DNA from: a virus
Lineage: Duplodnaviria; Caudoviricetes
Direction: 5' to 3' (one strand)
Length of the DNA stretch: 64,000 nt
Virus record (IMG/VR): IMGVR_UViG_2912838376_000002
Location: 32,001 to 96,000 of that record
Shown: positions 1 through 64,000 of the stretch, in pieces
How the letters are laid out: the number at the start of each line of letters is the position of its first letter
How positions within the stretch are numbered: position 1 is the first letter of the stretch
The notes under the pieces: model-generated
Told to the model about the DNA's origin: nothing
The model's input: only the letters and a program-made list of their open reading frames with translations
The model's database searches: none
Translations under genes and position numbers: made by a program

Positions 1-2
1 TC

Positions 3-1271
3 CACTTACCGTACTATCCAGAAGGAAAACAGACGGGCAATAACGTATCATTTTATTTCCCAACAACAGAAATGAAAAGCATGAGAATTTGGATTCGCAA
101 ACAGGAAAGCGATAAAGAAATTGTTCATCCTGAAGGGTACTCATACCAGTACTTGTTCGGAGTTAAAAAGATTCAATTCTTCCAACTAAGCTATCCGGAA
201 AGAGGAGAGGTTGTTACAAAATTCCTTACTCCGAATACAGACGAAACATTCTCTATTGGTAAAGTATCATTGGTTACAGAAGAAGAGATTCCCGATGGTA
301 CAGATATTGAGTACTTTGTACGTGTAGATAATAGGGAAGAGAGTTGGAAACAGATTTCTCCTGTTAATAGAGATACTGCACAAGCTCCTAACCTAATTGA
401 TTTTAAATACGTTGTACATGCTAGTCCAACAAACTTAGGTATTCCAGAGAATGCTAGTGGCCAAGAATCAGAAATCATTGAACTACAAGCAAACGGAATC
501 GCATTTTATTCATTAGGTTCAATCGAAAAACGAAAAATCGTTCCGCGAACAGAACGCTTGTATATGGGCAAAGATGCTTGGAGTATGCAAAAGACAGTGG
601 CGGACTTCGGTGAAACTCATATCCCTTCATTAGACGACTGGAAGCAACCATCAAATGATATTGTCCGTAATGTGATTCCGATTAAGGAAGGGAATCGTGG
701 ATTGATTCTGCAAGATGAGCAATTCACACAGCATACACAACTGTACTATGGAATGGGTATTTTCTATGAAGGAAAAGAACAAGTACTTCCTACGATTCCA
801 TCATCTACAGAACCAATTACTATCTTCTTAAATGGAGAGAAATTATTTGAGGGAATCCCTTCTTCTCAAACCAATGTGAACTATAAGTTTAAGCAAGGGT
901 GGAATGACTTAACCGTGTTGGTATATGTACAGAGTTTAAACAAAGACTGTACGATTGATTTAGGATTTGATCCGATTCGTGTAAGTACACATTGTTATTC
1001 TACAAGTCAGTTCTTAGAGAAGGTATCTGTATTCGACCTTCGATACAACACAAAGAATAATGATTGGTCTAAGTACGCTCTTTACGAGAAAGATGGAAAG
1101 GTCTATATTGTGGTTAATCATTCGTTACCTGGTGTAACATATGACCTTTACTATGACTACGTAGATGAAGTAGAGCATCGAGATATCCAATTAAAAATTG
1201 CTATGAAACAATTCTCAGTAGGACAATATACGACACCTGTATTACGTCGCTACACATTACAATTTAGTTAG
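3..1271 (+). CDS. Putative phage virion structural protein, 5'-truncated by the window edge
   Basis: Frame is open from position 3 to the ATG at 72. Beta-rich composition; ends in TPVLRRYTLQF, similar to the VPFLREIEL tail of 2073..3320. Co-oriented and tightly packed with the next two genes. Confidence 0.55.
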   Translation, partial: HLPYYPEGKQTGNNVSFYFPTTEMKSMRIWIRKQESDKEIVHPEGYSYQYLFGVKKIQFFQLSYPERGEVVTKFLTPNTDETFSIGKVSLVTEEEIPDGTDIEYFVRVDNREESWKQISPVNRDTAQAPNLIDFKYVVHASPTNLGIPENASGQESEIIELQANGIAFYSLGSIEKRKIVPRTERLYMGKDAWSMQKTVADFGETHIPSLDDWKQPSNDIVRNVIPIKEGNRGLILQDEQFTQHTQLYYGMGIFYEGKEQVLPTIPSSTEPITIFLNGEKLFEGIPSSQTNVNYKFKQGWNDLTVLVYVQSLNKDCTIDLGFDPIRVSTHCYSTSQFLEKVSVFDLRYNTKNNDWSKYALYEKDGKVYIVVNHSLPGVTYDLYYDYVDEVEHRDIQLKIAMKQFSVGQYTTPVLRRYTLQFS

Positions 1272-1285
1272 GGAGGAGCAACTCT

Positions 1286-2059
1286 ATGAGAATCGAAAAG
1301 AAATATAAACCTTCCTTTCATAAAGCCAATGCTCGTTATCGTGGTGTAACAGAGCTTTCCCAATATACGAATTTTGTTCTTGAATCTGCTCATGACCTTT
1401 TATTATTAGGACACATTACAGAAGGAAATGAAGCAACAAATAAAGATGGCCACAAAAAAGAAATGTACAATAATTTCGTTTCTATCATGACAGGTGATCG
1501 AGAAGTAGGGAAGTCGAATGTATTTACGGCTTCCACGCTTCAAAAAATTGATTACTCTCGAACAGTTCCTGTTCCTGGATTAGATAGTTGGAGTCCATTG
1601 AATGGATGTACAAAGACAGTTGCGGGTGATGCAATTAAGCTTTCCTCAAATGGATTGTTAGACCCAGTAGGTATGTTTAGTACTCTTTATGTAGAACCAG
1701 GGGACAAGCTTTATATTCGTATGAAGGTAAGAAGTATAGGTGGTGCTGCTGATTTTACCTTTGGTTCAAACAATATGCGTATGGGACCAAATACAAATGG
1801 TGACACAAGAAAGGTTCCTCTACCACAAAGTAATGAATTTATCACTATCGATTACGTGTTACGTTTTCAATATGCTGAATCAGTATCAATTAACATAAAC
1901 GTTCATGAAAAACCGAATGTGTTAAAAGCAACAAATATCGAAGTAAAAGATCTTGAGATGTATTACTTCAATGAAACACCAATTCAAGTCTCATCTTTTG
2001 ATACAGTTATTAAACCAAATGTTGATGAACTAGAAGAAAAAATTAATTCGATACGATAG
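1286..2059 (+). CDS. Putative virion structural protein with a carbohydrate-binding-like beta domain
   Basis: RBS GGGAGGAG. N-terminal ARYRGVTE helix motif followed by a CBM-like beta-sandwich pattern (inference). Confidence 0.5.
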   Translation: MRIEKKYKPSFHKANARYRGVTELSQYTNFVLESAHDLLLLGHITEGNEATNKDGHKKEMYNNFVSIMTGDREVGKSNVFTASTLQKIDYSRTVPVPGLDSWSPLNGCTKTVAGDAIKLSSNGLLDPVGMFSTLYVEPGDKLYIRMKVRSIGGAADFTFGSNNMRMGPNTNGDTRKVPLPQSNEFITIDYVLRFQYAESVSININVHEKPNVLKATNIEVKDLEMYYFNETPIQVSSFDTVIKPNVDELEEKINSIR

Positions 2060-2072
2060 GGAAGGTGAGTAT

Positions 2073-3320
2073 ATGCGCCCGATTACATTAAGAAATCCGA
2101 ATCTAAATAAAGGGCCTAGCTCTTCTGAAGAATTTAATAAACTACGTAATGATATTCAAACAGACATTACTACTTTGTTTGATATTGTTAATGACCATGA
2201 TGGTGTAATTTCTGAAAACATGGATCATATCTTACGTGAAAATTACTTCTTGCAAAACCGTCTAAAGAAATTAGAGGGAAGAGTGTATGAGTTAGAAAAG
2301 GATTATCAGAACAATAGTATAGCAGGGGAGAGTATCCTTACTCGATCTTTCTATCATGCAAGCAACATCATTTCATCAAATCCAAATAGCCCCGTTAATG
2401 TAGATACACTTCATGGGCTTATTACCCCAGTTGTTGTTCGATCTCATGATAAGATTGCCTATAAGAATGACTTAGGTGAATACATATTACCTAGCAACCT
2501 AGAAGTAAACGTATATGAGTCATCAGATGTAGAGCCAATTGATGAAGAAACAAAACAACGTAAATTCTACGAAGTAGATTCTAGTGGCATTACAAAAGCA
2601 TTTGATGGAGACAAGAACTCATTCTGGGTTCGTCAATCAGAAACAAATGAGAATAAATGTGTAACAGAAGTGTATGGATTGATTCATGTAAAGATCCCAC
2701 AAAACATTTCTAACAACATTTATACAAATACGATTACTCTTCATCCATCTCCAGAGTACTCTATGAGCGTTCTTGATATTCAATACAAGAATCAGAATGG
2801 GGAGTGGAGGCGTATTGAAACTTATCCCGTTAAAAAGGTAAACAATACAGATGTACCGGAAGAGATGGTTGAATCTGGTAAGTTAGTATTTGCATTCCCA
2901 AGACGACAAGTAACGGAATTACAAATCAAAGTAAAACAACCTTACTGGTTCAAGCATGACAATAAAAGAATCTTTATGTACGGATTCCAAGACATCGTTG
3001 TAGAGTACCGTGAGTATTCACAAGATACTGCAGAGTTCACAACAAAGTTCTCATTAGAAGGAACAGATCGTCGTTTCACAAATGTAAACACACCAAAGGT
3101 AACAGTACCAGTTGGATGTCCACCATTTAGCGACTATACTGTAAAACATGAATTGTATTTTGATGAGGGGTTAACGGAGAAGTTTGATTTCTCAACAGAT
3201 ATTTTCCAACCAATTCAATCTGTATATGTAAAAACACTTTTAAAAACAGCAGGGGATCAGGTACCATTCTTACGTGAGATTGAGTTACCTTACCGACATG
3301 AAGAATTAGAAGTACTGTAA
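2073..3320 (+). CDS. Putative virion structural protein (baseplate/tail associated)
   Basis: RBS GAAGGTGAG. N-terminal KGPSSSEEFN followed by a coiled coil, then a discoidin-like AFDGDKNSFW motif. Confidence 0.55.
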   Translation: MRPITLRNPNLNKGPSSSEEFNKLRNDIQTDITTLFDIVNDHDGVISENMDHILRENYFLQNRLKKLEGRVYELEKDYQNNSIAGESILTRSFYHASNIISSNPNSPVNVDTLHGLITPVVVRSHDKIAYKNDLGEYILPSNLEVNVYESSDVEPIDEETKQRKFYEVDSSGITKAFDGDKNSFWVRQSETNENKCVTEVYGLIHVKIPQNISNNIYTNTITLHPSPEYSMSVLDIQYKNQNGEWRRIETYPVKKVNNTDVPEEMVESGKLVFAFPRRQVTELQIKVKQPYWFKHDNKRIFMYGFQDIVVEYREYSQDTAEFTTKFSLEGTDRRFTNVNTPKVTVPVGCPPFSDYTVKHELYFDEGLTEKFDFSTDIFQPIQSVYVKTLLKTAGDQVPFLREIELPYRHEELEVL

Positions 3321-3387
3321 TTCAGATAGGGACAAAACTTCAATATAAAAATAGTTATATTGGAATACATAAACATTTAAAAGATTC

Positions 3388-3416
3388 TTGTACAAGTATT
3401 CTAATTGGTTTAAAAT
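3388..3416 (+). promoter_or_regulatory. SigA-like promoter TTGTAC-17-TAAAAT inside a 12-bp perfect inverted repeat (3348-3359 / 3426-3437)
   Basis: Read directly from the sequence. Confidence 0.55.
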
Positions 3417-3513
3417 ACAAAAAAGTATAACTATTTTCAATTCTTTAGTTTTCGCAAGAAGAAGCTATAACCGTCTTCTTCTCGTAGATAAAACATAGGA
3501 GAGGATTGGTATA

Positions 3514-3777
3514 TTGAGCAAAATATTGTCTGGTGATTCTAAACAATTACTACAAGAAGTAGATCGAAAAATGAGCATAATTGAGTCTATACTTCAGAAT
3601 AGTTCTGGATATGTGGTTGCAGAAGAAGTATCAAAGATTCATCAATTGCTTTTAGAGGCATCACGATTGTTACTTCTGTTAGAACAAGACCACAGGATGG
3701 CATCTCACGCAAAAGAATTAAATCTACAATTACAAACTTTTAAAGAACACTACAATCAAATAATGAGTAGAGGCTAA
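3514..3777 (+). CDS. Hypothetical helical protein
   Basis: RBS AGGAGAGG, TTG start, followed by a terminator. Confidence 0.65.
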   Translation: MSKILSGDSKQLLQEVDRKMSIIESILQNSSGYVVAEEVSKIHQLLLEASRLLLLLEQDHRMASHAKELNLQLQTFKEHYNQIMSRG

Positions 3778-3797
3778 ATATAATGTCTCTATAATCT

Positions 3798-3833
3798 AAA
3801 AAGATCAACTTACGATATGAGTTGGTCTTTTTA
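3798..3833 (+). terminator. Rho-independent terminator
   Basis: AAAAGATCAACT-loop-AGTTGGTCTTTT followed by a T tract. Confidence 0.75.
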
Positions 3834-3988
3834 TTATGTTAAATACAATTTGTCAATTCATAAAATTACCTTTGATAACTCCACTTTTTGTGAATCTAAA
3901 GATCGGGATTTAATGTTATTATATGAATTGTCAGAAATATAATACATATGTAAATATTTTTGAAAATCACATTTGGAGGAATTATACT

Positions 3989-4714
3989 ATGGTAAAATCT
4001 AAAACAAAATTAAAGAAAATCATTCCGGTAACAATGCTATTAGCAACTACGCTAACATCTGCACCACTGTCTTCTTTTGCGGCTGAAAAAAACGATGTGC
4101 AAAACAATTATGTTTCTTCTCAAAAAGCTAATAAAGCATTTCAACCTACAGAAGAATCAATTACTTTTATGTCTAAAGTAGTAAGCAGTGGGGCAATTAA
4201 AGAATTTGATTTTAGTCCAGATTTAAAAACAATGACATACAAACATGATATGGCCACAATGAAAAATACTTACAACTTTAATGATGAAGAGATTGCTAAA
4301 TTAGAGCAAATCGTAACCTTCTATAATGAAAGTGTGAAGAATAATTCTAGTTCAGGTTTAACTAATCCAAATATGAACGCAGTTAAAAAAGGTGGTCCAC
4401 AATATGTAGTAACTGATTACGGTTGGACATGGATTAAAATGACGTTCACGAATGCAGAAACAAAATTACTTTTAGCAGGCGCTGCAGCTGAAGGAGCATA
4501 TGCTATGTATGCCGCATTTGTAGGACTATCAGCAATTACAGCTACACCAGTCGGAGGAGCGATTATCTCTGCTTTAGCTTTGATGGGGCTTCCTAAATTT
4601 GCTTCAATTTGTCAAACTGTTCTAAGGGCGCTTGCTGCAGGAAAAGGAGTTTTCATTGAAATTGGAATGGATGGTGTGATTCCATATATCTCTGCAAGTG
4701 TTGCGAGACATTAA
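3989..4714 (+). CDS. Secreted bacteriocin-like precursor (signal peptide, pro-region, Gly/Ala-rich hydrophobic C-terminal domain)
   Basis: RBS GGAGG before ATG 3989. Sec signal ends SSFA/AE. C-terminal hydrophobic hairpin LLAGAAAEGAYAMYAAFVGLSAITATPVGGAIISALALMG. Confidence 0.55.
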   Translation: MVKSKTKLKKIIPVTMLLATTLTSAPLSSFAAEKNDVQNNYVSSQKANKAFQPTEESITFMSKVVSSGAIKEFDFSPDLKTMTYKHDMATMKNTYNFNDEEIAKLEQIVTFYNESVKNNSSSGLTNPNMNAVKKGGPQYVVTDYGWTWIKMTFTNAETKLLLAGAAAEGAYAMYAAFVGLSAITATPVGGAIISALALMGLPKFASICQTVLRALAAGKGVFIEIGMDGVIPYISASVARH

Positions 4715-4736
4715 GGTGAGTCAGGGAGGTGGTACT

Positions 4737-5087
4737 GTGACAAAGAAAAAGATGGATACGTTTAAAATTGCATGTGGTTTTGGAGTCTGGGGGTACACCT
4801 TTTTTCTAGGTGCTATGCTTACACATGTGTATTATGCTGGTGATCTTCTCCTAGCAACATGTATCTATGGATTTATTGGGAGTGTACTTTTAACTATACA
4901 ATATCATATGTTACGGGATCTCCCATTTACGGAGCGTCTCCTTGAAATAATGATAGTACTAATAATACAGGCATATACTATTTTTTCTGAACATCAAAAT
5001 ATGAATGTGGTAATGCTTGTATTTGTTATTGCTGTTGTGAGTTGTGTATTAATTAATCAAAAGAAAGTAAGAAAAGTATATAGGTAA
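4737..5087 (+). CDS. Small 4-TM membrane protein, putative immunity protein
   Basis: RBS GGGAGGT before GTG 4737. Four hydrophobic segments; lies directly downstream of the bacteriocin-like gene. Confidence 0.55.
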   Translation: MTKKKMDTFKIACGFGVWGYTFFLGAMLTHVYYAGDLLLATCIYGFIGSVLLTIQYHMLRDLPFTERLLEIMIVLIIQAYTIFSEHQNMNVVMLVFVIAVVSCVLINQKKVRKVYR

Positions 5088-5111
5088 CTAATAATGTCAT
5101 CATAAATTCCT

Positions 5112-5159
5112 AAAAAAGAGAAGGGAGCATAACCGAAATGGCATGCTCCTTTTTTATTT
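5112..5159. terminator. Bidirectional terminator at the +/- gene-block convergence
   Basis: GGAGCAT...ATGCTCC stem flanked by A and T tracts. Confidence 0.7.
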
Positions 5160-5358
5160 AAAACTTTATCTTTGAAACTTCTTCTAATAAAGCTTTCTTT
5201 TTATTCTCATCAGTTGTTGTAAGAGATTCATTAATCATTCCTGTAGCTTTAAGAAAGTTCTTAACTGCTTCTACTTCTTCGGGTCTAGAATCTTCGTTTT
5301 CTAAAACCTCTAAAGCATATGTAATTGAAGTAGCAAGTGAAACCGTTAAAATTTCCAT
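5158..5358 (-). CDS. Hypothetical protein
   Basis: RBS AAGGAG before MEILTVS. Confidence 0.55.
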   Translation of the reverse strand: MEILTVSLATSITYALEVLENEDSRPEEVEAVKNFLKATGMINESLTTTDENKKKALLEEVSKIKF

Positions 5359-5420
5359 ATTATTATCTCCTTCTAAATGGCTTTTAATATGTATTTCTAC
5401 AGGTAACAAGTAATACCTTT

Positions 5421-5627
5421 TTAATTGTTTAAATCATAAATCATACCAGCGAAAAATATCCCTATAACTACAAGTGCGATAAGAGCACCTAATAGCATTT
5501 TCCCAAGAGAGCCAGTTAGAATTTCATGTAACATTCCTTTAGCATGCTCTTGAGGTTTTCCTCGTAAAGTGAGGGAGAGGATGAAAGTAATTATTAGTAA
5601 AAATAATGCCGCAATTAAATATCCCAT
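5421..5627 (-). CDS. Small 2-TM membrane protein
   Basis: RBS AAGGAG; two hydrophobic segments. Confidence 0.65.
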   Translation of the reverse strand: MGYLIAALFLLIITFILSLTLRGKPQEHAKGMLHEILTGSLGKMLLGALIALVVIGIFFAGMIYDLNN

Positions 5628-5700
5628 TGTTTATGTATCTCCTTAATTTAAGTTGTCCAATACATTATATCAGCTGGAACATCTGAAGGTAATAATATTT

Positions 5701-5913
5701 TTATTTACGTACAAGTCTTATTCTATTGAATTGAGCAAGGTTATTATTAGTGTCATGAGCCATTACTTTATCGACGATTCTAACACCTATATAATCCTTA
5801 AAATCCTCGTCGCCATCTTTAATCTTTTGTTTGATCTCAGCAGCTTTTTGTTTGCAAAATTCATTTGTGTAATACCCAGTACACCATAAGAGAGTTTTAC
5901 TTCTATCAGCCAT
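5701..5913 (-). CDS. Hypothetical protein
   Basis: ORF starts 2 nt after the stop of the ArfA-like ORF. Confidence 0.6.
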   Translation of the reverse strand: MADRSKTLLWCTGYYTNEFCKQKAAEIKQKIKDGDEDFKDYIGVRIVDKVMAHDTNNNLAQFNRIRLVRK

Positions 5914-5915
5914 AA

Positions 5916-6065
5916 TTACACCGCTCTTAAATCGATTTTAGAATTTTTGCGTGAGTAAGAACCTTTGCCTTTTTTAGCTTTATCAGCTCTTGCTGGTGGG
6001 GGCATAGTTCCACGGTTTTGTGTCATAACACCAATACGCTTATCTTTATTCTGTTTATTTTTCAT
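5916..6065 (-). CDS. ArfA-like alternative ribosome rescue factor (49 aa, not in the ORF track)
   Basis: MKNKQNKDKRIGVMTQNRGTMPPPARADKAKKGKGSYSRKNSKIDLRAV with RBS AAGAAGGA. KKGKGSYxRK is the ArfA signature. Confidence 0.65.
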   Translation of the reverse strand: MKNKQNKDKRIGVMTQNRGTMPPPARADKAKKGKGSYSRKNSKIDLRAV

Positions 6066-6100
6066 AACAAATTCCTTCTTTCTTAATAACAATAGTGAAT

Positions 6101-6235
6101 AGAAAAAGACAGCCTGCGAACGGCTGCCTCAATCCTTAGGGAGGAAAATAATGATTTGGTAAAGTAGATAGGTTTTAAACAAGTTCGGATTTCACCGGGA
6201 GGTGTGAAAGCGTAAAAACTTGCGAGGTAACTTAC
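6101..6235 (-). ncRNA. Candidate sRNA 1 with anti-SD (CCUCCC) motifs
   Basis: Promoter at 6242-6270, hairpin TTTCAC-ACCTCCCG-GTGAAA, second TTCCTCCC, terminator at 6101-6130, no plausible ORF on this strand. Confidence 0.5.
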
Positions 6236-6277
6236 TCTCTTAATAAAACCTTTTCACTGTGCATATGCAACTTTGTA

Positions 6278-6451
6278 TTACATCAAAATTTCCGGATGAT
6301 ACATTTGAATGTGTTTAGCATCATCAAACGTATACGACGACATAAAATCTAATGTATTTTCATAATCAGTATGTTCCTTAACGTACAAACCTAGTGCGAT
6401 GAAATTAACGGTTAATGTTTGGTTGTAACCAATACACAAATCAATTCTCAT
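6278..6451 (-). CDS. Hypothetical protein
   Basis: RBS GGAGG before MRIDLCIG. Confidence 0.55.
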   Translation of the reverse strand: MRIDLCIGYNQTLTVNFIALGLYVKEHTDYENTLDFMSSYTFDDAKHIQMYHPEILM

Positions 6452-6586
6452 GATAAAACCTCCAGTAAAAATATATGTAATTAACCCAAAGAGGGGATTA
6501 AAGTTGCTTTCGAACTCTTTCAACATAATACCAATTTAGTTGAAAGACATCACCTGAAAATAAAACCAGGGGAAAGACCCCTGATT

Positions 6587-6799
6587 CTAATGAACAAAAA
6601 GTTCTCGGCCTTTAGTAAATTCTTTTTCATCTAAGATCAAATAATAAAAATAACATTCTTGATCATCGATAGGTTCAGAGCCTACTAGTTGAAAAGTTTT
6701 ACCGTACTTATTTACAAACCAAGTGCGAGCTTCATCATGGCTAGAGAATAAAGGGATTTTGGCTTCATCCTCACGAGAAATATGACCAGGAGCGTACAT
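6587..6799 (-). CDS. Hypothetical protein (start may lie further upstream, about 6835)
   Basis: ORF track; lies downstream of the RelE-like gene. Confidence 0.5.
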   Translation of the reverse strand: MYAPGHISREDEAKIPLFSSHDEARTWFVNKYGKTFQLVGSEPIDDQECYFYYLILDEKEFTKGRELFVH

Positions 6800-6843
6800 A
6801 GGATCGCCAACTTTCTACAAGATTAATTGTTTCATAGTTTGAT

Positions 6844-7248
6844 TTATTCCGTTTTCCTTCTCCAAATTTCAGCAGCTTTAGGTCTAATTTGAGCTTTGTG
6901 ATAAATACTCGTACCGCTAACACCTTTAGCGTTTCGCAGACCTACAGCTAATTGATAAAAATCATGACCATCTTGTTCGTACTTATATACGAATCTGTAA
7001 TCTCTTTTCATTTTACGAGGTGGATTCATCATTGAATGAAAGTCTAAGCGACTCCAACCCTCTAATTGGAATCTAAGTTCGGTATTTGGAAGAAAAGGAT
7101 TGGCCATTGCAGTCGCTATAGCATTCTGAAAAGTACCGTAATAAAATTCATGGAATCGTTCCTGAGTCATGCTCTGAGCAATTTCAGCAAGATCGTTCAC
7201 AATCTCCGGATGTATGTACACGTCTCTTATTGGATATCTACTGCTCAT
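6844..7248 (-). CDS. RelE/ParE-superfamily toxin-like protein
   Basis: YRFVY...LAVGLR...IYHKAQIR pattern typical of the RelE fold; overlaps the upstream partner gene. Confidence 0.55.
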   Translation of the reverse strand: MSSRYPIRDVYIHPEIVNDLAEIAQSMTQERFHEFYYGTFQNAIATAMANPFLPNTELRFQLEGWSRLDFHSMMNPPRKMKRDYRFVYKYEQDGHDFYQLAVGLRNAKGVSGTSIYHKAQIRPKAAEIWRRKTE

Positions 7249-7684
7249 CTTTAAATTTCCATCCTTTTTCTTTTTTATTTTGCATAATTAAATCAAATAA
7301 TTGCTCAGGGTTATTAGATTTAATAAATTCACTTTTAGGAGTGTTTGCACGTTCAGCATACTTTTCACTAATTTCTTTTTGTTCTATAAAACTTTTTAGG
7401 TGCCTCTTTGGTCTTGGGTTTTTATTCTCAAGAGAAACTCGATGAGGTAATGGGTATTCAAATGCGACAAAAATGCCACTATCAGTTTCTTTTACTTTGT
7501 ATTTTGGTGGTGTTGGCACAGTTGGTGGCTCAGCATATTGTAGAGAAGAACGTATAGCTGGTACCGCTCTAGCTATGTTCGTCATTTCGGCCTGAGACAT
7601 TCCTCTAACTAGACTTAAAAGCGCATCTTTATCTCCTTTTTCTATTACATCCAACATAAGTTCTAACTTGTCGGTTGTTTTCAT
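7238..7684 (-). CDS. Putative antitoxin partner of the RelE-like toxin
   Basis: Upstream gene overlapping by 11 nt; RBS GAGGTGAG. Confidence 0.45.
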   Translation of the reverse strand: MKTTDKLELMLDVIEKGDKDALLSLVRGMSQAEMTNIARAVPAIRSSLQYAEPPTVPTPPKYKVKETDSGIFVAFEYPLPHRVSLENKNPRPKRHLKSFIEQKEISEKYAERANTPKSEFIKSNNPEQLFDLIMQNKKEKGWKFKDEQ

Positions 7685-7774
7685 GCTTACTCACCTCAAT
7701 CAATATAGGTTTATTTTCCATTATTATAGCATATATCTTCTCCGAAAAAGATATATCTTAAACCAAGAAAGGCT

Positions 7775-7802
7775 TCTTAACGATAATATTATTATGTTAA
7801 CT
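7775..7802 (+). other. dif-like Xer recombination site
   Basis: TCTTAACGATA-ATATTA-TTATGTTAACT. Right arm is a XerD/RipX-type arm; imperfect palindrome; intergenic. Confidence 0.55.
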
Positions 7803-7855
7803 CTTTCTACTAAAAACGCTTATTGTTGAAAGACGTCGAATCATTAAAAACTTTC

Positions 7856-8326
7856 TTATGCAGCAACCAATAGCTTTTCTTGTATAATTGCATTTGCTTT
7901 TTCTGCTGTAATTTTCTGAATTTCTCCATTATCAATTAGATAGAAATACTTATTCCCCACAATGTATGACTTGTATAAATCAAAATACATAGGATTATAC
8001 TTGTCCTCTAAAGGAATATAGTGTGTCCCACTACTTCTTAATAACCAAAGAGCCTTCTTATCCCCTGTTAGATACGCATGGAGATCGTGTAGGTAAAAGT
8101 CATTTGAGTAATGATTTACATGACTTGTTACTACCTCCTCCATTGCTAACAACTCCGGATAATCTTCTGGATTAATACCTGCTGGAAATGCCCAGTGTTT
8201 CACACCGTATTTTTCATTTAGTTTATTCGTAGTATCATATAGCTCAGATAATGCAGGATTTTTCAGTCCACTACGTCTACGAGCCCATTTATTTTTTACA
8301 CGCGCATAAAATTTAATATCTTCCAT
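7856..8326 (-). CDS. Hypothetical protein
   Basis: RBS GGGAGAG; 156 aa. Confidence 0.7.
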   Translation of the reverse strand: MEDIKFYARVKNKWARRRSGLKNPALSELYDTTNKLNEKYGVKHWAFPAGINPEDYPELLAMEEVVTSHVNHYSNDFYLHDLHAYLTGDKKALWLLRSSGTHYIPLEDKYNPMYFDLYKSYIVGNKYFYLIDNGEIQKITAEKANAIIQEKLLVAA

Positions 8327-8387
8327 TAATAATCTCTCCCTTTTATATAATATAAAAAAGCCCCTATCTCATAGGGACTCTTCATTG

Positions 8388-8657
8388 TTATTCGTATACT
8401 AAAAACTGTTCTCTTTCTTCATCTGTTAAATCTTTTGGTTCGACTCCACGTTCATTACAATATTTAAACAATGCTCTTACTTTTACTCTTGGTTCTTTTT
8501 TATCGCTTGGTTCTACATATACTCCGTCGGGAAATCCTCTTTCAAATCTTTCTGCTTTGTTAATCATAGCACCACGCACCTTTTTTATAGTATGCCCAGT
8601 CAATGAGTTCTTAACAATTCCAACTTTAACAGCTGAATTTCTAGCTAATTTAACCAT
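8388..8657 (-). CDS. Small protein downstream of the GNAT, putative partner/antitoxin
   Basis: RBS GGGAGGT; overlaps the GNAT stop. Confidence 0.6.
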   Translation of the reverse strand: MVKLARNSAVKVGIVKNSLTGHTIKKVRGAMINKAERFERGFPDGVYVEPSDKKEPRVKVRALFKYCNERGVEPKDLTDEEREQFLVYE

Positions 8658-9184
8658 TTTATAACACCTCCCGGAAATTTTGTAGCGGCCAAGCTTTGCC
8701 CAATAGGTTCATCAAAAACAATCATCTGACTTCCTCTTGATAATTGTTTTCCTCCTAAGCGTAAATAGAAAGGTATTGTGTCTGTCTTTGAAGTTAAATA
8801 CATGTGTCCGTCGCATCCTTGCTCTATACTATACTGACAAGCAAATGCTACTAGATTGTATCCTACACCTGTATATATTCTATCTTTATTTACGCCATTC
8901 CTTTTTAGACCTCTAACATGATATTTATTACAATCCGCACATTCTGCAGATTTAAGATGTACAGTATACTCAGCCTTATTTACTTTAAGAGCAATAACGC
9001 CCTGAACTTCTCCTGGGTACTCGAATGTTTCCAGGGTAAAAATTTCAAAACCTTCTTCAAGATCTTTTTTAAAATCGAAAACCCACTTAGGAGGAACATA
9101 TTCTCCTGCTTCACTAAGAGCTATTTTACGATAATAGCAATCAGTCCACTTCTTGGTTTTATAGTTGTATATCATTTTTATCAA
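8645..9184 (-). CDS. GNAT family acetyltransferase (toxin-like subfamily)
   Basis: YTGVGYNLVAFACQYS...LTSKTDTIPFYLRLGG (GNAT motifs A and B). Confidence 0.75.
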   Translation of the reverse strand: MIKMIYNYKTKKWTDCYYRKIALSEAGEYVPPKWVFDFKKDLEEGFEIFTLETFEYPGEVQGVIALKVNKAEYTVHLKSAECADCNKYHVRGLKRNGVNKDRIYTGVGYNLVAFACQYSIEQGCDGHMYLTSKTDTIPFYLRLGGKQLSRGSQMIVFDEPIGQSLAATKFPGGVIKWLN

Positions 9185-9241
9185 TTCTCTTTCTAGTATT
9201 GTCTTTATATTATAACATAGATTGGAATTATTTTGGGCTAT

Positions 9242-9529
9242 TTACCAGTTGTGCGTGGGCAAATCATCAATTACTTCAATATCTCTATCAAGCATAAGCC
9301 AAGAACATCCTTTTCCCATTGCGTATCCAATTATGAATACTAATGACTCTGGTAGCACTTTACCTGCAAACATTTCTGGATACAGTGGAATAAACGCTCC
9401 ATATTCACCTTTTTCGTAAACAATAAGCTCCATATCGTTCTCTTTTGTTGCCTCAACTTGGCTGTCTAACCATTTAGCCGTTTCGTAAGTAATGTGTGCA
9501 GTAGAAACTTCTAACATTTTTTGAATCAT
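9242..9529 (-). CDS. DUF5983-like protein
   Basis: LEVSTAHIT...EYG...GCSWLMLDRD pattern; RBS GGAGG before MIQKML. Confidence 0.6.
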   Translation of the reverse strand: MIQKMLEVSTAHITYETAKWLDSQVEATKENDMELIVYEKGEYGAFIPLYPEMFAGKVLPESLVFIIGYAMGKGCSWLMLDRDIEVIDDLPTHNW

Positions 9530-9651
9530 ACTTCTTATGCCTCCATCGTCAAATACAAAAAAAGATCCCGAATTAACGGGACCTTTCTTTATAGGGTATT
9601 TCGACTCATTTTTTATTTTAACAATATACACAAAAAATGTATACTTTTCTC

Positions 9652-10104
9652 TTATTCTTCGTCTTCGAAATCACGTAGGTTATCAAGCAACTCTGTAAAT
9701 GTAGAGCAAACAGGGTATATTGCTTTCTCTATATCATCTTCTTCATGATCCCAAAATACGATTGTTGGTGAATCAGGATTGTTTCGATAATCAAAACATA
9801 AAAAATTTCCAAACGAATCACTTGCAAATGGGTATACTCGATCCACCAACCATTCTTTTATATTCTCGTATCTTTGGACAATTGAATATTTATCATCCAT
9901 ATGTAGAGTTAATAGATCATTAAATGTACTTTCATCTTGTCCTGCTATATCAAAAACTTTAGGCTGAGGATATCCTCCGTCATTTTCTTTAACACACTCA
10001 ATAAAATCATTAGGTAATTTAATGTTAAAATACTCTTCTACTTTTTTTATCTCATTATCCGTAATTTCTTTTTTACTTACACCAATCCATGTAATGTTAC
10101 TCAC
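9652..10104 (-). CDS. SMI1/KNR4 (SUKH) immunity protein
   Basis: EEYFNIKLPNDF...NDGG...PFASDSFGNFLCFDY...IVFWDHE. Confidence 0.9.
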   Translation of the reverse strand: MSNITWIGVSKKEITDNEIKKVEEYFNIKLPNDFIECVKENDGGYPQPKVFDIAGQDESTFNDLLTLHMDDKYSIVQRYENIKEWLVDRVYPFASDSFGNFLCFDYRNNPDSPTIVFWDHEEDDIEKAIYPVCSTFTELLDNLRDFEDEE

Positions 10105-10116
10105 GGGTCAACCTCC

Positions 10117-11349
10117 TTATTTTTCACCTTTTTTGCCCCAAATATTATATCCACCAGTATGACCAGTTTTCTCATGCAGGAACGCGTCTACGAGCTGCAT
10201 TCTACCTGTATCCTGATGGTGGTGCCATGTATACGTCTTAGGTTTTTCACCCCTCTTAAATAGTTCAATTTCCTCTGCTGTAAATTTAGCAGCCAATTTT
10301 GGATCTTTTACTATTTGTTCGTATAACAGCTTATTACATATTCTATCATGTGTAGGTCTTGTTTTTTTAAAGTCAGCTTCTTTTAGTTTAACTTCAGCAA
10401 AAGCATCGAAAATAGGGAACCCATCTAAATCATACGGTACACCTGAAACTGGATGCCTATCTCCCGCCAACTCCCCTTTTCTTAATTTGATTGTCTTTGG
10501 ACCATTTTTACCTTCATAAGTATAGGTGACCGCTTTCTGTAAATACTGCTGAGTACTTCCGACTCCCGCATATGAAAGATGGTTCCCACCTTTAAACTCA
10601 TAGTTGTTTAATATATGCAATGCATTTCTGTATGCTGGGGAATTAATTACAAGTGATTTACCTTTAGCAAAACCTGTAACAGCAGCTACCTTCCCTACTT
10701 GTCCTGCTTTACTAAGACCCTTATCACCCAGAAGTCCGAGTCCTAACGTTGTTATACCATAAGCTACATAATGCTCTCTACTTTCCAAATCTCCATTCCA
10801 AAACTTATTCATAAATGTATCTGAGAAAGCGTTCCATGCAGCAGGAATAGTTTCCTCATAGTTTACAATCGCATCTCTCATATTCAGCCAGGTTTCTTTA
10901 TCAGCTAAGGATATTAGTCCTTCCCATGCATCTACTGCACCATCTACAAAACCAGTAGAAATACCAGTCCACGCAGCACTTAAATCCTTTTTATTAAAAA
11001 ATGACTCTTCTGATTTTGGAGGGAGTTTTCCACACATGGCTCCTTCTTGAATATCAGAATCAGCTAGATTCCCGCCATACAGCTCATCGGCTTCTCGGAA
11101 TTTAACAGCTGCACGTTCTAATTCTACTGCAATTTTTTCTAATTCTTGTAGAACATTAAACATCATTGGTTTCGTATCATTAAACATATGGTAGAACCGA
11201 TCACTAGTTGCTCCACTCCATTGAGAAGCAATGTATTCTGTTTGTTTATATAAATCTTTATGTATGTACTCTAGGGTTGATTTCGCATCTCTTACGGTTT
11301 TGGCCGCATTTTCTAATTGCTCTGGCGTTACCTTAATCTGCGTACTCAT
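10117..11349 (-). CDS. WXG100-domain T7SS polymorphic toxin with C-terminal HNH (WHH-type) nuclease
   Basis: IKVTPEQLE...WSG N-terminus; TWHHHQDTGRMQLV...H...GHTGG C-terminus; adjacent SUKH immunity gene. Confidence 0.88.
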   Translation of the reverse strand: MSTQIKVTPEQLENAAKTVRDAKSTLEYIHKDLYKQTEYIASQWSGATSDRFYHMFNDTKPMMFNVLQELEKIAVELERAAVKFREADELYGGNLADSDIQEGAMCGKLPPKSEESFFNKKDLSAAWTGISTGFVDGAVDAWEGLISLADKETWLNMRDAIVNYEETIPAAWNAFSDTFMNKFWNGDLESREHYVAYGITTLGLGLLGDKGLSKAGQVGKVAAVTGFAKGKSLVINSPAYRNALHILNNYEFKGGNHLSYAGVGSTQQYLQKAVTYTYEGKNGPKTIKLRKGELAGDRHPVSGVPYDLDGFPIFDAFAEVKLKEADFKKTRPTHDRICNKLLYEQIVKDPKLAAKFTAEEIELFKRGEKPKTYTWHHHQDTGRMQLVDAFLHEKTGHTGGYNIWGKKGEK

Positions 11350-11468
11350 TCCATCCCTTCTTTTCTTGTATATTAAGAAAATTATAACATATTGTTCATT
11401 TATGTTACTTGGGTTTTGAGTATCAACATATAAAAACTTTTACTATAAAAAACAAAAAGGACCGCTCA

Positions 11469-12230
11469 TTAAAGAGCAAGTCCTTGTTTATTGATGTCCA
11501 TTAACATCTTATTGATTTTGTCATAATCAGCTTTTGCAGGAAGCTCCGATTTTTCAAAGGCTGCAGCTAATTCATTGTCATACATTTCAACCATTTCTAA
11601 TGCTTCTTCGAAAGTGTATTTTCCATTACGACAATCTAATAGCAATTCACGATTAGGACGATATGTACTGTAATCACCGGTCTCCAAGATCTCTGTTGCA
11701 CTTGTTAGTAATCTGATACTGTGCATAAAGAACTTTGTATCGTAGCCATGAGCATCGATTAAGTCGCGTCTGCCTGTTCCGTTTGAGTTCTTGTTCTTTA
11801 GTTTTTGGATTTGTGAATTTGCATATCCACCGAATCGATACTTGATGTTTTTAGATAAGAACAAGTGACGGTTATCGATTAAGATTTGTCCTAGTGGAGT
11901 AACCTTGATGTAATCCTCAGGACGAACAAATAGGATCTCGATGTTATTAGGTACGCTTTGCATAGCATCTCTAACAAATTTGTTTACATGAATGATGTTC
12001 ACATCTACATCGTCTTTCGTATTTCTGAAGTTTTTACCACCTGATGTATTGTACTCATTAAATGAATCCAAACCTAAGTAATACTCAACTGGTGGGATAC
12101 ATACACCCTTGTAGTCCTTATCTGATGTATCTGTATTTGTTCCATAGGCATAACTACCTGTAGGAGACAAGATGATTGTTCTATCTTCTAACCACGTTAA
12201 ATTGGATTGCTCTAATTTTAAATCTGTCAT
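11469..12230 (-). CDS. Pol-beta superfamily nucleotidyltransferase (YcgL/RlaP-like)
   Basis: GSYAYGTNTDTSDKDYKG motif; PNNIEIL; YDTKFFMHSIRLL. Confidence 0.8.
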   Translation of the reverse strand: MTDLKLEQSNLTWLEDRTIILSPTGSYAYGTNTDTSDKDYKGVCIPPVEYYLGLDSFNEYNTSGGKNFRNTKDDVDVNIIHVNKFVRDAMQSVPNNIEILFVRPEDYIKVTPLGQILIDNRHLFLSKNIKYRFGGYANSQIQKLKNKNSNGTGRRDLIDAHGYDTKFFMHSIRLLTSATEILETGDYSTYRPNRELLLDCRNGKYTFEEALEMVEMYDNELAAAFEKSELPAKADYDKINKMLMDINKQGLAL

Positions 12231-12481
12231 TTTGAAGCCCCCTTCATTCTTTTAAGTAAATCTATTCTACCAGTAAGGATATTTAATCCATGATGGCTCA
12301 GATGTGGAATTACATCATGAAGAGTCATTAACATGATTTCCTCATATTTCGGATGATTAACAATTGTATCATCCATGTACGTCTTCTGTAACTCTTTTAT
12401 AGCTTCCTCTTTTCTCTGTAATGAAAGAGAACCGCAGCACTGTCTAAATCCTGGGTTTCTATCACTTCCACAAACACACAT
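12227..12481 (-). CDS. SEC-C motif protein
   Basis: CVCGS...FRQCCG. Confidence 0.55.
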   Translation of the reverse strand: MCVCGSDRNPGFRQCCGSLSLQRKEEAIKELQKTYMDDTIVNHPKYEEIMLMTLHDVIPHLSHHGLNILTGRIDLLKRMKGASK

Positions 12482-12482
12482 A

Positions 12483-12800
12483 CTAAGCTACCTCCTTTAA
12501 GGAATGTTGCTCCTTAATTTGTTCTGCAATAGCTGAAGCAACAGCTGCAACATGAATACATTCCATATATAAATCGTCTGCATCTGTATCTTTCACACTA
12601 GCTAATCCTAATTCACTTTGAGCAGCTTGGCATACTTCTCCAAACTCTTCTCCTAAGATAGATAGCCATGTACCAATAGGGTGTCGTTGAATACCCCACT
12701 TTTCATTTTGACGAAGACGTTCTTGATATACTTCTTCATTTACACTATCCATTAATTTTTCATTTTCAGTCACTTGAATCACCTTCCTCATAAAGAACAT
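12483..12800 (-). CDS. MazG-like NTP pyrophosphohydrolase
   Basis: QNEKWG...LGEEFGEVCQA...ECIHVAAVA. Confidence 0.75.
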   Translation of the reverse strand: MFFMRKVIQVTENEKLMDSVNEEVYQERLRQNEKWGIQRHPIGTWLSILGEEFGEVCQAAQSELGLASVKDTDADDLYMECIHVAAVASAIAEQIKEQHSLKEVA

Positions 12801-13071
12801 CCAGTAACTTACGGATCTTCTCTTCTAACTCTTCGTCTTCTTCATCAAACCATATATGTCTTTTCCACTCTAAATCGGATAAGATTTCTTTCTTTGTTTG
12901 AAAAGTATACTCAGTAGTTACTATTAGTTCAGCATTTTTAAATACTGCCGTTACATCAAAACTAGAACCAATAAACCAATTCAATAGGCTTACAACATCA
13001 TCGTTATATTCCTTTGTACGGAAGATACTTAATGATTCATAACTTTTAAGAATAACTATGTAAGAATCCAT
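12766..13071 (-). CDS. Hypothetical protein
   Basis: Purine-rich RBS before MDSYIV. Confidence 0.6.
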   Translation of the reverse strand: MDSYIVILKSYESLSIFRTKEYNDDVVSLLNWFIGSSFDVTAVFKNAELIVTTEYTFQTKKEILSDLEWKRHIWFDEEDEELEEKIRKLLDVLYEEGDSSD

Positions 13072-13085
13072 TCCCCTTCCCCCTC

Positions 13086-13241
13086 TTACTGTTCTTTTGG
13101 ACAATTTCCACAGTTGCAGTTTCTTCTAGCATTCAGGTAATTGTGCCATCGTTGCTCCGCCATTCCTGGTGGTGGTTGACCGAATAGATATTTCTTCGCT
13201 TCTACTACTAAACATTTCTTTTCAATTGGTCTTGTTTCCAT
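13086..13241 (-). CDS. Small Cys-tailed protein (51 aa, not in the ORF track)
   Basis: METRPIEKK...RRNCNCGNCPKEQ with RBS AGGAG. Confidence 0.55.
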   Translation of the reverse strand: METRPIEKKCLVVEAKKYLFGQPPPGMAEQRWHNYLNARRNCNCGNCPKEQ

Positions 13242-13339
13242 ATCCCTACTCCTACTACTTCTTCATTTCATCTATCGTAAGCACTTCATAAGAAACGTCA
13301 ATAGGCAAAATAAAAAGAGTCCCATCAGAGACCCATTGT

Positions 13340-13603
13340 TTATTTTTTGTCTTGTTTAAGTGGTATTACAGGAATTGAAAATACTGCTTTTAATACAGGG
13401 AATATTGTTCCTAATATAATAGCAGGGATATCTATAATTGCCCACAAAATGTGGTATAGCTTAATGCTCTTTGCCCCGTAACCAACAGTAGCCAATTTAA
13501 GCCCACTATTGAAAATCCAAAATGCTCTAACCACTACATAAATTGAGTAGATACCAAGCAAGGCAAATTGCCACCAAGTTAACTCTGTAATTAATGCGCT
13601 CAT
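13340..13603 (-). CDS. Membrane protein
   Basis: RBS GGAGGT; hydrophobic segments. Confidence 0.65.
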   Translation of the reverse strand: MSALITELTWWQFALLGIYSIYVVVRAFWIFNSGLKLATVGYGAKSIKLYHILWAIIDIPAIILGTIFPVLKAVFSIPVIPLKQDKK

Positions 13604-13650
13604 TACGTTACCTCCATTTATTAAAAAGAGCCCAAAATAGGGCTCTCACT

Positions 13651-13836
13651 CTACCAGAATATAGCTACTGCAGCAGCATCTACAAATCCCCAAAATAAGA
13701 AGAACATGATACCGATGATTCCAATGAACATTCGAATCCAGTTTCTATTTTCTAAATGGTAAACTGTAAAAGCTAAACTACCTACGAACCCAAAAGCTGA
13801 AACAACTAATAGGCACATAGCACTAATTAACATCAT
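13651..13836 (-). CDS. Small 2-TM membrane protein
   Basis: Start overlaps the thioredoxin stop (ATGA). Confidence 0.6.
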   Translation of the reverse strand: MMLISAMCLLVVSAFGFVGSLAFTVYHLENRNWIRMFIGIIGIMFFLFWGFVDAAAVAIFW

Positions 13837-14084
13837 TGTGCACCTTGGTACAGGTCAATAATTTCTCCTAGCTGGCCAGGATTAAAACCAGTTGTACGCA
13901 TAACTTCTTTGTCGCCGTTTTTAAGAATGACAACAGGAACTGACATTAAAACATCATGCTCTACCGCTTTTCCAGGGTCTGCTTCTACATCTACAGAAGT
14001 AAAAGCTACGTCTTCGTCACGTAAGAAATTTTCAACCATATTGCAAGGGTTACATCCCTTTTTACCAAACTTAATAATTTCCAT
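13833..14084 (-). CDS. Thioredoxin/NrdH-like redoxin
   Basis: CNPC active site, SVP cis-Pro loop; located in the nrd operon. Confidence 0.85.
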   Translation of the reverse strand: MEIIKFGKKGCNPCNMVENFLRDEDVAFTSVDVEADPGKAVEHDVLMSVPVVILKNGDKEVMRTTGFNPGQLGEIIDLYQGAQ

Positions 14085-14116
14085 TTCAAATACCGTCCTT
14101 TATCTTGATGTTTTAA

Positions 14117-15153
14117 TTAAGCTGCATATGATGGAAGGCCTTCAAACACAAAATCTTCGTCTCGTACTTCTTCAACGTTAATGGCTTTTACATATCCATT
14201 TCCTTTAACAGAGAAGAAATCATGTTGTTTCGTTTTTGTTTGTAGTCCATTTTGAACGATTGGATTTACATACTCATCATCAAAGTATTGGTCATATCCT
14301 AAATTCATCATTGCTTTATTTGCGTTATAACGTAGGAATTTGTTTACTTCTTCGATCATGTCTTGTCCAAGTGGAGCATACACATCATTCGTGTAATCTA
14401 ATTCATTCGCGTATAACACTTCTAATAATTGAATTGCTTCTTTATCTACCTCTTGCTGTTCAGCTTCAGTAAGTTGGTTTTCATAAATCTCTTGAGCAAA
14501 GATACCACCTGTTACCCCGTGAATTGCCTCATCCCTTAAAATTAATGCGATGATTTCACCGGAAGCAGTTAGCTGTCCTTGTCCTGCTAAGAATAGCGGA
14601 TAGAAGAATCCACTGTAGAATAAAAAGCTTTCTAAGAATACTGATGCTACTATAGCCATATATAGTTCTTTTGGATCCACATCAGGTTTTAATAACTTAC
14701 GATAATGACCTGTTATGATATCAGCTTTCTTTTGAAGGAATGGGTTCTCTTCAACCCAATCAAACACCGCATCTACTTCTTCATTTTCACAAAGAGTCAT
14801 GAAAATATGAGAATACGATTTCGCATGGATATCCTCCATCATTGCCATGAAGTTGATAATTGCTTTCTTTTGAGGGTCTTCCATATGCAATGAGACAAGT
14901 GGCATACCATACCCTCTCCACCTTGCTTTGTATCTAATAGCGTTAAACCGCCAAGAACTTTCTTATATACTTCCTTCTGTTCTTTCGGAAGCATGTCCCA
15001 AACGTTCTTATCTTTTGATACAGGTATCTCATTTTCTAGCCAAAACTGTTGGCGCATTTGGTTGTAAATGGACTCGATATATTCTGTATTGTATTTGGTC
15101 CAGTTAACCGCTTTATGTTTCTTTAAATCTACTGATCTAGTACTAATCACCAC
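14117..15153 (-). pseudogene. nrdF: Class Ib RNR beta subunit, frameshifted by a 5-bp tandem duplication at about 14903-14913
   Basis: N-part (KAVNW...FWLENEIP...GLTLLDT) and C-part (MEDIHAKSY, LESFLFYSGF, RDEAIHG, HDFFS) are in different frames; ATACC-ATACC at the junction. Confidence 0.85.
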
Positions 15154-15168
15154 TACTACTCCTCTCTC

Positions 15169-17253
15169 TTATACTGCACAAGCAATACATTCTTCTATAG
15201 TTGAATTTGATGTACGTGTATAGTAAAGGCTCTTAAGCCCTTTCTTTTCTGCATAGATGTAATAACGAGCAAGATCTCTTGTCGAAGTACCATTTGTAAC
15301 GTGCAGAATACATGAAATACCTTGGTCTACGTGAGGTTGGATTTCAGCAATTAAATCAATAACTTTCATTTGATCCATCTCATAAGCAGACTTATAAGAG
15401 AAGAATGTTTGTTTTGATAAGTAAGGCATTGGATAGTAAGTAGTCGCTTTATCAGTTGAGCGAGTTTCTACTTTATCAACGATTGGCATTACGCTTGGTG
15501 TAGCGTTCTGTACATATCCTGAGCTTTGATTCGGAGCAATTGCAAGTCTGTAAGAGTGGTATAAACCATCACGTTGAACTTGCTTCATTAGACGTTCCCA
15601 ATCCTCAGTTGTTGGAATCTGAATACCTTCAAATAGCTTCTTAACTTTTTCAGATTGAGGCAAGAATTCAGTTGTTAAATACTTCTCAAAATAAGTACCT
15701 TTTGCATATTCAGATTTTTCGAACCCTTCAAAAGATACTCCTCTTTCTTTAGCAATCTCTGAAGATTTTTCGATAGAGTGATAGTTCAGCATTGCAAAGA
15801 ATACACGAGCAAAGTCTTTTGCATCTTCTGATTCGTATGGAATGAAGTTCTTAGCAAGGAATCCATGAAGGTTCATTGTTCCAAGACCTACTGAGTGTAA
15901 TGTAGCATTCGCTTTCTTAACACCAGGAGCGTTTTCGATATTAGACTTATCTGTAACATCTGTTAACATTTCCATACCAGTATGCACAGCTTCTTTTACA
16001 TCCTTATTCTCCATTACATTTACAATGTTTAATGAACCTAATACACAAGAAATGTCATTCTTAATCCAGTCCGCGATATTGTAATCGTTAATTACGCTTG
16101 TCTCCATATACTGAAAAATCTCAGTACAAAGATTAGACATTTTAACGTCGCCTAAATCTTTTAATGGATGTTGTTCATTCGCGTTTGTTTTATTCATAAA
16201 ATAAGGATAGCCAGATTCTAATTGAATCGTTGCGATCTTAACTAACATGTCACGAGCTGTAAGGTCTAACTTGCGTTTACGAACCATAGGGTTTGCTACT
16301 AACTCTTCGTATTTCTCATCTAAATCCATATCATCTAGGTGGACTCCATAAGCTTTATAAACAGTAGCAGGTGCAAATACATACATCTCTTTGTTTTGTT
16401 CAGCTAATTGGAAGAACTTTCTCGGTGTAACTAATCCAATAGATAAAGATTGAATACGTGTCTTCTCATCGGCATTTACTTTTTTTGAATCAAGGAATTC
16501 AATTAAGTCCCAATGGAAGATGTTTAAATAAGCAGCACCAGCACCTGGTCGTTGTCCAAGTTGGTTAATGTAAGAGAATGAATCCTCCATTAACTTCATT
16601 ACCGGTAATACACCACTAGCAGCGTTCTCAATACCTTTAATAGCTTCAGTACGACCACGTAATTTACTTAAGTTAATCGCAATTCCTCCACCAATTTTAG
16701 ATAACTGTTTTGCTACTGATAAGTTGTAGTTAATACTATTTAATGAGTCATCCATTTCTAATAGGAAGCAACTAACTAATTCCCCAGCACGAGCTTTACC
16801 AGAATTTAAATATGTTGGTGTAGCCGGTTGGTAATTTTGCTTCATAATTTGGTTCACATAACGTAGTGCTTTCTTTGCATTACCTGACGCTAAGTATAAA
16901 GCTACAATTGCAGCACGATCTTCATAATCTTCTAAGTAGATTTTCTTATCGTCTGAACGTAATGAGTAGTCCTTGTAGAACTTTGTAGCAGCCATATAGG
17001 ATTGGAATTCAAACTTATGAGCATAAGCAGCTTCATAAATACGTTCAACTTCTTCCTCCGTATATTCTCCAAACACATTGTAGTAATAATTGTGTTCGAT
17101 AAGGTACTTGATTTTGTCTAGTATCGAAGCAAACTCTAATTGCTTTGTTTTTACTTCGGCAAGGAATACCGCTAGGGCTTCTTTGTCTTTTGCAAGTTGA
17201 TAGAATCCATCCTTTAAGATCCCAACTTCATTGTTTAATGCAACGTGAGACAT
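15169..17253 (-). CDS. nrdE: Class Ib ribonucleotide reductase alpha subunit
   Basis: QPATPTYLN, VSCFLL, SNLCTEI, LAIAP, C-terminal ECIACAV. Confidence 0.95.
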   Translation of the reverse strand: MSHVALNNEVGILKDGFYQLAKDKEALAVFLAEVKTKQLEFASILDKIKYLIEHNYYYNVFGEYTEEEVERIYEAAYAHKFEFQSYMAATKFYKDYSLRSDDKKIYLEDYEDRAAIVALYLASGNAKKALRYVNQIMKQNYQPATPTYLNSGKARAGELVSCFLLEMDDSLNSINYNLSVAKQLSKIGGGIAINLSKLRGRTEAIKGIENAASGVLPVMKLMEDSFSYINQLGQRPGAGAAYLNIFHWDLIEFLDSKKVNADEKTRIQSLSIGLVTPRKFFQLAEQNKEMYVFAPATVYKAYGVHLDDMDLDEKYEELVANPMVRKRKLDLTARDMLVKIATIQLESGYPYFMNKTNANEQHPLKDLGDVKMSNLCTEIFQYMETSVINDYNIADWIKNDISCVLGSLNIVNVMENKDVKEAVHTGMEMLTDVTDKSNIENAPGVKKANATLHSVGLGTMNLHGFLAKNFIPYESEDAKDFARVFFAMLNYHSIEKSSEIAKERGVSFEGFEKSEYAKGTYFEKYLTTEFLPQSEKVKKLFEGIQIPTTEDWERLMKQVQRDGLYHSYRLAIAPNQSSGYVQNATPSVMPIVDKVETRSTDKATTYYPMPYLSKQTFFSYKSAYEMDQMKVIDLIAEIQPHVDQGISCILHVTNGTSTRDLARYYIYAEKKGLKSLYYTRTSNSTIEECIACAV

Positions 17254-17606
17254 AGTTCTTCTATCCTTTCTTTGGTTATTTGTATATCTTTTCTTGTCCC
17301 GCTTAACTCAAATTGATGAATGAGCGGTACGTGATATTGCTCTGAAATAACTCTTCCTGCAGCTGCGAAGTGTTCACCCCAGTTGCGGTTACCACTACTA
17401 GCAACTCCTTGTAAGAATGAATTATTGGCTTGTAGAAATGACTGTGTAGTTTCTGGAACTTGACCGAATCCTGATGTATAAGTAATCAAGATGAAAGGCT
17501 GTTCCATAACTAAGTCGGGTGTAATTTGTACAGCTGGCATACCGAGTTTCTTAATGAACCTCTTTACGTTTCCAGTCTTGCTGTCAAATACAATCATGTG
17601 CATCAC
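17235..17606 (-). CDS. nrdI: RNR flavodoxin NrdI
   Basis: FDSKTGNVKRF...SSGNRNWG...FELSGT. Confidence 0.95.
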   Translation of the reverse strand: MMHMIVFDSKTGNVKRFIKKLGMPAVQITPDLVMEQPFILITYTSGFGQVPETTQSFLQANNSFLQGVASSGNRNWGEHFAAAGRVISEQYHVPLIHQFELSGTRKDIQITKERIEELCLTLH

Positions 17607-17627
17607 ACCTTTTTTGAAACTTTTTAA

Positions 17628-17656
17628 AATACAACCATTTGATTTCTAAAAGTCAA
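17628..17656 (-). promoter_or_regulatory. nrdI promoter with conserved AAATCAAATGG spacer motif
   Basis: TTGACT-N5-AAATCAAATGG-T-TGTATT. Confidence 0.6.
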
Positions 17657-17722
17657 TTCGAGATATGGCCTATTTTTTAGATTTTCATATGGGCATAGCC
17701 CTACATATAGATTTCTAAAAAT

Positions 17723-17764
17723 CGAACATTCATTCTTGATTCAGGAAAAAATGAGATATAAAAT
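17723..17764 (+). promoter_or_regulatory. Recombinase promoter TTGATT-17-TAAAAT with an adjacent degenerate LexA/DinR box
   Basis: CGAACATTCATTCT at 17723-17736 versus consensus CGAACRNRYGTTCY. Confidence 0.5.
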
Positions 17765-17773
17765 AGAAGTGAG

Positions 17774-18880
17774 GTGAAAATAATGAGACTTGAACGCCAA
17801 AAGGATAGTGAGAAGCTAGAAAAACTACGTCCTTCGTTTCCTTACTATATTTCTGAATACATACAAGTGAGCTTAGATCAACTCACGCCTACAACAGTTC
17901 TCTCATATACAATAGATATCCAAGACTTTTTAGAATGGTTTTGGCATACTTTCGTACCGGAAAAACCGGGAATAAAAGAAATCTCCCTAGAAGACCTAGA
18001 GAGATTAATTGAGATTGATATATCTCATTACCGTTCGCACTTAAAGTATCGTGAGGATTCTCATAACAAAGGTAATAGATATTACAAAACAAAAAATAAG
18101 GACACCACAATCAGCAGAAAGATTAGTGCCCTTAGAAGTTTATTTGATTATTTAACTAAGAATACAAACCGTGAGACAGGAAGACCCTATCTTAGTAAGA
18201 ACGTACTTGAGAACACAAAAGTATTCTCCACGAAAGTTTCTGTTAGAGCTAAGGCTCAGAAACTAAAGAATAGTATTATAAGACTTGAAGAACTGACTGA
18301 GTTCCAAGACTTTATCCTAGAGGGATATGGTAAAGAACAATTAAGTAACATGGAAAAAGCCTACTGGAAAATTAATCGACATAGAGATGCTGCAATCATA
18401 TCCCTTTTATTAACTAGTGGTATCCGTGTTGGTGAGTTATCTAGTCTTAGACTGAAAGATGTTATCTTTGATTCCCGCAAGTTAGTCGTAGAAAGAAAAC
18501 GTAGTAAGGAAGATGTTGTTTTCTTTTCTAAGCAGACGTTAGAATATATAGTACAGTACCTTGAAGTTAGAGAAAGTCATTATAAAGCAGACGATAAACC
18601 GACTTCTCCTTTATTTGTTACAAAATATGCAGGTAAGATAAATCCTATCAGTAAGAATACTGTTCAAAAAATGATAATGAAATATGCTAAAATCTATGGA
18701 AAGCCCGAACTAACAGCACACATATTGCGTCATAGTTTCGGGACGAATGTATTTAAAAAGACCAAGAACATTCGAGGAGTACAAGAAGCTCTTGGTCATT
18801 CATCAATTAATACGACTCAAATCTATACTCACATGTTCGAAGACGACGAACGTGAATTAATAGATGAAGTGTTTGAGTAA
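17774..18880 (+). CDS. XerS/XerC-type tyrosine recombinase
   Basis: RDAAII...SGIRVGEL, HILRHSFGT, LGHSSINTTQIY. Confidence 0.9.
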   Translation: MKIMRLERQKDSEKLEKLRPSFPYYISEYIQVSLDQLTPTTVLSYTIDIQDFLEWFWHTFVPEKPGIKEISLEDLERLIEIDISHYRSHLKYREDSHNKGNRYYKTKNKDTTISRKISALRSLFDYLTKNTNRETGRPYLSKNVLENTKVFSTKVSVRAKAQKLKNSIIRLEELTEFQDFILEGYGKEQLSNMEKAYWKINRHRDAAIISLLLTSGIRVGELSSLRLKDVIFDSRKLVVERKRSKEDVVFFSKQTLEYIVQYLEVRESHYKADDKPTSPLFVTKYAGKINPISKNTVQKMIMKYAKIYGKPELTAHILRHSFGTNVFKKTKNIRGVQEALGHSSINTTQIYTHMFEDDERELIDEVFE

Positions 18881-18883
18881 AAC

Positions 18884-18914
18884 AAAAAGGCTAAGGATAA
18901 ATTCCCTAGCCTTT
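18884..18914. terminator. Bidirectional terminator
   Basis: AAAGGCTAAGG...CCTAGCCTTT between convergent genes. Confidence 0.65.
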
Positions 18915-19116
18915 AATTTATGCCCAACATTCTTATTTGTTCAAAACACAAACTATATAAACCTGGGCGCAATACTTCCCCTTCAATTTTAAAGGTTCTG
19001 TAATCAAATCCCCAGTCAATTGTTCCGTGACATTCTACTGTATATACCTGACCAACCTTGAAATGCTTATAGTTTCCAATACACATAGAGCGTACTAAAT
19101 AAGGTTTCTCCATCAC
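18913..19116 (-). CDS. Hypothetical protein
   Basis: Directly downstream of rtp. Confidence 0.55.
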   Translation of the reverse strand: MMEKPYLVRSMCIGNYKHFKVGQVYTVECHGTIDWGFDYRTFKIEGEVLRPGLYSLCFEQIRMLGIN

Positions 19117-19121
19117 AACCC

Positions 19122-19508
19122 CTAACTAACTGGACCATAATGATCTTTAAGTGCTTTATCAAGCAATCCTTTGCAACGTTCCAGTTCTTTCTTCATTTGT
19201 TGTTTATATCTGTCGTATTCTTTCTTACCGTCATCAGTCAATTGATAAAGAATGATTTCTTGAAAGTCTACTCCCTCTTCCCCTTTTATCTTCTTCTCCC
19301 GTTTTACATATCCATCTCGTGTTAATTCATGTAATGTTTTATATAGTTCTGTATGAGTTGGATTATAGCCTAAAAACTTAAACTCTTCTCTCAAGTCATT
19401 AAGATACTGTGAACCATACCCTTTATTACGATCAATTATTTTATAGATATATAACTTTAAGTATGAACGCTGTTTTAATAAGAACCCTCTATTTTGATAT
19501 TCCTCCAC
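19122..19508 (-). CDS. rtp: Replication terminator protein (RTP) homolog
   Basis: GFLLKQRSYLKLY...YG...LREEFKFLGYNPTHTELYKTLHEL...QEIILYQ...ELERCKGLLDKALKD is collinear with B. subtilis RTP. Confidence 0.85.
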   Translation of the reverse strand: MEEYQNRGFLLKQRSYLKLYIYKIIDRNKGYGSQYLNDLREEFKFLGYNPTHTELYKTLHELTRDGYVKREKKIKGEEGVDFQEIILYQLTDDGKKEYDRYKQQMKKELERCKGLLDKALKDHYGPVS

Positions 19509-19629
19509 CTATAACACCCCTTCTAAATGAAAAAACCATATTCTTATCTTTCAGTAGTTAAATTAATTATACAATTCATAGCAGATTTTGTAAGCTTATT
19601 TGCTACTGACTATGTATTTTAAATAACTA

Positions 19630-19660
19630 TTGAACATTTGGAACATGGTTGGTGATGAAC
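19630..19660 (-). promoter_or_regulatory. Ter-like RTP binding site upstream of rtp
   Basis: Minus strand reads CCATGTTCCAAATGTTCA; B. subtilis TerI core as recalled is CTATGTACCAAATGTTCA (16/18). Confidence 0.65.
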
Positions 19661-19670
19661 ATCTTATTCA

Positions 19671-19817
19671 TTACCTTCTGCTTTCTCTCATTCTGTGACT
19701 ACAGATTTCACATCTATAATCACTAACATGACAAGGGCATTTAGGTTTCTTTCTTTCCCCAATTTCAACGATCACAATGGGCAAAATGGCAATAACTATA
19801 ATAAAAAGGGTCGTCAT
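19671..19817 (-). CDS. Small membrane-anchored Cys/His peptide (48 aa, not in the ORF track)
   Basis: MTTLFIIVIAILPIVIVEIGERKKPKCPCHVSDYRCEICSH... with RBS GAGGTG. Confidence 0.5.
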   Translation of the reverse strand: MTTLFIIVIAILPIVIVEIGERKKPKCPCHVSDYRCEICSHRMRESRR

Positions 19818-19833
19818 ACTATCACCTCGCTTA

Positions 19834-20451
19834 TTAAACAGCGACTAGTTTCTGCTCTCTTAATTTTTTTATGCGTTTCTCTACGCTAATCTTAGTTCTG
19901 TTCATGATTACACCTATTTCTTTTTGAGTCTTCCCCTCTGTGTAAAACAGGTGCCATACTTGAGCATCTTGTTCTGGTGTCCAAGGTCTCGGTCTCTTCA
20001 ACCATTTCTGGTAATCTTCTTTCCTACGCTCTTCTAGCCATTCCGGTTCAGGTGTTAAAGCGTATTTAGGTAGTTGATACCAATTGATTAGATCTTTGTT
20101 TTCTGTTGCCCACTTCCAAAACTTATCTATATCGATGTAAGTAAGAAGACGTTTCACTCCGTCCTCTTTCTTTATACGAAAATCTCTTTGTACTGTAGGC
20201 AAGCCATGATTTTTAGCAAATTTTTTCACCGTCTTGCTACATACACATAAGCATTTTGCTAACTCATGTACAGTTATTAATCCACTTGCTAACTTTGTAT
20301 TTCCAATACCTAATTTGTCCGCCTTAGATTTAACAGCCGTAGGAGTTTTGCCTAACTTTTTGGCAATCCTATCATACGAATATACTCCAATACTGTTCTC
20401 TAAGAATTCAATATCCTTTTCCGTCCATCCGTTACTATATTGATTAGCCAT
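19834..20451 (-). CDS. Multi-HTH DNA-binding protein
   Basis: Repeated WT-x-E/D...IA..LG.T..AV HTH units at both ends. Confidence 0.7.
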   Translation of the reverse strand: MANQYSNGWTEKDIEFLENSIGVYSYDRIAKKLGKTPTAVKSKADKLGIGNTKLASGLITVHELAKCLCVCSKTVKKFAKNHGLPTVQRDFRIKKEDGVKRLLTYIDIDKFWKWATENKDLINWYQLPKYALTPEPEWLEERRKEDYQKWLKRPRPWTPEQDAQVWHLFYTEGKTQKEIGVIMNRTKISVEKRIKKLREQKLVAV

Positions 20452-20584
20452 AAAGTAGACTCACCTTTCTCGTAGATTATTTCTCATGATGTATAGTAAT
20501 TCTGAGATAACATAAGCTATTCAGAAAAAAATTCAAGAAGTAAATTTTAACAATAAAAAAGAGAGCCGAAGCTCTCCCTTTTTC

Positions 20585-21481
20585 TTAACTAGTTTTCATT
20601 AATTCATGAATACTTACTAGTCCATTACCGAACATGTCATCGGCACCTTTTTGTCCAAGATCTACCGAATGCTCACGAATTAATTGCATGATTTGATCAG
20701 GAGTTAACTTTTTACCAATGTCACGATAGCGAGCTAGAATAAGAGCAATTACTCCTGCAACCATTGGAGTAGCCATAGACGTACCAGATAGTCTCGCATA
20801 GCGACCTACAGGGTATGTACTATAAATGTCTACACCTGGAGCAACTACATCTGTTTCACTACCGAAGTTAGAGAAGCTAGCTCTATCAATATTTTGATTG
20901 ATAGCTCCAACCGCAATTACTTCATCGTATGATGCTGGCCATCCAACATGAGTATTCTCATTACCAGTAGCAGCAACAATGATAATACCTGCTTCATGGG
21001 CACGTTTAATTGCATTGTGTAGAACAGGACCAGGATCAGCTGAAGAACCTAGACTCATAGAAATGACATCTACTTCTTCAGAGATAGCCCAATCAATTCC
21101 TTTTACAATTGCTTCAATCGAGCCAGAACCATCATCCCCTAATACTTTAGCGATGTATAATTCAGCTCTAGGAGCAACCCCAACAATACCAATTGAGTTA
21201 TCGCAACCTGCAATGATACCTGCACAGTGCGTACCGTGTCCCTGTCTATCCATTATGTCAGTAAAGTTAGACGTAGTAAAGTTCATTCCTTTTTTGTAAT
21301 TAGCAGCAAGATCCGGATGAGTAGCATCGATACCTGTATCTAATACAGCAACCTTAATGCCCTCTCCTTTTGTTACTGACCACATTTCAGGAGCCTGAAC
21401 AACATTAACACCCCAGTCAACTGTTTGAATAGGTGGCACTGATTGAATCTCAATTACATTAGATTGGATTTTAAATTCCAT
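20585..21481 (-). CDS. Intracellular subtilisin-like S8 peptidase
   Basis: VAVLDTGID, GHGTHCAG, SGTSMATP catalytic triad; no signal peptide; RBS GGAGG. Confidence 0.92.
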   Translation of the reverse strand: MEFKIQSNVIEIQSVPPIQTVDWGVNVVQAPEMWSVTKGEGIKVAVLDTGIDATHPDLAANYKKGMNFTTSNFTDIMDRQGHGTHCAGIIAGCDNSIGIVGVAPRAELYIAKVLGDDGSGSIEAIVKGIDWAISEEVDVISMSLGSSADPGPVLHNAIKRAHEAGIIIVAATGNENTHVGWPASYDEVIAVGAINQNIDRASFSNFGSETDVVAPGVDIYSTYPVGRYARLSGTSMATPMVAGVIALILARYRDIGKKLTPDQIMQLIREHSVDLGQKGADDMFGNGLVSIHELMKTS

Positions 21482-21513
21482 TGGAAGACCTCCTATAATC
21501 ATAATCGGTACTA

Positions 21514-21542
21514 AAAGTAACCATTTGATTTAGAAGGCTCAA
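21514..21542 (-). promoter_or_regulatory. S8 peptidase promoter with AAATCAAATGG motif
   Basis: TTGAGC-N5-AAATCAAATGG-T-TACTTT. Confidence 0.55.
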
Positions 21543-21616
21543 TGAATAAGTGTATCGTCTCCCAACCACTTCACTACAAAATAAAAAGACGAGAACTAAG
21601 TCTCGTCTTGCATTGT

Positions 21617-21715
21617 TTATTTGAAGATAGCAAAAATGATTTCGAAGAACCCTTCAAAGATAGCCCCTAGAAATTCAAAAAATACGGACCATCTTTTTGT
21701 TCTACGTCTAGACAT
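21617..21715 (-). CDS. 32-aa amphipathic peptide coupled to nupC (not in the ORF track)
   Basis: MSRRRTKRWSVFFEFLGAIFEGFFEIIFAIFK; TAATG overlap with the nupC stop; terminator follows. Confidence 0.5.
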   Translation of the reverse strand: MSRRRTKRWSVFFEFLGAIFEGFFEIIFAIFK

Positions 21716-22899
21716 TACACGAATAATCCTACAACCGTTGCAGTTAAGATAGAAGCCATAGTAGCTACGATTAACATCTTAAGTCCAAACTTAGCAACAG
21801 TACCTGCTTTTTCTCCATTGATAGCTTGCATAGAGCCACCGATAATACCAATTGAAGAGAAGTTAGCGAATGATACTAAGAAAGTAGAAACAATCGCTAC
21901 AGTCTTTTCAGATAGGTCAGCAATCATAGGTTTGAATTGAAGCATTGCTACGAATTCATTTGTTGCTAACTTAGTTCCCATGATAGAACCTGCAGTTACA
22001 ATTTCACTTGCTGGAACACCCATAACATATGCGATAGGTGCAAATACATAACCAAGGATTGTAGTAAGATCTACTCCGAAGATACCAGCGAATGCAGCGT
22101 TGATTAATGCGATTAAGGCAATGTATGCAACTAACATAGCAGCAACGATTAAAGCAACCTTACCACCATCAAGAGCACCTACTGAGATAGCTTCAAAGAT
22201 TGATTTTGTTTGAGATACATCTTTGATATTAATCTCTTCATCTTCTTCTTTCTTGATCGGTGCAACAATTGTAGCAATGATTAGAGAAGATAAAGCATTT
22301 AAGATCATAGCAACTAATACATATTTTGCTGGAATCATAGTCATGTATGCGCCCATGATAGCAGCTGATACAGAAGCCATTGCTGATGTACAAACGATAA
22401 ATAATTTGTTGTCATTCATTTTATCTAGGTGTGTTTTAACTGCTAATAATGATTCTGATTGACCGAAGAAAATCGAATTCACAGAGTTAAATGTGACAAC
22501 TTTTGATAATCCAGTAACCTTAGCAAGCGCTCCACCAATACATTTAATTGCTAAAGGAAGCACTTTAATATGAGTTAAGATTGATAATAAAGTTGAAGTA
22601 AAGATAATAATCATAAGAACATTGATGAAGAATACTGTTACGCCCTCTGGAACCAGTCCACCTACGACGAAGTTAACACCTTCAACTCCATATGATAATA
22701 CTTTATTTACACCGTTAGAAACAGCTTCTACTACTTTTAAACCTGCAGTAGTTTTGAACATAACTAGCGTTACAATTACTTGTAATACAAGTAAAACTAG
22801 AATTGCTCTGTAATTGATGTTCTTCTTGTCGTTTGACATTAGGAAGGCAACACCAAATGTAAGAACAATACCTAAAAGACCTATTAAAATACCTGTCAT
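21715..22899 (-). CDS. nupC: NupC/CNT-family nucleoside transporter
   Basis: FFGQSE, KLATNEFVAM, FLVSFANFSSIGI motifs; multi-TM. Confidence 0.92.
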   Translation of the reverse strand: MTGILIGLLGIVLTFGVAFLMSNDKKNINYRAILVLLVLQVIVTLVMFKTTAGLKVVEAVSNGVNKVLSYGVEGVNFVVGGLVPEGVTVFFINVLMIIIFTSTLLSILTHIKVLPLAIKCIGGALAKVTGLSKVVTFNSVNSIFFGQSESLLAVKTHLDKMNDNKLFIVCTSAMASVSAAIMGAYMTMIPAKYVLVAMILNALSSLIIATIVAPIKKEEDEEINIKDVSQTKSIFEAISVGALDGGKVALIVAAMLVAYIALIALINAAFAGIFGVDLTTILGYVFAPIAYVMGVPASEIVTAGSIMGTKLATNEFVAMLQFKPMIADLSEKTVAIVSTFLVSFANFSSIGIIGGSMQAINGEKAGTVAKFGLKMLIVATMASILTATVVGLFV

Positions 22900-22984
22900 T
22901 GTAAAACTCCTTCTTGTTTGTTTTTTATTCGAAACAAAACATAAGCAGTTGACCTATTAAAAGTCAACTGCTTGAATGGACGTT

Positions 22985-23518
22985 TCATCTAGCCTTCATA
23001 TAGCTATACCGTTTCACTTTTTTTAACGGCATTAATTGTTCACAAGTAAGGTACTCATGAGGGAAAATATCTCCACCTTGATTTGGGAATAGGTCAATCC
23101 CCGCTTCTTTTAGGATTTCATCTACTAGTTCCGTACAAACAAACTTGTTCTTGTTATCAAATTTGTCTATTAGTTTACTATTCGGAAATTTCGATTTCAG
23201 ATATAGAGAAATCAATCGAAGCCAATCATAGCGAAAACCTTTTCTCTGATATGTAACTGCTGAAGAAATAATAGCATCTCGTTGTTCTTTCGTTAATTCA
23301 TCCTTATTTCTTAGCACTACACAATCTAAATCACTAGTAGAATACTTCTCTCTTACGATAGTAGATTTTGTATTCCAGTCTATCTCTATGATATACCCTC
23401 CACCCACGTATAAAGCTACATGAGTCCATTTAGAACCTGCTACCTTTTGAATTACCTTTGAGATAAAAGACTTTCCACTTACAACAATAATATCTCCAAC
23501 AATCATATTGCTAACCAC
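22985..23518 (-). CDS. YiiX/YebB-like permuted papain (NlpC/P60) amidase
   Basis: GDII...WTHVALY...RYD...FVCTELV...IFP. Confidence 0.8.
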   Translation of the reverse strand: MVSNMIVGDIIVVSGKSFISKVIQKVAGSKWTHVALYVGGGYIIEIDWNTKSTIVREKYSTSDLDCVVLRNKDELTKEQRDAIISSAVTYQRKGFRYDWLRLISLYLKSKFPNSKLIDKFDNKNKFVCTELVDEILKEAGIDLFPNQGGDIFPHEYLTCEQLMPLKKVKRYSYMKAR

Positions 23519-23532
23519 CTTTCCAGTTTAAA

Positions 23533-23635
23533 TAAAAAAGAGGGGCCTCTAATTAGAGACCCCCAAGAAGAGAGAAGTAAGAAGGAGAAAATAACATAAC
23601 AAACACATAAGAGGATACATATCGTATGATGAACG
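23533..23635 (-). ncRNA. Candidate sRNA 2 (CU-rich, anti-SD) or long sir2 3' UTR
   Basis: TATAAT at 23640-23645 on the minus strand with a weak -35; pyrimidine-rich body; strong terminator at 23533-23566. Confidence 0.4.
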
Positions 23636-23713
23636 CTACATTATATATATAAGCTGTTGCTATATATCTCTCAACCTTCTAAACTACTATCTCTCGACTG
23701 GATAACGATGGTT

Positions 23714-24439
23714 TTATTTCAATCTATTGTCTATCTCTACTAAAGTTTCAGTAATGTTATCGTAAATGCGAACCGAAGCCATATGGTCATACGGTGTATC
23801 GCTTTTGGTGATGATCATCACTGGAGCCTTACCAGGGTAAACACTTTCCACAAGTGAATTAAACGGAAACACTTGTAGTGATGTGCCAAGTACAATCACT
23901 AAGTCAGTCTTTGTCATTTGTTCATTTGCTTGATGCCATGCGAGAGGAGGAAGTGTTTCACCAAACAATATAACTTCCGGACGAACAATCCCTGTACATT
24001 CCCACTCTAAACCACAATTATCCTTACCTTCTTTTGTATACATCGAGTTATCGTATTCCTTTGAGCAAGTATCACAAACAAGATTCCGAAGATGGCCATG
24101 CATTTCAATTACATTTTTACTACCTGCATCTTTATGATAGCTGTCAATGTTCTGAGTAATAACAGCCTTAACCTTCCCCTGCTCTTCCCATTTTGCTAGT
24201 ATTTCATGTGCCTTATTGGGTTTGCAATTTGAAATATCATTGATACGATCTGCAAAGAATTTGACGAACTCAGGTTTACCAACGGCTGAGAAATGAGATA
24301 TCTCTTCTGGTTTCTTTCCATCCCACAACCCACCATTGGACCTATAATCAGGAAGGCCGCTATCCGTTGAGATACCAGCCCCTGTTAATACGACAATATG
24401 ATTTGATTTCTTAATAAGTTCTGCTGCTTTATCTAACAT
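23714..24439 (-). CDS. cobB: Sir2/CobB NAD-dependent deacylase
   Basis: TGAGISTDSGLPDYR, ITQNID, HG, CxxC, GTSLQV. Confidence 0.9.
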   Translation of the reverse strand: MLDKAAELIKKSNHIVVLTGAGISTDSGLPDYRSNGGLWDGKKPEEISHFSAVGKPEFVKFFADRINDISNCKPNKAHEILAKWEEQGKVKAVITQNIDSYHKDAGSKNVIEMHGHLRNLVCDTCSKEYDNSMYTKEGKDNCGLEWECTGIVRPEVILFGETLPPLAWHQANEQMTKTDLVIVLGTSLQVFPFNSLVESVYPGKAPVMIITKSDTPYDHMASVRIYDNITETLVEIDNRLK

Positions 24440-24458
24440 GATAACAACCTACCTTTTA

Positions 24459-25550
24459 TTAATTAGCTGCTTGTAACAACTGTTCTTTCCAAGAGTTTTG
24501 CCCAGTACCTACCGAAGTAGCACTAAATGCTGAAGAAACACCAATAGAATCTTCTATCTTCATTAAGCTAGTTTCCATATCAAATTCAAAGCCACCTGCT
24601 TTTGGATGACCGCCGCCACCCGCAACAGCTTTAGCTATTTCACCAACATGAACATTGTCATGAATTGTACGTAAACTTGCTTTACCACCATTTAAATCAA
24701 GGATCACAATAAAATCTAGATGAGGGTTTTCTTTGCTAAGAGTATTCCCTAATGTTGAGTGATACTGGTCACCAAACACCACCCCAGCCTCATAGCTCTT
24801 ATCCCCTACAGACCATGTGCGAACAATCATTGTCTTAGAACGAGATTCAATGTACTTCTCCTCTTTTTTGTTTTCAACATCAATAAAGAGCTTTTCAGTT
24901 TCATTGAATGAATACTGAACCACTGATGGATCGTTTACATGTTCAGCAATCTTTGCAAATTGCATATGCATGAATTTACTTGGACCAAATGTATAAAGAA
25001 GAGAGTTTAACTCTTTTGCTTCTACATTACCTGTAGTATTCCAATCCCACGTGTCATAAGCACGAACTTGTTCAACAAAGCTAGAGAAGTACTGAGAGTT
25101 TAATACATTATCATCAAACATCTCATTTTCTTTTAGATAAAGATAAAGTAATTCAGTTGCACAAGTTTTTCGTCCATCAAGTTCACTTTCGATAAAAGCC
25201 CAATTTGGATACTTTTCGCTAATCCATTTAGCTGTATCGTGGTGATCAAGAAGAACAAGAGTAAGACCGCGTTCGAATAATTTATTTAAGCGGTCTACTA
25301 ACTCTTCTGACTTTGGAGCGATATCTGTAATTAAGATTGCGTGCCCTTCTAGGGCTTTAGCTGTCTCAAAGAAAGTAATCGTGTCTTCTAGTTTTTCCTC
25401 GAAGTTAGTATATCCGCAATGAATATATTCAGCTGTGTTTAGTTTAGAGATTTTTGATACGACTTGCGGAGCGTATCCATCCATATCATTATGTGACAAA
25501 TGATGAACTACTTTATCTGTTAATGATGGTAAGTTAGTAAAGATAGTCAT
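24459..25550 (-). CDS. DHH/DHHA1 phosphoesterase
   Basis: SHNDMDG, ITD, LDHH, GGGGHPKAGG. Confidence 0.88.
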   Translation of the reverse strand: MTIFTNLPSLTDKVVHHLSHNDMDGYAPQVVSKISKLNTAEYIHCGYTNFEEKLEDTITFFETAKALEGHAILITDIAPKSEELVDRLNKLFERGLTLVLLDHHDTAKWISEKYPNWAFIESELDGRKTCATELLYLYLKENEMFDDNVLNSQYFSSFVEQVRAYDTWDWNTTGNVEAKELNSLLYTFGPSKFMHMQFAKIAEHVNDPSVVQYSFNETEKLFIDVENKKEEKYIESRSKTMIVRTWSVGDKSYEAGVVFGDQYHSTLGNTLSKENPHLDFIVILDLNGGKASLRTIHDNVHVGEIAKAVAGGGGHPKAGGFEFDMETSLMKIEDSIGVSSAFSATSVGTGQNSWKEQLLQAAN

Positions 25551-25569
25551 ACCTATTCCTCCCAATTAA

Positions 25570-26319
25570 TTACGCTTCTGCGCGTTTATTTTTCTTAATA
25601 GCATGTACAACGAATGTCATACCGAAAGTAATGATTAATACGCCGAAGAACATCCAATGTGGAATATGGATTTCTTGCATTTGATAAGCACTGTCAGTGA
25701 ATGAAACAACAAAGTTAACCATGTAATGAACAGTACCTAATAACATCTTCAGACCGATAATTGCAATAAGAACGAATGCTGTGTGTTCCATTTCTGGTAC
25801 ACGATTGATTAACTTAATGAATACTCCTGCAACCGAACGCATCATGATGATTCCAAGAACTCCACCTAAAGCTAATACCCAAAACTTGTCGCTTAATGCT
25901 AATGCTGCTGTAATGCTGTCAATTGAGAATGCTAAATCCATGAATTCGATTGATACAACGATTGCCCAAAACTGTGATAAACGAACACCGAACTTACCTA
26001 AGATCTTGTGAAAAATTGTGTTTTCATATTTGTCTACGTTCATTTCTTCTTCGCCTTGAGATTTGAAGTGGCCGATAGCTAAGTGTAATAAGTAAGCTGC
26101 ACCTAAAACTTTAATGATCCAGAACTTAAGAATAATTGTTCCTAATAAAATAAAGATGGCACGAAATGCAACTGCCCCGACCATACCGTAGTACAATGCC
26201 TTCTTCTGTTTTACAGGGTCTTTAATTTTACTTGCCATCATAGATAATACAAGTGCGTTATCTGCACTTAATAAACCTTCCATAAGTACCAAAATAAAAA
26301 CGATATATAAATTTTCCAA
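25570..26319 (-). CDS. terC: TerC family membrane protein
   Basis: EGLLSADNALVL, DLAFSIDSITAA. Confidence 0.9.
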   Translation of the reverse strand: MENLYIVFILVLMEGLLSADNALVLSMMASKIKDPVKQKKALYYGMVGAVAFRAIFILLGTIILKFWIIKVLGAAYLLHLAIGHFKSQGEEEMNVDKYENTIFHKILGKFGVRLSQFWAIVVSIEFMDLAFSIDSITAALALSDKFWVLALGGVLGIIMMRSVAGVFIKLINRVPEMEHTAFVLIAIIGLKMLLGTVHYMVNFVVSFTDSAYQMQEIHIPHWMFFGVLIITFGMTFVVHAIKKNKRAEA

Positions 26320-26357
26320 TTTAAATTCCTCTTCCCATGTTGTTTTTATGTAATAGA

Positions 26358-26456
26358 TTAACGACGATTCATAATTGCACGTTTGATATCGTCACCTGCG
26401 TAATCCCAAATAAAACATCCTGCAACTGCGCCTAATAAGAAAACGAATAAACTCAT
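26358..26456 (-). CDS. Small membrane peptide (32 aa, not in the ORF track)
   Basis: MSLFVFLLGAVAGCFIWDYAGDDIKRAIMNRR; RBS GGAGG; ATGA overlap with the upstream stop. Confidence 0.5.
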   Translation of the reverse strand: MSLFVFLLGAVAGCFIWDYAGDDIKRAIMNRR

Positions 26457-26680
26457 TTTTTCTTTCCTCCAAACCATAGAATTGTGATTATAAATCCAAA
26501 AATGCCAAATAAAATATGCTGCCCAAAGGACAACATTGCTGCTCCGACACTAGTATAAGGGCGGAACAATAGCTCCACCCATACTAGTACTTTGCAAACA
26601 AAGAACATGACAACTTCTACTACTAATAGCAGAATCATAAATTTAAAGTTATCTGCGACCTTCTTTGCTTTCTCTCTCAT
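26453..26680 (-). CDS. Small membrane protein
   Basis: Two TM segments, within the ter cluster. Confidence 0.6.
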   Translation of the reverse strand: MREKAKKVADNFKFMILLLVVEVVMFFVCKVLVWVELLFRPYTSVGAAMLSFGQHILFGIFGFIITILWFGGKKK

Positions 26681-26684
26681 TTAA

Positions 26685-27287
26685 TTAACCTACTTGTAAT
26701 CCGTACTCAACGATGAAGGCTTCGACACCTTTGTTGTATCCTTTACCTTCAGCACCGAATCTCCAGTCACCATCTTTTAGGTAAAGTTTGAATAGAAGAA
26801 TTGCTGTTTCAGTTGAGTAGTTTTCTTCTAAATCGTACTCGTACATTGGCTCGTTTGTTTCGTCATTAACAAGAACTACTTTCGCGTTACGAACGTCACC
26901 GAAGCGCACACCGTCATTTGTACTAGCAATGAAGTGCATCTCAGTGATATGAGCTGGAAGACGAGTGAAGTCAACAGAGATAACTTCATCTGCACCATCT
27001 TTGCTTCCTGACATTTCATCACCACTATGAACGATTGCTCCACTTGGATGAATAGCTAAGTTGTTTCCATTGTCGTCATAACCGAATGCCACGATGAAGT
27101 CACGATCTTCACGACACTTACCATTAGATTGAAGAGCTACTGCAAAGATATCTAAATCGTGTTTACCGCCTGTATCGAATCGGTTTTCATCCCAAGAGAT
27201 CTCAGCACGAAGTTTCTTCAGTCCTGGTTGTTCCTTACGTAAATTGATTCGTTGTCCGCCTACTACTTTTTGTAAATTAACTGCCAT
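26685..27287 (-). CDS. terD: TerD family protein
   Basis: DLD...HSGD...DEVISVDF...FGDVRNA...LYLKDGDWRFGAEGKGY. Confidence 0.88.
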   Translation of the reverse strand: MAVNLQKVVGGQRINLRKEQPGLKKLRAEISWDENRFDTGGKHDLDIFAVALQSNGKCREDRDFIVAFGYDDNGNNLAIHPSGAIVHSGDEMSGSKDGADEVISVDFTRLPAHITEMHFIASTNDGVRFGDVRNAKVVLVNDETNEPMYEYDLEENYSTETAILLFKLYLKDGDWRFGAEGKGYNKGVEAFIVEYGLQVG

Positions 27288-27338
27288 GATTAATTTCCTC
27301 CTGTTGTATGTTAGTTTTTTGTTTGAGTTTGTTTTTGA

Positions 27339-27989
27339 TTAACCAATAATTGCTCTTTCAATTACATCAATAGAACCAGATTGAACACCTTGTCCTAAAG
27401 CTTTGAACTTCCAATCACCGCTATGTTTGTAAAGCTTACCAAGAACTACTCCACGCATTCCCTTGAATTCATCTAATTCATAGCGTACTAACTCATCGTT
27501 GGTTTCAGAATTCAAAAGACGTACATATGAACCTCTTAATCGTCGGTCATTAAAATCGTTAGCTCCTGAGAAGATGTTTGCAATAACATAAATCTCTTTA
27601 ACAGCCGGATTAAGTTTTTGAAGATCTACATAGATTTCCTCATTGTCTACTTCACCGAACTGATTGTTACCGCTGCGGTCATCACCTGCATGGTAAACAC
27701 CTTGAGCACTACGCATTGCATAGTAAACACGGTCTACCTTACGACCCTTTTCATCTAGTAAAATAACTGCAGAGTCAACATCGATTGCTCCACCTGACAT
27801 AAATGATTCACTAGAACTAGAACGACGACCGCCACCGAAGATTGCAGATAAAAGACTTACTTTTTCCTTTTTCTCTTCCTTCTTCTCAATTAGTGCTCCC
27901 CATCGTAAACCTAATGTCACTTTACGTAGACTTGAATTTTCTTTTGCTAATACAACTGTTTGACCAGCTTTAATAAGATTGATAGCCAT
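27339..27989 (-). CDS. TerD/TerZ family protein
   Basis: LGLRW...IDVDSA...HAGDDRSG...DNEEIYVDL...WKFKALG. Confidence 0.88.
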   Translation of the reverse strand: MAINLIKAGQTVVLAKENSSLRKVTLGLRWGALIEKKEEKKEKVSLLSAIFGGGRRSSSSESFMSGGAIDVDSAVILLDEKGRKVDRVYYAMRSAQGVYHAGDDRSGNNQFGEVDNEEIYVDLQKLNPAVKEIYVIANIFSGANDFNDRRLRGSYVRLLNSETNDELVRYELDEFKGMRGVVLGKLYKHSGDWKFKALGQGVQSGSIDVIERAIIG

Positions 27990-28048
27990 ATATAAATCCT
28001 CCCCGATTTGTTTTGCTTATAAGTTACATAAAATTTATCCCTATTTCC

Positions 28049-28255
28049 CTATTTCTTCAGACGTTTCTTTTTGAATTCAATAATCGTAGTAGGGACGATG
28101 AAAATTGCTAAAGCCATAAAAACAATATCTATCCATAATGCTGTATCAGATCCCACAATGGCACGATGAGCAGAATCGATAAAGATAAAGAACCACCCTA
28201 CAATAACAAACACATCAACACCCATTTGAAACTTCGTAGATTTTATAAATTTCAT
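28049..28255 (-). CDS. Small membrane protein
   Basis: Two TM segments. Confidence 0.6.
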   Translation of the reverse strand: MKFIKSTKFQMGVDVFVIVGWFFIFIDSAHRAIVGSDTALWIDIVFMALAIFIVPTTIIEFKKKRLKK

Positions 28256-28773
28256 GCAGACCTTCCTTTCTTTAATTCTCTGTATCTCTTTCGATAATCA
28301 TCCAGTTCTTTTCGAGTAGAACTTAACTGTCTTCTCAATGAAGATACGATAGAAGGACTTGCACTTTGGAAAAGCTTGTCCGACTCTCTTGATAATGATC
28401 GAATCAATGAATCTTTTAATACTTTCTCTTCCACTAATAGCTTTTGCTTTTTGGCTTTCTTAACGCACATTCCGTTAACATAAACACCTACATGAGATGG
28501 GATTTCATCTTTAACCTTCTCAAATAATTCTTTAGGCATTACAAAGTAATTGAAATGTCCGCAAAACGTTTTCTTTGCTTTACTTCTAAAGTCAGCAAGT
28601 GAAACTTTAATTTCATAGCATCGCCAAACGCCCTTAGTGTCATAAGTCATATAATCGACTCGTTCATTGCCATTAAATCCGATAGTGACTTCAAAACAAC
28701 CAAAGACACCCATCTTTTTTGTAGCAAAGTATATCTGTCTTTCTAATTGAGTTGTTAATGCTGTTTTAGCTAT
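28252..28773 (-). CDS. MmcB-like PD-(D/E)XK nuclease, probable ATA start
   Basis: FEV...RVD...YEIKVSLADF. RBS AGGAG lies 9 nt before the in-frame ATA at 28773. Confidence 0.65.
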   Translation of the reverse strand: MAKTALTTQLERQIYFATKKMGVFGCFEVTIGFNGNERVDYMTYDTKGVWRCYEIKVSLADFRSKAKKTFCGHFNYFVMPKELFEKVKDEIPSHVGVYVNGMCVKKAKKQKLLVEEKVLKDSLIRSLSRESDKLFQSASPSIVSSLRRQLSSTRKELDDYRKRYRELKKGRSA

Positions 28774-28842
28774 TCAAATCAACTCCTAATGTATTCACAC
28801 GAACAATAAACAATCTGCTATTTCAAGTAGGATAATTCATGT

Positions 28843-29733
28843 CTAAGCAGCTTTGCAGTTGTTTAAATTGTTAGCATAGATTTTGCTGTGATTCATTTCT
28901 CTTGCTCTTTCCTCTTGAATCTTCCTAAGTCTTTCCTTGTCCTCTTCTAATGCAGCTTCTGCTCTTTCTATCATGTCATCACTCAAAGCTCTGAACTGGA
29001 GAAACCCCGCTTGCATATGTAAATCAAGGTGTTTAAACATTTCACCGAATTCTGTTTCCCAAGATACACGTTTACTTACAGTATCTTCGATTGTAATTTT
29101 ACCGCCCTGTTTATAGACGAAGATTTCACACATAGGAGACTTATTATCATTTAAGAAAGCTTTACCAAGAAACACTACGTCACTATGGTAAGATAGTACT
29201 GTTTTAATTTCAGAATAAGAAAATTCTCTTACCTTACTCTTTCGTTTTCTTGTTGTGCGTTGTGTATTTAAATTCATTAAATCTATTTTCAAACTATCAC
29301 GCTGAGATTTTACGCTTACTAAACTTTGATTTAGTTTAGCAATCTCTTTGTCTTTTTCTTTTAATTGATTTTTGTATTTGTCAGCAACTTGTTTTAATGC
29401 GTCTATTTCGCCTTTTGGATCATATTCCATTTGCTCAAGACTTTCCCAACAAAAATTACTCTCATCAATTTCAATCGACATGATAGATGAATACTTCTTG
29501 CTTGAGTTGTATACTGGCTTCCATTTGTTAATGAAGTACAGTTCTAATACACTCATATCTGACTCACTATCTAATTCAATACACTCTACTACGGATACTT
29601 GTTCATAACATTCCTCCGGCAAATGACCGTTCTTTCCGAAATGTTGTCGCATCCTATTCTTTATGTTGTTGGTTTTGCCGACGTATATGATTTGGTTCTC
29701 AACGTCAAGAAACCTATAAACGTAAAAATCCAT
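28843..29733 (-). CDS. GIY-YIG nuclease with coiled coil
   Basis: YVYRF...IIYVGKTNNIKNRMRQH...LELYFINKWKPVYN. Confidence 0.8.
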   Translation of the reverse strand: MDFYVYRFLDVENQIIYVGKTNNIKNRMRQHFGKNGHLPEECYEQVSVVECIELDSESDMSVLELYFINKWKPVYNSSKKYSSIMSIEIDESNFCWESLEQMEYDPKGEIDALKQVADKYKNQLKEKDKEIAKLNQSLVSVKSQRDSLKIDLMNLNTQRTTRKRKSKVREFSYSEIKTVLSYHSDVVFLGKAFLNDNKSPMCEIFVYKQGGKITIEDTVSKRVSWETEFGEMFKHLDLHMQAGFLQFRALSDDMIERAEAALEEDKERLRKIQEERAREMNHSKIYANNLNNCKAA

Positions 29734-29800
29734 CAGTAAAACCTCTTTCTATATTGCTAATAAATAAAGACCGAACCCCAGTCAGGAATTCAGTCTTTAA

Positions 29801-29829
29801 AATAGAACCATTTGTTTTCAATTTGTCAA
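29801..29829 (-). promoter_or_regulatory. Promoter with AAAACAAATGG motif, immediately followed by a terminator-like hairpin (29764-29798)
   Basis: TTGACA-N5-AAAACAAATGG-T-TCTATT. Confidence 0.55.
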
Positions 29830-29840
29830 TAGGTCAAAAA

Positions 29841-31376
29841 TTATGCTGCTTGAAGTCGCGCACGAATTTCACTTAATGATTCATCGCGCATAAGCTTTCC
29901 ATCAACAAATACATCTTGTAATAAATCTACATCTTTAAGCGCATTTGCTTGTTCTTTATTTAAACCATCAATGCCAATGATACCAAAGTCATCATCTTCT
30001 GTTACTACTACACGACCACGTTGAGATTTCTTAGTTCCATCATCTGTTTTTGGATCCTTGAACAATAAGCGCTCTTGTCCATTTACTACAGCATATGTAG
30101 CTTTCATAGCAAAACCTAAAGAATCGCGAGTTTGATATTGGAAAGTATAAGATCCCACGCCGAATACAACGTTTGTTGAAGCGAAGCCTTTTTCTTCTAA
30201 CTTCTCAACAATAGCTTTTGCACGCTCAAGAGTAATAGAGTCGCCATAGATTGCACCAATATGAGTATCTAACAGTTTGTAACCCTTCTCAGTAATTGTT
30301 CCACCAAAGATATCCCATAAAGCTTCAATTAAGCCTTTACGTTCAAGTTCTGTTTCTCCTTCTGGGTTACCAGTAAGAATAAGAACAGGATCTCCACTAT
30401 CAGGACGAATAACCATACGGCCATCACGTTCCATGATTTCCTTCTTAAGACGAGGAAGGATTTCTCCTACTACTACCCAGAAATCATACGTGTCAGAAAC
30501 TACACTGAAGAATCCTTTAGGGTATACCTCAGTTACAAGACGCTTGTACATTGCGAATTCATCACGGTTATCCGCATCTGTATTAGCACTCATTACTGAA
30601 TGTTCAGTAGCTGGGATAGAAGTTCCTACTAATTCTTTTTCGATGTTCGCATTATAATAATGCTCAAGGTAAGCAATAGCTGGAACCGTATCTGTTCCTA
30701 CGAATGATAATAAGTGTCCTGCTCCACTTGCCATAGCAGACTCTAAGCTGCTCATTCCACGCATAGAGAAATCGTGTGCTTGAAACGGTACATCATTTGC
30801 ATGACCTACTGTTTTCATAGCCATATCAATTAATAACTTGCGGTACTGATAAGAAACAGTCGCACTTGTCATTGGTAACCAAATTTCATTCGACATAATT
30901 GTTTCAAGATAGTTAGTAATCCAGAAAGTAGATACAATGTCTGGTCGTGTGTTCTCAACAGATAAAACTGGTACCTTGATTGGCGCTAGCGTTCCTTCTG
31001 GTAATGCTTTCACTTGTAACGGCATATATCCTAACTTGTGAAGTTCAATGATGTGTGCAGCATTTGGCTCTTCAATAAATAAAGTGTGTTTCATGTAACG
31101 AACATATTCTGCTACTACATCCTCAAGTGGTCGGTTAAAGAAATTCTCATTGAAGTAATCGATTAGATATTTCTTAACAAAAGATTGAATACCGAATACT
31201 ACTACTTTGTCTGCATATGGCATGTAGCGATTGCTACGTGGAGTAAACGTAGAGTAAATTACTTCCGTACCTTCTGGGTATTGATCAATATGGGACGTTT
31301 TATAATAGTCACAAAGTAACATTGGTGGACAAACCGGTTTCGCTTTAAATGATGTTAAATTTTTATCGTAAGTCAT
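29841..31376 (-). CDS. Nampt/NadV-family protein, probable Namat of NARP1
   Basis: DYYKTSH, HDFSMRG, PATEHSV, SVVSDTYD, IRPDSGDP, YGDSIT, KDPKTDDGTKKS. Confidence 0.9.
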   Translation of the reverse strand: MTYDKNLTSFKAKPVCPPMLLCDYYKTSHIDQYPEGTEVIYSTFTPRSNRYMPYADKVVVFGIQSFVKKYLIDYFNENFFNRPLEDVVAEYVRYMKHTLFIEEPNAAHIIELHKLGYMPLQVKALPEGTLAPIKVPVLSVENTRPDIVSTFWITNYLETIMSNEIWLPMTSATVSYQYRKLLIDMAMKTVGHANDVPFQAHDFSMRGMSSLESAMASGAGHLLSFVGTDTVPAIAYLEHYYNANIEKELVGTSIPATEHSVMSANTDADNRDEFAMYKRLVTEVYPKGFFSVVSDTYDFWVVVGEILPRLKKEIMERDGRMVIRPDSGDPVLILTGNPEGETELERKGLIEALWDIFGGTITEKGYKLLDTHIGAIYGDSITLERAKAIVEKLEEKGFASTNVVFGVGSYTFQYQTRDSLGFAMKATYAVVNGQERLLFKDPKTDDGTKKSQRGRVVVTEDDDFGIIGIDGLNKEQANALKDVDLLQDVFVDGKLMRDESLSEIRARLQAA

Positions 31377-31402
31377 AATAAATTCCTCCTGGTATAAGTT
31401 AA

Positions 31403-32263
31403 TTAAGCAGCTTCTACTGCGTCCTCTTGTTCTTCTTCGTTTTCTTCCTCACTCCACATTGGGTAGATAATTTCTACCTTCTCGTGAGTTGATTCATCAA
31501 TGATTGAATCAGAAGTGTAAACCTTTGTAATTAAATCTGATTCAGGGATTTTCCCTTTGAAGATACTGTCTTCACAATGAGTAACAGCAAGGAAAATGTC
31601 TCCTGCTCCTAGTTCTTTTAATGATGCAGCGCTCATCATAAATGTGCCGCCAAATGAACTTAAGTCATCAAGGATAATTACTTTTCGACCTGGTTCGATA
31701 TCACCGATAACTTGTAAACTCTCAATCATACCTGTCTCAACGTTACGTTTCTTGAAACCTACTAATTCATTAGGAAGTCCTAGTTTGCTATAACGTTTTT
31801 GAGCGCCTGCATCTGGGAAAAATACATAATCCTTTTCTGTATCAAACTCAATTTTTTCTGAAACAAGTTCGAATAAATGAGCACCATCTTCAAGTGCAAT
31901 ACAGTTATTTAATAAAGCAACAGCGACGTCTGAATGAGATTCGTGGACGTAGATTTGACTAAAATTAAGTGAATTAATAAAGTCGCATACATATTTCAAG
32001 GTGAAAACATCGCTGCCCATACGTCGATCCATACGGCTATATGGCATATAGGTAATATCTAAAATCGTACCTTTGCTTGAAGACTCATCTAAGAATCGTT
32101 TAAGCATCATTAATTTAAAGAAATCATCATCTGATTCATATTTGAACATGATGTAATTCTCAGTAAAAAAAGATAAGGCCTTTGTGATTTGTTCCCCATC
32201 TATTTTCGTTTCTCCATTTGGAAACTTATTAAATTCAATTACTTTACCATTGAGTTTAATCAT
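31403..32263 (-). CDS. Prs-like pyrophosphokinase, probable Adps of NARP1
   Basis: FPNGE, YMPYSRMDR, FPDAGAQKRY, ILDDLSSFGGTF; directly upstream of the Nampt-like gene. Confidence 0.85.
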   Translation of the reverse strand: MIKLNGKVIEFNKFPNGETKIDGEQITKALSFFTENYIMFKYESDDDFFKLMMLKRFLDESSSKGTILDITYMPYSRMDRRMGSDVFTLKYVCDFINSLNFSQIYVHESHSDVAVALLNNCIALEDGAHLFELVSEKIEFDTEKDYVFFPDAGAQKRYSKLGLPNELVGFKKRNVETGMIESLQVIGDIEPGRKVIILDDLSSFGGTFMMSAASLKELGAGDIFLAVTHCEDSIFKGKIPESDLITKVYTSDSIIDESTHEKVEIIYPMWSEEENEEEQEDAVEAA

Positions 32264-32318
32264 AGCTATCTCCTTTTGTATAAAGCCCAGCTAAATAGCC
32301 GGGCCTCCCATTTTGTTT

Positions 32319-32753
32319 TTATGCAAAGTGCTTCTTAATTACTTCTTGTGCAAATGAACCATCGACCTTACCTTTGTTGTCCTTCATAAGGATGCCAGTC
32401 ACTTTACCAATGTGGTCACCTTTTTGAACACCTTTAGATGTTAGGAAAGAAACGATTTCTTCTTCCGTCATCATCTTTGGTAAGTAAGTTTCGATAATAA
32501 CAATCTTTGCTTTTTCTGATTCAACAATATCCTCACGGTTTGCTTTTACAGCTTCAGCAAGAGCTTGTTTTGTTTGTTTAAGCTCACGTTGAACTACTCC
32601 TACTTCTTCTACTTCAGTAAGAGGAGCACGCTTTTCTTTCTCTGCAGCAGCTAAACCTGCGCGAATTAAAGTGATGATGTTTTTCTTCATCACATATTTG
32701 TTTCTCATTGCATCTTTTAATTCAGCCATTAAACGCTCATTTAAAGTTGTCAT
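32319..32753 (-). CDS. GatB/YqeY domain protein
   Basis: LKDAMRNK...ELKQ...YLPKMMTEEEI...GKVDG. Confidence 0.85.
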   Translation of the reverse strand: MTTLNERLMAELKDAMRNKYVMKKNIITLIRAGLAAAEKEKRAPLTEVEEVGVVQRELKQTKQALAEAVKANREDIVESEKAKIVIIETYLPKMMTEEEIVSFLTSKGVQKGDHIGKVTGILMKDNKGKVDGSFAQEVIKKHFA

Positions 32754-32772
32754 TGTATTTCCTCCTAGTTTA

Positions 32773-33210
32773 TTAATAACCTTGAGTTACATAATCCAAG
32801 TTAACCTCGGCTGTAAAGTCATCAAGTGTTTTGATACGCACTTCTGGTCCATTGAATCCATAGGAATCCTCCCAATAATGTGCATATGTATCTCCTCGAT
32901 GCACTAACACCACTCGGCCCTTAGCGAATGTTCCATTTTTCTTTCTAGGGATTTTGTCAAACAAGTCTTTCCAATCCCAAGGCATGTATCTTAAGATGGC
33001 ACGGAAACGATCTTCATCTTCTTGTCGTTCCTCTGCAGTCCATCTCTGATCACCCCAAGCATCTTTGTTAACATGGTTAATACCATATTCCTCATCATCA
33101 GGGTCTACATTGAATAATGGAGTCAACCTTTGAGTTAGGCGGTCAATATCACCAGACAAGGTGAACTCGCGCCCTTTTTCATCCTGTTCTCTATATAAAA
33201 TGTTTTCCAT
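32773..33210 (-). CDS. Hypothetical protein
   Basis: ORF within the operon. Confidence 0.65.
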   Translation of the reverse strand: MENILYREQDEKGREFTLSGDIDRLTQRLTPLFNVDPDDEEYGINHVNKDAWGDQRWTAEERQEDEDRFRAILRYMPWDWKDLFDKIPRKKNGTFAKGRVVLVHRGDTYAHYWEDSYGFNGPEVRIKTLDDFTAEVNLDYVTQGY

Positions 33211-33212
33211 AG

Positions 33213-33461
33213 TTACTCACTACTCCCTATCTCATTCTTCTCTCCAAAAGCTAATGGAAGAAGGAACATAATAATTGCAGCAATAATACGAATAAATACA
33301 TCGTAGGTATCTATCTCATCTAATTTGTAGGAATAGGCAGTAGCTATAACTCCACCTATTGCCCATCCATAAAAGAAATATCTCAATGTCCATAAAGGTT
33401 TCTTACAACACTCAAGAGTTTCTTTTATCTCTCTTTTAAACGATTCAACAAATTTCTTCAT
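33213..33461 (-). CDS. Small membrane protein
   Basis: Two TM segments. Confidence 0.6.
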   Translation of the reverse strand: MKKFVESFKREIKETLECCKKPLWTLRYFFYGWAIGGVIATAYSYKLDEIDTYDVFIRIIAAIIMFLLPLAFGEKNEIGSSE

Positions 33462-33478
33462 GTTGTGATTCTTCCTCT

Positions 33479-34684
33479 CTATCCATTCACCATCTGAGCA
33501 TAACGCTGAGCCCCTGCTTCAGGAACTTCCCGTGAGTAAGCCATTTCAGGTATGAATTCAAAGAACAGTCTTCCCTTAAAACTACTAAACTTGTTTTTAC
33601 CAACTTGAACTTCATAAACTGGTTGTTTGTTAGGGTTGTCAGGTCTCATCCAATGAACCGTTGATTGTTGACCGCGAAGGGAAACCTCGTTGTAGCAAAG
33701 CATTACAGCTTTTGCTTCATATAGAATCTTAACTGAATCACGTAAGTCATCAGATGTTGGTCTTCTGTTACCGTTTAGCTTTCTAAACTCTGCTGTACAT
33801 ACAATAGGACAGTCATATTTAGTAGCAATTTTAGTTAGTAAATCGGCAATATGGTCATACTTTTCTCCACCGGATTTACTACGAAGCTTTTCATCACCAA
33901 TCGTAATATCATGGAAGTTATCTATGAATACAACTAATTGATAAGATGGATCTACTTTCTGTAGTTCGACATGATACGCTTCCATTGTTTCTTGAATGTA
34001 TTCGATATCAGAACCATTGTTTACGTCTTGCATGTTGATGTAATCTGCAGATTGTTTTAGAGCAATCACACCTTGAGCACGTTTTTCCATGTAGGTAGCA
34101 TTGTCTTGATACTTTTTAGGAAATCGAACAACGTTAATTGGAATACGTTGATCAATCGCAACTAAACGAGGTAATAACTCATTGTTGTTATCATCTAAAG
34201 AGAAATATAAGACAAACGCTTTTCTTGGTCTTTCTTTCGTAACTACTTGGTTTGATTGTGAAATCTGCCATGCTAATTGAAGCATGAATGATGATTTACC
34301 GATGTTGGATTGACCACCTATTAAATGAACTCCAGTATTCAATCCTTCAAAGGCTTTGTTTAAACTATCAAATCCCCAGTCTAATCCACCCATCTCACCA
34401 CGATTCCACGAGTATTCTTCTACTGCATCAATCGTATTAAGCATCTTGGTTCGGAAGAACGGGACTACATCGCCCGCTACTTCCCGAACAAGATCTGGTG
34501 TGATTTCATTTGGATTCATTTCAAAACCTGGTGGGTTTGCTACTACATTAAAAGGAACAACATTTTCTTTTGGCTTGTCCGCTTCAGCTAGGTCTTCTGC
34601 TGTTGGCCAAAATAGTTCTTGTCCAGCATTAGCGAACGGACTTGAAACAGTTTCTTGGTTTTCTGTTATTGGTTGTGCAAACAT
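33479..34684 (-). CDS. DnaB-like replicative helicase
   Basis: Walker A GGQSNIGKSS, YFSLD, VFIDNFH, RPTSDDLRDS, KNK. Confidence 0.85.
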   Translation of the reverse strand: MFAQPITENQETVSSPFANAGQELFWPTAEDLAEADKPKENVVPFNVVANPPGFEMNPNEITPDLVREVAGDVVPFFRTKMLNTIDAVEEYSWNRGEMGGLDWGFDSLNKAFEGLNTGVHLIGGQSNIGKSSFMLQLAWQISQSNQVVTKERPRKAFVLYFSLDDNNNELLPRLVAIDQRIPINVVRFPKKYQDNATYMEKRAQGVIALKQSADYINMQDVNNGSDIEYIQETMEAYHVELQKVDPSYQLVVFIDNFHDITIGDEKLRSKSGGEKYDHIADLLTKIATKYDCPIVCTAEFRKLNGNRRPTSDDLRDSVKILYEAKAVMLCYNEVSLRGQQSTVHWMRPDNPNKQPVYEVQVGKNKFSSFKGRLFFEFIPEMAYSREVPEAGAQRYAQMVNG

Positions 34685-34710
34685 TGATTACAACTCCTTA
34701 GTCATGATGT

Positions 34711-35826
34711 TTAATTACTCTTGTAGAATTTACAGTCTTCTCTGCACGTAGCAGGACAAGACGCATAGGTTTTAATCGTGTTACAACCATAAACATAGTG
34801 ACCTTTGAAATTGGATCTAAAGAGTGTTTGCAGTTCTCTTTCTGGCAGACTACCATTGTTCCATTCGACTAACATATCCCACGCTTCTTGTTCTGAGTAT
34901 CCTCTCTGTCTCCAAAAAGCAACTATCATACTAGCGATATGATTTCTAGCACCTTTAACGGGTCCGTTATCAATCATCTCTGCATAACACGGTGGGTCAA
35001 AATCAATCGTTTGTGCTTCACCTGTTTTGCTAAATGTTTTCTTAAATCGTTGAACAAACTTATGCTCAACTTCTTTAAAATAACGAGCTGCTTCCGGAAT
35101 TACTCTTGGTTTGTCATACTTAATCCAAGAGCCATAGTTTGGATCTTTACTTAATTGCTGAATGTCTGCTTCTGAACGAGCCAACAAATTCTTTAATTCC
35201 ATTGGTACTTTATAAGAACCTGTAGAAGGATGTTGGCTTCCTTTTAACCTGAACAAGCGACGACGTTCATACACTTTCATATCAAGTGTTTGGTTTGGTG
35301 CAAATGGCATTAATTCTTCTGCCATAATTCGATACATGCGGTCTAAATGAGGATGCCAGTCAACACCGAAACAATGATATGGAACGGTAACATGAATCCC
35401 CTTTTTGCCGCTAAAGAAAACCTTAATCATATTTGCAGGTATTCTATAATTCGGACTAATCGTAAGATGCTGAATGATACGAAGTGCATCTTCTTGAGCC
35501 TTCTTAATATCATCTTCATCATCGAAATCTAAATAAAAATCTCCACGAAGATCCGCTGTATAAGGGTCGCTTGTGCTATACTGAAAAGCTGTTGCATACA
35601 AACCCCATCCAGGATTCTTCTGTATATAATCAAAACAATGCTGATGATAGTTCATCCAGTTCACTTCACGATACTCGTTACGGATAAACATATTGCCTTC
35701 CTTTGTTGGCTTATTACGACCAAATTCCACATAGAATGGTTTTGGTTGTACCATTGATTCAGGCATAGTCGGTGTCTTAACCTCTGCTGCTGCAGGGTGA
35801 TTAGCTAATTGCCCTTGGTAGAACAC
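34711..35826 (-). CDS. Archaeo-eukaryotic-type primase-polymerase with PriCT/Cys-rich C-terminus
   Basis: YLDFD, FSGKKGIH, RLFRL, GARNH, C-terminal Cys cluster. Confidence 0.85.
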   Translation of the reverse strand: MFYQGQLANHPAAAEVKTPTMPESMVQPKPFYVEFGRNKPTKEGNMFIRNEYREVNWMNYHQHCFDYIQKNPGWGLYATAFQYSTSDPYTADLRGDFYLDFDDEDDIKKAQEDALRIIQHLTISPNYRIPANMIKVFFSGKKGIHVTVPYHCFGVDWHPHLDRMYRIMAEELMPFAPNQTLDMKVYERRRLFRLKGSQHPSTGSYKVPMELKNLLARSEADIQQLSKDPNYGSWIKYDKPRVIPEAARYFKEVEHKFVQRFKKTFSKTGEAQTIDFDPPCYAEMIDNGPVKGARNHIASMIVAFWRQRGYSEQEAWDMLVEWNNGSLPERELQTLFRSNFKGHYVYGCNTIKTYASCPATCREDCKFYKSN

Positions 35827-36550
35827 GGTCTAAACCCTCCTCAAAACAAGTATTTTTTCTAGCTTCATGCACTAATAACGCTTCTGCTTCAAAGTGTTGA
35901 ATATCAAGCGGAGATTTAGGCATCGGCTTTCCGTTGTCTAAGGAACATGTAAATGCTTCATCTATTAAATAGAAGATAAAATCTACATCCCAAAAACGGA
36001 GCATATGATCAAAGGCACCTATATCCCTCGACAATGTAGCTTCTGGAGTTGGTGAATTCGTTTTAGAATAAAAATAATCAACAAGATCTTTTTTCGTAAT
36101 CTTATCGACTATCTCTAAATAAAACGGTTCATCATCATATGAAGCTTCAATTGTTCCATCATCCGAAATCTTTAGCATCGGAGGTGGTGGTGTTAATTGA
36201 AGCCTTGGGTGGAAATAAAATTGCCCAGGTACTAATAAGTTGTCAGGGTCCCTATACGGTTTCCTTACATATTGGATATTGTGAGCATCTAAGATACTAC
36301 TCGGTTTATAGAAAAGACCTTTTTGAGAATTATCCTTTTCCTTATCAAATAGTTCGTGGAATTGTTTAGCTGTAACAGATCCCCCTGCTAAGATTTCTCC
36401 AATATCATTAATAACTTCTTTTTTATAATTAGAGTCACAGTTAATTTTTCCGTGAGCATCTTTTTTAAAATCTTTAATCTCATCCATAAACCTTGAGGCA
36501 AGGACAATCATTTGATTATTCAAGTTGGTCTCCCCTTTCGTTTCTCTCAC
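35801..36550 (-). CDS. Hypothetical protein in the replication operon
   Basis: Overlaps the primase start. Confidence 0.7.
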   Translation of the reverse strand: MRETKGETNLNNQMIVLASRFMDEIKDFKKDAHGKINCDSNYKKEVINDIGEILAGGSVTAKQFHELFDKEKDNSQKGLFYKPSSILDAHNIQYVRKPYRDPDNLLVPGQFYFHPRLQLTPPPPMLKISDDGTIEASYDDEPFYLEIVDKITKKDLVDYFYSKTNSPTPEATLSRDIGAFDHMLRFWDVDFIFYLIDEAFTCSLDNGKPMPKSPLDIQHFEAEALLVHEARKNTCFEEGLDRVLPRAIS

Positions 36551-36644
36551 AGGAGCGTTTGTAACATAACCCCTTTTAGAAGAAAGTCAAGATAATAAAA
36601 AAACAAGCGGATAATTACCCGCTTGCTGTTTCGTAAATATAGAA

Positions 36645-37115
36645 TTATTCAGACTCAACTTCTTCTTGAATCTTTTCTTCTACTACTATCTCCTCTACCT
36701 TTTCTTCTACCGGTTCTTTAACAACTGGTACTAAGGTAGCGTTAGTTAAGATAGCTTTATACATTTCTAATTCTTCTTCATCGATATTGCGAAGCAAGTA
36801 ATCAAAAACATATACTTCTAGCTTTTTACCTTCTAACTTATCAGCAGCTTTAACAAAGCTAACATAGTTGCTTAAACGTTTCTGACTATCATTCTTAGCA
36901 ATTGATGCAGATAAAGTTAACTTAGGAAGATACAATGTTTTATTCTTTAAAAGAACTAACAGTTTATCCGCAATCTCGTTGTCTTGGTTTGCTCCAAGAA
37001 CAGTAGCTTTTGCTTTTTTAGTAGTCGCATTAGTTAAGTTTTTGAATAGCTCAATCGCTTCATCAATCTTCTTCATGTAATCCATTTTTAGCACCACCTT
37101 TCCGCAATAACTCAT
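36645..37115 (-). CDS. Hypothetical protein
   Basis: ORF track; start uncertain. Confidence 0.6.
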   Translation of the reverse strand: MSYCGKVVLKMDYMKKIDEAIELFKNLTNATTKKAKATVLGANQDNEIADKLLVLLKNKTLYLPKLTLSASIAKNDSQKRLSNYVSFVKAADKLEGKKLEVYVFDYLLRNIDEEELEMYKAILTNATLVPVVKEPVEEKVEEIVVEEKIQEEVESE

Positions 37116-37242
37116 TACAACCTTTCCATAATTAAAAAATCAATCCTAATCATGAACAACAGTTAGGAATTACCCAAACAAGAGTTTGACAATACCTACC
37201 ACTAAAGGTTGTTGTATATCTGTAAGAGAGGTGACAAAAAAA

Positions 37243-37419
37243 GTGACGAACCGAAGAAGAAAATACGAATTCGCGGAAAAGTGGGTAGAATGCCTTAACT
37301 GTTCCCAAGAATACGTGATTGAGTATGTAATTGACGAGCGAGATACAAAAGGTTGCCCGGTCTGCGGATCTCATGCTTATGAAGATCCCGCAAATGAATA
37401 TAGCGATTGGGGCGATTAA
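37243..37419 (+). CDS. Zinc-ribbon protein
   Basis: CLNC...CPVCGS; RBS GAGGTG before GTG 37243. Confidence 0.6.
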   Translation: MTNRRRKYEFAEKWVECLNCSQEYVIEYVIDERDTKGCPVCGSHAYEDPANEYSDWGD

Positions 37420-37422
37420 ACA

Positions 37423-37677
37423 ATGATCGACTACATTGAAAACGACAACTCAGATAAGCCACCAGTTAATGTATATATCGGAGAAGAAGAATGGGCTAAC
37501 TATTCTTTTCAAAACAAAGTTAGATTACTTTATCGACTAAGAAACTCCGACAATGTACTAGCTAAAGAATTGGTAAAATCTATTTCATTACTAGTAGAAG
37601 AAGAACAAAAGATGAGAGAGATTGATTACGAAGCAACATTAAAACAATGTGAGGATGTGAGTGAATGGCCGGAATAA
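37423..37677 (+). CDS. Hypothetical protein
   Basis: ORF within the operon. Confidence 0.6.
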   Translation: MIDYIENDNSDKPPVNVYIGEEEWANYSFQNKVRLLYRLRNSDNVLAKELVKSISLLVEEEQKMREIDYEATLKQCEDVSEWPE

Positions 37678-37904
37678 AAAACATGTACCAGCTTTACGGT
37701 GCAACCCCATTCGACACGATTAAAGGCGATACAATTATGGACCGCCACATGCAATCACAACTTCGTCAATATACCCCATACTGTAAGTTCTGCGGACGAG
37801 AAATTATAAACTCTAAACAGGACGAGCATGGACACAACGTAGACCCTGAGTGGGAAATACATTACCAAATGCATTACCGCTGCTATAGGGAAAACGTTAG
37901 ATAA
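37665..37904 (+). CDS. Small Zn-finger-like protein
   Basis: CKFCG...HYRC. Confidence 0.6.
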   Translation: MAGIKNMYQLYGATPFDTIKGDTIMDRHMQSQLRQYTPYCKFCGREIINSKQDEHGHNVDPEWEIHYQMHYRCYRENVR

Positions 37905-37921
37905 AGAAGGAGTTAGATAAC

Positions 37922-38725
37922 ATGACAAAAATCGAATTAAGTATGGATGATATTTATACGTTTATGCAGTGTCCATTGAAGTACAAGCTGACTAAGATTC
38001 ATGAGATACCTTCTGAAGACGACTATAAAAGTGCAGTACTTTACTCAAAGGGCATTCATCAAACCATTTCCTACTTTTATTATGAAGTAATGCAAGGCAG
38101 ACTCCCTACTCTCCGACAAATGAGGGATAAGTGGGCTAACTATTATTACTCCATTTTTGAAGAGGATAAACGTACAAAGGATAACTTCCTACTTGCACGA
38201 ACAGGAACAGATCAACAACGAACGCAACAGATTTTAAACCGGGGCATGGAAGCTATCTACGCTTTCTATGCAGAGAACAAAGATAATCCCGGCACACCTA
38301 TTGCCGTCAATTACCCTTTCCGTATTGCTGTTCAAGACGACCTAATCCTTACAGGCGAATTTGAACTGATTCGAGAGTACACCGATTCAAACAATAAGCG
38401 CATGATTGAGATTGTTGATTTCAAAACCAGCAATAACAAGACTGACGCTTCCTCTGGATTTTTCCTCAGACATGACCTACGAGCAACTGCTATGTTTTAT
38501 GCCTTCCAGGAACTATTCCAATCTACACCAGACCGATTTGTATTTGATTACATCGGTACAGATAAACAATTGTCTTTATACAGAGATGAGAATGAAATTA
38601 AGCGCCTTAAAAGCGTACTAAAAGGAGTTCGTAACGGAATAAAGCAGGAGGATTTTTATCCGAGACAAAGCTTCATGTGCAAATCTTGCCCAATGATGAA
38701 CTACTGCGACAGATTACAATTTTAA
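37922..38725 (+). CDS. RecB/Cas4-like PD-(D/E)XK nuclease with Fe-S cysteines
   Basis: QCP, GIH, IVDFKTS, CKSCPMMNYC. Confidence 0.85.
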   Translation: MTKIELSMDDIYTFMQCPLKYKLTKIHEIPSEDDYKSAVLYSKGIHQTISYFYYEVMQGRLPTLRQMRDKWANYYYSIFEEDKRTKDNFLLARTGTDQQRTQQILNRGMEAIYAFYAENKDNPGTPIAVNYPFRIAVQDDLILTGEFELIREYTDSNNKRMIEIVDFKTSNNKTDASSGFFLRHDLRATAMFYAFQELFQSTPDRFVFDYIGTDKQLSLYRDENEIKRLKSVLKGVRNGIKQEDFYPRQSFMCKSCPMMNYCDRLQF

Positions 38726-38750
38726 CTCCAGATAAGGAGGTAGTCGCTGT

Positions 38751-39188
38751 ATGACACCAAATGAAATCGGTATCGTTGAAAAAATACTTACTAGCATCAC
38801 TGAAGGTGATAAACCATTTATGGTTCTGTTTGCAATCATCATGCTGTTTGTTATTTTCATGTCCGTTAAGGTTATGGGATATGTTCGTAGTGTTAGTGAT
38901 AGTCACAAAGAACAAATCACTGCTATGAACGACAACATGAAAGAACAACGTGAAGACCACTATAAAATGATTGCTGAAGATCGTCTTCGTTCTGATAATC
39001 GCGAAAGAGAATTATTCGTAAACTTAGAGAAGAATACTCAGCAACTTGAGGGCATTGCAACAACACTTAAAGAAGTACAATTCAATTTCACCAGTCTAGA
39101 AAACAAAGTTACACAAAACTTTGATTATCTTGAGAAAGAGATTGAAAGTGTTAAAGAAAAAGTTAGTAAAAAAGAAGACCACGAGTAA
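38751..39188 (+). CDS. BhlA/UviB-like holin-type protein
   Basis: Single TM (FMVLFAIIMLF) followed by a RERE coiled coil. Confidence 0.5.
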   Translation: MTPNEIGIVEKILTSITEGDKPFMVLFAIIMLFVIFMSVKVMGYVRSVSDSHKEQITAMNDNMKEQREDHYKMIAEDRLRSDNRERELFVNLEKNTQQLEGIATTLKEVQFNFTSLENKVTQNFDYLEKEIESVKEKVSKKEDHE

Positions 39189-39213
39189 TCTCGTGGTTTT
39201 TCTTATGTCTAAA

Positions 39214-39420
39214 TTATCCTATTCTTACTTTAATAACTGAGGATACTTCTTCTTTCCATTTGACCCATTCTTTATTATGCTCTCTGAATTTATCACCTAA
39301 TGGTTTATACCCTTTTTCAAATGCATATTTCAGCAACTTTAAATCTTCAATCGAGAACGCATTAGGATCTTCAAACCATAATACATTACATCCTCTTAAG
39401 TTCAATTTCCGACACCTCAA
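39214..39420 (-). CDS. Hypothetical protein
   Basis: ORF track. Confidence 0.5.
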   Translation of the reverse strand: MRCRKLNLRGCNVLWFEDPNAFSIEDLKLLKYAFEKGYKPLGDKFREHNKEWVKWKEEVSSVIKVRIG

Positions 39421-39515
39421 TTTAGACTTCCTTTTTGAAAAAGAAATCTTTTATTAATCGACAAGCAATAACAGTAGCAACAACAATCAAAATAGTTTTC
39501 ATGAGCTAAACCTCC

Positions 39516-40352
39516 CTATATTTCAAATGTTTTAATACCAAAGGATTTATGTTCGTCTATATCCCCTTCTGGTACTACATTCTTTTTAGGGTAGTTAGAA
39601 TAATGATCTGGGTATCCAATTGCATTCATATGGAATTGAACTCCCGCCTTTTCAAACTCACCTTGAATATGGTCATGTCCACAAATCCAATGATCTGCAT
39701 TAATAAAAGGAACATCCGTCATATAACAAGTATTCGGTTCATATGGTGTAAACGGGTTATGTACTGGCGGAACATGAGAAACAAATACATTAACATGTGT
39801 CTCTTCTAATGTGTCATACCAGTCCATAGACTCCTTATGTAACTTTCTTGGTACATCGCTTCCTGCATACCCATTGATTGATATATATCTAGGATCATTG
39901 GATACATTGCGAAGAAACTCCCAATCAGCTTGTGATTTAGGAAGGTACCATAGTACATCTCCAGCAAATGCTTTTCCTTTATATGTATCTACATTTTTAA
40001 CAAGAGGTACTACATTAGGAATCTCAGAAGCTTTCTCTATTAAGTCATTAATTCGACCTATAGAATCTTTATACTTCTTCTTTTGACTTCCTGAGATAAG
40101 GTACATATCATGGTTTCCAACTGTGAAATATACTCTTTCATAATGCTTTGCTGCTTCATCTAATATCCATAAGGACTGTTGATTCCATTCACTAAAGTCA
40201 CCAGGTAATATCAGAACTTCTCCATTGCCATTTTCTATTAGCTTTCTTGTTAATTCTCTTGTTCTGCTTTCCCACTTCATTTGGTTATTTGTCCAAAGCA
40301 TCCAGTGGTTGGCGTGTAAATCTGAAGCATAATCAATTTTCATATGTGTCAC
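39516..40352 (-). CDS. Calcineurin-like metallophosphoesterase
   Basis: SDLH, GD, GNHD, SHVPP, GHDH. Confidence 0.88.
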
Positions 40353-40365
40353 TCCTATTGTCGCC

Positions 40366-40575
40366 TTAATAAGTTTGGAGTAGTTTTTCTGCTCTCTTTA
40401 TTAGGTCATCTGTATCTTTCATAGTTTTTTCAAATCTTTCAGCTGAAGGTAAATGTCTCTCTAGTAAAAGAAAAGCAACAGCAACAAAATCATGTGGCAA
40501 ATAACCTTCCTTGAATTTAAGCTTTTCTATTTTTTCAACCTCTTGCAAATACCCTTCTCTTTGATATTTGTCCAT
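40366..40575 (-). CDS. Hypothetical protein
   Basis: RBS GGAGGTG. Confidence 0.6.
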
Positions 40576-40626
40576 ATTACACCTCCAAATTCAAAAAAGG
40601 AGGAGGCGTTAGCCTCCCCCATATTT

Positions 40627-41055
40627 TTATTTCACTGGTTTTAAATATGGCTTGATTGGTAGAGTAGTAAAATCATAGCGAGCTACTTCATTCATATCTT
40701 CAAAGTATGCATGTAAGCTGTCAGTAATCATAAGGTTAATAATTTCTCCCTTTGGATTAAATAACAGTACAGGTTTTCCTAGAATATAAGCTGCGCCTAA
40801 TTCCCAAGCAGTGCCAGTGTCATCATAGTTTTCACCAATAATACCGAATACCATGTCTGCCCATTTGATGTGTTCTAAATCATTTTTAAATACGAATGTA
40901 CGCCATTCAAAAGAACCGAATTCTAAGTCAGGTAATTGATTTTCTCTCGGTGAAAATACAGTGTGTCCTAATGCACGCAATACCTGCTCTGCTTTTTCTA
41001 CATGTTTTAATTCTTCTTCATTAAAGAAAGGTGAAGCTAAATAGATGTTTGCCAT
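40627..41055 (-). CDS. Nucleoside 2-deoxyribosyltransferase family protein
   Basis: IYLASPFF, FSPRE, DTGTAWELGAAY, NLMI. Confidence 0.88.
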   Translation of the reverse strand: MANIYLASPFFNEEELKHVEKAEQVLRALGHTVFSPRENQLPDLEFGSFEWRTFVFKNDLEHIKWADMVFGIIGENYDDTGTAWELGAAYILGKPVLLFNPKGEIINLMITDSLHAYFEDMNEVARYDFTTLPIKPYLKPVK

Positions 41056-41119
41056 GTTGTTTCCTCCTGATGCTTAGGGGCTAACGCCCCATCCTAGTTT
41101 GTCTTGTTTATTAGGAAGA

Positions 41120-41422
41120 TTACCATGTTAACCATCCATATGTGTGATACTCATGTTTTGTTGGATGACATGCATCTTCTGATTTAATGTTGCGATATTT
41201 AGCACGAATGTGACGCTTCCATTCTTTTGCGGCGCTCCAATCTTCATTGTATCCACCGTACTTCATTGTGAAATATTTACGTGCTTTAAATAATCGTTCT
41301 TTCTTCGGATCGAACAAGCGAGTATTCTTAGTTGTACAATAACGACTGCTTTCTTTTTCTGCTTGTTCTTGCTCCCATAATTCGATTTCCTTTGGATTAA
41401 ACATAATGTCCCTAGGAACCAA
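41120..41422 (-). CDS. Hypothetical protein; 5' region unclear and possibly degenerate
   Basis: No clear RBS; short ORFs upstream. Confidence 0.4.
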   Translation of the reverse strand: MVPRDIMFNPKEIELWEQEQAEKESSRYCTTKNTRLFDPKKERLFKARKYFTMKYGGYNEDWSAAKEWKRHIRAKYRNIKSEDACHPTKHEYHTYGWLTW

Positions 41423-41509
41423 CAGTAATATTTACGCTCGTCATATCGGCGCAGGCTGTCAGTTTCCCGAGTTCATTAGTTCCGATGGTTTCATATATCC
41501 AAAATACAT

Positions 41510-41758
41510 TTAACGTTCACACCTTTCTGCTCCACCCTTAATGGCTTTATCTGAGCAATTGTCACAGATAAGATGATTCTTTTCCCCCTTGATAAAAGCC
41601 AAATTAGTATTGCTTTCCTCTTCAAAATGAGTACGACATATTTCACATTTAGGTGTATCTTTACGATGCTTACTATAGCTTTTATAGCTCATAAAGTTTA
41701 CCCAAACTTTTACCACTTCAAAGGTTTCGGTGTATGTTTGCTTAAATAGATAACTCAT
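41510..41758 (-). CDS. Zn-finger hypothetical protein
   Basis: CEIC...CDNC; RBS AGGAGG. Confidence 0.6.
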   Translation of the reverse strand: MSYLFKQTYTETFEVVKVWVNFMSYKSYSKHRKDTPKCEICRTHFEEESNTNLAFIKGEKNHLICDNCSDKAIKGGAERCER

Positions 41759-41814
41759 TTAATAAACCTCCTTAAACAAGCCTATGAATTTCTACTTTTT
41801 CAAGAATGCTTAAG

Positions 41815-42249
41815 TTAAACACCCACAGCCGACAATCTTGTATCGACTCTGTATGAAACACGTATCTTTTCTACGGCTCTTTCGCGCTCAATAGTTAATT
41901 TCTTTCGTACAAGCTCCTCTTGTTCGAGTGAAACTTTTAATTCAAAACGTTGCTTGTCAGTGAGTTTATGCATATTTTCCATTATCCACATAGTTTGTTT
42001 ATTAGTTAAAGGATGAAATAAACTTTTAAAAACATGACAACCATTACATCCTTCTTTTCCAGTCCAAGGGTATGTGCCGAATTTTAAAAACTCCCCTTTG
42101 GTTGCCATTTCGTTATAATCCATTGTGTATTTTACCTGATACTTTTCAATAAGCTTTTCAGCTAGTTCCCCATGTTTTCCATAATCACATTCATAAAAAA
42201 TACCATCCGGTGCTAGATATCCAGATAAACCATAATTCATTTCTTCCAT
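41815..42249 (-). CDS. Hypothetical protein, probably SOS-regulated
   Basis: GYLAPDGIFY.CDYGKH; downstream of the LexA box. Confidence 0.7.
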   Translation of the reverse strand: MEEMNYGLSGYLAPDGIFYECDYGKHGELAEKLIEKYQVKYTMDYNEMATKGEFLKFGTYPWTGKEGCNGCHVFKSLFHPLTNKQTMWIMENMHKLTDKQRFELKVSLEQEELVRKKLTIERERAVEKIRVSYRVDTRLSAVGV

Positions 42250-42299
42250 CGGCTCATTCCCTCTTGTTCTGTTAATTTATAATTTTTCTCCATTATTTA

Positions 42300-42342
42300 C
42301 GAACGCATGTTCTTATTATATAAAAAATAATGGGAAAATCAA
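42300..42342 (-). promoter_or_regulatory. SOS promoter: LexA/DinR box CGAACGCATGTTCT plus TTGATT-16-TATAAT
   Basis: Box at 42300-42313 matches CGAACRNRYGTTCY and sits just downstream of the -10. Confidence 0.8.
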
Positions 42343-42473
42343 CCTTAGTATGATATATTTTACCAACGAAACAATAAATTATGAATTATATTAATCTATA
42401 AATTAATAAATCTATAAATTTTTTCTCTAGATAACTGCAATGTATTCCAAAAAGTGGACATACTTCATATCTA

Positions 42474-42647
42474 TTAATCTCCAATATCGAAATCGAAATC
42501 AAATCCGGAACCGCTGCCACCTGATCCAAAACGAAGTATGAAGTACAGTGTAGTTAAAACAAGTACCACTAACCATCCCCAGTGATAATCAACAAACATC
42601 ATTACAAGGGATACTACCCATAAAACAAAACAAATAAAAGAAAACAT
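42474..42647 (-). CDS. Small 2-TM protein with Gly/Asp-Phe tail (57 aa, not in the ORF track)
   Basis: RBS AGGAG; ends GSGGSGSGFDFDFDIGD. Confidence 0.55.
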   Translation of the reverse strand: MFSFICFVLWVVSLVMMFVDYHWGWLVVLVLTTLYFILRFGSGGSGSGFDFDFDIGD

Positions 42648-42652
42648 TTTCT

Positions 42653-42880
42653 TTACTCCTTATTCATTAGCTTTAGTAATTCTGCAACTGATAAGTCACG
42701 AACCATTACATTAGACAAAGGCATTTCCCTTTTACTTGAGATACGAGAATATCTATCTCCTATTTCAAAATCAGAATCTTTTTCAGATAATGATGTTTCT
42801 AATGCTGATTCATCTTCTGTTAATACAACTGCAGAGGTTGACCTACCAGCCGTCTGGTAAAACACTCGAAATGCTTTCAT
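42653..42880 (-). CDS. Hypothetical protein
   Basis: RBS GGAGAGG. Confidence 0.6.
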   Translation of the reverse strand: MKAFRVFYQTAGRSTSAVVLTEDESALETSLSEKDSDFEIGDRYSRISSKREMPLSNVMVRDLSVAELLKLMNKE

Positions 42881-43169
42881 TCTGACACGCCTCTCCTTCT
42901 TCTATACAATCAGCGAACATTACTGTATTAAATTTCTTAAGTGGATGTTCTACAAATTCAACTTTTGAATTACTTCTACCCACATATATCTCTTTGACAG
43001 TTAAAACTTGCCCTTCCTCAAAATAAGTTGCTGCATACTCTCTTTCACTGTCGTATCCATTTTTATTCAAAAAGTAAACTTTTCTTCCTGCTGGAAGTGG
43101 TCCATCATAACGATCTCCGAAGCTATACTCATCTATTCCACCTGCAAGACTCATTGGATCTACCCACAT
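42843..43169 (-). CDS. Hypothetical phage protein
   Basis: RBS GGGGG. Confidence 0.6.
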   Translation of the reverse strand: MWVDPMSLAGGIDEYSFGDRYDGPLPAGRKVYFLNKNGYDSEREYAATYFEEGQVLTVKEIYVGRSNSKVEFVEHPLKKFNTVMFADCIEEGEACQNESISSVLPDGW

Positions 43170-43179
43170 ATTAATCCCC

Positions 43180-43812
43180 CTATACGTTCTCTTTATTTAG
43201 CTTTTCTTGACACTCTTCCTTGGTTTTAAAAAAGCCACCAAGATGCGCTTGCACACTACTAGAAGCTCTGTATGAAGTAGGTTCTATATACATCTTCACG
43301 CTAAGTTGCTTTCCTTGTGCCCATGTATGGATATCTATTTCTTTAACTAATCCTTTTTCTGCACTTTTTATTAGTTTTCTCCTGCATCCAAAACCATTAC
43401 ACTCCGGACACTTTATTTTTCTTTCCTCGCCCTGGATTTGGACAACAACCTTTTTATCGCCTGAGCAAACCAAACATGTTTCTGAGTTATATTGACTTCT
43501 AACAAACCAAACTTCATCACCTAGCTTAAAGCCTCCAAGCATCTCTCTTTTTGCTTGGTCTTCACCTTCTTTTTTGAAAGTATTTTCAGCATTCTTTAGT
43601 TCCATTTGTAATTTATGCATCTGATTTCTTAAATCACTAATTGTCTTTTGGGACTTTTCGTCTCGTTCTTTCGTTTTTTCATAATCACTAACCCTATTTA
43701 ACAAGCGTTTTTCAACTTCTTGTTCTAGTAAATTGTTAATACCTATATTGAAATTAAAGTTTTCATCTACACCAAAATAGTTTTCTTCAAACCCATGACA
43801 TTCCATATTCAT
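43180..43812 (-). CDS. Coiled-coil protein with a DnaJ-type CxxCxG zinc finger
   Basis: CLVCSG...CPECNGFG. Confidence 0.65.
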   Translation of the reverse strand: MNMECHGFEENYFGVDENFNFNIGINNLLEQEVEKRLLNRVSDYEKTKERDEKSQKTISDLRNQMHKLQMELKNAENTFKKEGEDQAKREMLGGFKLGDEVWFVRSQYNSETCLVCSGDKKVVVQIQGEERKIKCPECNGFGCRRKLIKSAEKGLVKEIDIHTWAQGKQLSVKMYIEPTSYRASSSVQAHLGGFFKTKEECQEKLNKENV

Positions 43813-43830
43813 TTTCCCTCTCTGTTTGAG

Positions 43831-44103
43831 TTATTCCCACCAAAAACGTTTCGTAAGTCGTTCCCAACCTTGTTTTTGTGAGTCCTTAATGTAGTCTTCC
43901 TCAAATAATTTAACAACTTCCATTTGAGCAGACCTGTAAGTTGTACACCATTCTTCCTTAAAGACTTCAGCAACCGCTGTTTTGTTGTGTTCTAAAATAG
44001 CTGCTTCGATTTCTTCTTCTGTTCCGGTGTACCCGTAATGCATTTCTAGCCATTGCTCAAAAGTTAAGTCTTTTGGTAATGTAGTAGTACTCATTTTTAT
44101 CAC
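43831..44103 (-). CDS. Hypothetical protein
   Basis: ORF track. Confidence 0.6.
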   Translation of the reverse strand: MIKMSTTTLPKDLTFEQWLEMHYGYTGTEEEIEAAILEHNKTAVAEVFKEEWCTTYRSAQMEVVKLFEEDYIKDSQKQGWERLTKRFWWE

Positions 44104-44108
44104 TCCTT

Positions 44109-44252
44109 TTATGTTTTTTTACCCGTTCGGTAATCTAATAGCTCTTTGCAGATTTCTTTTAGTATAGCTTTGTTAATAATAACTGCTCCGCCACCATTCC
44201 AATCTAAACATTGTCGTGGTAGTTTCTTAAGTTGTTCATCTGTTAATTTCAT
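44109..44252 (-). CDS. Small hypothetical protein (47 aa, not in the ORF track)
   Basis: RBS AGGTGAG; MKLTDEQLKKLPRQC... Confidence 0.5.
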   Translation of the reverse strand: MKLTDEQLKKLPRQCLDWNGGGAVIINKAILKEICKELLDYRTGKKT

Positions 44253-44346
44253 TTATCTCACCTTTTCAATAATTTCATTCAGTGCAAAAGTCTTACATGT
44301 AAAGAAAGGAGAAGCGCTACAAACATAGGCACTTCTCCCTCTCTTG

Positions 44347-44973
44347 TCAAATAGAATTTCCTGCAACAATGATAGGTTTTAATTCTTTAAGTCGTAAACG
44401 GTTTGTACCACTTGCTGTGATATATACCTCTGTCTCTATACGAATTGCGTTCTTATTAGAATCGACATAGATTCGTACTGGTTTCTCTTCAAAGTATCCT
44501 TTTGAGAATGAAGTAGAGTACGGCTTATAATCTTTCTTTAAAACCTTCTTTTCATGCAATAACTGCAGTAATGACTGAACAGGATTCGTTCTCATTTCTT
44601 CAGCTAATCCATCCCCATAGACAGCTACTAGGTCTTCTAAGAAACCTTTTAGTGTTGTTCGATTCTGTCTATAGATGCAGCGAACATAACGATTAGAGTC
44701 ATGGCCAGCTTCCACTAATACAACATCTTTCTCTAGTCGCACCTTTAACAAGTTCTCTACTTTTTTAATTAGTAACTCCCGTTCTTGTCCTTTTAGTTCA
44801 ATCTCTTCGGAGTTCTTAGTAAGACGTTCTGCTTTTTCTTCTTTCTCTTCCTTATGCTTTTGCATTACATTTGACTGCTTTTTCAGTAGTCGCTTCTGTT
44901 CTTTAAGAAAATCCGCTGCCATTAAAATATTTGTTCTTACATCATTTGTTGATTCCATTAATAGATTTTTCAT
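44347..44973 (-). CDS. Hypothetical coiled-coil protein
   Basis: RBS AGGAG. Confidence 0.65.
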   Translation of the reverse strand: MKNLLMESTNDVRTNILMAADFLKEQKRLLKKQSNVMQKHKEEKEEKAERLTKNSEEIELKGQERELLIKKVENLLKVRLEKDVVLVEAGHDSNRYVRCIYRQNRTTLKGFLEDLVAVYGDGLAEEMRTNPVQSLLQLLHEKKVLKKDYKPYSTSFSKGYFEEKPVRIYVDSNKNAIRIETEVYITASGTNRLRLKELKPIIVAGNSI

Positions 44974-45033
44974 TAAATCCGCTCCTTTTATTAAATAGAA
45001 AAAGCAGAGGATATCTCCCCTGCTGGTTAGTTA

Positions 45034-45849
45034 TTAAAGATTAAAATGAGAGTCTAAAGAGTCACAAAGATAATCGAATCCTTGTTTTGTGATAAAGACT
45101 TGTCCTTTTAATAGCTTTAAGATATTTCGATTTACAAGTTGGCGGTGTGGCATATTACGATTACGTCCTTCTGAACCAATCATACGATTGTCACGCATGT
45201 ATTGGAACAGTTGGTTACGGCCTAAGCTATAACGCGGAAACATAATACGTGCAAAATCATCAATGGTCATCAGAGCATCTTCAGATAAGAACTCTTTATA
45301 TTTCTTGGCATATGGTTGAAGTGCTTTAATTTGATTATCAACCACGCGGATCTCTTCTTCTAGTAGTTCAGTTTGCTCGCCTAATGTCTCAATTTGAGAA
45401 TTAAGTTGAGCAAGTTCTGCTTCTTGTTGAATAAGTACTTCGTCTAGTTTACTTAATAAGACAACTGTTTGTTGTTGAAGTGTTAGATTCTGTCTCAGAG
45501 TTACGCCAGAAACACGTAGCTCTTTCATATGTGCCTTAACAACTTTCTTGCACTCTTTCGCTACAGGTTTACGAGATTGCAACAGTACTTCATACATACC
45601 TTGTTCTGTAAGCATCCAAGATTCTTGAGCACCACTTTGCGTCGGAACAATTTTCCGAACCTTTTCATCTTCATCTACATTTCTTAACATCTTATTAATT
45701 GATGAAACATCATACTCAATCCATTGAGCTACATCTTTAGCTAAGAACAATGGCTCCTCAAATGTTCCATAGATAGAAAAGGAACGTCCTTCAAAAACCA
45801 TCTCAGAGATAGGCACTAAAACCTCAACACTTACTACTTCGTTTGTCAT
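45034..45849 (-). CDS. BRO-N / KilA-C phage antirepressor
   Basis: PLFLAKDVA...LTEQGMYEVLLQSRKPVAK; C-terminal GRNQLFQYMRD...ITKQG. Confidence 0.85.
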   Translation of the reverse strand: MTNEVVSVEVLVPISEMVFEGRSFSIYGTFEEPLFLAKDVAQWIEYDVSSINKMLRNVDEDEKVRKIVPTQSGAQESWMLTEQGMYEVLLQSRKPVAKECKKVVKAHMKELRVSGVTLRQNLTLQQQTVVLLSKLDEVLIQQEAELAQLNSQIETLGEQTELLEEEIRVVDNQIKALQPYAKKYKEFLSEDALMTIDDFARIMFPRYSLGRNQLFQYMRDNRMIGSEGRNRNMPHRQLVNRNILKLLKGQVFITKQGFDYLCDSLDSHFNL

Positions 45850-46026
45850 GTATTTTCCTCCAAATAAAAAAGCGCCGCAAATAGATGCGACACTCTTGTT
45901 AAGTATAGTTTATTTAGAGTGGAGTACATATCAAGGAGAATGAATCTAAGACTCCTTATAACAAGACTCAGTAATACAGTGCTGGGACTTTTAAAGAGAA
46001 TCACTTGATAACCAAGACTTCTCTCC

Positions 46027-46362
46027 CTAATAAGTACCCCTACTCTCCAAAAAATTTTCTGATGGCGCGAATCTCGCTTCCAACAGTATGTCGTTAATAA
46101 CAAATCCTACATTGAATTTGTCTTCTTCTAAATCTAAATAGATGGGTTTAGCTTCTAACTCTTTTTTAATATATAGTTCATCCATATCTTTAACATTATC
46201 CTCTAAGAGTAAGTGTTTCCTATCTTTTTTAGGTTCTAAAATAGCTATACCTATAGACGGAAAATATAAAAGGATATCGATGGACCCCACTTTAACGTTC
46301 TCTTCAAACATTAAGTGATAAAAAGAATTCTTAATAATTTCTATTGCCTCTTGCTTATTCAT
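46027..46362 (-). CDS. Hypothetical protein
   Basis: RBS GGGAG. Confidence 0.6.
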   Translation of the reverse strand: MNKQEAIEIIKNSFYHLMFEENVKVGSIDILLYFPSIGIAILEPKKDRKHLLLEDNVKDMDELYIKKELEAKPIYLDLEEDKFNVGFVINDILLEARFAPSENFLESRGTY

Positions 46363-46486
46363 TATTAACTCCCTTCACAAGCAATCCTACCTACCTTTAT
46401 ACCATATTTACGAAAAAGCTAAAAGACACCTTTTTCTTACAGTTATTAAGTTAAGCTAACCCATCTGTAAATATTCGAGATAATTC

Positions 46487-46515
46487 TTTACAAGTAAAGA
46501 TCTAATGGTTCAAAT
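46487..46515 (+). promoter_or_regulatory. Promoter with AGATCTAATGG variant of the conserved motif
   Basis: TTTACA-N5-AGATCTAATGG-T-TCAAAT, same spacing as the other copies. Confidence 0.45.
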
Positions 46516-46549
46516 ACTTACAGACAAGTTAGTTCAAGGAGGAATTAAT

Positions 46550-46696
46550 GTGCTTAAATTTATTAACAATCAAGGTAAAAAAGTCATGGAGATGACAGAT
46601 AACGGCGATGTAACTATCTTAAATGAAGAACTTAAAAAGTCTTTCTCTGAAAACTCTCTACAAGAAACTAAGAAAGAGGAGAAAGAAAATGAATAA
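46550..46696 (+). CDS. Small hypothetical protein
   Basis: RBS AGGAGG before GTG. Confidence 0.6.
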   Translation: MLKFINNQGKKVMEMTDNGDVTILNEELKKSFSENSLQETKKEEKENE

Positions 46697-47255
46697 ACCA
46701 ACTGAACAAAAAGAAGTGTTAGGTATTTTCATTACTAAAAATGAAGTAGCTAACTTAAATATGGAACACATTCATGTAAGTGATTTTGCTATTCAAACGA
46801 TCTTAAAAACAATTCGTCTTACTCCTGAAGTTCAGGCAGAAGTTATTGATAAGATGGTTGAACGTACTCCAGGTTACTTCCAACTAGATCCAGAAGAACA
46901 AGTAAATAAAATCAAAACAACTCTAACTATCGAAACAGTTGTTGAGTACCTTCGTCTACATGAGTATATCCGTGAAGGTATTGACATGATTGAAGTTGGT
47001 ATCGACCAAGAAGGTTCTATTATTGTTTCTGCTTTCTACGTAGAGCAAAATGAAACACTTGATAAGGTCTTCCGAAAAGAGTTAACTCCAGAAGAAATTG
47101 ACCAGTTGGAAAAAGAAGTAAATATCTTAGATGGTCAGGTAAATATCTATGAAGAAGCTAAAAAGCGTTTAGATCAGATGAAAAAGGATAACGTTATTCC
47201 TTTTCAAAACCGTGCAGCTCGACGTCAAGCGAAAGCGAGGTTATCACACAAATGA
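46689..47255 (+). CDS. Hypothetical protein
   Basis: RBS GAGGAG before MNKPTEQ. Confidence 0.7.
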   Translation: MNKPTEQKEVLGIFITKNEVANLNMEHIHVSDFAIQTILKTIRLTPEVQAEVIDKMVERTPGYFQLDPEEQVNKIKTTLTIETVVEYLRLHEYIREGIDMIEVGIDQEGSIIVSAFYVEQNETLDKVFRKELTPEEIDQLEKEVNILDGQVNIYEEAKKRLDQMKKDNVIPFQNRAARRQAKARLSHK

Positions 47256-47791
47256 GTGAAGAACAAGTAAAAGACAATCCAGTATACGTAGTTGAAGAAG
47301 AAGAGGAAGAAACTATTACAGTTGACCTCGAAAATCAAACTATCTATCAAAAAGAAGAAGGACTAATTATGAGTCAGGACGGTATCATCGACCCTAACAT
47401 GTACAAGATGTCAAAAACATTTGGTGACTTTGATGGAGACATGAGAGCTATTGAGATAACTCCCCCAAAACCAACCTTCCAAAATGAACTTCAAGATTTA
47501 CTACTAAATACAGTAACTTCAAAAGCGGTTGCTTCCCTACTATCAAAACATTCAGCTCTTGATACAGAGCTTGATATTTTAATGGAAAACAAACGAATGG
47601 GACAACTTGGTTCTATTCTAGATAAAGAAATTGACGACATGATGACTAAGCGCCGTATGGAATTACGTTCTTGCTTCATAGGAGAACAAGTTCGCTATGA
47701 AAAGGTTCCAGACTGGGCAAAGAGTTATGTAAAAGAATACATCAAAAACATGATTCATGGTTTATCAATTTTAGTAGAAGACGGGGAATAA
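47252..47791 (+). CDS. Acidic hypothetical protein containing GDFDGD
   Basis: ATGA overlap with the upstream stop. Confidence 0.65.
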   Translation: MSEEQVKDNPVYVVEEEEEETITVDLENQTIYQKEEGLIMSQDGIIDPNMYKMSKTFGDFDGDMRAIEITPPKPTFQNELQDLLLNTVTSKAVASLLSKHSALDTELDILMENKRMGQLGSILDKEIDDMMTKRRMELRSCFIGEQVRYEKVPDWAKSYVKEYIKNMIHGLSILVEDGE

Positions 47792-47841
47792 TTTTCTAGG
47801 TTATTCCCCTAGATTCTGTTACAATATAGGAGAGGATACAT

Positions 47842-48324
47842 ATGTACTACTTAGGATTAGACCCCTCAACTAAATGCACAGGATACTGTGTAATGGACGA
47901 AAAGCATGATATTATCGAAGCTGGCAAAATCGATATCCCTTCTAAGGGTGATGAAGGAGATAAAATCATTTATCAAATCGAACGTATTGAAGCCCTTTTC
48001 GAAAAATATGATATTACTAAAATCCTTTGTGAAGACCAATTTAGCAAATTAAACATCGATACATTAAAGAAATTAACTCGAGTATCGGGCACAATTCTTT
48101 ATCTTGCAAAGAAACACAAGCTAGAGATTGAACTTATCTACCCTACTAGCTGGCGTAAAATCTTCCACGGTTCAGGTAAAGCCAAGAAAGAAGATACCTT
48201 CCATAAAGTTGTTGCTATCTATGAATTTGATAATCTAGAATTCAAGAAGGACAATGACTTAACAGATGCTATTGGCATTGCCTGGGCATGTGTAGACTTA
48301 CATAAAGAAGGTGTAGCTGCTTGA
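47842..48324 (+). CDS. RuvC-like Holliday junction resolvase
   Basis: LGLDPS..CTGY, CEDQF, PTSWRK, DLTDAIGIA. Confidence 0.85.
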   Translation: MYYLGLDPSTKCTGYCVMDEKHDIIEAGKIDIPSKGDEGDKIIYQIERIEALFEKYDITKILCEDQFSKLNIDTLKKLTRVSGTILYLAKKHKLEIELIYPTSWRKIFHGSGKAKKEDTFHKVVAIYEFDNLEFKKDNDLTDAIGIAWACVDLHKEGVAA

Positions 48325-48590
48325 AAATCTACCGTGGCAATATAGGTGTAGACTTGTCTCTTGAAGAGTTTTCTCAAATCATAGAAGATGAAGATAAAAT
48401 TGATGACCTACTCAACATCATTTACGAATTGGAGATGGATGAAGTCATGAATTATAATAAAGAAGACATCTTAGCTTTTGAAGCAAACCTTTTTCAAGAG
48501 GTTGCAGAATACCAACGTAAACAAAATGCAAATGACGACACTGTAAAAATGGAACGTATCCTAGCCCACTTAGAAAAGTATGGACGATAA
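48321..48590 (+). CDS. Hypothetical acidic protein
   Basis: ORF within the operon. Confidence 0.6.
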   Translation: MKIYRGNIGVDLSLEEFSQIIEDEDKIDDLLNIIYELEMDEVMNYNKEDILAFEANLFQEVAEYQRKQNANDDTVKMERILAHLEKYGR

Positions 48591-49389
48591 GACTCAACAA
48601 TATGAACACATTGAGTCTTTAGTGTTCGAATATCAAGCAGGTTCCGAGAAGGCTGGGTTAGAAATAATCCAGTCTTTTGGTTATGATCCGGAAACGAAAG
48701 AACTATCTAAGTACCTCAACAAATACTTTGCTCTCTTACGCTTTGGCGTGATTAAATTTAACGACAGAGATACTAGGCAATTCCTCAGACAGTTTACCTC
48801 AGACGAAACCTTGCATAAGGCTCTTATCCCCAACTATCAATATGCTCATACAAAAAAAGCTACACGGAAGCTTGTTCAAATGATTAATTATCGAATGAGA
48901 CATATTACAGATGAAGATTTAATAAATGATCTTTGCTTACTCTTATTAACTCAGGCTAGGAAGTATAAGAAACAAGGAAAGAAAAAGAACTTTTGTGGAT
49001 ACCTATTTAATAGTTATCGATACAAAGTTTATGCTCATTACAAATATCTCTTCAAAGACCTACTCTATTCACATCGTATAGAAATGCTAGAAGATTATAG
49101 AGACGAGAACAGTGAGATTGTTATAGAAGAAACCCTCCGTTCTGACCTTTACTTTCAAAATGAAAAAGAACAAATAGGACTTAATTGGATACTAGGCAAA
49201 GCAGCTGATTATCCTTTTAACCAATTAAATAATTTTGAAAGAACTCTAATCTCCCTTTATGACTATAAAGGAATGACTTATGAAGAAGTTGGCGCCCAAA
49301 TGGGATATCACCGTGATACTATTTGGAATAAGCGTAAACAAATTAAGAAAAAACTAAAAGAACTAATGAAGAATCCTCCCTGCGATTAA
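48580..49389 (+). CDS. Phage sigma-70-like factor
   Basis: N-terminal LVFEYQAG; region-2-like DEDLINDL...NFCGYL; region-4 HTH LNNFERTLISLY...MTYEEVGAQMGYHRDTI. Confidence 0.65.
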   Translation: MDDKTQQYEHIESLVFEYQAGSEKAGLEIIQSFGYDPETKELSKYLNKYFALLRFGVIKFNDRDTRQFLRQFTSDETLHKALIPNYQYAHTKKATRKLVQMINYRMRHITDEDLINDLCLLLLTQARKYKKQGKKKNFCGYLFNSYRYKVYAHYKYLFKDLLYSHRIEMLEDYRDENSEIVIEETLRSDLYFQNEKEQIGLNWILGKAADYPFNQLNNFERTLISLYDYKGMTYEEVGAQMGYHRDTIWNKRKQIKKKLKELMKNPPCD

Positions 49390-49404
49390 CAAGGAGGATC
49401 TTTT

Positions 49405-50079
49405 TTATGCTGCAGCAGATTTATTTAATTGAGCTTCCAACTCTGCAATTCGAGCATTCAAAGCATTTACTTCTTCATAGTGCTCTAATATCTCCATAAG
49501 ATGGGGCTTAATAGCAGTCTTAGCAGATAGAAAATAGGCAGCGTATCTTGGATAGCGTCTCATAGCTTCTTTAAAGAATGGAAAGAAGAACTTCTCTGTC
49601 TCGATTGCTTGTCTTACTTTCTTTTCCGGAGTGGCATCACGTAATGTGCTAAAGTTATGCTTTCTATCAGAAGCTTTAAGCAGGCATGCACCCGGATCTC
49701 TTAGCATTGGTTCCAGATATAATACCTTAATAAGATCACCCTGTTTATAATTAACAGACTTTTCTTTCGTAACGAGATCCACCATTTTAGCTACCCTTTT
49801 GTTAAATTTGTCTTCAATCATTCTTAAAGTGATTCCCTCAACATCTTCAATAATATCGTGAAGCAGAGCTGCTGTTAAGATATCTTCATCTCTTATACCA
49901 TGATTGAATAAATCCTGAGCTACATCTACACAATGATTGTAATAGTTTGTCCCATCATGACGTGCAAAACCTTTCGCAGCACACATCTCTTCTTTAACCA
50001 TATCTAATGCACGAAGAGTCATCTCCTGTCCCGCATCTGCCATGCGTTGCTCAAATAACCTTACTCTGCTTTCACTCAT
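49405..50079 (-). CDS. HD-domain small alarmone hydrolase (RelA/SpoT HD, Mesh1-like)
   Basis: RHDGTNYYNH...ALLHDIIED...VDLVTK...KASDRKHN. Confidence 0.8.
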   Translation of the reverse strand: MSESRVRLFEQRMADAGQEMTLRALDMVKEEMCAAKGFARHDGTNYYNHCVDVAQDLFNHGIRDEDILTAALLHDIIEDVEGITLRMIEDKFNKRVAKMVDLVTKEKSVNYKQGDLIKVLYLEPMLRDPGACLLKASDRKHNFSTLRDATPEKKVRQAIETEKFFFPFFKEAMRRYPRYAAYFLSAKTAIKPHLMEILEHYEEVNALNARIAELEAQLNKSAAA

Positions 50080-50097
50080 ATATATTCCTCCCTAATT

Positions 50098-50829
50098 TTA
50101 CGTTGTAATAGAAACTACATTGAATCCTAATTCTTTTGCTTTTTGCTCATCGAACTTTTCATCTAAATGCATACAAAAGACTTTATTTCTTACCTCAGGT
50201 TTTATCTGTTCTTCTAATTCTCTTAATGATAAATGCACATTACCTTCGTAATCTGCAATACAGGTATCTTGATAAAAATAATCAATTTGTCCGTAATGTA
50301 GCATGTTTAAAATGTATAATGGAATTTGATTTGAATCCCCGCTATAATAAATCGTTGTATTTTTTTCATCAATACGAGCATTGATAATGTATCCAAAACA
50401 AGACAATTCAGCTACATGATCGGTATAAATAGGCGTGAAGCTGAGTGTGAAGTCTTCGTGATAAAATCCAACGTTTCTGCCGAACTGTACTATTTTGTAT
50501 GTTTCTTCTTGTACACCCATCATCTTTAAAAGATTCTTAATCCTTAAATCAAATGGAGCATATACAGTCACATTCGGCGTCATTAGTTCACCCATAGAAT
50601 AATAACCATAAAAGATTAAATCCCCTAGTGATCCTACATGGTCGGGATGTAAATGAGTAACCAATACAACAATTTCTTTTACATCGTTTAATAGATTGCT
50701 TTCCTTTAAACGACCAAATGTGGAACTTCCACAGTCAATTAAAAACAAATGATCATTCTTTTTAATGTAAGCACAGTTGTTTCCTTCTTTTGTATTAAAG
50801 GCACTACCTCTTCCAATAAAACTAAGCAT
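50098..50829 (-). CDS. MBL-fold hydrolase, Apyc1-like
   Basis: GRGSAF...NN, LIDCG, THLHPDHVG, YYSGD, VHLSL.EL, VFCMH. Confidence 0.75.
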   Translation of the reverse strand: MLSFIGRGSAFNTKEGNNCAYIKKNDHLFLIDCGSSTFGRLKESNLLNDVKEIVVLVTHLHPDHVGSLGDLIFYGYYSMGELMTPNVTVYAPFDLRIKNLLKMMGVQEETYKIVQFGRNVGFYHEDFTLSFTPIYTDHVAELSCFGYIINARIDEKNTTIYYSGDSNQIPLYILNMLHYGQIDYFYQDTCIADYEGNVHLSLRELEEQIKPEVRNKVFCMHLDEKFDEQKAKELGFNVVSITT

Positions 50830-50861
50830 TATTTTCTCCTTTTTGTAAAAAGCCCCCGTGT

Positions 50862-51770
50862 TTAGGAGGCTTCTTTTTCATCTTTGAAATATAGTTCCAA
50901 CCATTCTTCTTCAGAGATTGGTACATGACATAAGTTACGGAAATCGCAATAACGACACATAATGTCTAGTGCATTCCCTTCTTTCTCAGGCAGCTCTCGA
51001 CGATCTACATAATCAAGAATTTCTTTAATGTCTGCTTTAACCTGTTCAACCAATTCCTCATTATAAGAAACATGGAAAGACTTAGATTCTTGTGTATCTT
51101 TGTTTTCGTAGTATACCATACCTCTTCTAATACCAGTTAAATAGAAATACAATTGTAACTGCATTTCATGTTTCTTATCCGGCTTAGATTTTGGTAACTT
51201 AGCATAGTTCTTATTCTTAATTGACTTGAATTCGACAATAAGGATATGATTAGCTGGACCACGATAGACTTCTTTGTCTACCATCTTTGTCTTTTCTACG
51301 CCTTTCTGATCTTTGTATTTCTCAGGAACCTTGGCTGTTAAGACGATATCCTCCGCATCCTCTTCGTCATCTGGCTTTAGATAGTTCCAGATGATAGCAT
51401 CTGAACGCCCACTAATGCGTAATTCCTCATCTTTCAATGAGAGTTCGGGAGCAATTAGAATTCCCATCTTTTCAAAGATATCTTCCATGCGATTATGAAA
51501 GCTCGTTCCATTCTCCATAATTAAAAGGTTTTGTCCTGGTATTGGTTTAGTTGGATAACCCAACATCTGATAAACCACAGCACGTTTACACCTTCCAATT
51601 GAAGACGGATAAAACTTACCTAGTCGTCCTTGATCGATACGCTTTTGTTGGTTAGCAGCGTTCTCTGTAGTGAGAAACTGATGAACCATATCTATGATGT
51701 CTAATTCCCCATATCGCGCTTTAATTTGTTTTATTTTTGACTCTTCAACTTCTAGTTGAGCTGTTGACAC
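50862..51770 (-). CDS. Cas4-like PD-(D/E)XK exonuclease
   Basis: PSSIGRC, GTSFH, SGRSD, EFKS, QLQLY, CRYCDFRNLC; GTG start at 51770 with RBS GAGGTG. Confidence 0.85.
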   Translation of the reverse strand: MSTAQLEVEESKIKQIKARYGELDIIDMVHQFLTTENAANQQKRIDQGRLGKFYPSSIGRCKRAVVYQMLGYPTKPIPGQNLLIMENGTSFHNRMEDIFEKMGILIAPELSLKDEELRISGRSDAIIWNYLKPDDEEDAEDIVLTAKVPEKYKDQKGVEKTKMVDKEVYRGPANHILIVEFKSIKNKNYAKLPKSKPDKKHEMQLQLYFYLTGIRRGMVYYENKDTQESKSFHVSYNEELVEQVKADIKEILDYVDRRELPEKEGNALDIMCRYCDFRNLCHVPISEEEWLELYFKDEKEAS

Positions 51771-51800
51771 TTTATCACCTCTTTTGAAAGGAGTTTTACA

Positions 51801-52244
51801 ATGGAAAAAAAATATGAATTTATGGACACTGACAATCTTTACGGACAACGTAAAGACGATGAAAAGAACTGGGAGGAGTTTGGAGAACTCGCCCAAGAGA
51901 CCTTTAAGAACTGGATCAAATACAATGATGGAACTTCCGGTGTAAAAGCTAAGACATGGCAAGATTCTGGTCGTGGTTGTGTAAGATGCGGTGGTTCACT
52001 AATGGTCTTTGAAGAAGCTGAAAACGGAAATATTCTCTTAGAATGTAAAAGCTGTGGTTATCATCAATGGAATGCTGACATTGCACCGTACAGTCAAAAA
52101 GAACTGAAACAGATGAACAAAGAAGCTAAACAAGCTGGAGCCACTGGTGCCCGTCATCTTCCTGATGAATTATACAGAACTATACCGGACTCTCTTATAC
52201 TGCAGTATGTAGAGATGAGAGAGAAAAGAGCGCAGGGGTATTAA
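51801..52244 (+). CDS. Zn-ribbon hypothetical protein
   Basis: CVRCGG...CKSCGY; RBS AAGGAG. Confidence 0.7.
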   Translation: MEKKYEFMDTDNLYGQRKDDEKNWEEFGELAQETFKNWIKYNDGTSGVKAKTWQDSGRGCVRCGGSLMVFEEAENGNILLECKSCGYHQWNADIAPYSQKELKQMNKEAKQAGATGARHLPDELYRTIPDSLILQYVEMREKRAQGY

Positions 52245-52900
52245 ACCCCTGCTTTTTCTTTGTTTGTATAGCCAATCTTTTCTAACGCTTCGCCAACTAA
52301 TGCAAGTACAGACTCTTTATCTTCTTCGTTGTTTGCAAAATCCAAATTATCTACATTGATTAAGATTTTTGGAGAATGATCATAGTCTTGGTACCATACG
52401 TCATACTTGTCATTTAGTCGTTCCCAATAAGCCATTTCCACTTCGCTTTCAATACCACGGCCACGATTATCAATTCGCTGCTTTGCTACTTCAGCACTAC
52501 ATTGCAGGTAGACTAATAGTTCAGGTGGTTGAGAATGTTCTAGAATTTGGTCTAGTAACTTCTTGTATGTACGATATTCTTCCCATGTCATACCTTCTCC
52601 GCCATCCTCAAGATCTTCAGCTAACATACTTGCAAAGATGTTGTCACCGAAAATTGAGCGGTCTAAAATCCCGTGACCTTCTTCATGAACTTTCTTAATC
52701 ATTTCCCATCGTTCGTTTGCAAAGAAGATTTGTGTTGTAAATGCCCAACGAGTTTTCTTCGCATAGAATCGATTTAATAATCGTTCTGCATCAGGGTTTC
52801 CTAGTTCTTCAAAAATAGGAATGTTAAATCTTTCACTTATTAAATGCGCTAGAGTTGTTTTGCCAGCCCCAACGACTCCATCTACCAATAGAATGGTCAT
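52241..52900 (-). CDS. Deoxynucleoside kinase
   Basis: DGVVGAGKTT, DRSIFGD, RIDNRGR. Confidence 0.9.
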   Translation of the reverse strand: MTILLVDGVVGAGKTTLAHLISERFNIPIFEELGNPDAERLLNRFYAKKTRWAFTTQIFFANERWEMIKKVHEEGHGILDRSIFGDNIFASMLAEDLEDGGEGMTWEEYRTYKKLLDQILEHSQPPELLVYLQCSAEVAKQRIDNRGRGIESEVEMAYWERLNDKYDVWYQDYDHSPKILINVDNLDFANNEEDKESVLALVGEALEKIGYTNKEKAGV

Positions 52901-53247
52901 CGCCCCATCTCTCTTTTCTTAATTGTTCTTTTTCTTTTCGATATGGAAAAAATATAGTATGGCCAAAGAACAAAACCAAAAAGAAACGTTAGGAATTGAT
53001 ACTTACCTTCATTTGCTTTAAATAGTTTGTACTCGGCCAGTAATTCTCCTTTTTCTACGTACAGATTTTGTAGCTGTGCATAATACTCAGCTCCTTGAGG
53101 AGTTAGCTCATACATAGACACCATCTCACGTAAAAACGTTTCCTTATCCCCTGCTTCTCTAAGCATGGCATAAATACTAATCATATGTTGAAAACCATAA
53201 ACAATACCGACAACAACATACAAGGATATAAGCAATACAGTCCACAT
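52897..53247 (-). CDS. Membrane protein
   Basis: Two TM segments. Confidence 0.6.
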   Translation of the reverse strand: MWTVLLISLYVVVGIVYGFQHMISIYAMLREAGDKETFLREMVSMYELTPQGAEYYAQLQNLYVEKGELLAEYKLFKANEGKYQFLTFLFGFVLWPYYIFSISKRKRTIKKREMGR

Positions 53248-53249
53248 AC

Positions 53250-53624
53250 TTATCTATACCCCTTTTCTTTGCAATATTCGATAAGGTCAGCTTCATCGCC
53301 CATTACAAACATTTCAACGTTGTCTTCAGTTTCCGTATGGATTTCAACTTTATAAACAAACACAACTTGAAAAGGGTTGTCTTCATTCATCCATGCCCCA
53401 ACAGACACAGCAACAAAAGTTCCCGGGGTGTCGTAAGCATCGATAAACTCATCTACCATTGCATTATTGATTTCATGTCCAAATAGATCCGCTAATAGTT
53501 GCTGCGACATTGGAATACCATGATTTAATTTTTCGTTCCAACTATCAAGAATGCAAAGTAATGCTCCATAATTCTTGTTTATATAGCTGAACATTTTCTT
53601 TCGCAAATGAAACTCAGAAATCAA
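53250..53624 (-). CDS. Hypothetical protein
   Basis: RBS GGAGGTG. Confidence 0.6.
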   Translation of the reverse strand: MISEFHLRKKMFSYINKNYGALLCILDSWNEKLNHGIPMSQQLLADLFGHEINNAMVDEFIDAYDTPGTFVAVSVGAWMNEDNPFQVVFVYKVEIHTETEDNVEMFVMGDEADLIEYCKEKGYR

Positions 53625-53917
53625 TACACCACCTCCAATACTCGGTCAGACTGTTCTTTCTCGTAATGCATAATCTCTTCATCAGAAATGCATTCGATTT
53701 CAACTTTAGTAGTTCGGTATCCGTATCCTGGCACATCTTTTATTACGGCATACACTTCATATACCCCGTTACCCAATCCTGGGATAAACGAAACCATTTC
53801 ATGTAACCTTTCTTGAGAACCAAATAAAAACATACGTCCCATTTCTACTTTTACAGCACCTAAGCATATTCGCCCAGGTGTTAAGTCTTCTTCTTTAATA
53901 TCGAAAGAGCAATTCAA
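53621..53917 (-). CDS. Hypothetical protein
   Basis: PGLGNGVYEV; RBS GGGGAG. Confidence 0.6.
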   Translation of the reverse strand: MNCSFDIKEEDLTPGRICLGAVKVEMGRMFLFGSQERLHEMVSFIPGLGNGVYEVYAVIKDVPGYGYRTTKVEIECISDEEIMHYEKEQSDRVLEVVY

Positions 53918-53943
53918 TGTGGTTACTCCCCTTTCATTCTCAG

Positions 53944-53972
53944 AATGTATCCATTTGATTTTTACTTTGCAA
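53944..53972 (-). promoter_or_regulatory. Promoter of the dNK operon with AAATCAAATGG motif
   Basis: TTGCAA-N5-AAATCAAATGG-A-TACATT. Confidence 0.6.
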
Positions 53973-53996
53973 CATAAAAATAAAAAAGACCCAGGA

Positions 53997-55523
53997 TTAT
54001 TCTCCTGAATCTTCTATTCGTACAGCTTTTGGGAAACTTAATACAAAAGCCGTTTTACCGTCTGATGTACTTTGAGCAGTTATTTTACCGTTATATATAT
54101 TCATTACTTCTTTAGCGATTGTTAATCCTAATCCAGAACCTTGCTTAGTGTAATCTAAATTCTTACCACGATAATACCTGTCAAAAAGGAAAGGAATTTC
54201 TTTCGGATCAAGAGCAATCCCCTTGTTAATAACCGAAATACAAACCGTATTATCATTAGTTTTAGAAATTACGTTTATCTCAACAGAATTTGAATCAACA
54301 GAGTACTTAACTGCATTGTCGAGGATTGGGTTTATCATTAGGAAGAAATGATTTCGATCTACAAATATCTCGACACCATCTACATCATAACAAATATCAA
54401 AAATAAATTCTGGATATGATTCCGCTTTAAATCTTAACAAGTAATTAATTAAGTCTTTTACTTTATAATAATTTGCACTATCAATATTCGATATTTGTTT
54501 TAATCGAGCCAGTTCCAAGATGGTTGACATAATTGATGTAACCCTAGCGATGTTGTCTTCTATAGCAAGTAATTTCTCATCAACTAAATCTTTATCCTCT
54601 CTACCATAAAACTTAATCATATCTACAGACTGTTTTATTGCAGTAAGGTATGTTTTTACCTCATGTGATACATCTTGCATGGAGTTTAAATTGTTCTGTA
54701 CAAGTTCATTCATTCTATCTAAAACAGCATTAAAACGATTAACAATTTTAGATATTTCTTCTCCATACAAAGGGTCCTCGATTTTTGTTTGATAATTATT
54801 AACTATTACATCGTCAAAACTATTATCAATTGCCTTTTGTAGTGGTCGAAATATAAATTTTAAACCCGCCAATGCTGATATAACTGCAAAGAAAAGAAAC
54901 CAAATAAACATGTACAGAGCACTCTCTAAGCCTGTCATTATTTGCATTTTCAAATTCGTCGTTATATCTCTTTTTATAGTTACCACATCAACATGATTTT
55001 CATGCTTGAAGGAATAAGAGACAATGCCGTATGCCTTGTTTTGTTCGTCAAGATAAAAATTGTACTGAGCATTTTCTGCAGCAGAGTCCATTTTTTTCAT
55101 ATGTGTTTTAATGGAATCAAAAAAAGTTGGAACAAATAAAGTTAAGAGTTGAGACCCAAACATATCAAAAGTATTATTTTGATCTGCAGGAGAGTAATAA
55201 TTATATTCTCCAATTCCAGTTTGACCAATTTTAACTTTTATTGCTTCGCCTGGGTAACTCAAATACCGAAAGAAATTGTCATCAACTTGTTGTTTTCCTC
55301 CACCATCTTGTATCGATTCTAGCTTTTGTTGTATTTTCTCGACCCTAGAAAACATTGCCTCATATTCTCTTTGAGTTGTTAATTGTAATTCGTTGTACAT
55401 AGAAAATAAATTAACTGGTACTGCTGAAATAAAAATAAGTGCGATAGTGAATGAAACAACTTGAACACGTAATTTGTCGCGCTTTACAAAATTTCTGAGG
55501 AATTTCCTAATCCTGCTTCTCAT
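53997..55523 (-). CDS. Membrane sensor histidine kinase 2
   Basis: 2 TM, HAMP-like region, H-box SHEVKT, N-box LDNAVKYS, LFDRYYR, GSGLGL. Confidence 0.9.
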   Translation of the reverse strand: MRSRIRKFLRNFVKRDKLRVQVVSFTIALIFISAVPVNLFSMYNELQLTTQREYEAMFSRVEKIQQKLESIQDGGGKQQVDDNFFRYLSYPGEAIKVKIGQTGIGEYNYYSPADQNNTFDMFGSQLLTLFVPTFFDSIKTHMKKMDSAAENAQYNFYLDEQNKAYGIVSYSFKHENHVDVVTIKRDITTNLKMQIMTGLESALYMFIWFLFFAVISALAGLKFIFRPLQKAIDNSFDDVIVNNYQTKIEDPLYGEEISKIVNRFNAVLDRMNELVQNNLNSMQDVSHEVKTYLTAIKQSVDMIKFYGREDKDLVDEKLLAIEDNIARVTSIMSTILELARLKQISNIDSANYYKVKDLINYLLRFKAESYPEFIFDICYDVDGVEIFVDRNHFFLMINPILDNAVKYSVDSNSVEINVISKTNDNTVCISVINKGIALDPKEIPFLFDRYYRGKNLDYTKQGSGLGLTIAKEVMNIYNGKITAQSTSDGKTAFVLSFPKAVRIEDSGE

Positions 55524-57016
55524 TAGGCATCCCCCTCTCCTGATACAATAGGTATAACTAATGTGAATACAGTTTTTCCATCTGTGTTGCTTTCTACATT
55601 TATTGCACCATTGTATATATCCATCACTTTTTTAGATATGGTTAAACCTAGTCCAGATCCTTTTATTGAGCTATCAAAATTTCTTCCTCTGTAATACCTA
55701 TTAAATAAAAATGGGATTTCTTCTTCTTTAATTTGGAATCCCCAACTAATCACATCCACGTATAAACAGCTTGGACATCCGACATCCTTAATATGAACAA
55801 TAACTTCATTGCTATGCACTGAATACCTAACTGCATTCTCAATAATAGGATTTAAAGCTAATAAAAAATGTTGCTTGTTGATACTTATAATAGGTTCTTC
55901 TACGTCACACTTACTAACAAAATCAAATTCCGGAAAAATCTTTCTCGTATATTCAAGGTATTCATCAATTAATTCTTTTACATTTTCTGTTTCTGTAGAA
56001 GAGAATTGGGCTCCGCGATCTAACTTTGCCAAATCAAGAATTGTAGACATAACTTTTGTAATTTGATCAATGTTATCATCTATCGATTTCAGTTTTTTCT
56101 CCACAGTTTGCTTGTCATCTGTTCCAAAAAATCTTAGTACATCAACAGACTGTTTGATTGATGTTAATTTATTGTTTACCTCATGAGAAACATCCTGCAT
56201 TGATTCTATATTAACTTCAATAATCTTTTGCATTCGCTCTAAAATGTCGTTTATTTTATGTTTAACACCACTAATTTCTTTTCCATATACGCCCGTTATT
56301 TCTATCCTAGTTTTATAATCTGTTTCTTCCAGCTCAGAAAACGTCTTATCAAGAGCATTTCCAAGTAGACGAAATACTAAGCCAAGACCAAAATAAGAAA
56401 ATATACTTGAACAGATAACAATGTATAACAAGCTCACACAAAAAATTTGTTGATATTTCTCTAAAGGCTTCACAACGGTTGGTGTAATATTTCGTTTTAC
56501 CAAAATTGAATCCGTATGATTAAAATGTTTAAAAGAATATTTATAATTCATATAATGAAGGCCACTTGTTTCGTCTTTGTGAACTGATATATTGCCTACT
56601 TTTTTTATATCATCTTTATATCTGCCAGCTAAAAACTCTATTAGAGAAGATGCAATTTTAGCATTTGTATCATTCACTAAATCCTTTTCCTCGTTTTCTT
56701 TACCATAGAAAACACGCTTGGTGCGGTCATCTGTAGATGAAACTGTTATTTCTTCACCTTTAGCTGTAATGCCCTCGAAAAATTCAGGAGAAATCTTACT
56801 GACTCCTCCAACCTCCCATACCTCATTTTCAATTTGAACAGCACGATACTTCATTCGATTGTAAACCTCTTCCCCATCATTTAGAATATCAAAAATGAGG
56901 AACCATAGTAAAATAGGCATTGTAACAAAGGTGACAGCAAGTACTGCTATTGCCGTCAACTTTGTACGTAACCTATTCTCTTTTACTCTTCTAAGAATTA
57001 AAGATTTCAAGGACAT
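55523..57016 (-). CDS. Membrane sensor histidine kinase 1 (paralog)
   Basis: 2 TM, H-box SHEVNN, IENAVRYS, LFNRYYR, GSGLGL. Confidence 0.9.
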   Translation of the reverse strand: MSLKSLILRRVKENRLRTKLTAIAVLAVTFVTMPILLWFLIFDILNDGEEVYNRMKYRAVQIENEVWEVGGVSKISPEFFEGITAKGEEITVSSTDDRTKRVFYGKENEEKDLVNDTNAKIASSLIEFLAGRYKDDIKKVGNISVHKDETSGLHYMNYKYSFKHFNHTDSILVKRNITPTVVKPLEKYQQIFCVSLLYIVICSSIFSYFGLGLVFRLLGNALDKTFSELEETDYKTRIEITGVYGKEISGVKHKINDILERMQKIIEVNIESMQDVSHEVNNKLTSIKQSVDVLRFFGTDDKQTVEKKLKSIDDNIDQITKVMSTILDLAKLDRGAQFSSTETENVKELIDEYLEYTRKIFPEFDFVSKCDVEEPIISINKQHFLLALNPIIENAVRYSVHSNEVIVHIKDVGCPSCLYVDVISWGFQIKEEEIPFLFNRYYRGRNFDSSIKGSGLGLTISKKVMDIYNGAINVESNTDGKTVFTLVIPIVSGEGDA

Positions 57017-57698
57017 AACCTTTACCTCGAACTGTTTTGATTATGTCGATACCGATTGAGTTTCTCAATCTTCGAATATTTACTTCTAAGGTGTTTGTTT
57101 CTTGTAATTCTGAAGGATCATATCCCCAGATATTCTTGTACAATTCTTCCTTAGAAATAATTTTACCTTTGTGAGTAATAAAGTATTGCAGTAGCTCAAA
57201 AAGTTGATTTGTTAAATGAACTTGTTTACCATCAACAGTTACCTTATGCGTTAATAAATTAATTTCAATATTTCCGCATTGTGTAACTCCACCATTTGAA
57301 GATTCCTTGATACTAGTTCGTCGTAAGACTGTTCGAATTCTTGCTAAAAGAACCGTTAAATCATATGGTTTTGTAATATAATCTTCCGCTCCCATATCTA
57401 AACCTTGCATAATGTCTAGTGGTTCGTTTCTTGACGTTAGAAGAAGGTATGGGACGGTTTTGTTTTGATTTACCAACCTTGCAACCTCAAGACCATTTGA
57501 AATACGAGAATTTAATCCGGCTACAGTTTGTTTTAACATGACATCTAATATCATTAAATGATAGTTATTTGACAGTGCAGCATTAACAGCTTCAACACCC
57601 GTAGTAAACCAATCCACATCGTAATTTTCGCTTTTTAAAATCATTTCAAGTGTGCTACCAATTTCATATTCATCTTCCAGTAATAATATTTTATACAA
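56991..57698 (-). CDS. OmpR/PhoB family response regulator
   Basis: LLEDE, ILDVML, GAEDYITKP, winged helix with TVRGKGY. Confidence 0.92.
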   Translation of the reverse strand: MYKILLLEDEYEIGSTLEMILKSENYDVDWFTTGVEAVNAALSNNYHLMILDVMLKQTVAGLNSRISNGLEVARLVNQNKTVPYLLLTSRNEPLDIMQGLDMGAEDYITKPYDLTVLLARIRTVLRRTSIKESSNGGVTQCGNIEINLLTHKVTVDGKQVHLTNQLFELLQYFITHKGKIISKEELYKNIWGYDPSELQETNTLEVNIRRLRNSIGIDIIKTVRGKGYVLEIFNS

Positions 57699-57773
57699 AT
57701 TTATTACCTCCTACAGGATTTTCGTGTGCAAAGTATTTTAGCGCAACATGAATAATCCTGCAAGAAGAATAAA

Positions 57774-58721
57774 CTAAATGGTAGTCGAATCTAATTTTCC
57801 ATAAGTTTTCTTTTTATATGTAATGCAATCAATCTCTGTAAAAGATACTTCGTTATCATATCGTCCAACCTTGTATGTACTATCCCAAAGTCTAACGTTG
57901 TTTTCAACTCTTATAGTTGTCCCATCTTTTTTAGTAACATTTACAGTAACCGCACTAGATAAATCTTCTTTTAGAATACGGAATAGTTCTATGTTTCGCT
58001 TCATATCTTCGCTTTTGTCGTACTCGTCAAATTTCTGTTCAACAAACTCAAGAACCTCTGCGTATTTGTCTATATTTATATTCTGCAAACCATCTTTTAT
58101 AATATCTTCTCCACGGATATATTTAATCATGTATTTCAATTTTCCATTGTTATTGAAAGTTTTAACTAGTTCTGTATTCCTACTAATGAAATCAATAGGT
58201 TTCTTTCCATTCACATACCAATCGAAAACTGAACTTTCATAATCATACCCCTCGCCAGGTTCAATACCTATCATTCTCTTCATTGCAACTGCTTCTTTTA
58301 ACGCTTTCTGAAGATGCTCCTCCATCTCCATAACTAATTCTTCTGCAATATATATCTTCATATCTTCAACCAATGGACTAAGTTCTTTTGAACGATAATC
58401 AGAAGAAAATATAATAACATCCTTATCTACCAGGTAAACACCATCAACTTCTAAATGATTATTAAATCTGCCAAAGCTATTAGCTGTGTAAATATCCTTA
58501 TTGTATCTGATGATAACAAACGGAATTACTTTAGCATCTTTTACAGCTAGCTTTAAGATTGCCACTTCCTCAAACCTATCAGATGAGTATGTTGATGCAA
58601 CCTGACATTCCCATACAGACTCTTTATCTTTTGTAACAAAGGCCCTGAAATTTTGTTCAGTAAATATAGGATACAATGATTTCTCTTTTAATGCCTTACT
58701 CATTTTTTCCACCTCATCCAT
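57774..58721 (-). CDS. Hypothetical protein
   Basis: 315-aa ORF. Confidence 0.7.
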   Translation of the reverse strand: MDEVEKMSKALKEKSLYPIFTEQNFRAFVTKDKESVWECQVASTYSSDRFEEVAILKLAVKDAKVIPFVIIRYNKDIYTANSFGRFNNHLEVDGVYLVDKDVIIFSSDYRSKELSPLVEDMKIYIAEELVMEMEEHLQKALKEAVAMKRMIGIEPGEGYDYESSVFDWYVNGKKPIDFISRNTELVKTFNNNGKLKYMIKYIRGEDIIKDGLQNINIDKYAEVLEFVEQKFDEYDKSEDMKRNIELFRILKEDLSSAVTVNVTKKDGTTIRVENNVRLWDSTYKVGRYDNEVSFTEIDCITYKKKTYGKLDSTTI

Positions 58722-58764
58722 AATTTTTATAATACAAAAAAAGAGAGGGTGTTAACCCTCTCCT

Positions 58765-59313
58765 TTACTTAGCGATGAATCGCTGAACTTTAATTACGTT
58801 TTTCATTTCAATACGTGGCGTTACGCCTTGAATATAATCCGGATTAAATCCGATCCAATCTTGATCTGCTTTTTTTAACCAATCAAAATCAAAGATATTA
58901 GACCATGTAGCTATCATTTGTTCTTCAGAATAACCTTCTTCCTCTAATCGGTTATCCTCTTCTTCTGTTTGAGTTAAGATCCATTTATTTAAAACATAAT
59001 GCCAAGAATCGAAACACGACCAAAGGATATATTTCTCTGGTATATCCATTGTAAGAATAACACCCTTTTGACCAGTAGGTAATAAAGCAGGTCTGTTTCT
59101 GTCAGGCATCTTATTCCATAACCAAACAGGATAAGTAGAACCATCACAATCAGGAATTCTTTCCTTCATTTGCTCCATCATCCATGCATATGCAGATTTG
59201 AATTCTGGCCATACATGTTCTTCACTTCCAGAATAAAAACCATCTTTTCTCATTTGTTGATAAATGTGCAGCGGTTGCACTGTATATACTATCAAATAAG
59301 CACTTCCAATCAT
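58765..59313 (-). CDS. DUF3841-like protein
   Basis: AYAWMMEQM...YPVWLW...WHYVLN...IQG. Confidence 0.65.
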   Translation of the reverse strand: MIGSAYLIVYTVQPLHIYQQMRKDGFYSGSEEHVWPEFKSAYAWMMEQMKERIPDCDGSTYPVWLWNKMPDRNRPALLPTGQKGVILTMDIPEKYILWSCFDSWHYVLNKWILTQTEEEDNRLEEEGYSEEQMIATWSNIFDFDWLKKADQDWIGFNPDYIQGVTPRIEMKNVIKVQRFIAK

Positions 59314-59378
59314 GAAAAATTATCTTCCTATTATAATATAGGAAAAAACAAAAGCCCATCTTTTTGGATGGGCCATTT

Positions 59379-61166
59379 TTATGCAGCTTTTGAAACAGGT
59401 TTCTTTTTAATAGAAGCAATCAATCCGTTCATCATACTTCGTTCAGATTGATTTCGTTCAATAACTGCTACACCAAGCTTACGTTTTTCCTCTAATGTAT
59501 CTTGGATTTTTTCATCAATTGTGCCTAGTGTTACTAAACTAATAATATCAACTACATTATGTGTAGAACCAATACGGTGTACACGCCCCGCTCTTTGTTC
59601 AAAGGTAGCTGGATTCCAAGGAGAATCATAGTTGACAAGCGTGTTAGCGAATTGGATATTCAAACCGTAGTTCCCCGCATCTGTTAACACAAAGAATTTG
59701 TACTCAGGATTTGTCCTAAACGTTTCTAGCTGTTCTTGTCGTTGAGCAGAGGACATTGATCCATTTAGTAACGCTACTTTGCCTAAGTTACTCAGCTCTT
59801 GCTCTATAAGGGTTTGCATTTTAGCAAATTGAGTAAAGATGACAATTTTATTTATGCCTGCTTCCATACGTTCTTTACATATATCCACAAGCTCAGTTAG
59901 TTTTGGAGACTTAACGTTTTCCGGAATATATTCTAGATAATGCTTAGACATACCACTCTGCCCCATTAGTAATAAAGCAGGATGATCTGATGAAGCAACC
60001 ATCATATATAAGTACCCTAATACTTGATCTTCCTTCTTGCGTTTCTCTTCAACCCAATTGCCTTCTTGGTCATATTGGCCATCCACTTGCTGGGAAGACA
60101 ACTCTTCTAATAGAGTTAGAAAATCTTCCTGAATCTTGTTGTATAGATTAGCTTGAGCGTTATTCATTTCAACATCTCGACGATGGAAAATCATTGGTGG
60201 TAAATCTTTTGCAACGTCTTTCTTTAATCGACGTAACATGTAAGGAGAAATAATACGACGAAGTTCACCCAATCGCTTGTTTCCAATCGGAACAAAACGA
60301 CGACCAAACTTAGAAGCATAAACAATGTATTTCTTTCTGAATTCGGTAACCTTACCTAATAACCCTGGCTGCACCCATTCAACTAAAGCATATAGTTCTT
60401 CTACATTATTCTGAAGTGGTGTACCAGTACTTGCGAATCGGTATGTAGAAGGTAATGAATTAACAGCTTTATAGGTAATTGAGCCTCTATTTTTTAATCG
60501 ATGCGCTTCATCAGCAATAATTACATCATAATGGAATTCCTTCATCATATCGCTCATGCTACGGACTAATTCATAATTGACGATACCGAATAAGTAGTCA
60601 CCATTAATGAATTTAAGAAAGGCTTTGTTCTTCTCTTTTGTATTTTTCCCATCAATAACAATGTTGGTATGTCCAAGAAACTTTTCAATTTCTGAAGACC
60701 ACTGATACTTCAATGAAGACGGACAAATAACGAGAACCTTTTTTACTTTCCCTTGCTTCCACAACATGTGAGCAGCACCCATTGTTTGCACCGTTTTCCC
60801 TAATCCCATATCATCTCCTATAATACCGCTTTTGACATGAGTTAAGAATGAGATACCTTGCTGCTGAAACTCATAGGGTTGTAATTTAAAATCTGAGAAA
60901 TCATCTAACATAGGGAACTCAGGAAGTAAAACTTCTTGAATCCCCTTAATACTTTCAATAGTTGTGTGCCAAGCGGTTATATCCTCGTAGCGTTCAACAA
61001 AGGCGTCTACATGACGTTTTGGAACCATCCACTTATAATCCTGCTCAATATAATATGCACCCGGTAGTGACCTCATGAAGTCCGTATATTCGCGGAACAT
61101 TTGAGTAGATAGTTTCGTTTCAATACGAATGTCTAATTGGTCACCCTGTAAACGGAGTGAAAACAA
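59379..61166 (-). CDS. SNF2-family helicase
   Basis: DDMGLGKT, DEAH, TGTPLQN, MLRRLK, QRAGRVHRIG. Confidence 0.92.
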   Translation of the reverse strand: MFSLRLQGDQLDIRIETKLSTQMFREYTDFMRSLPGAYYIEQDYKWMVPKRHVDAFVERYEDITAWHTTIESIKGIQEVLLPEFPMLDDFSDFKLQPYEFQQQGISFLTHVKSGIIGDDMGLGKTVQTMGAAHMLWKQGKVKKVLVICPSSLKYQWSSEIEKFLGHTNIVIDGKNTKEKNKAFLKFINGDYLFGIVNYELVRSMSDMMKEFHYDVIIADEAHRLKNRGSITYKAVNSLPSTYRFASTGTPLQNNVEELYALVEWVQPGLLGKVTEFRKKYIVYASKFGRRFVPIGNKRLGELRRIISPYMLRRLKKDVAKDLPPMIFHRRDVEMNNAQANLYNKIQEDFLTLLEELSSQQVDGQYDQEGNWVEEKRKKEDQVLGYLYMMVASSDHPALLLMGQSGMSKHYLEYIPENVKSPKLTELVDICKERMEAGINKIVIFTQFAKMQTLIEQELSNLGKVALLNGSMSSAQRQEQLETFRTNPEYKFFVLTDAGNYGLNIQFANTLVNYDSPWNPATFEQRAGRVHRIGSTHNVVDIISLVTLGTIDEKIQDTLEEKRKLGVAVIERNQSERSMMNGLIASIKKKPVSKAA

Positions 61167-61190
61167 TAGCGGGACCCTCCTATTCGATTG

Positions 61191-61982
61191 TTAGTTAAGA
61201 AACTCTATCTTTATATCTCTTCTTCCGAAGTCATACATTCGGTCTGCATCTGTCATGTAAATATCCACTATGTTGCCTTTGATAGCCCCACCACGGTCTT
61301 CTACTGTGTAGATACCGTTGATAGATGGATAAGATTCACACGTGATTCTTACTTTTGTACCAAATGGAACTGAACGGTCCATAGCGATCATACCCGGTTG
61401 TACTTTTTTACCTGAAGCAGTAAGACCTGTTACTCCTGGTTCATTTATCATATAAGCAGTACCAACACCCATAATTGTTTTAGAAACACCAGCATTATCA
61501 CCAGTATCCTTTGCAGGAGCTGGGGTTGGAGCAGCGCTAGGAGTTGGATTAGAAACCGAAGTAGGTTTCACGTTGTCTGATTTTGGCTTATCAGACTTTA
61601 CTGGCCTGGCAGACTCCTTCGCTTCGCGTACTTGCTTAGCTAGTTCTGCATTCTCTGCTTGAAGTTTTTGATTATCTTCTAGAGACTTTTGCTTTTCTTG
61701 CTCAATAGCTTCCTTGCTATGTTTTAGTTCTTCCAGTTCAACTGAAAGCTGTTCTGTAGCAGATTGAATTTGCTTCTTCTGCTCTTCTAGCGTTTTGTTG
61801 TTTTCTTTAGCGGTTTTCAATTCTTGGACAGTTTGGTTGTGATTTTTTTCTAAGGCTGTTACTTCTTTGTTTAGTTCTTGAATCTCGTGAAATTGAAATC
61901 CTACGCCGCTAGCCACTACGATCGCTGCTGTTGCTTTCAAACAGTTTTGTATTACTTTGCCCTTTGTGATTTTTTGTTTCAT
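61191..61982 (-). CDS. Exported coiled-coil protein with 3D (MltA-like) cell-wall domain
   Basis: TAY...TASG...IAMD...PFGT...EDRGGAIKGNIVDIY; Pro-rich linker. Confidence 0.85.
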   Translation of the reverse strand: MKQKITKGKVIQNCLKATAAIVVASGVGFQFHEIQELNKEVTALEKNHNQTVQELKTAKENNKTLEEQKKQIQSATEQLSVELEELKHSKEAIEQEKQKSLEDNQKLQAENAELAKQVREAKESARPVKSDKPKSDNVKPTSVSNPTPSAAPTPAPAKDTGDNAGVSKTIMGVGTAYMINEPGVTGLTASGKKVQPGMIAMDRSVPFGTKVRITCESYPSINGIYTVEDRGGAIKGNIVDIYMTDADRMYDFGRRDIKIEFLN

Positions 61983-62110
61983 GTTGAATCAAATCCTCTC
62001 ATCGTTGTATTTCTGCTGTAACATGAGTGAGAAGATTACTAGTTTATTGGTATGGAGAAATAAAAAAAGAGCCCTCTAAAAAAGATTGGACTCTTTATAT
62101 ATTGGCTTTC

Positions 62111-62365
62111 TTATTCTTTTACTTCAGGAAATTCTTTTTTTTCGAACCATTGGTGACGACAAGCACGCTTTAAGCATGTGTACTTAATTCTTGTCTTCCA
62201 CTCATCTTTATAAGCACGAGGGTTTTGGCACTCAGGGCATGTATTCTCGACGTAACGATCTTTGTATGTATTACCCTTGGTCTTGTGTCCTCTTGATTGT
62301 GCATTGTATGATACGATTTGTTTGTTCTCCATATAAACTACCTCACCTCTACGCAATGTTTGCAA
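62111..62365 (-). CDS. Zn-ribbon protein
   Basis: CPEC...C...C; probable start MENKQ after RBS GAGGT. Confidence 0.6.
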   Translation of the reverse strand: MQTLRRGEVVYMENKQIVSYNAQSRGHKTKGNTYKDRYVENTCPECQNPRAYKDEWKTRIKYTCLKRACRHQWFEKKEFPEVKE

Positions 62366-62470
62366 CAGTTGTTTCTACCTTAAAAACCATTTAAATTACA
62401 ATATAAAATGTCCAAGTAGAAACATAAGCACTTACACATCGATTTGGCAAGTGCTTATTGTTATCTATTT

Positions 62471-63064
62471 TTATTTTTTCTTGTTGTAGTGTTCTAAAAG
62501 GTCGTAGAGAAGTGACAAACGCTTTTCTTCGAAGATTTGCGTGAGTTTGAAGTCGTTCTTAACTGCTTCTACATGGTCGATGTCTCCAGCAACTAAGTGC
62601 TCGATATCTTCCATAATTGTAACTAGTTCTTTGTGAGCAGTCCCAAATTTCTCTTCAAAATCTTTTGCAAAAAGAATAGGGAATGAAGCATAGATACGAT
62701 TAAATTCATTTATCATATGACGATGAATATATAACATATACTCCTTCATTTTTCGAATCTCTTGTAAGCCGATAGATACGGCTCTGGATTCTTGTTCTCT
62801 ATTAATAGGAGGTAAAGGCACTCTTCCTGCAAATTGCTCCCACTGTTCATCCCCAATAGAAAGAGGAATATAGTTCTCAGCTGCTTTCTCCGCTTCTTCA
62901 TGAGAAAGTGTGTTGTTCTCTTCTTCCCCGAATAGAACATCTTCTAATTTATTTTCTGGTTGATGGACTACAGCATCAGGCTCTTTCTTGTTACCGTCTA
63001 ATAGTCCACCAAAAGTTTCTTGAAATACATCTAATTTTTTTTCTGATTTTTCATTGTTTGACAT
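62471..63064 (-). CDS. Hypothetical protein
   Basis: RBS GGGAG. Confidence 0.7.
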   Translation of the reverse strand: MSNNEKSEKKLDVFQETFGGLLDGNKKEPDAVVHQPENKLEDVLFGEEENNTLSHEEAEKAAENYIPLSIGDEQWEQFAGRVPLPPINREQESRAVSIGLQEIRKMKEYMLYIHRHMINEFNRIYASFPILFAKDFEEKFGTAHKELVTIMEDIEHLVAGDIDHVEAVKNDFKLTQIFEEKRLSLLYDLLEHYNKKK

Positions 63065-63069
63065 TGTGT

Positions 63070-63261
63070 TTACTCCCTTATTATATGAATGAGTTTATTG
63101 CAATTTGAACATGTATAACGGATCTCGTTTTTTTCAGGGAGCTCATTAAAACCTACTACTTTTTTAGCCGAATCTTTTTCATAGTTTGCAAGAACGTAAA
63201 TCTCTTTTTTTAGATACGCACTATCACATTCGCACCTTGTAAATTCTTCGTGAAATCTCAT
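63070..63261 (-). CDS. Zn-ribbon protein
   Basis: CEC...CSNC. Confidence 0.6.
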   Translation of the reverse strand: MRFHEEFTRCECDSAYLKKEIYVLANYEKDSAKKVVGFNELPEKNEIRYTCSNCNKLIHIIRE

Positions 63262-63404
63262 TTTAAAACCCTTCCTTGCATATCTTTGCTGACTGATGTT
63301 AATTCTGACATATTCATCAATAATATACCAATTAAAATAGAATTAACGTTGGATGACATTTTATTTATTTACATATAAGTCTGATTATTCACTCATATAT
63401 AAAC

Positions 63405-63445
63405 AAAAAAAGAAAGCTGAAATCATATAGATTAGAGCTTTCTTA
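63405..63445 (-). terminator. Terminator after the peptide gene
   Basis: GAAAGCT...AGCTTTC followed by a T tract on the minus strand. Confidence 0.7.
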
Positions 63446-63450
63446 ATTAA

Positions 63451-63612
63451 TTACTCCCACCACCAAGAGATACCGCTTGTAAGTGCTTCTGCTTCTTGTG
63501 TGTAAGTAGTAGTATCTGTCTTCACAACTGACTCATTAAAATCGGCCGTAAATGTAAGGATCATCGCTAAAGCTGCAGTTGTTGAAAGACATACAATTAT
63601 TTTCTTAAGCAT
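63451..63612 (-). CDS. Secreted 53-aa pro-peptide, candidate signalling peptide (not in the ORF track)
   Basis: MLKKIIVCLSTTAALAMILTFTADFNESVVKTDTTTYTQEAEALTSGISWWWE; RBS GGAGGT; terminator follows. Confidence 0.7.
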   Translation of the reverse strand: MLKKIIVCLSTTAALAMILTFTADFNESVVKTDTTTYTQEAEALTSGISWWWE

Positions 63613-64000
63613 CGGTTTTTACCTCCGTAATTTTTTTGGTATATTTTATTTCTGTCTCTGTTTTTTCTTTTCTTATCGCAAATACTAGAAGGATCATAAA
63701 TAATAGAGAAGAGCTAATAGCTAAAAATGTTAGATTTAAATCAAGACCTCTTACATGCGACATGAAAAATGACGCGGGCAAATAGACTGCTCCAAAAAGA
63801 GAAATTGCTATTACGAAATGCTTTTCTCGTTTAAAACGTATTTTTTCAAAATCAAAGTTGAAAGTCCAATCTTGAGAATAAAGAATGAATGCCATTACAC
63901 CATAGGTAAAACCAGAGATGATATCCATTGCGTAATTTCTCCAAATATGAGCCTTTAACTCAAGAGGGCTGAAGAATCCAAATGAGCAATATATAATTGC
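63605..64000 (-). CDS. Polytopic membrane protein, 5'-truncated by the window edge
   Basis: Frame is open to 64000; several TM segments; stop overlaps the peptide gene. Confidence 0.7.
   Translation of the reverse strand, partial: AIIYCSFGFFSPLELKAHIWRNYAMDIISGFTYGVMAFILYSQDWTFNFDFEKIRFKREKHFVIAISLFGAVYLPASFFMSHVRGLDLNLTFLAISSSLLFMILLVFAIRKEKTETEIKYTKKITEVKTDA

Follow-up and report, generated by a model that had tools for sequence, protein, structure and literature searches.

Peptide signalling in Firmicutes usually follows one of two designs, in which the peptide is either sensed by a membrane kinase (agr, com) or imported to a cytoplasmic receptor (RRNPP, arbitrium). Among the peptides of the RRNPP and arbitrium kind, AimP is phage-borne. 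A different arrangement is represented by the LytTR regulatory systems HdrRM and BrsRM of Streptococcus mutans, where a receiver-less LytTR regulator is combined with a transmembrane protein and no phosphotransfer takes place; in the available text of the source, the regulator gene stands ahead of the membrane gene and no peptide gene is mentioned in the operon (PMC6193735). The agr loci treated in the available text of two papers on Paenibacillus are classical ones (PMC12180512; PMC13700820). In the literature, subscription journals aside, no publication was found that describes the membrane protein family, treats the kinase-less cassette as one unit or reports the peptides analysed in this study.

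The window (the whole stretch of 64,000 nucleotides analysed, bases 32001-96000 of a virus record of 244,829 bp in full) carries the end of a gene for a membrane protein, hereafter X, followed by a gene for a 53-aa pro-peptide that ends in SWWWE. The pair resembles the kinase-less agr cassettes of Paenibacillaceae and of phages Abouo and Harrison in that a member of the X family heads the operon, a small peptide gene lies downstream and temperate phages carry the module; the relatives of the pair with a WWW peptide also have the same receiver-less LytTR protein. It differs from them in that this element is without AgrB and a LytTR gene, and in its WWW peptide, which combines a Sec leader with a linker of 20-30 aa, has no PxEL tail and gives no match to the AgrD model. 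Comparison with staphylococcal agrBDCA revealed for the family with LytTR a ribosomal pro-peptide, a putative polytopic membrane sensor and a LytTR-type DNA-binding output, and Ser opens the aromatic core of five residues, as it does in lactone autoinducers. Unlike agrBDCA, however, the locus has no AgrC kinase, receiver domain or AgrB, X is not detectably related to AgrC, and the WWW peptide is predicted to be linear, with nothing beyond the core to energise cyclisation. HdrRM and BrsRM are similar in that X relatives are co-encoded with a receiver-less LytTR protein, and a comparable mechanism may be supposed for X; X lacks the Pfam domains of those membrane proteins, known inhibitors of LytTR systems, and the co-encoding is found in the relatives, not in this element. 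Phr, PapR, NprX and AimP share the Sec leader, the variable linker and an active part at the extreme C-terminus, but they act on cytoplasmic TPR receptors once Opp has imported them, whereas the partner here is a membrane protein of another family. Pfam analysis of X and its neighbours found no TPR receptor gene adjoining the peptide gene and no ComQ-like or polyprenyl-synthase-type match.

The peptide gene and membrane protein X

Proteins of the locus are 92-95% identical to those of two IMG/VR contigs, of the 235-kb plasmid pBTHD789-2 and of seven sister plasmids of Bacillus thuringiensis, and contigs of about 235-245 kb from the B. cereus group carry X homologues with 75-100% identity. According to the available text of two papers, pBTHD789-2 is the sequence behind pBtic235, an inducible jumbo plasmid-prophage (PMC6199540; PMC9700832). 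By this protein identity, the window belongs to a temperate phage-plasmid of the B. cereus group that resembles pBtic235.

The pro-peptide gene was assigned to 63451-63612 of the window (minus strand) by its open reading frame and translation and by orthologues in related loci. Its product has an MLKK n-region, a hydrophobic core, a variable linker and the conserved C-terminus TSGISWWWE. The ATG lies inside the end of the X gene with an 8-nt overlap (X stop ends at 63605; ORF start at 63612), and a Shine-Dalgarno site, GGAGGT, is located at 63621-63626 (minus strand), 8 nt before the ATG and within the last codons of X. The ORF, its ribosome-binding site and the overlap with the stop of a membrane protein had all been read from the window sequence alone beforehand, and all are confirmed. 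The GGAGGT site is kept in pBtic235 and in KBAB4 (DNA alignment), and the Priestia megaterium phage described below has GAGGAGGT at the same position. An orthologous peptide ORF follows X in each of the three B. cereus-group loci read. The three B. cereus-group protein variants on record all have the TSGISWWWE end; MLKKIIVCLST and YTQxAEAxTSGISWWWE are common to all and the middle differs. The ORF, the Shine-Dalgarno site and the terminator are intact in all five full-length variants seen, and peptide-wide pN/pS is ~1. The Shine-Dalgarno site, the 8-nt overlap and the conservation of SWWW between elements whose X proteins are only 54% identical indicate, on sequence grounds, that the 53-aa ORF is a real gene. 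On pBTHD789-2 the orthologue carries the annotation 'hypothetical protein'. Pfam, NCBIfam and PHROGs gave nothing meaningful for the peptide; the best NCBIfam match, PhrK (E = 1.2, 12 leader residues), is not meaningful. The pBtic235 locus is present in four RNA-seq runs of one study as contigs of 9-63 kb, which show neither transcript ends nor level and are possibly DNA.

An intrinsic-terminator-like hairpin with a U-run is predicted by folding at 63401-63444 (minus strand), beginning 7 nt past the peptide stop codon; positions 63444-63436 pair with 63418-63410 in a 9-bp stem, a second stem of 4 bp lies inside it, and the U-run follows. The closing terminator proposed earlier thus holds on its fold energy (-19.4 kcal/mol, z = -2.4, with 3 of 200 shuffles folding as well), though a simple consensus terminator scanner found none at this hairpin. 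The hairpin is conserved in pBtic235 and largely so in KBAB4 (DNA alignment).

Plasmid pBWB401 of B. mycoides KBAB4 carries a 26-aa version of the peptide (locus 4707-4787) that results from an in-frame 81-nt deletion and has lost the hydrophobic core. This version still has the Shine-Dalgarno site, the start, MLKK, SISWWWE and the hairpin, and lies within a degraded phage region on the 417-kb plasmid. A core-less SISWWWE copy is at odds with a Sec-exported signal unless it is a relic, and it is treated here as a relic.

Only the C-terminal 131 codons of X are in the window (63605-64000, minus strand); the full gene, at 95605-96327 of the record, ends at window coordinate 64327. Retrieval and modelling of the full gene, which the sequence-only reading had named as a check, gave a protein of 240 aa from a GTG start and a seven-helix membrane protein of no named family. 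An alternative TTG start three codons in (about 237 aa) has a better ribosome site, AGGGGTGA, and is the likelier start because of this site and of its agreement with the MNSANL start of the P. megaterium homologue and of one further homologue. The AlphaFold2 model (pLDDT 87.4, pTM 0.85) has seven long helices. No family match for X was found in Pfam, NCBIfam or PHROGs, and Pfam gave only scattered single matches on 47 X-family members. Structural searches with the model returned nothing at E<=0.001 from the PDB with Foldseek and only helical-hairpin matches (Z<8) among 48,161 chains with VIA-align; the ESM Atlas returned only unnamed Bacillota clusters. A search of longer proteins found no fused forms of X, which is weak evidence. 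AgrC-type polytopic kinases of the same genomes had negative bit scores against X in four of four cases, and hhalign of X against four AgrC-like N-termini gave 0.3%. With no AgrC likeness and no inhibitor Pfam domain, a receptor role for X is argued from context only.

A phmmer search with X alone recovered 53 relatives, about 205-240 aa long, of which 20 reach E<=1e-10, and tblastn with X recovered two Paenibacillus loci. No match was obtained in species-representative genomes with X and the peptide as queries, in GenBank phages by tblastn of X and query P0019, or in viral contigs with the queries P0012, P0014 and P0017. X scores 208 bits (E = 1.3e-62; record 95605-96363) against the 47-member family profile, X itself being a row of that alignment. 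Across the 47 sequences, conservation of at least 90% was found for G99, Q108, G155 and E221 only, and there is no invariant Cys, Ser, His, Asp or other nucleophile. With the topology taken from charge counts and no dedicated predictor, conservation peaks in the predicted cytoplasmic loops (2.53-2.57 bits) and is lowest in the predicted outer loops (0.80-1.74 bits). Purifying selection acts on X in this element (pN/pS 0.22-0.39 against orthologues; 0.22-0.27 within the B. cereus group). The cytoplasmic motif FxFxFEKxRFKxE is intact in seven of eight aligned homologues, and in five of seven element sequences when loci are also read, the pBtic235-type loci having NFNFERIRFKRE; X in this element retains the RKE tail. 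The conserved motif, the RKE tail and purifying selection together suggest that a partner of X probably still exists.

Kinase-less agr cassettes and the WWW variant

Relatives of X in two Paenibacillus plasmids and two Cohnella genomes are followed by AgrB, an AgrD-like peptide and a protein of 124-134 aa that consists of a LytTR domain only, the LytTR and AgrB Pfam matches being above cut-off. No kinase and no receiver domain is present in this X-AgrB-AgrD-LytTR-only cassette. All four X-linked small peptides tested match the AgrD model TIGR04223 above cut-off (31-47 bits; cut-off 19 bits). Analysis of 42 X-linked AgrD cores, the five residues before the tail, revealed serine (35) or cysteine (7) at position 1; position 2 is mostly W/Y/F (W in 15), position 3 is hydrophobic, position 4 is aromatic in 36 and position 5 is V/I/L in 32.

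Among the best 34 X loci, which include two duplicates of earlier loci, AgrB lies beside X in 32 and a LytTR-only protein in 30; in 20 lower-scoring loci the numbers are 16 and 18, respectively. Overall, 48 of the 54 sampled X loci are agr peptide-signal operons. The exceptions are X-LytTR, X-AgrD-LytTR or X alone. Locus L048 has X, an AgrD-like peptide and LytTR without AgrB, and in L040 and L057 X is directly followed by the LytTR-only gene; these three are further reduced forms of the cassette.

The four-gene cassette is also present beside the integrase in the temperate phages Abouo (Brevibacillus, gp44-47) and Harrison (Paenibacillus, 38-41), where the X profile scores 55.0 and 68.7 bits, respectively, on the phage proteins. 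Abouo gp47 (2469-2837 of the locus) and Harrison 41 (2448-2804) are annotated as 'peptidase' and match the receiver-less LytTR profile with 29.2 and 27.1 bits, which suggests that they are probably mis-named DNA-binding regulators. The parts of the cassette carry the GenBank labels 'membrane protein', 'AgrB', 'cyclic lactone autoinducer peptide' and 'peptidase'. With matches in 190 of 301 sampled Paenibacillaceae genomes (E<=1e-5) and in several temperate phages, the X family suggests that peptide signalling has a third, widespread design that works without phosphotransfer.

Conservation of the peptide ORF on related elements, a check named in the sequence-only reading, was found in four lineages. 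In all four, X is followed by a peptide with a Sec-type leader and a variable linker, ending in [S/T]WWWx and then a stop codon. The ends are GISWWWE in this element and pBtic235, SLSWWWH in the P. megaterium phage, GITWWWW in Paenibacillus sp. MMO-58 and SITWWWA in a metagenome contig of 3.9 kb; the latter two were found through the non-phage proteins most closely related to X. X of the P. megaterium phage is 54% identical, and the 51-aa ORF behind it shows an equal 8-nt overlap and has the leader end …VAYA/EA. The MMO-58 peptide reads …VSA/AAP…GITWWWW and that of the metagenome contig …IPA/SQ…SITWWWA, so that three of the four leaders end in canonical AYA, VSA or IPA cleavage motifs, as read by eye. 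A conserved signal peptide with a variable C-terminus had been anticipated, and the reverse was seen: SWWW is invariant, lineages differ only in the residue after it, and it is the linker that varies. Outside the leader, S46, S49, W50, W51 and W52 are the invariant residues in an alignment of five peptides, with identity elsewhere down to 22%.

The gene after the peptide matches the LytTR-only profile in three of the four lineages (P. megaterium phage 20.9 bits, MMO-58 65.5 bits, metagenome contig 29.8 bits). The P. megaterium candidate is the weakest of the three; hhalign gave 79%, and in a Foldseek search the 11 best matches listed (ranks 1-12) were all LytTR domains, of a B. cereus protein, ComE and AgrA, with prob 1.00 and a TM to target of 0.63-0.66 for stand-alone LytTR domain chains, although the alignment behind the model held true LytTR-only rows and the fold may be biased. 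These profile matches describe the variant as X, Sec peptide and LytTR-only protein, in which AgrB and AgrD are replaced.

In a by-eye alignment, SWWWx fits positions 1-4 of the AgrD ring consensus and stops at position 5, where the AgrB-recognition tail would start; the residues found at position 5 (E/H/W/A) are atypical of AgrD rings. The peptide ORF stops one residue past WWW, leaving no charged PxEL-type recognition tail. Without a tail there would be no acyl-enzyme step, and the peptide is therefore presumed to be linear. None of the peptides of the three other lineages matches TIGR04223, and the peptide of this element has no match at E<=10; for this reason the WWW peptides were not filed as AgrD. 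The WWW variant is the simplest form of the system, with two or three genes and no processing enzyme, which makes it the easiest to rebuild and test with synthetic peptides.

Possible roles of the X-peptide pair

In our assessment the chances are about even that the X-peptide pair is an AgrB-independent linear peptide signal sensed by X. We infer steps of export, processing, binding and sequestration as follows. The pro-peptide would be exported by the Sec pathway and its leader removed, and extracellular trimming, which is possible, would free a short linear peptide with the C-terminal end S-W-W-W-E. X would serve as a seven-helix, non-enzymatic membrane sensor whose variable outer face reads the SWWWE end, and its conserved inner loops would relay the signal to a partner of the LytTR type, as in the LytTR regulatory systems described in the available text of PMC6193735. 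In the four-gene cassettes, X would hold or release the LytTR regulator through its conserved cytoplasmic loops, like the membrane inhibitors of LytTR systems. In the WWW variant, AgrB-dependent synthesis of a cyclic peptide would have been swapped for a Sec-exported peptide that ends at the AgrB cut point.

The sequence-only reading had proposed an undescribed receptor or processing protein paired with a peptide. This is a fair reading insofar as the pair is coupled and conserved, X belongs to no named family and its relatives lie in peptide quorum-sensing operons; the choice between receptor and processing protein is taken up below.

Analysis of the full 244,829-bp record found no AgrB and no LytTR-only gene with our own profiles (best E = 0.05 among 1917 stop-to-stop frames), nothing for Pfam LytTR at E<=1 and nothing for the P. 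megaterium LytTR-type protein at E<=10. The proposed output is thus missing exactly where the finding lies. Since there is no regulator gene, a signalling pair would have to act through a partner from the host or one not yet recognised, or else provide the signal and the sensor for cross-talk among related elements. On a 245-kb phage-plasmid of the B. cereus group, the pair could bear on the mutual sensing of elements or on dormancy versus induction.

A broader proposal is offered tentatively, as possible and no more. The WWW variant may represent a third design of Gram-positive peptide signal, in which a Sec-exported linear [S/T]WWWx pentapeptide, needing neither AgrB nor import, would be read at the surface by a kinase-less seven-helix receptor, from a new family, that sequesters a bare LytTR protein. 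Such a signal would be the own channel of Bacillus/Priestia jumbo temperate phage-plasmids, arbitrium-like in function and agr-like in parts, with the last residue as a 'dialect'; the pBtic235-type pair, uncoupled from a regulator, may eavesdrop on or jam related elements.

X could instead be a factor for maturation or export (a leader-peptidase or exporter analogue), with sensing elsewhere, for example by HisKA kinases or a host receptor. The two-kinase set placed earlier at about 6 kb is indeed present, as one operon that encodes HisKA/HATPase_c kinases of 508 and 497 aa together with a 235-aa response regulator of the OmpR type at 53997-57698 (minus strand), about 5.8 kb from the pair. Both the retention of X and the peptide without a LytTR regulator in an element that encodes two membrane-type kinases with an OmpR-type regulator, and the position of X, always immediately upstream of and translationally coupled to the peptide-making genes, would suit such a factor. 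The suggestion that these kinases read the peptide nevertheless found no support; HisKA and OmpR-type proteins are unlike agr/LytTR signalling, and distance is the sole tie. We consider a maturation role unlikely, as X offers no invariant Cys, Ser, His or Asp for catalysis, its most conserved parts are predicted to be cytoplasmic, the ordinary Sec leaders of the WWW peptides make a dedicated exporter or peptidase unnecessary while X is still kept in all four lineages, and the four-gene cassettes hold no other candidate sensor for the receiver-less regulator. It is quite unlikely that a three-gene module has been decaying in this phage lineage and that X and the peptide stopped signalling once the LytTR gene was lost: the low pN/pS of X within the B. 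cereus group (0.22-0.27), the cytoplasmic motif intact in seven of eight homologues and the peptide ORF, Shine-Dalgarno site and terminator intact in five of five full-length variants weigh against decay, to be set against a LytTR-only gene that occurs in three of the four WWW lineages and is absent here, and against the 81-nt deletion in the KBAB4 copy.

Two further alternatives concern the peptide itself. We regard as very improbable a Trp-rich, membrane-active antimicrobial or bacteriocin-like peptide with X as its immunity protein and LytTR as regulator of the locus. A Sec leader with an aromatic C-terminus would fit, the MMO-58 peptide has a weak lactococcin-972 match (E = 0.11, far below cut-off), and LytTR regulators often control bacteriocin loci according to the available text of PMC6193735; conservation is limited, however, to five C-terminal residues while the rest of the 'mature' part is free to vary, and in 48 of the 54 sampled loci X relatives lie in agr peptide-signal operons, not beside bacteriocin genes. 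The least credible alternative is a Trp-codon leader that would control the terminator through ribosome stalling, as in a trp-type attenuator. Three consecutive TGG codons do stand 3-11 nt before the stop, with the terminator hairpin 7 nt beyond, but the fold reveals no alternative antiterminator pairing and the Sec-type leader, for which an attenuator has no need, is kept in four of four lineages. This alternative was rejected because a terminator after WWW is missing from three of the four lineages; the next gene starts within about 11-13 nt of the WWW codons in MMO-58, the metagenome contig and the P. megaterium phage.

Genomic setting of the cassette

The X-peptide pair has as neighbours genes for a 250-aa protein (no Pfam match), a 63-aa zinc-ribbon-like protein and a 197-aa protein (no Pfam match). 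The cassette occupies the same site in the P. megaterium phage (239-kb contig), between a 250/260-aa gene and the 63-aa zinc-ribbon gene, and Bacillus phage Edson has the 250-aa gene and lacks X. The shared site and the absence of X from Edson mark the cassette as an accessory insert. The cassette predates the split of the B. cereus-group and P. megaterium phage lineages, and the B. cereus branch either lost the regulator gene or never acquired it.

A direct repeat of about 70 nt flanks the cassette on both sides. The downstream copy lies at 63302-63370 of the window (minus strand) and is 75% identical to the upstream copy, which lies beyond the window at 96370-96438 of the record. The repeat motif reads ATGTCAT-N2-AACGTT ... 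TTAATTGGTATATTA and is promoter-like, with the extended -10-like element TGGTATATT. The two core motifs of the repeat are confined to these two sites in the 244,829-bp record, apart from one weaker match with two mismatches. The same repeat pair, of 72 nt, is present in pBTHD789-2, and a weaker flanking repeat surrounds the cassette in the P. megaterium phage. Insertion of the cassette may have duplicated a promoter and so produced the repeat. A palindrome, ATGACAAAGATGTCAT, is found just upstream of the promoter-like repeat ahead of X (record about 96419-96444, minus strand) and could be an operator. A search of 62 regions upstream of X for LytTR-type direct repeats (9-mers, period 19-23, at most one mismatch) gave no consistent motif.

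Between the cassette and the kinase operon, a SNF2-type helicase-sized ORF (595 aa) and a 3D-domain coiled-coil protein (263 aa) are encoded at 59379-61982 (minus strand). On KBAB4 plasmid pBWB401, a response regulator likewise lies near the X-peptide locus. The homologue of the SNF2-type ORF on pBTHD789-2 is annotated as a DEAD/DEAH box helicase, and the helicase-sized ORF and the 3D-domain protein are syntenic in the P. megaterium phage.
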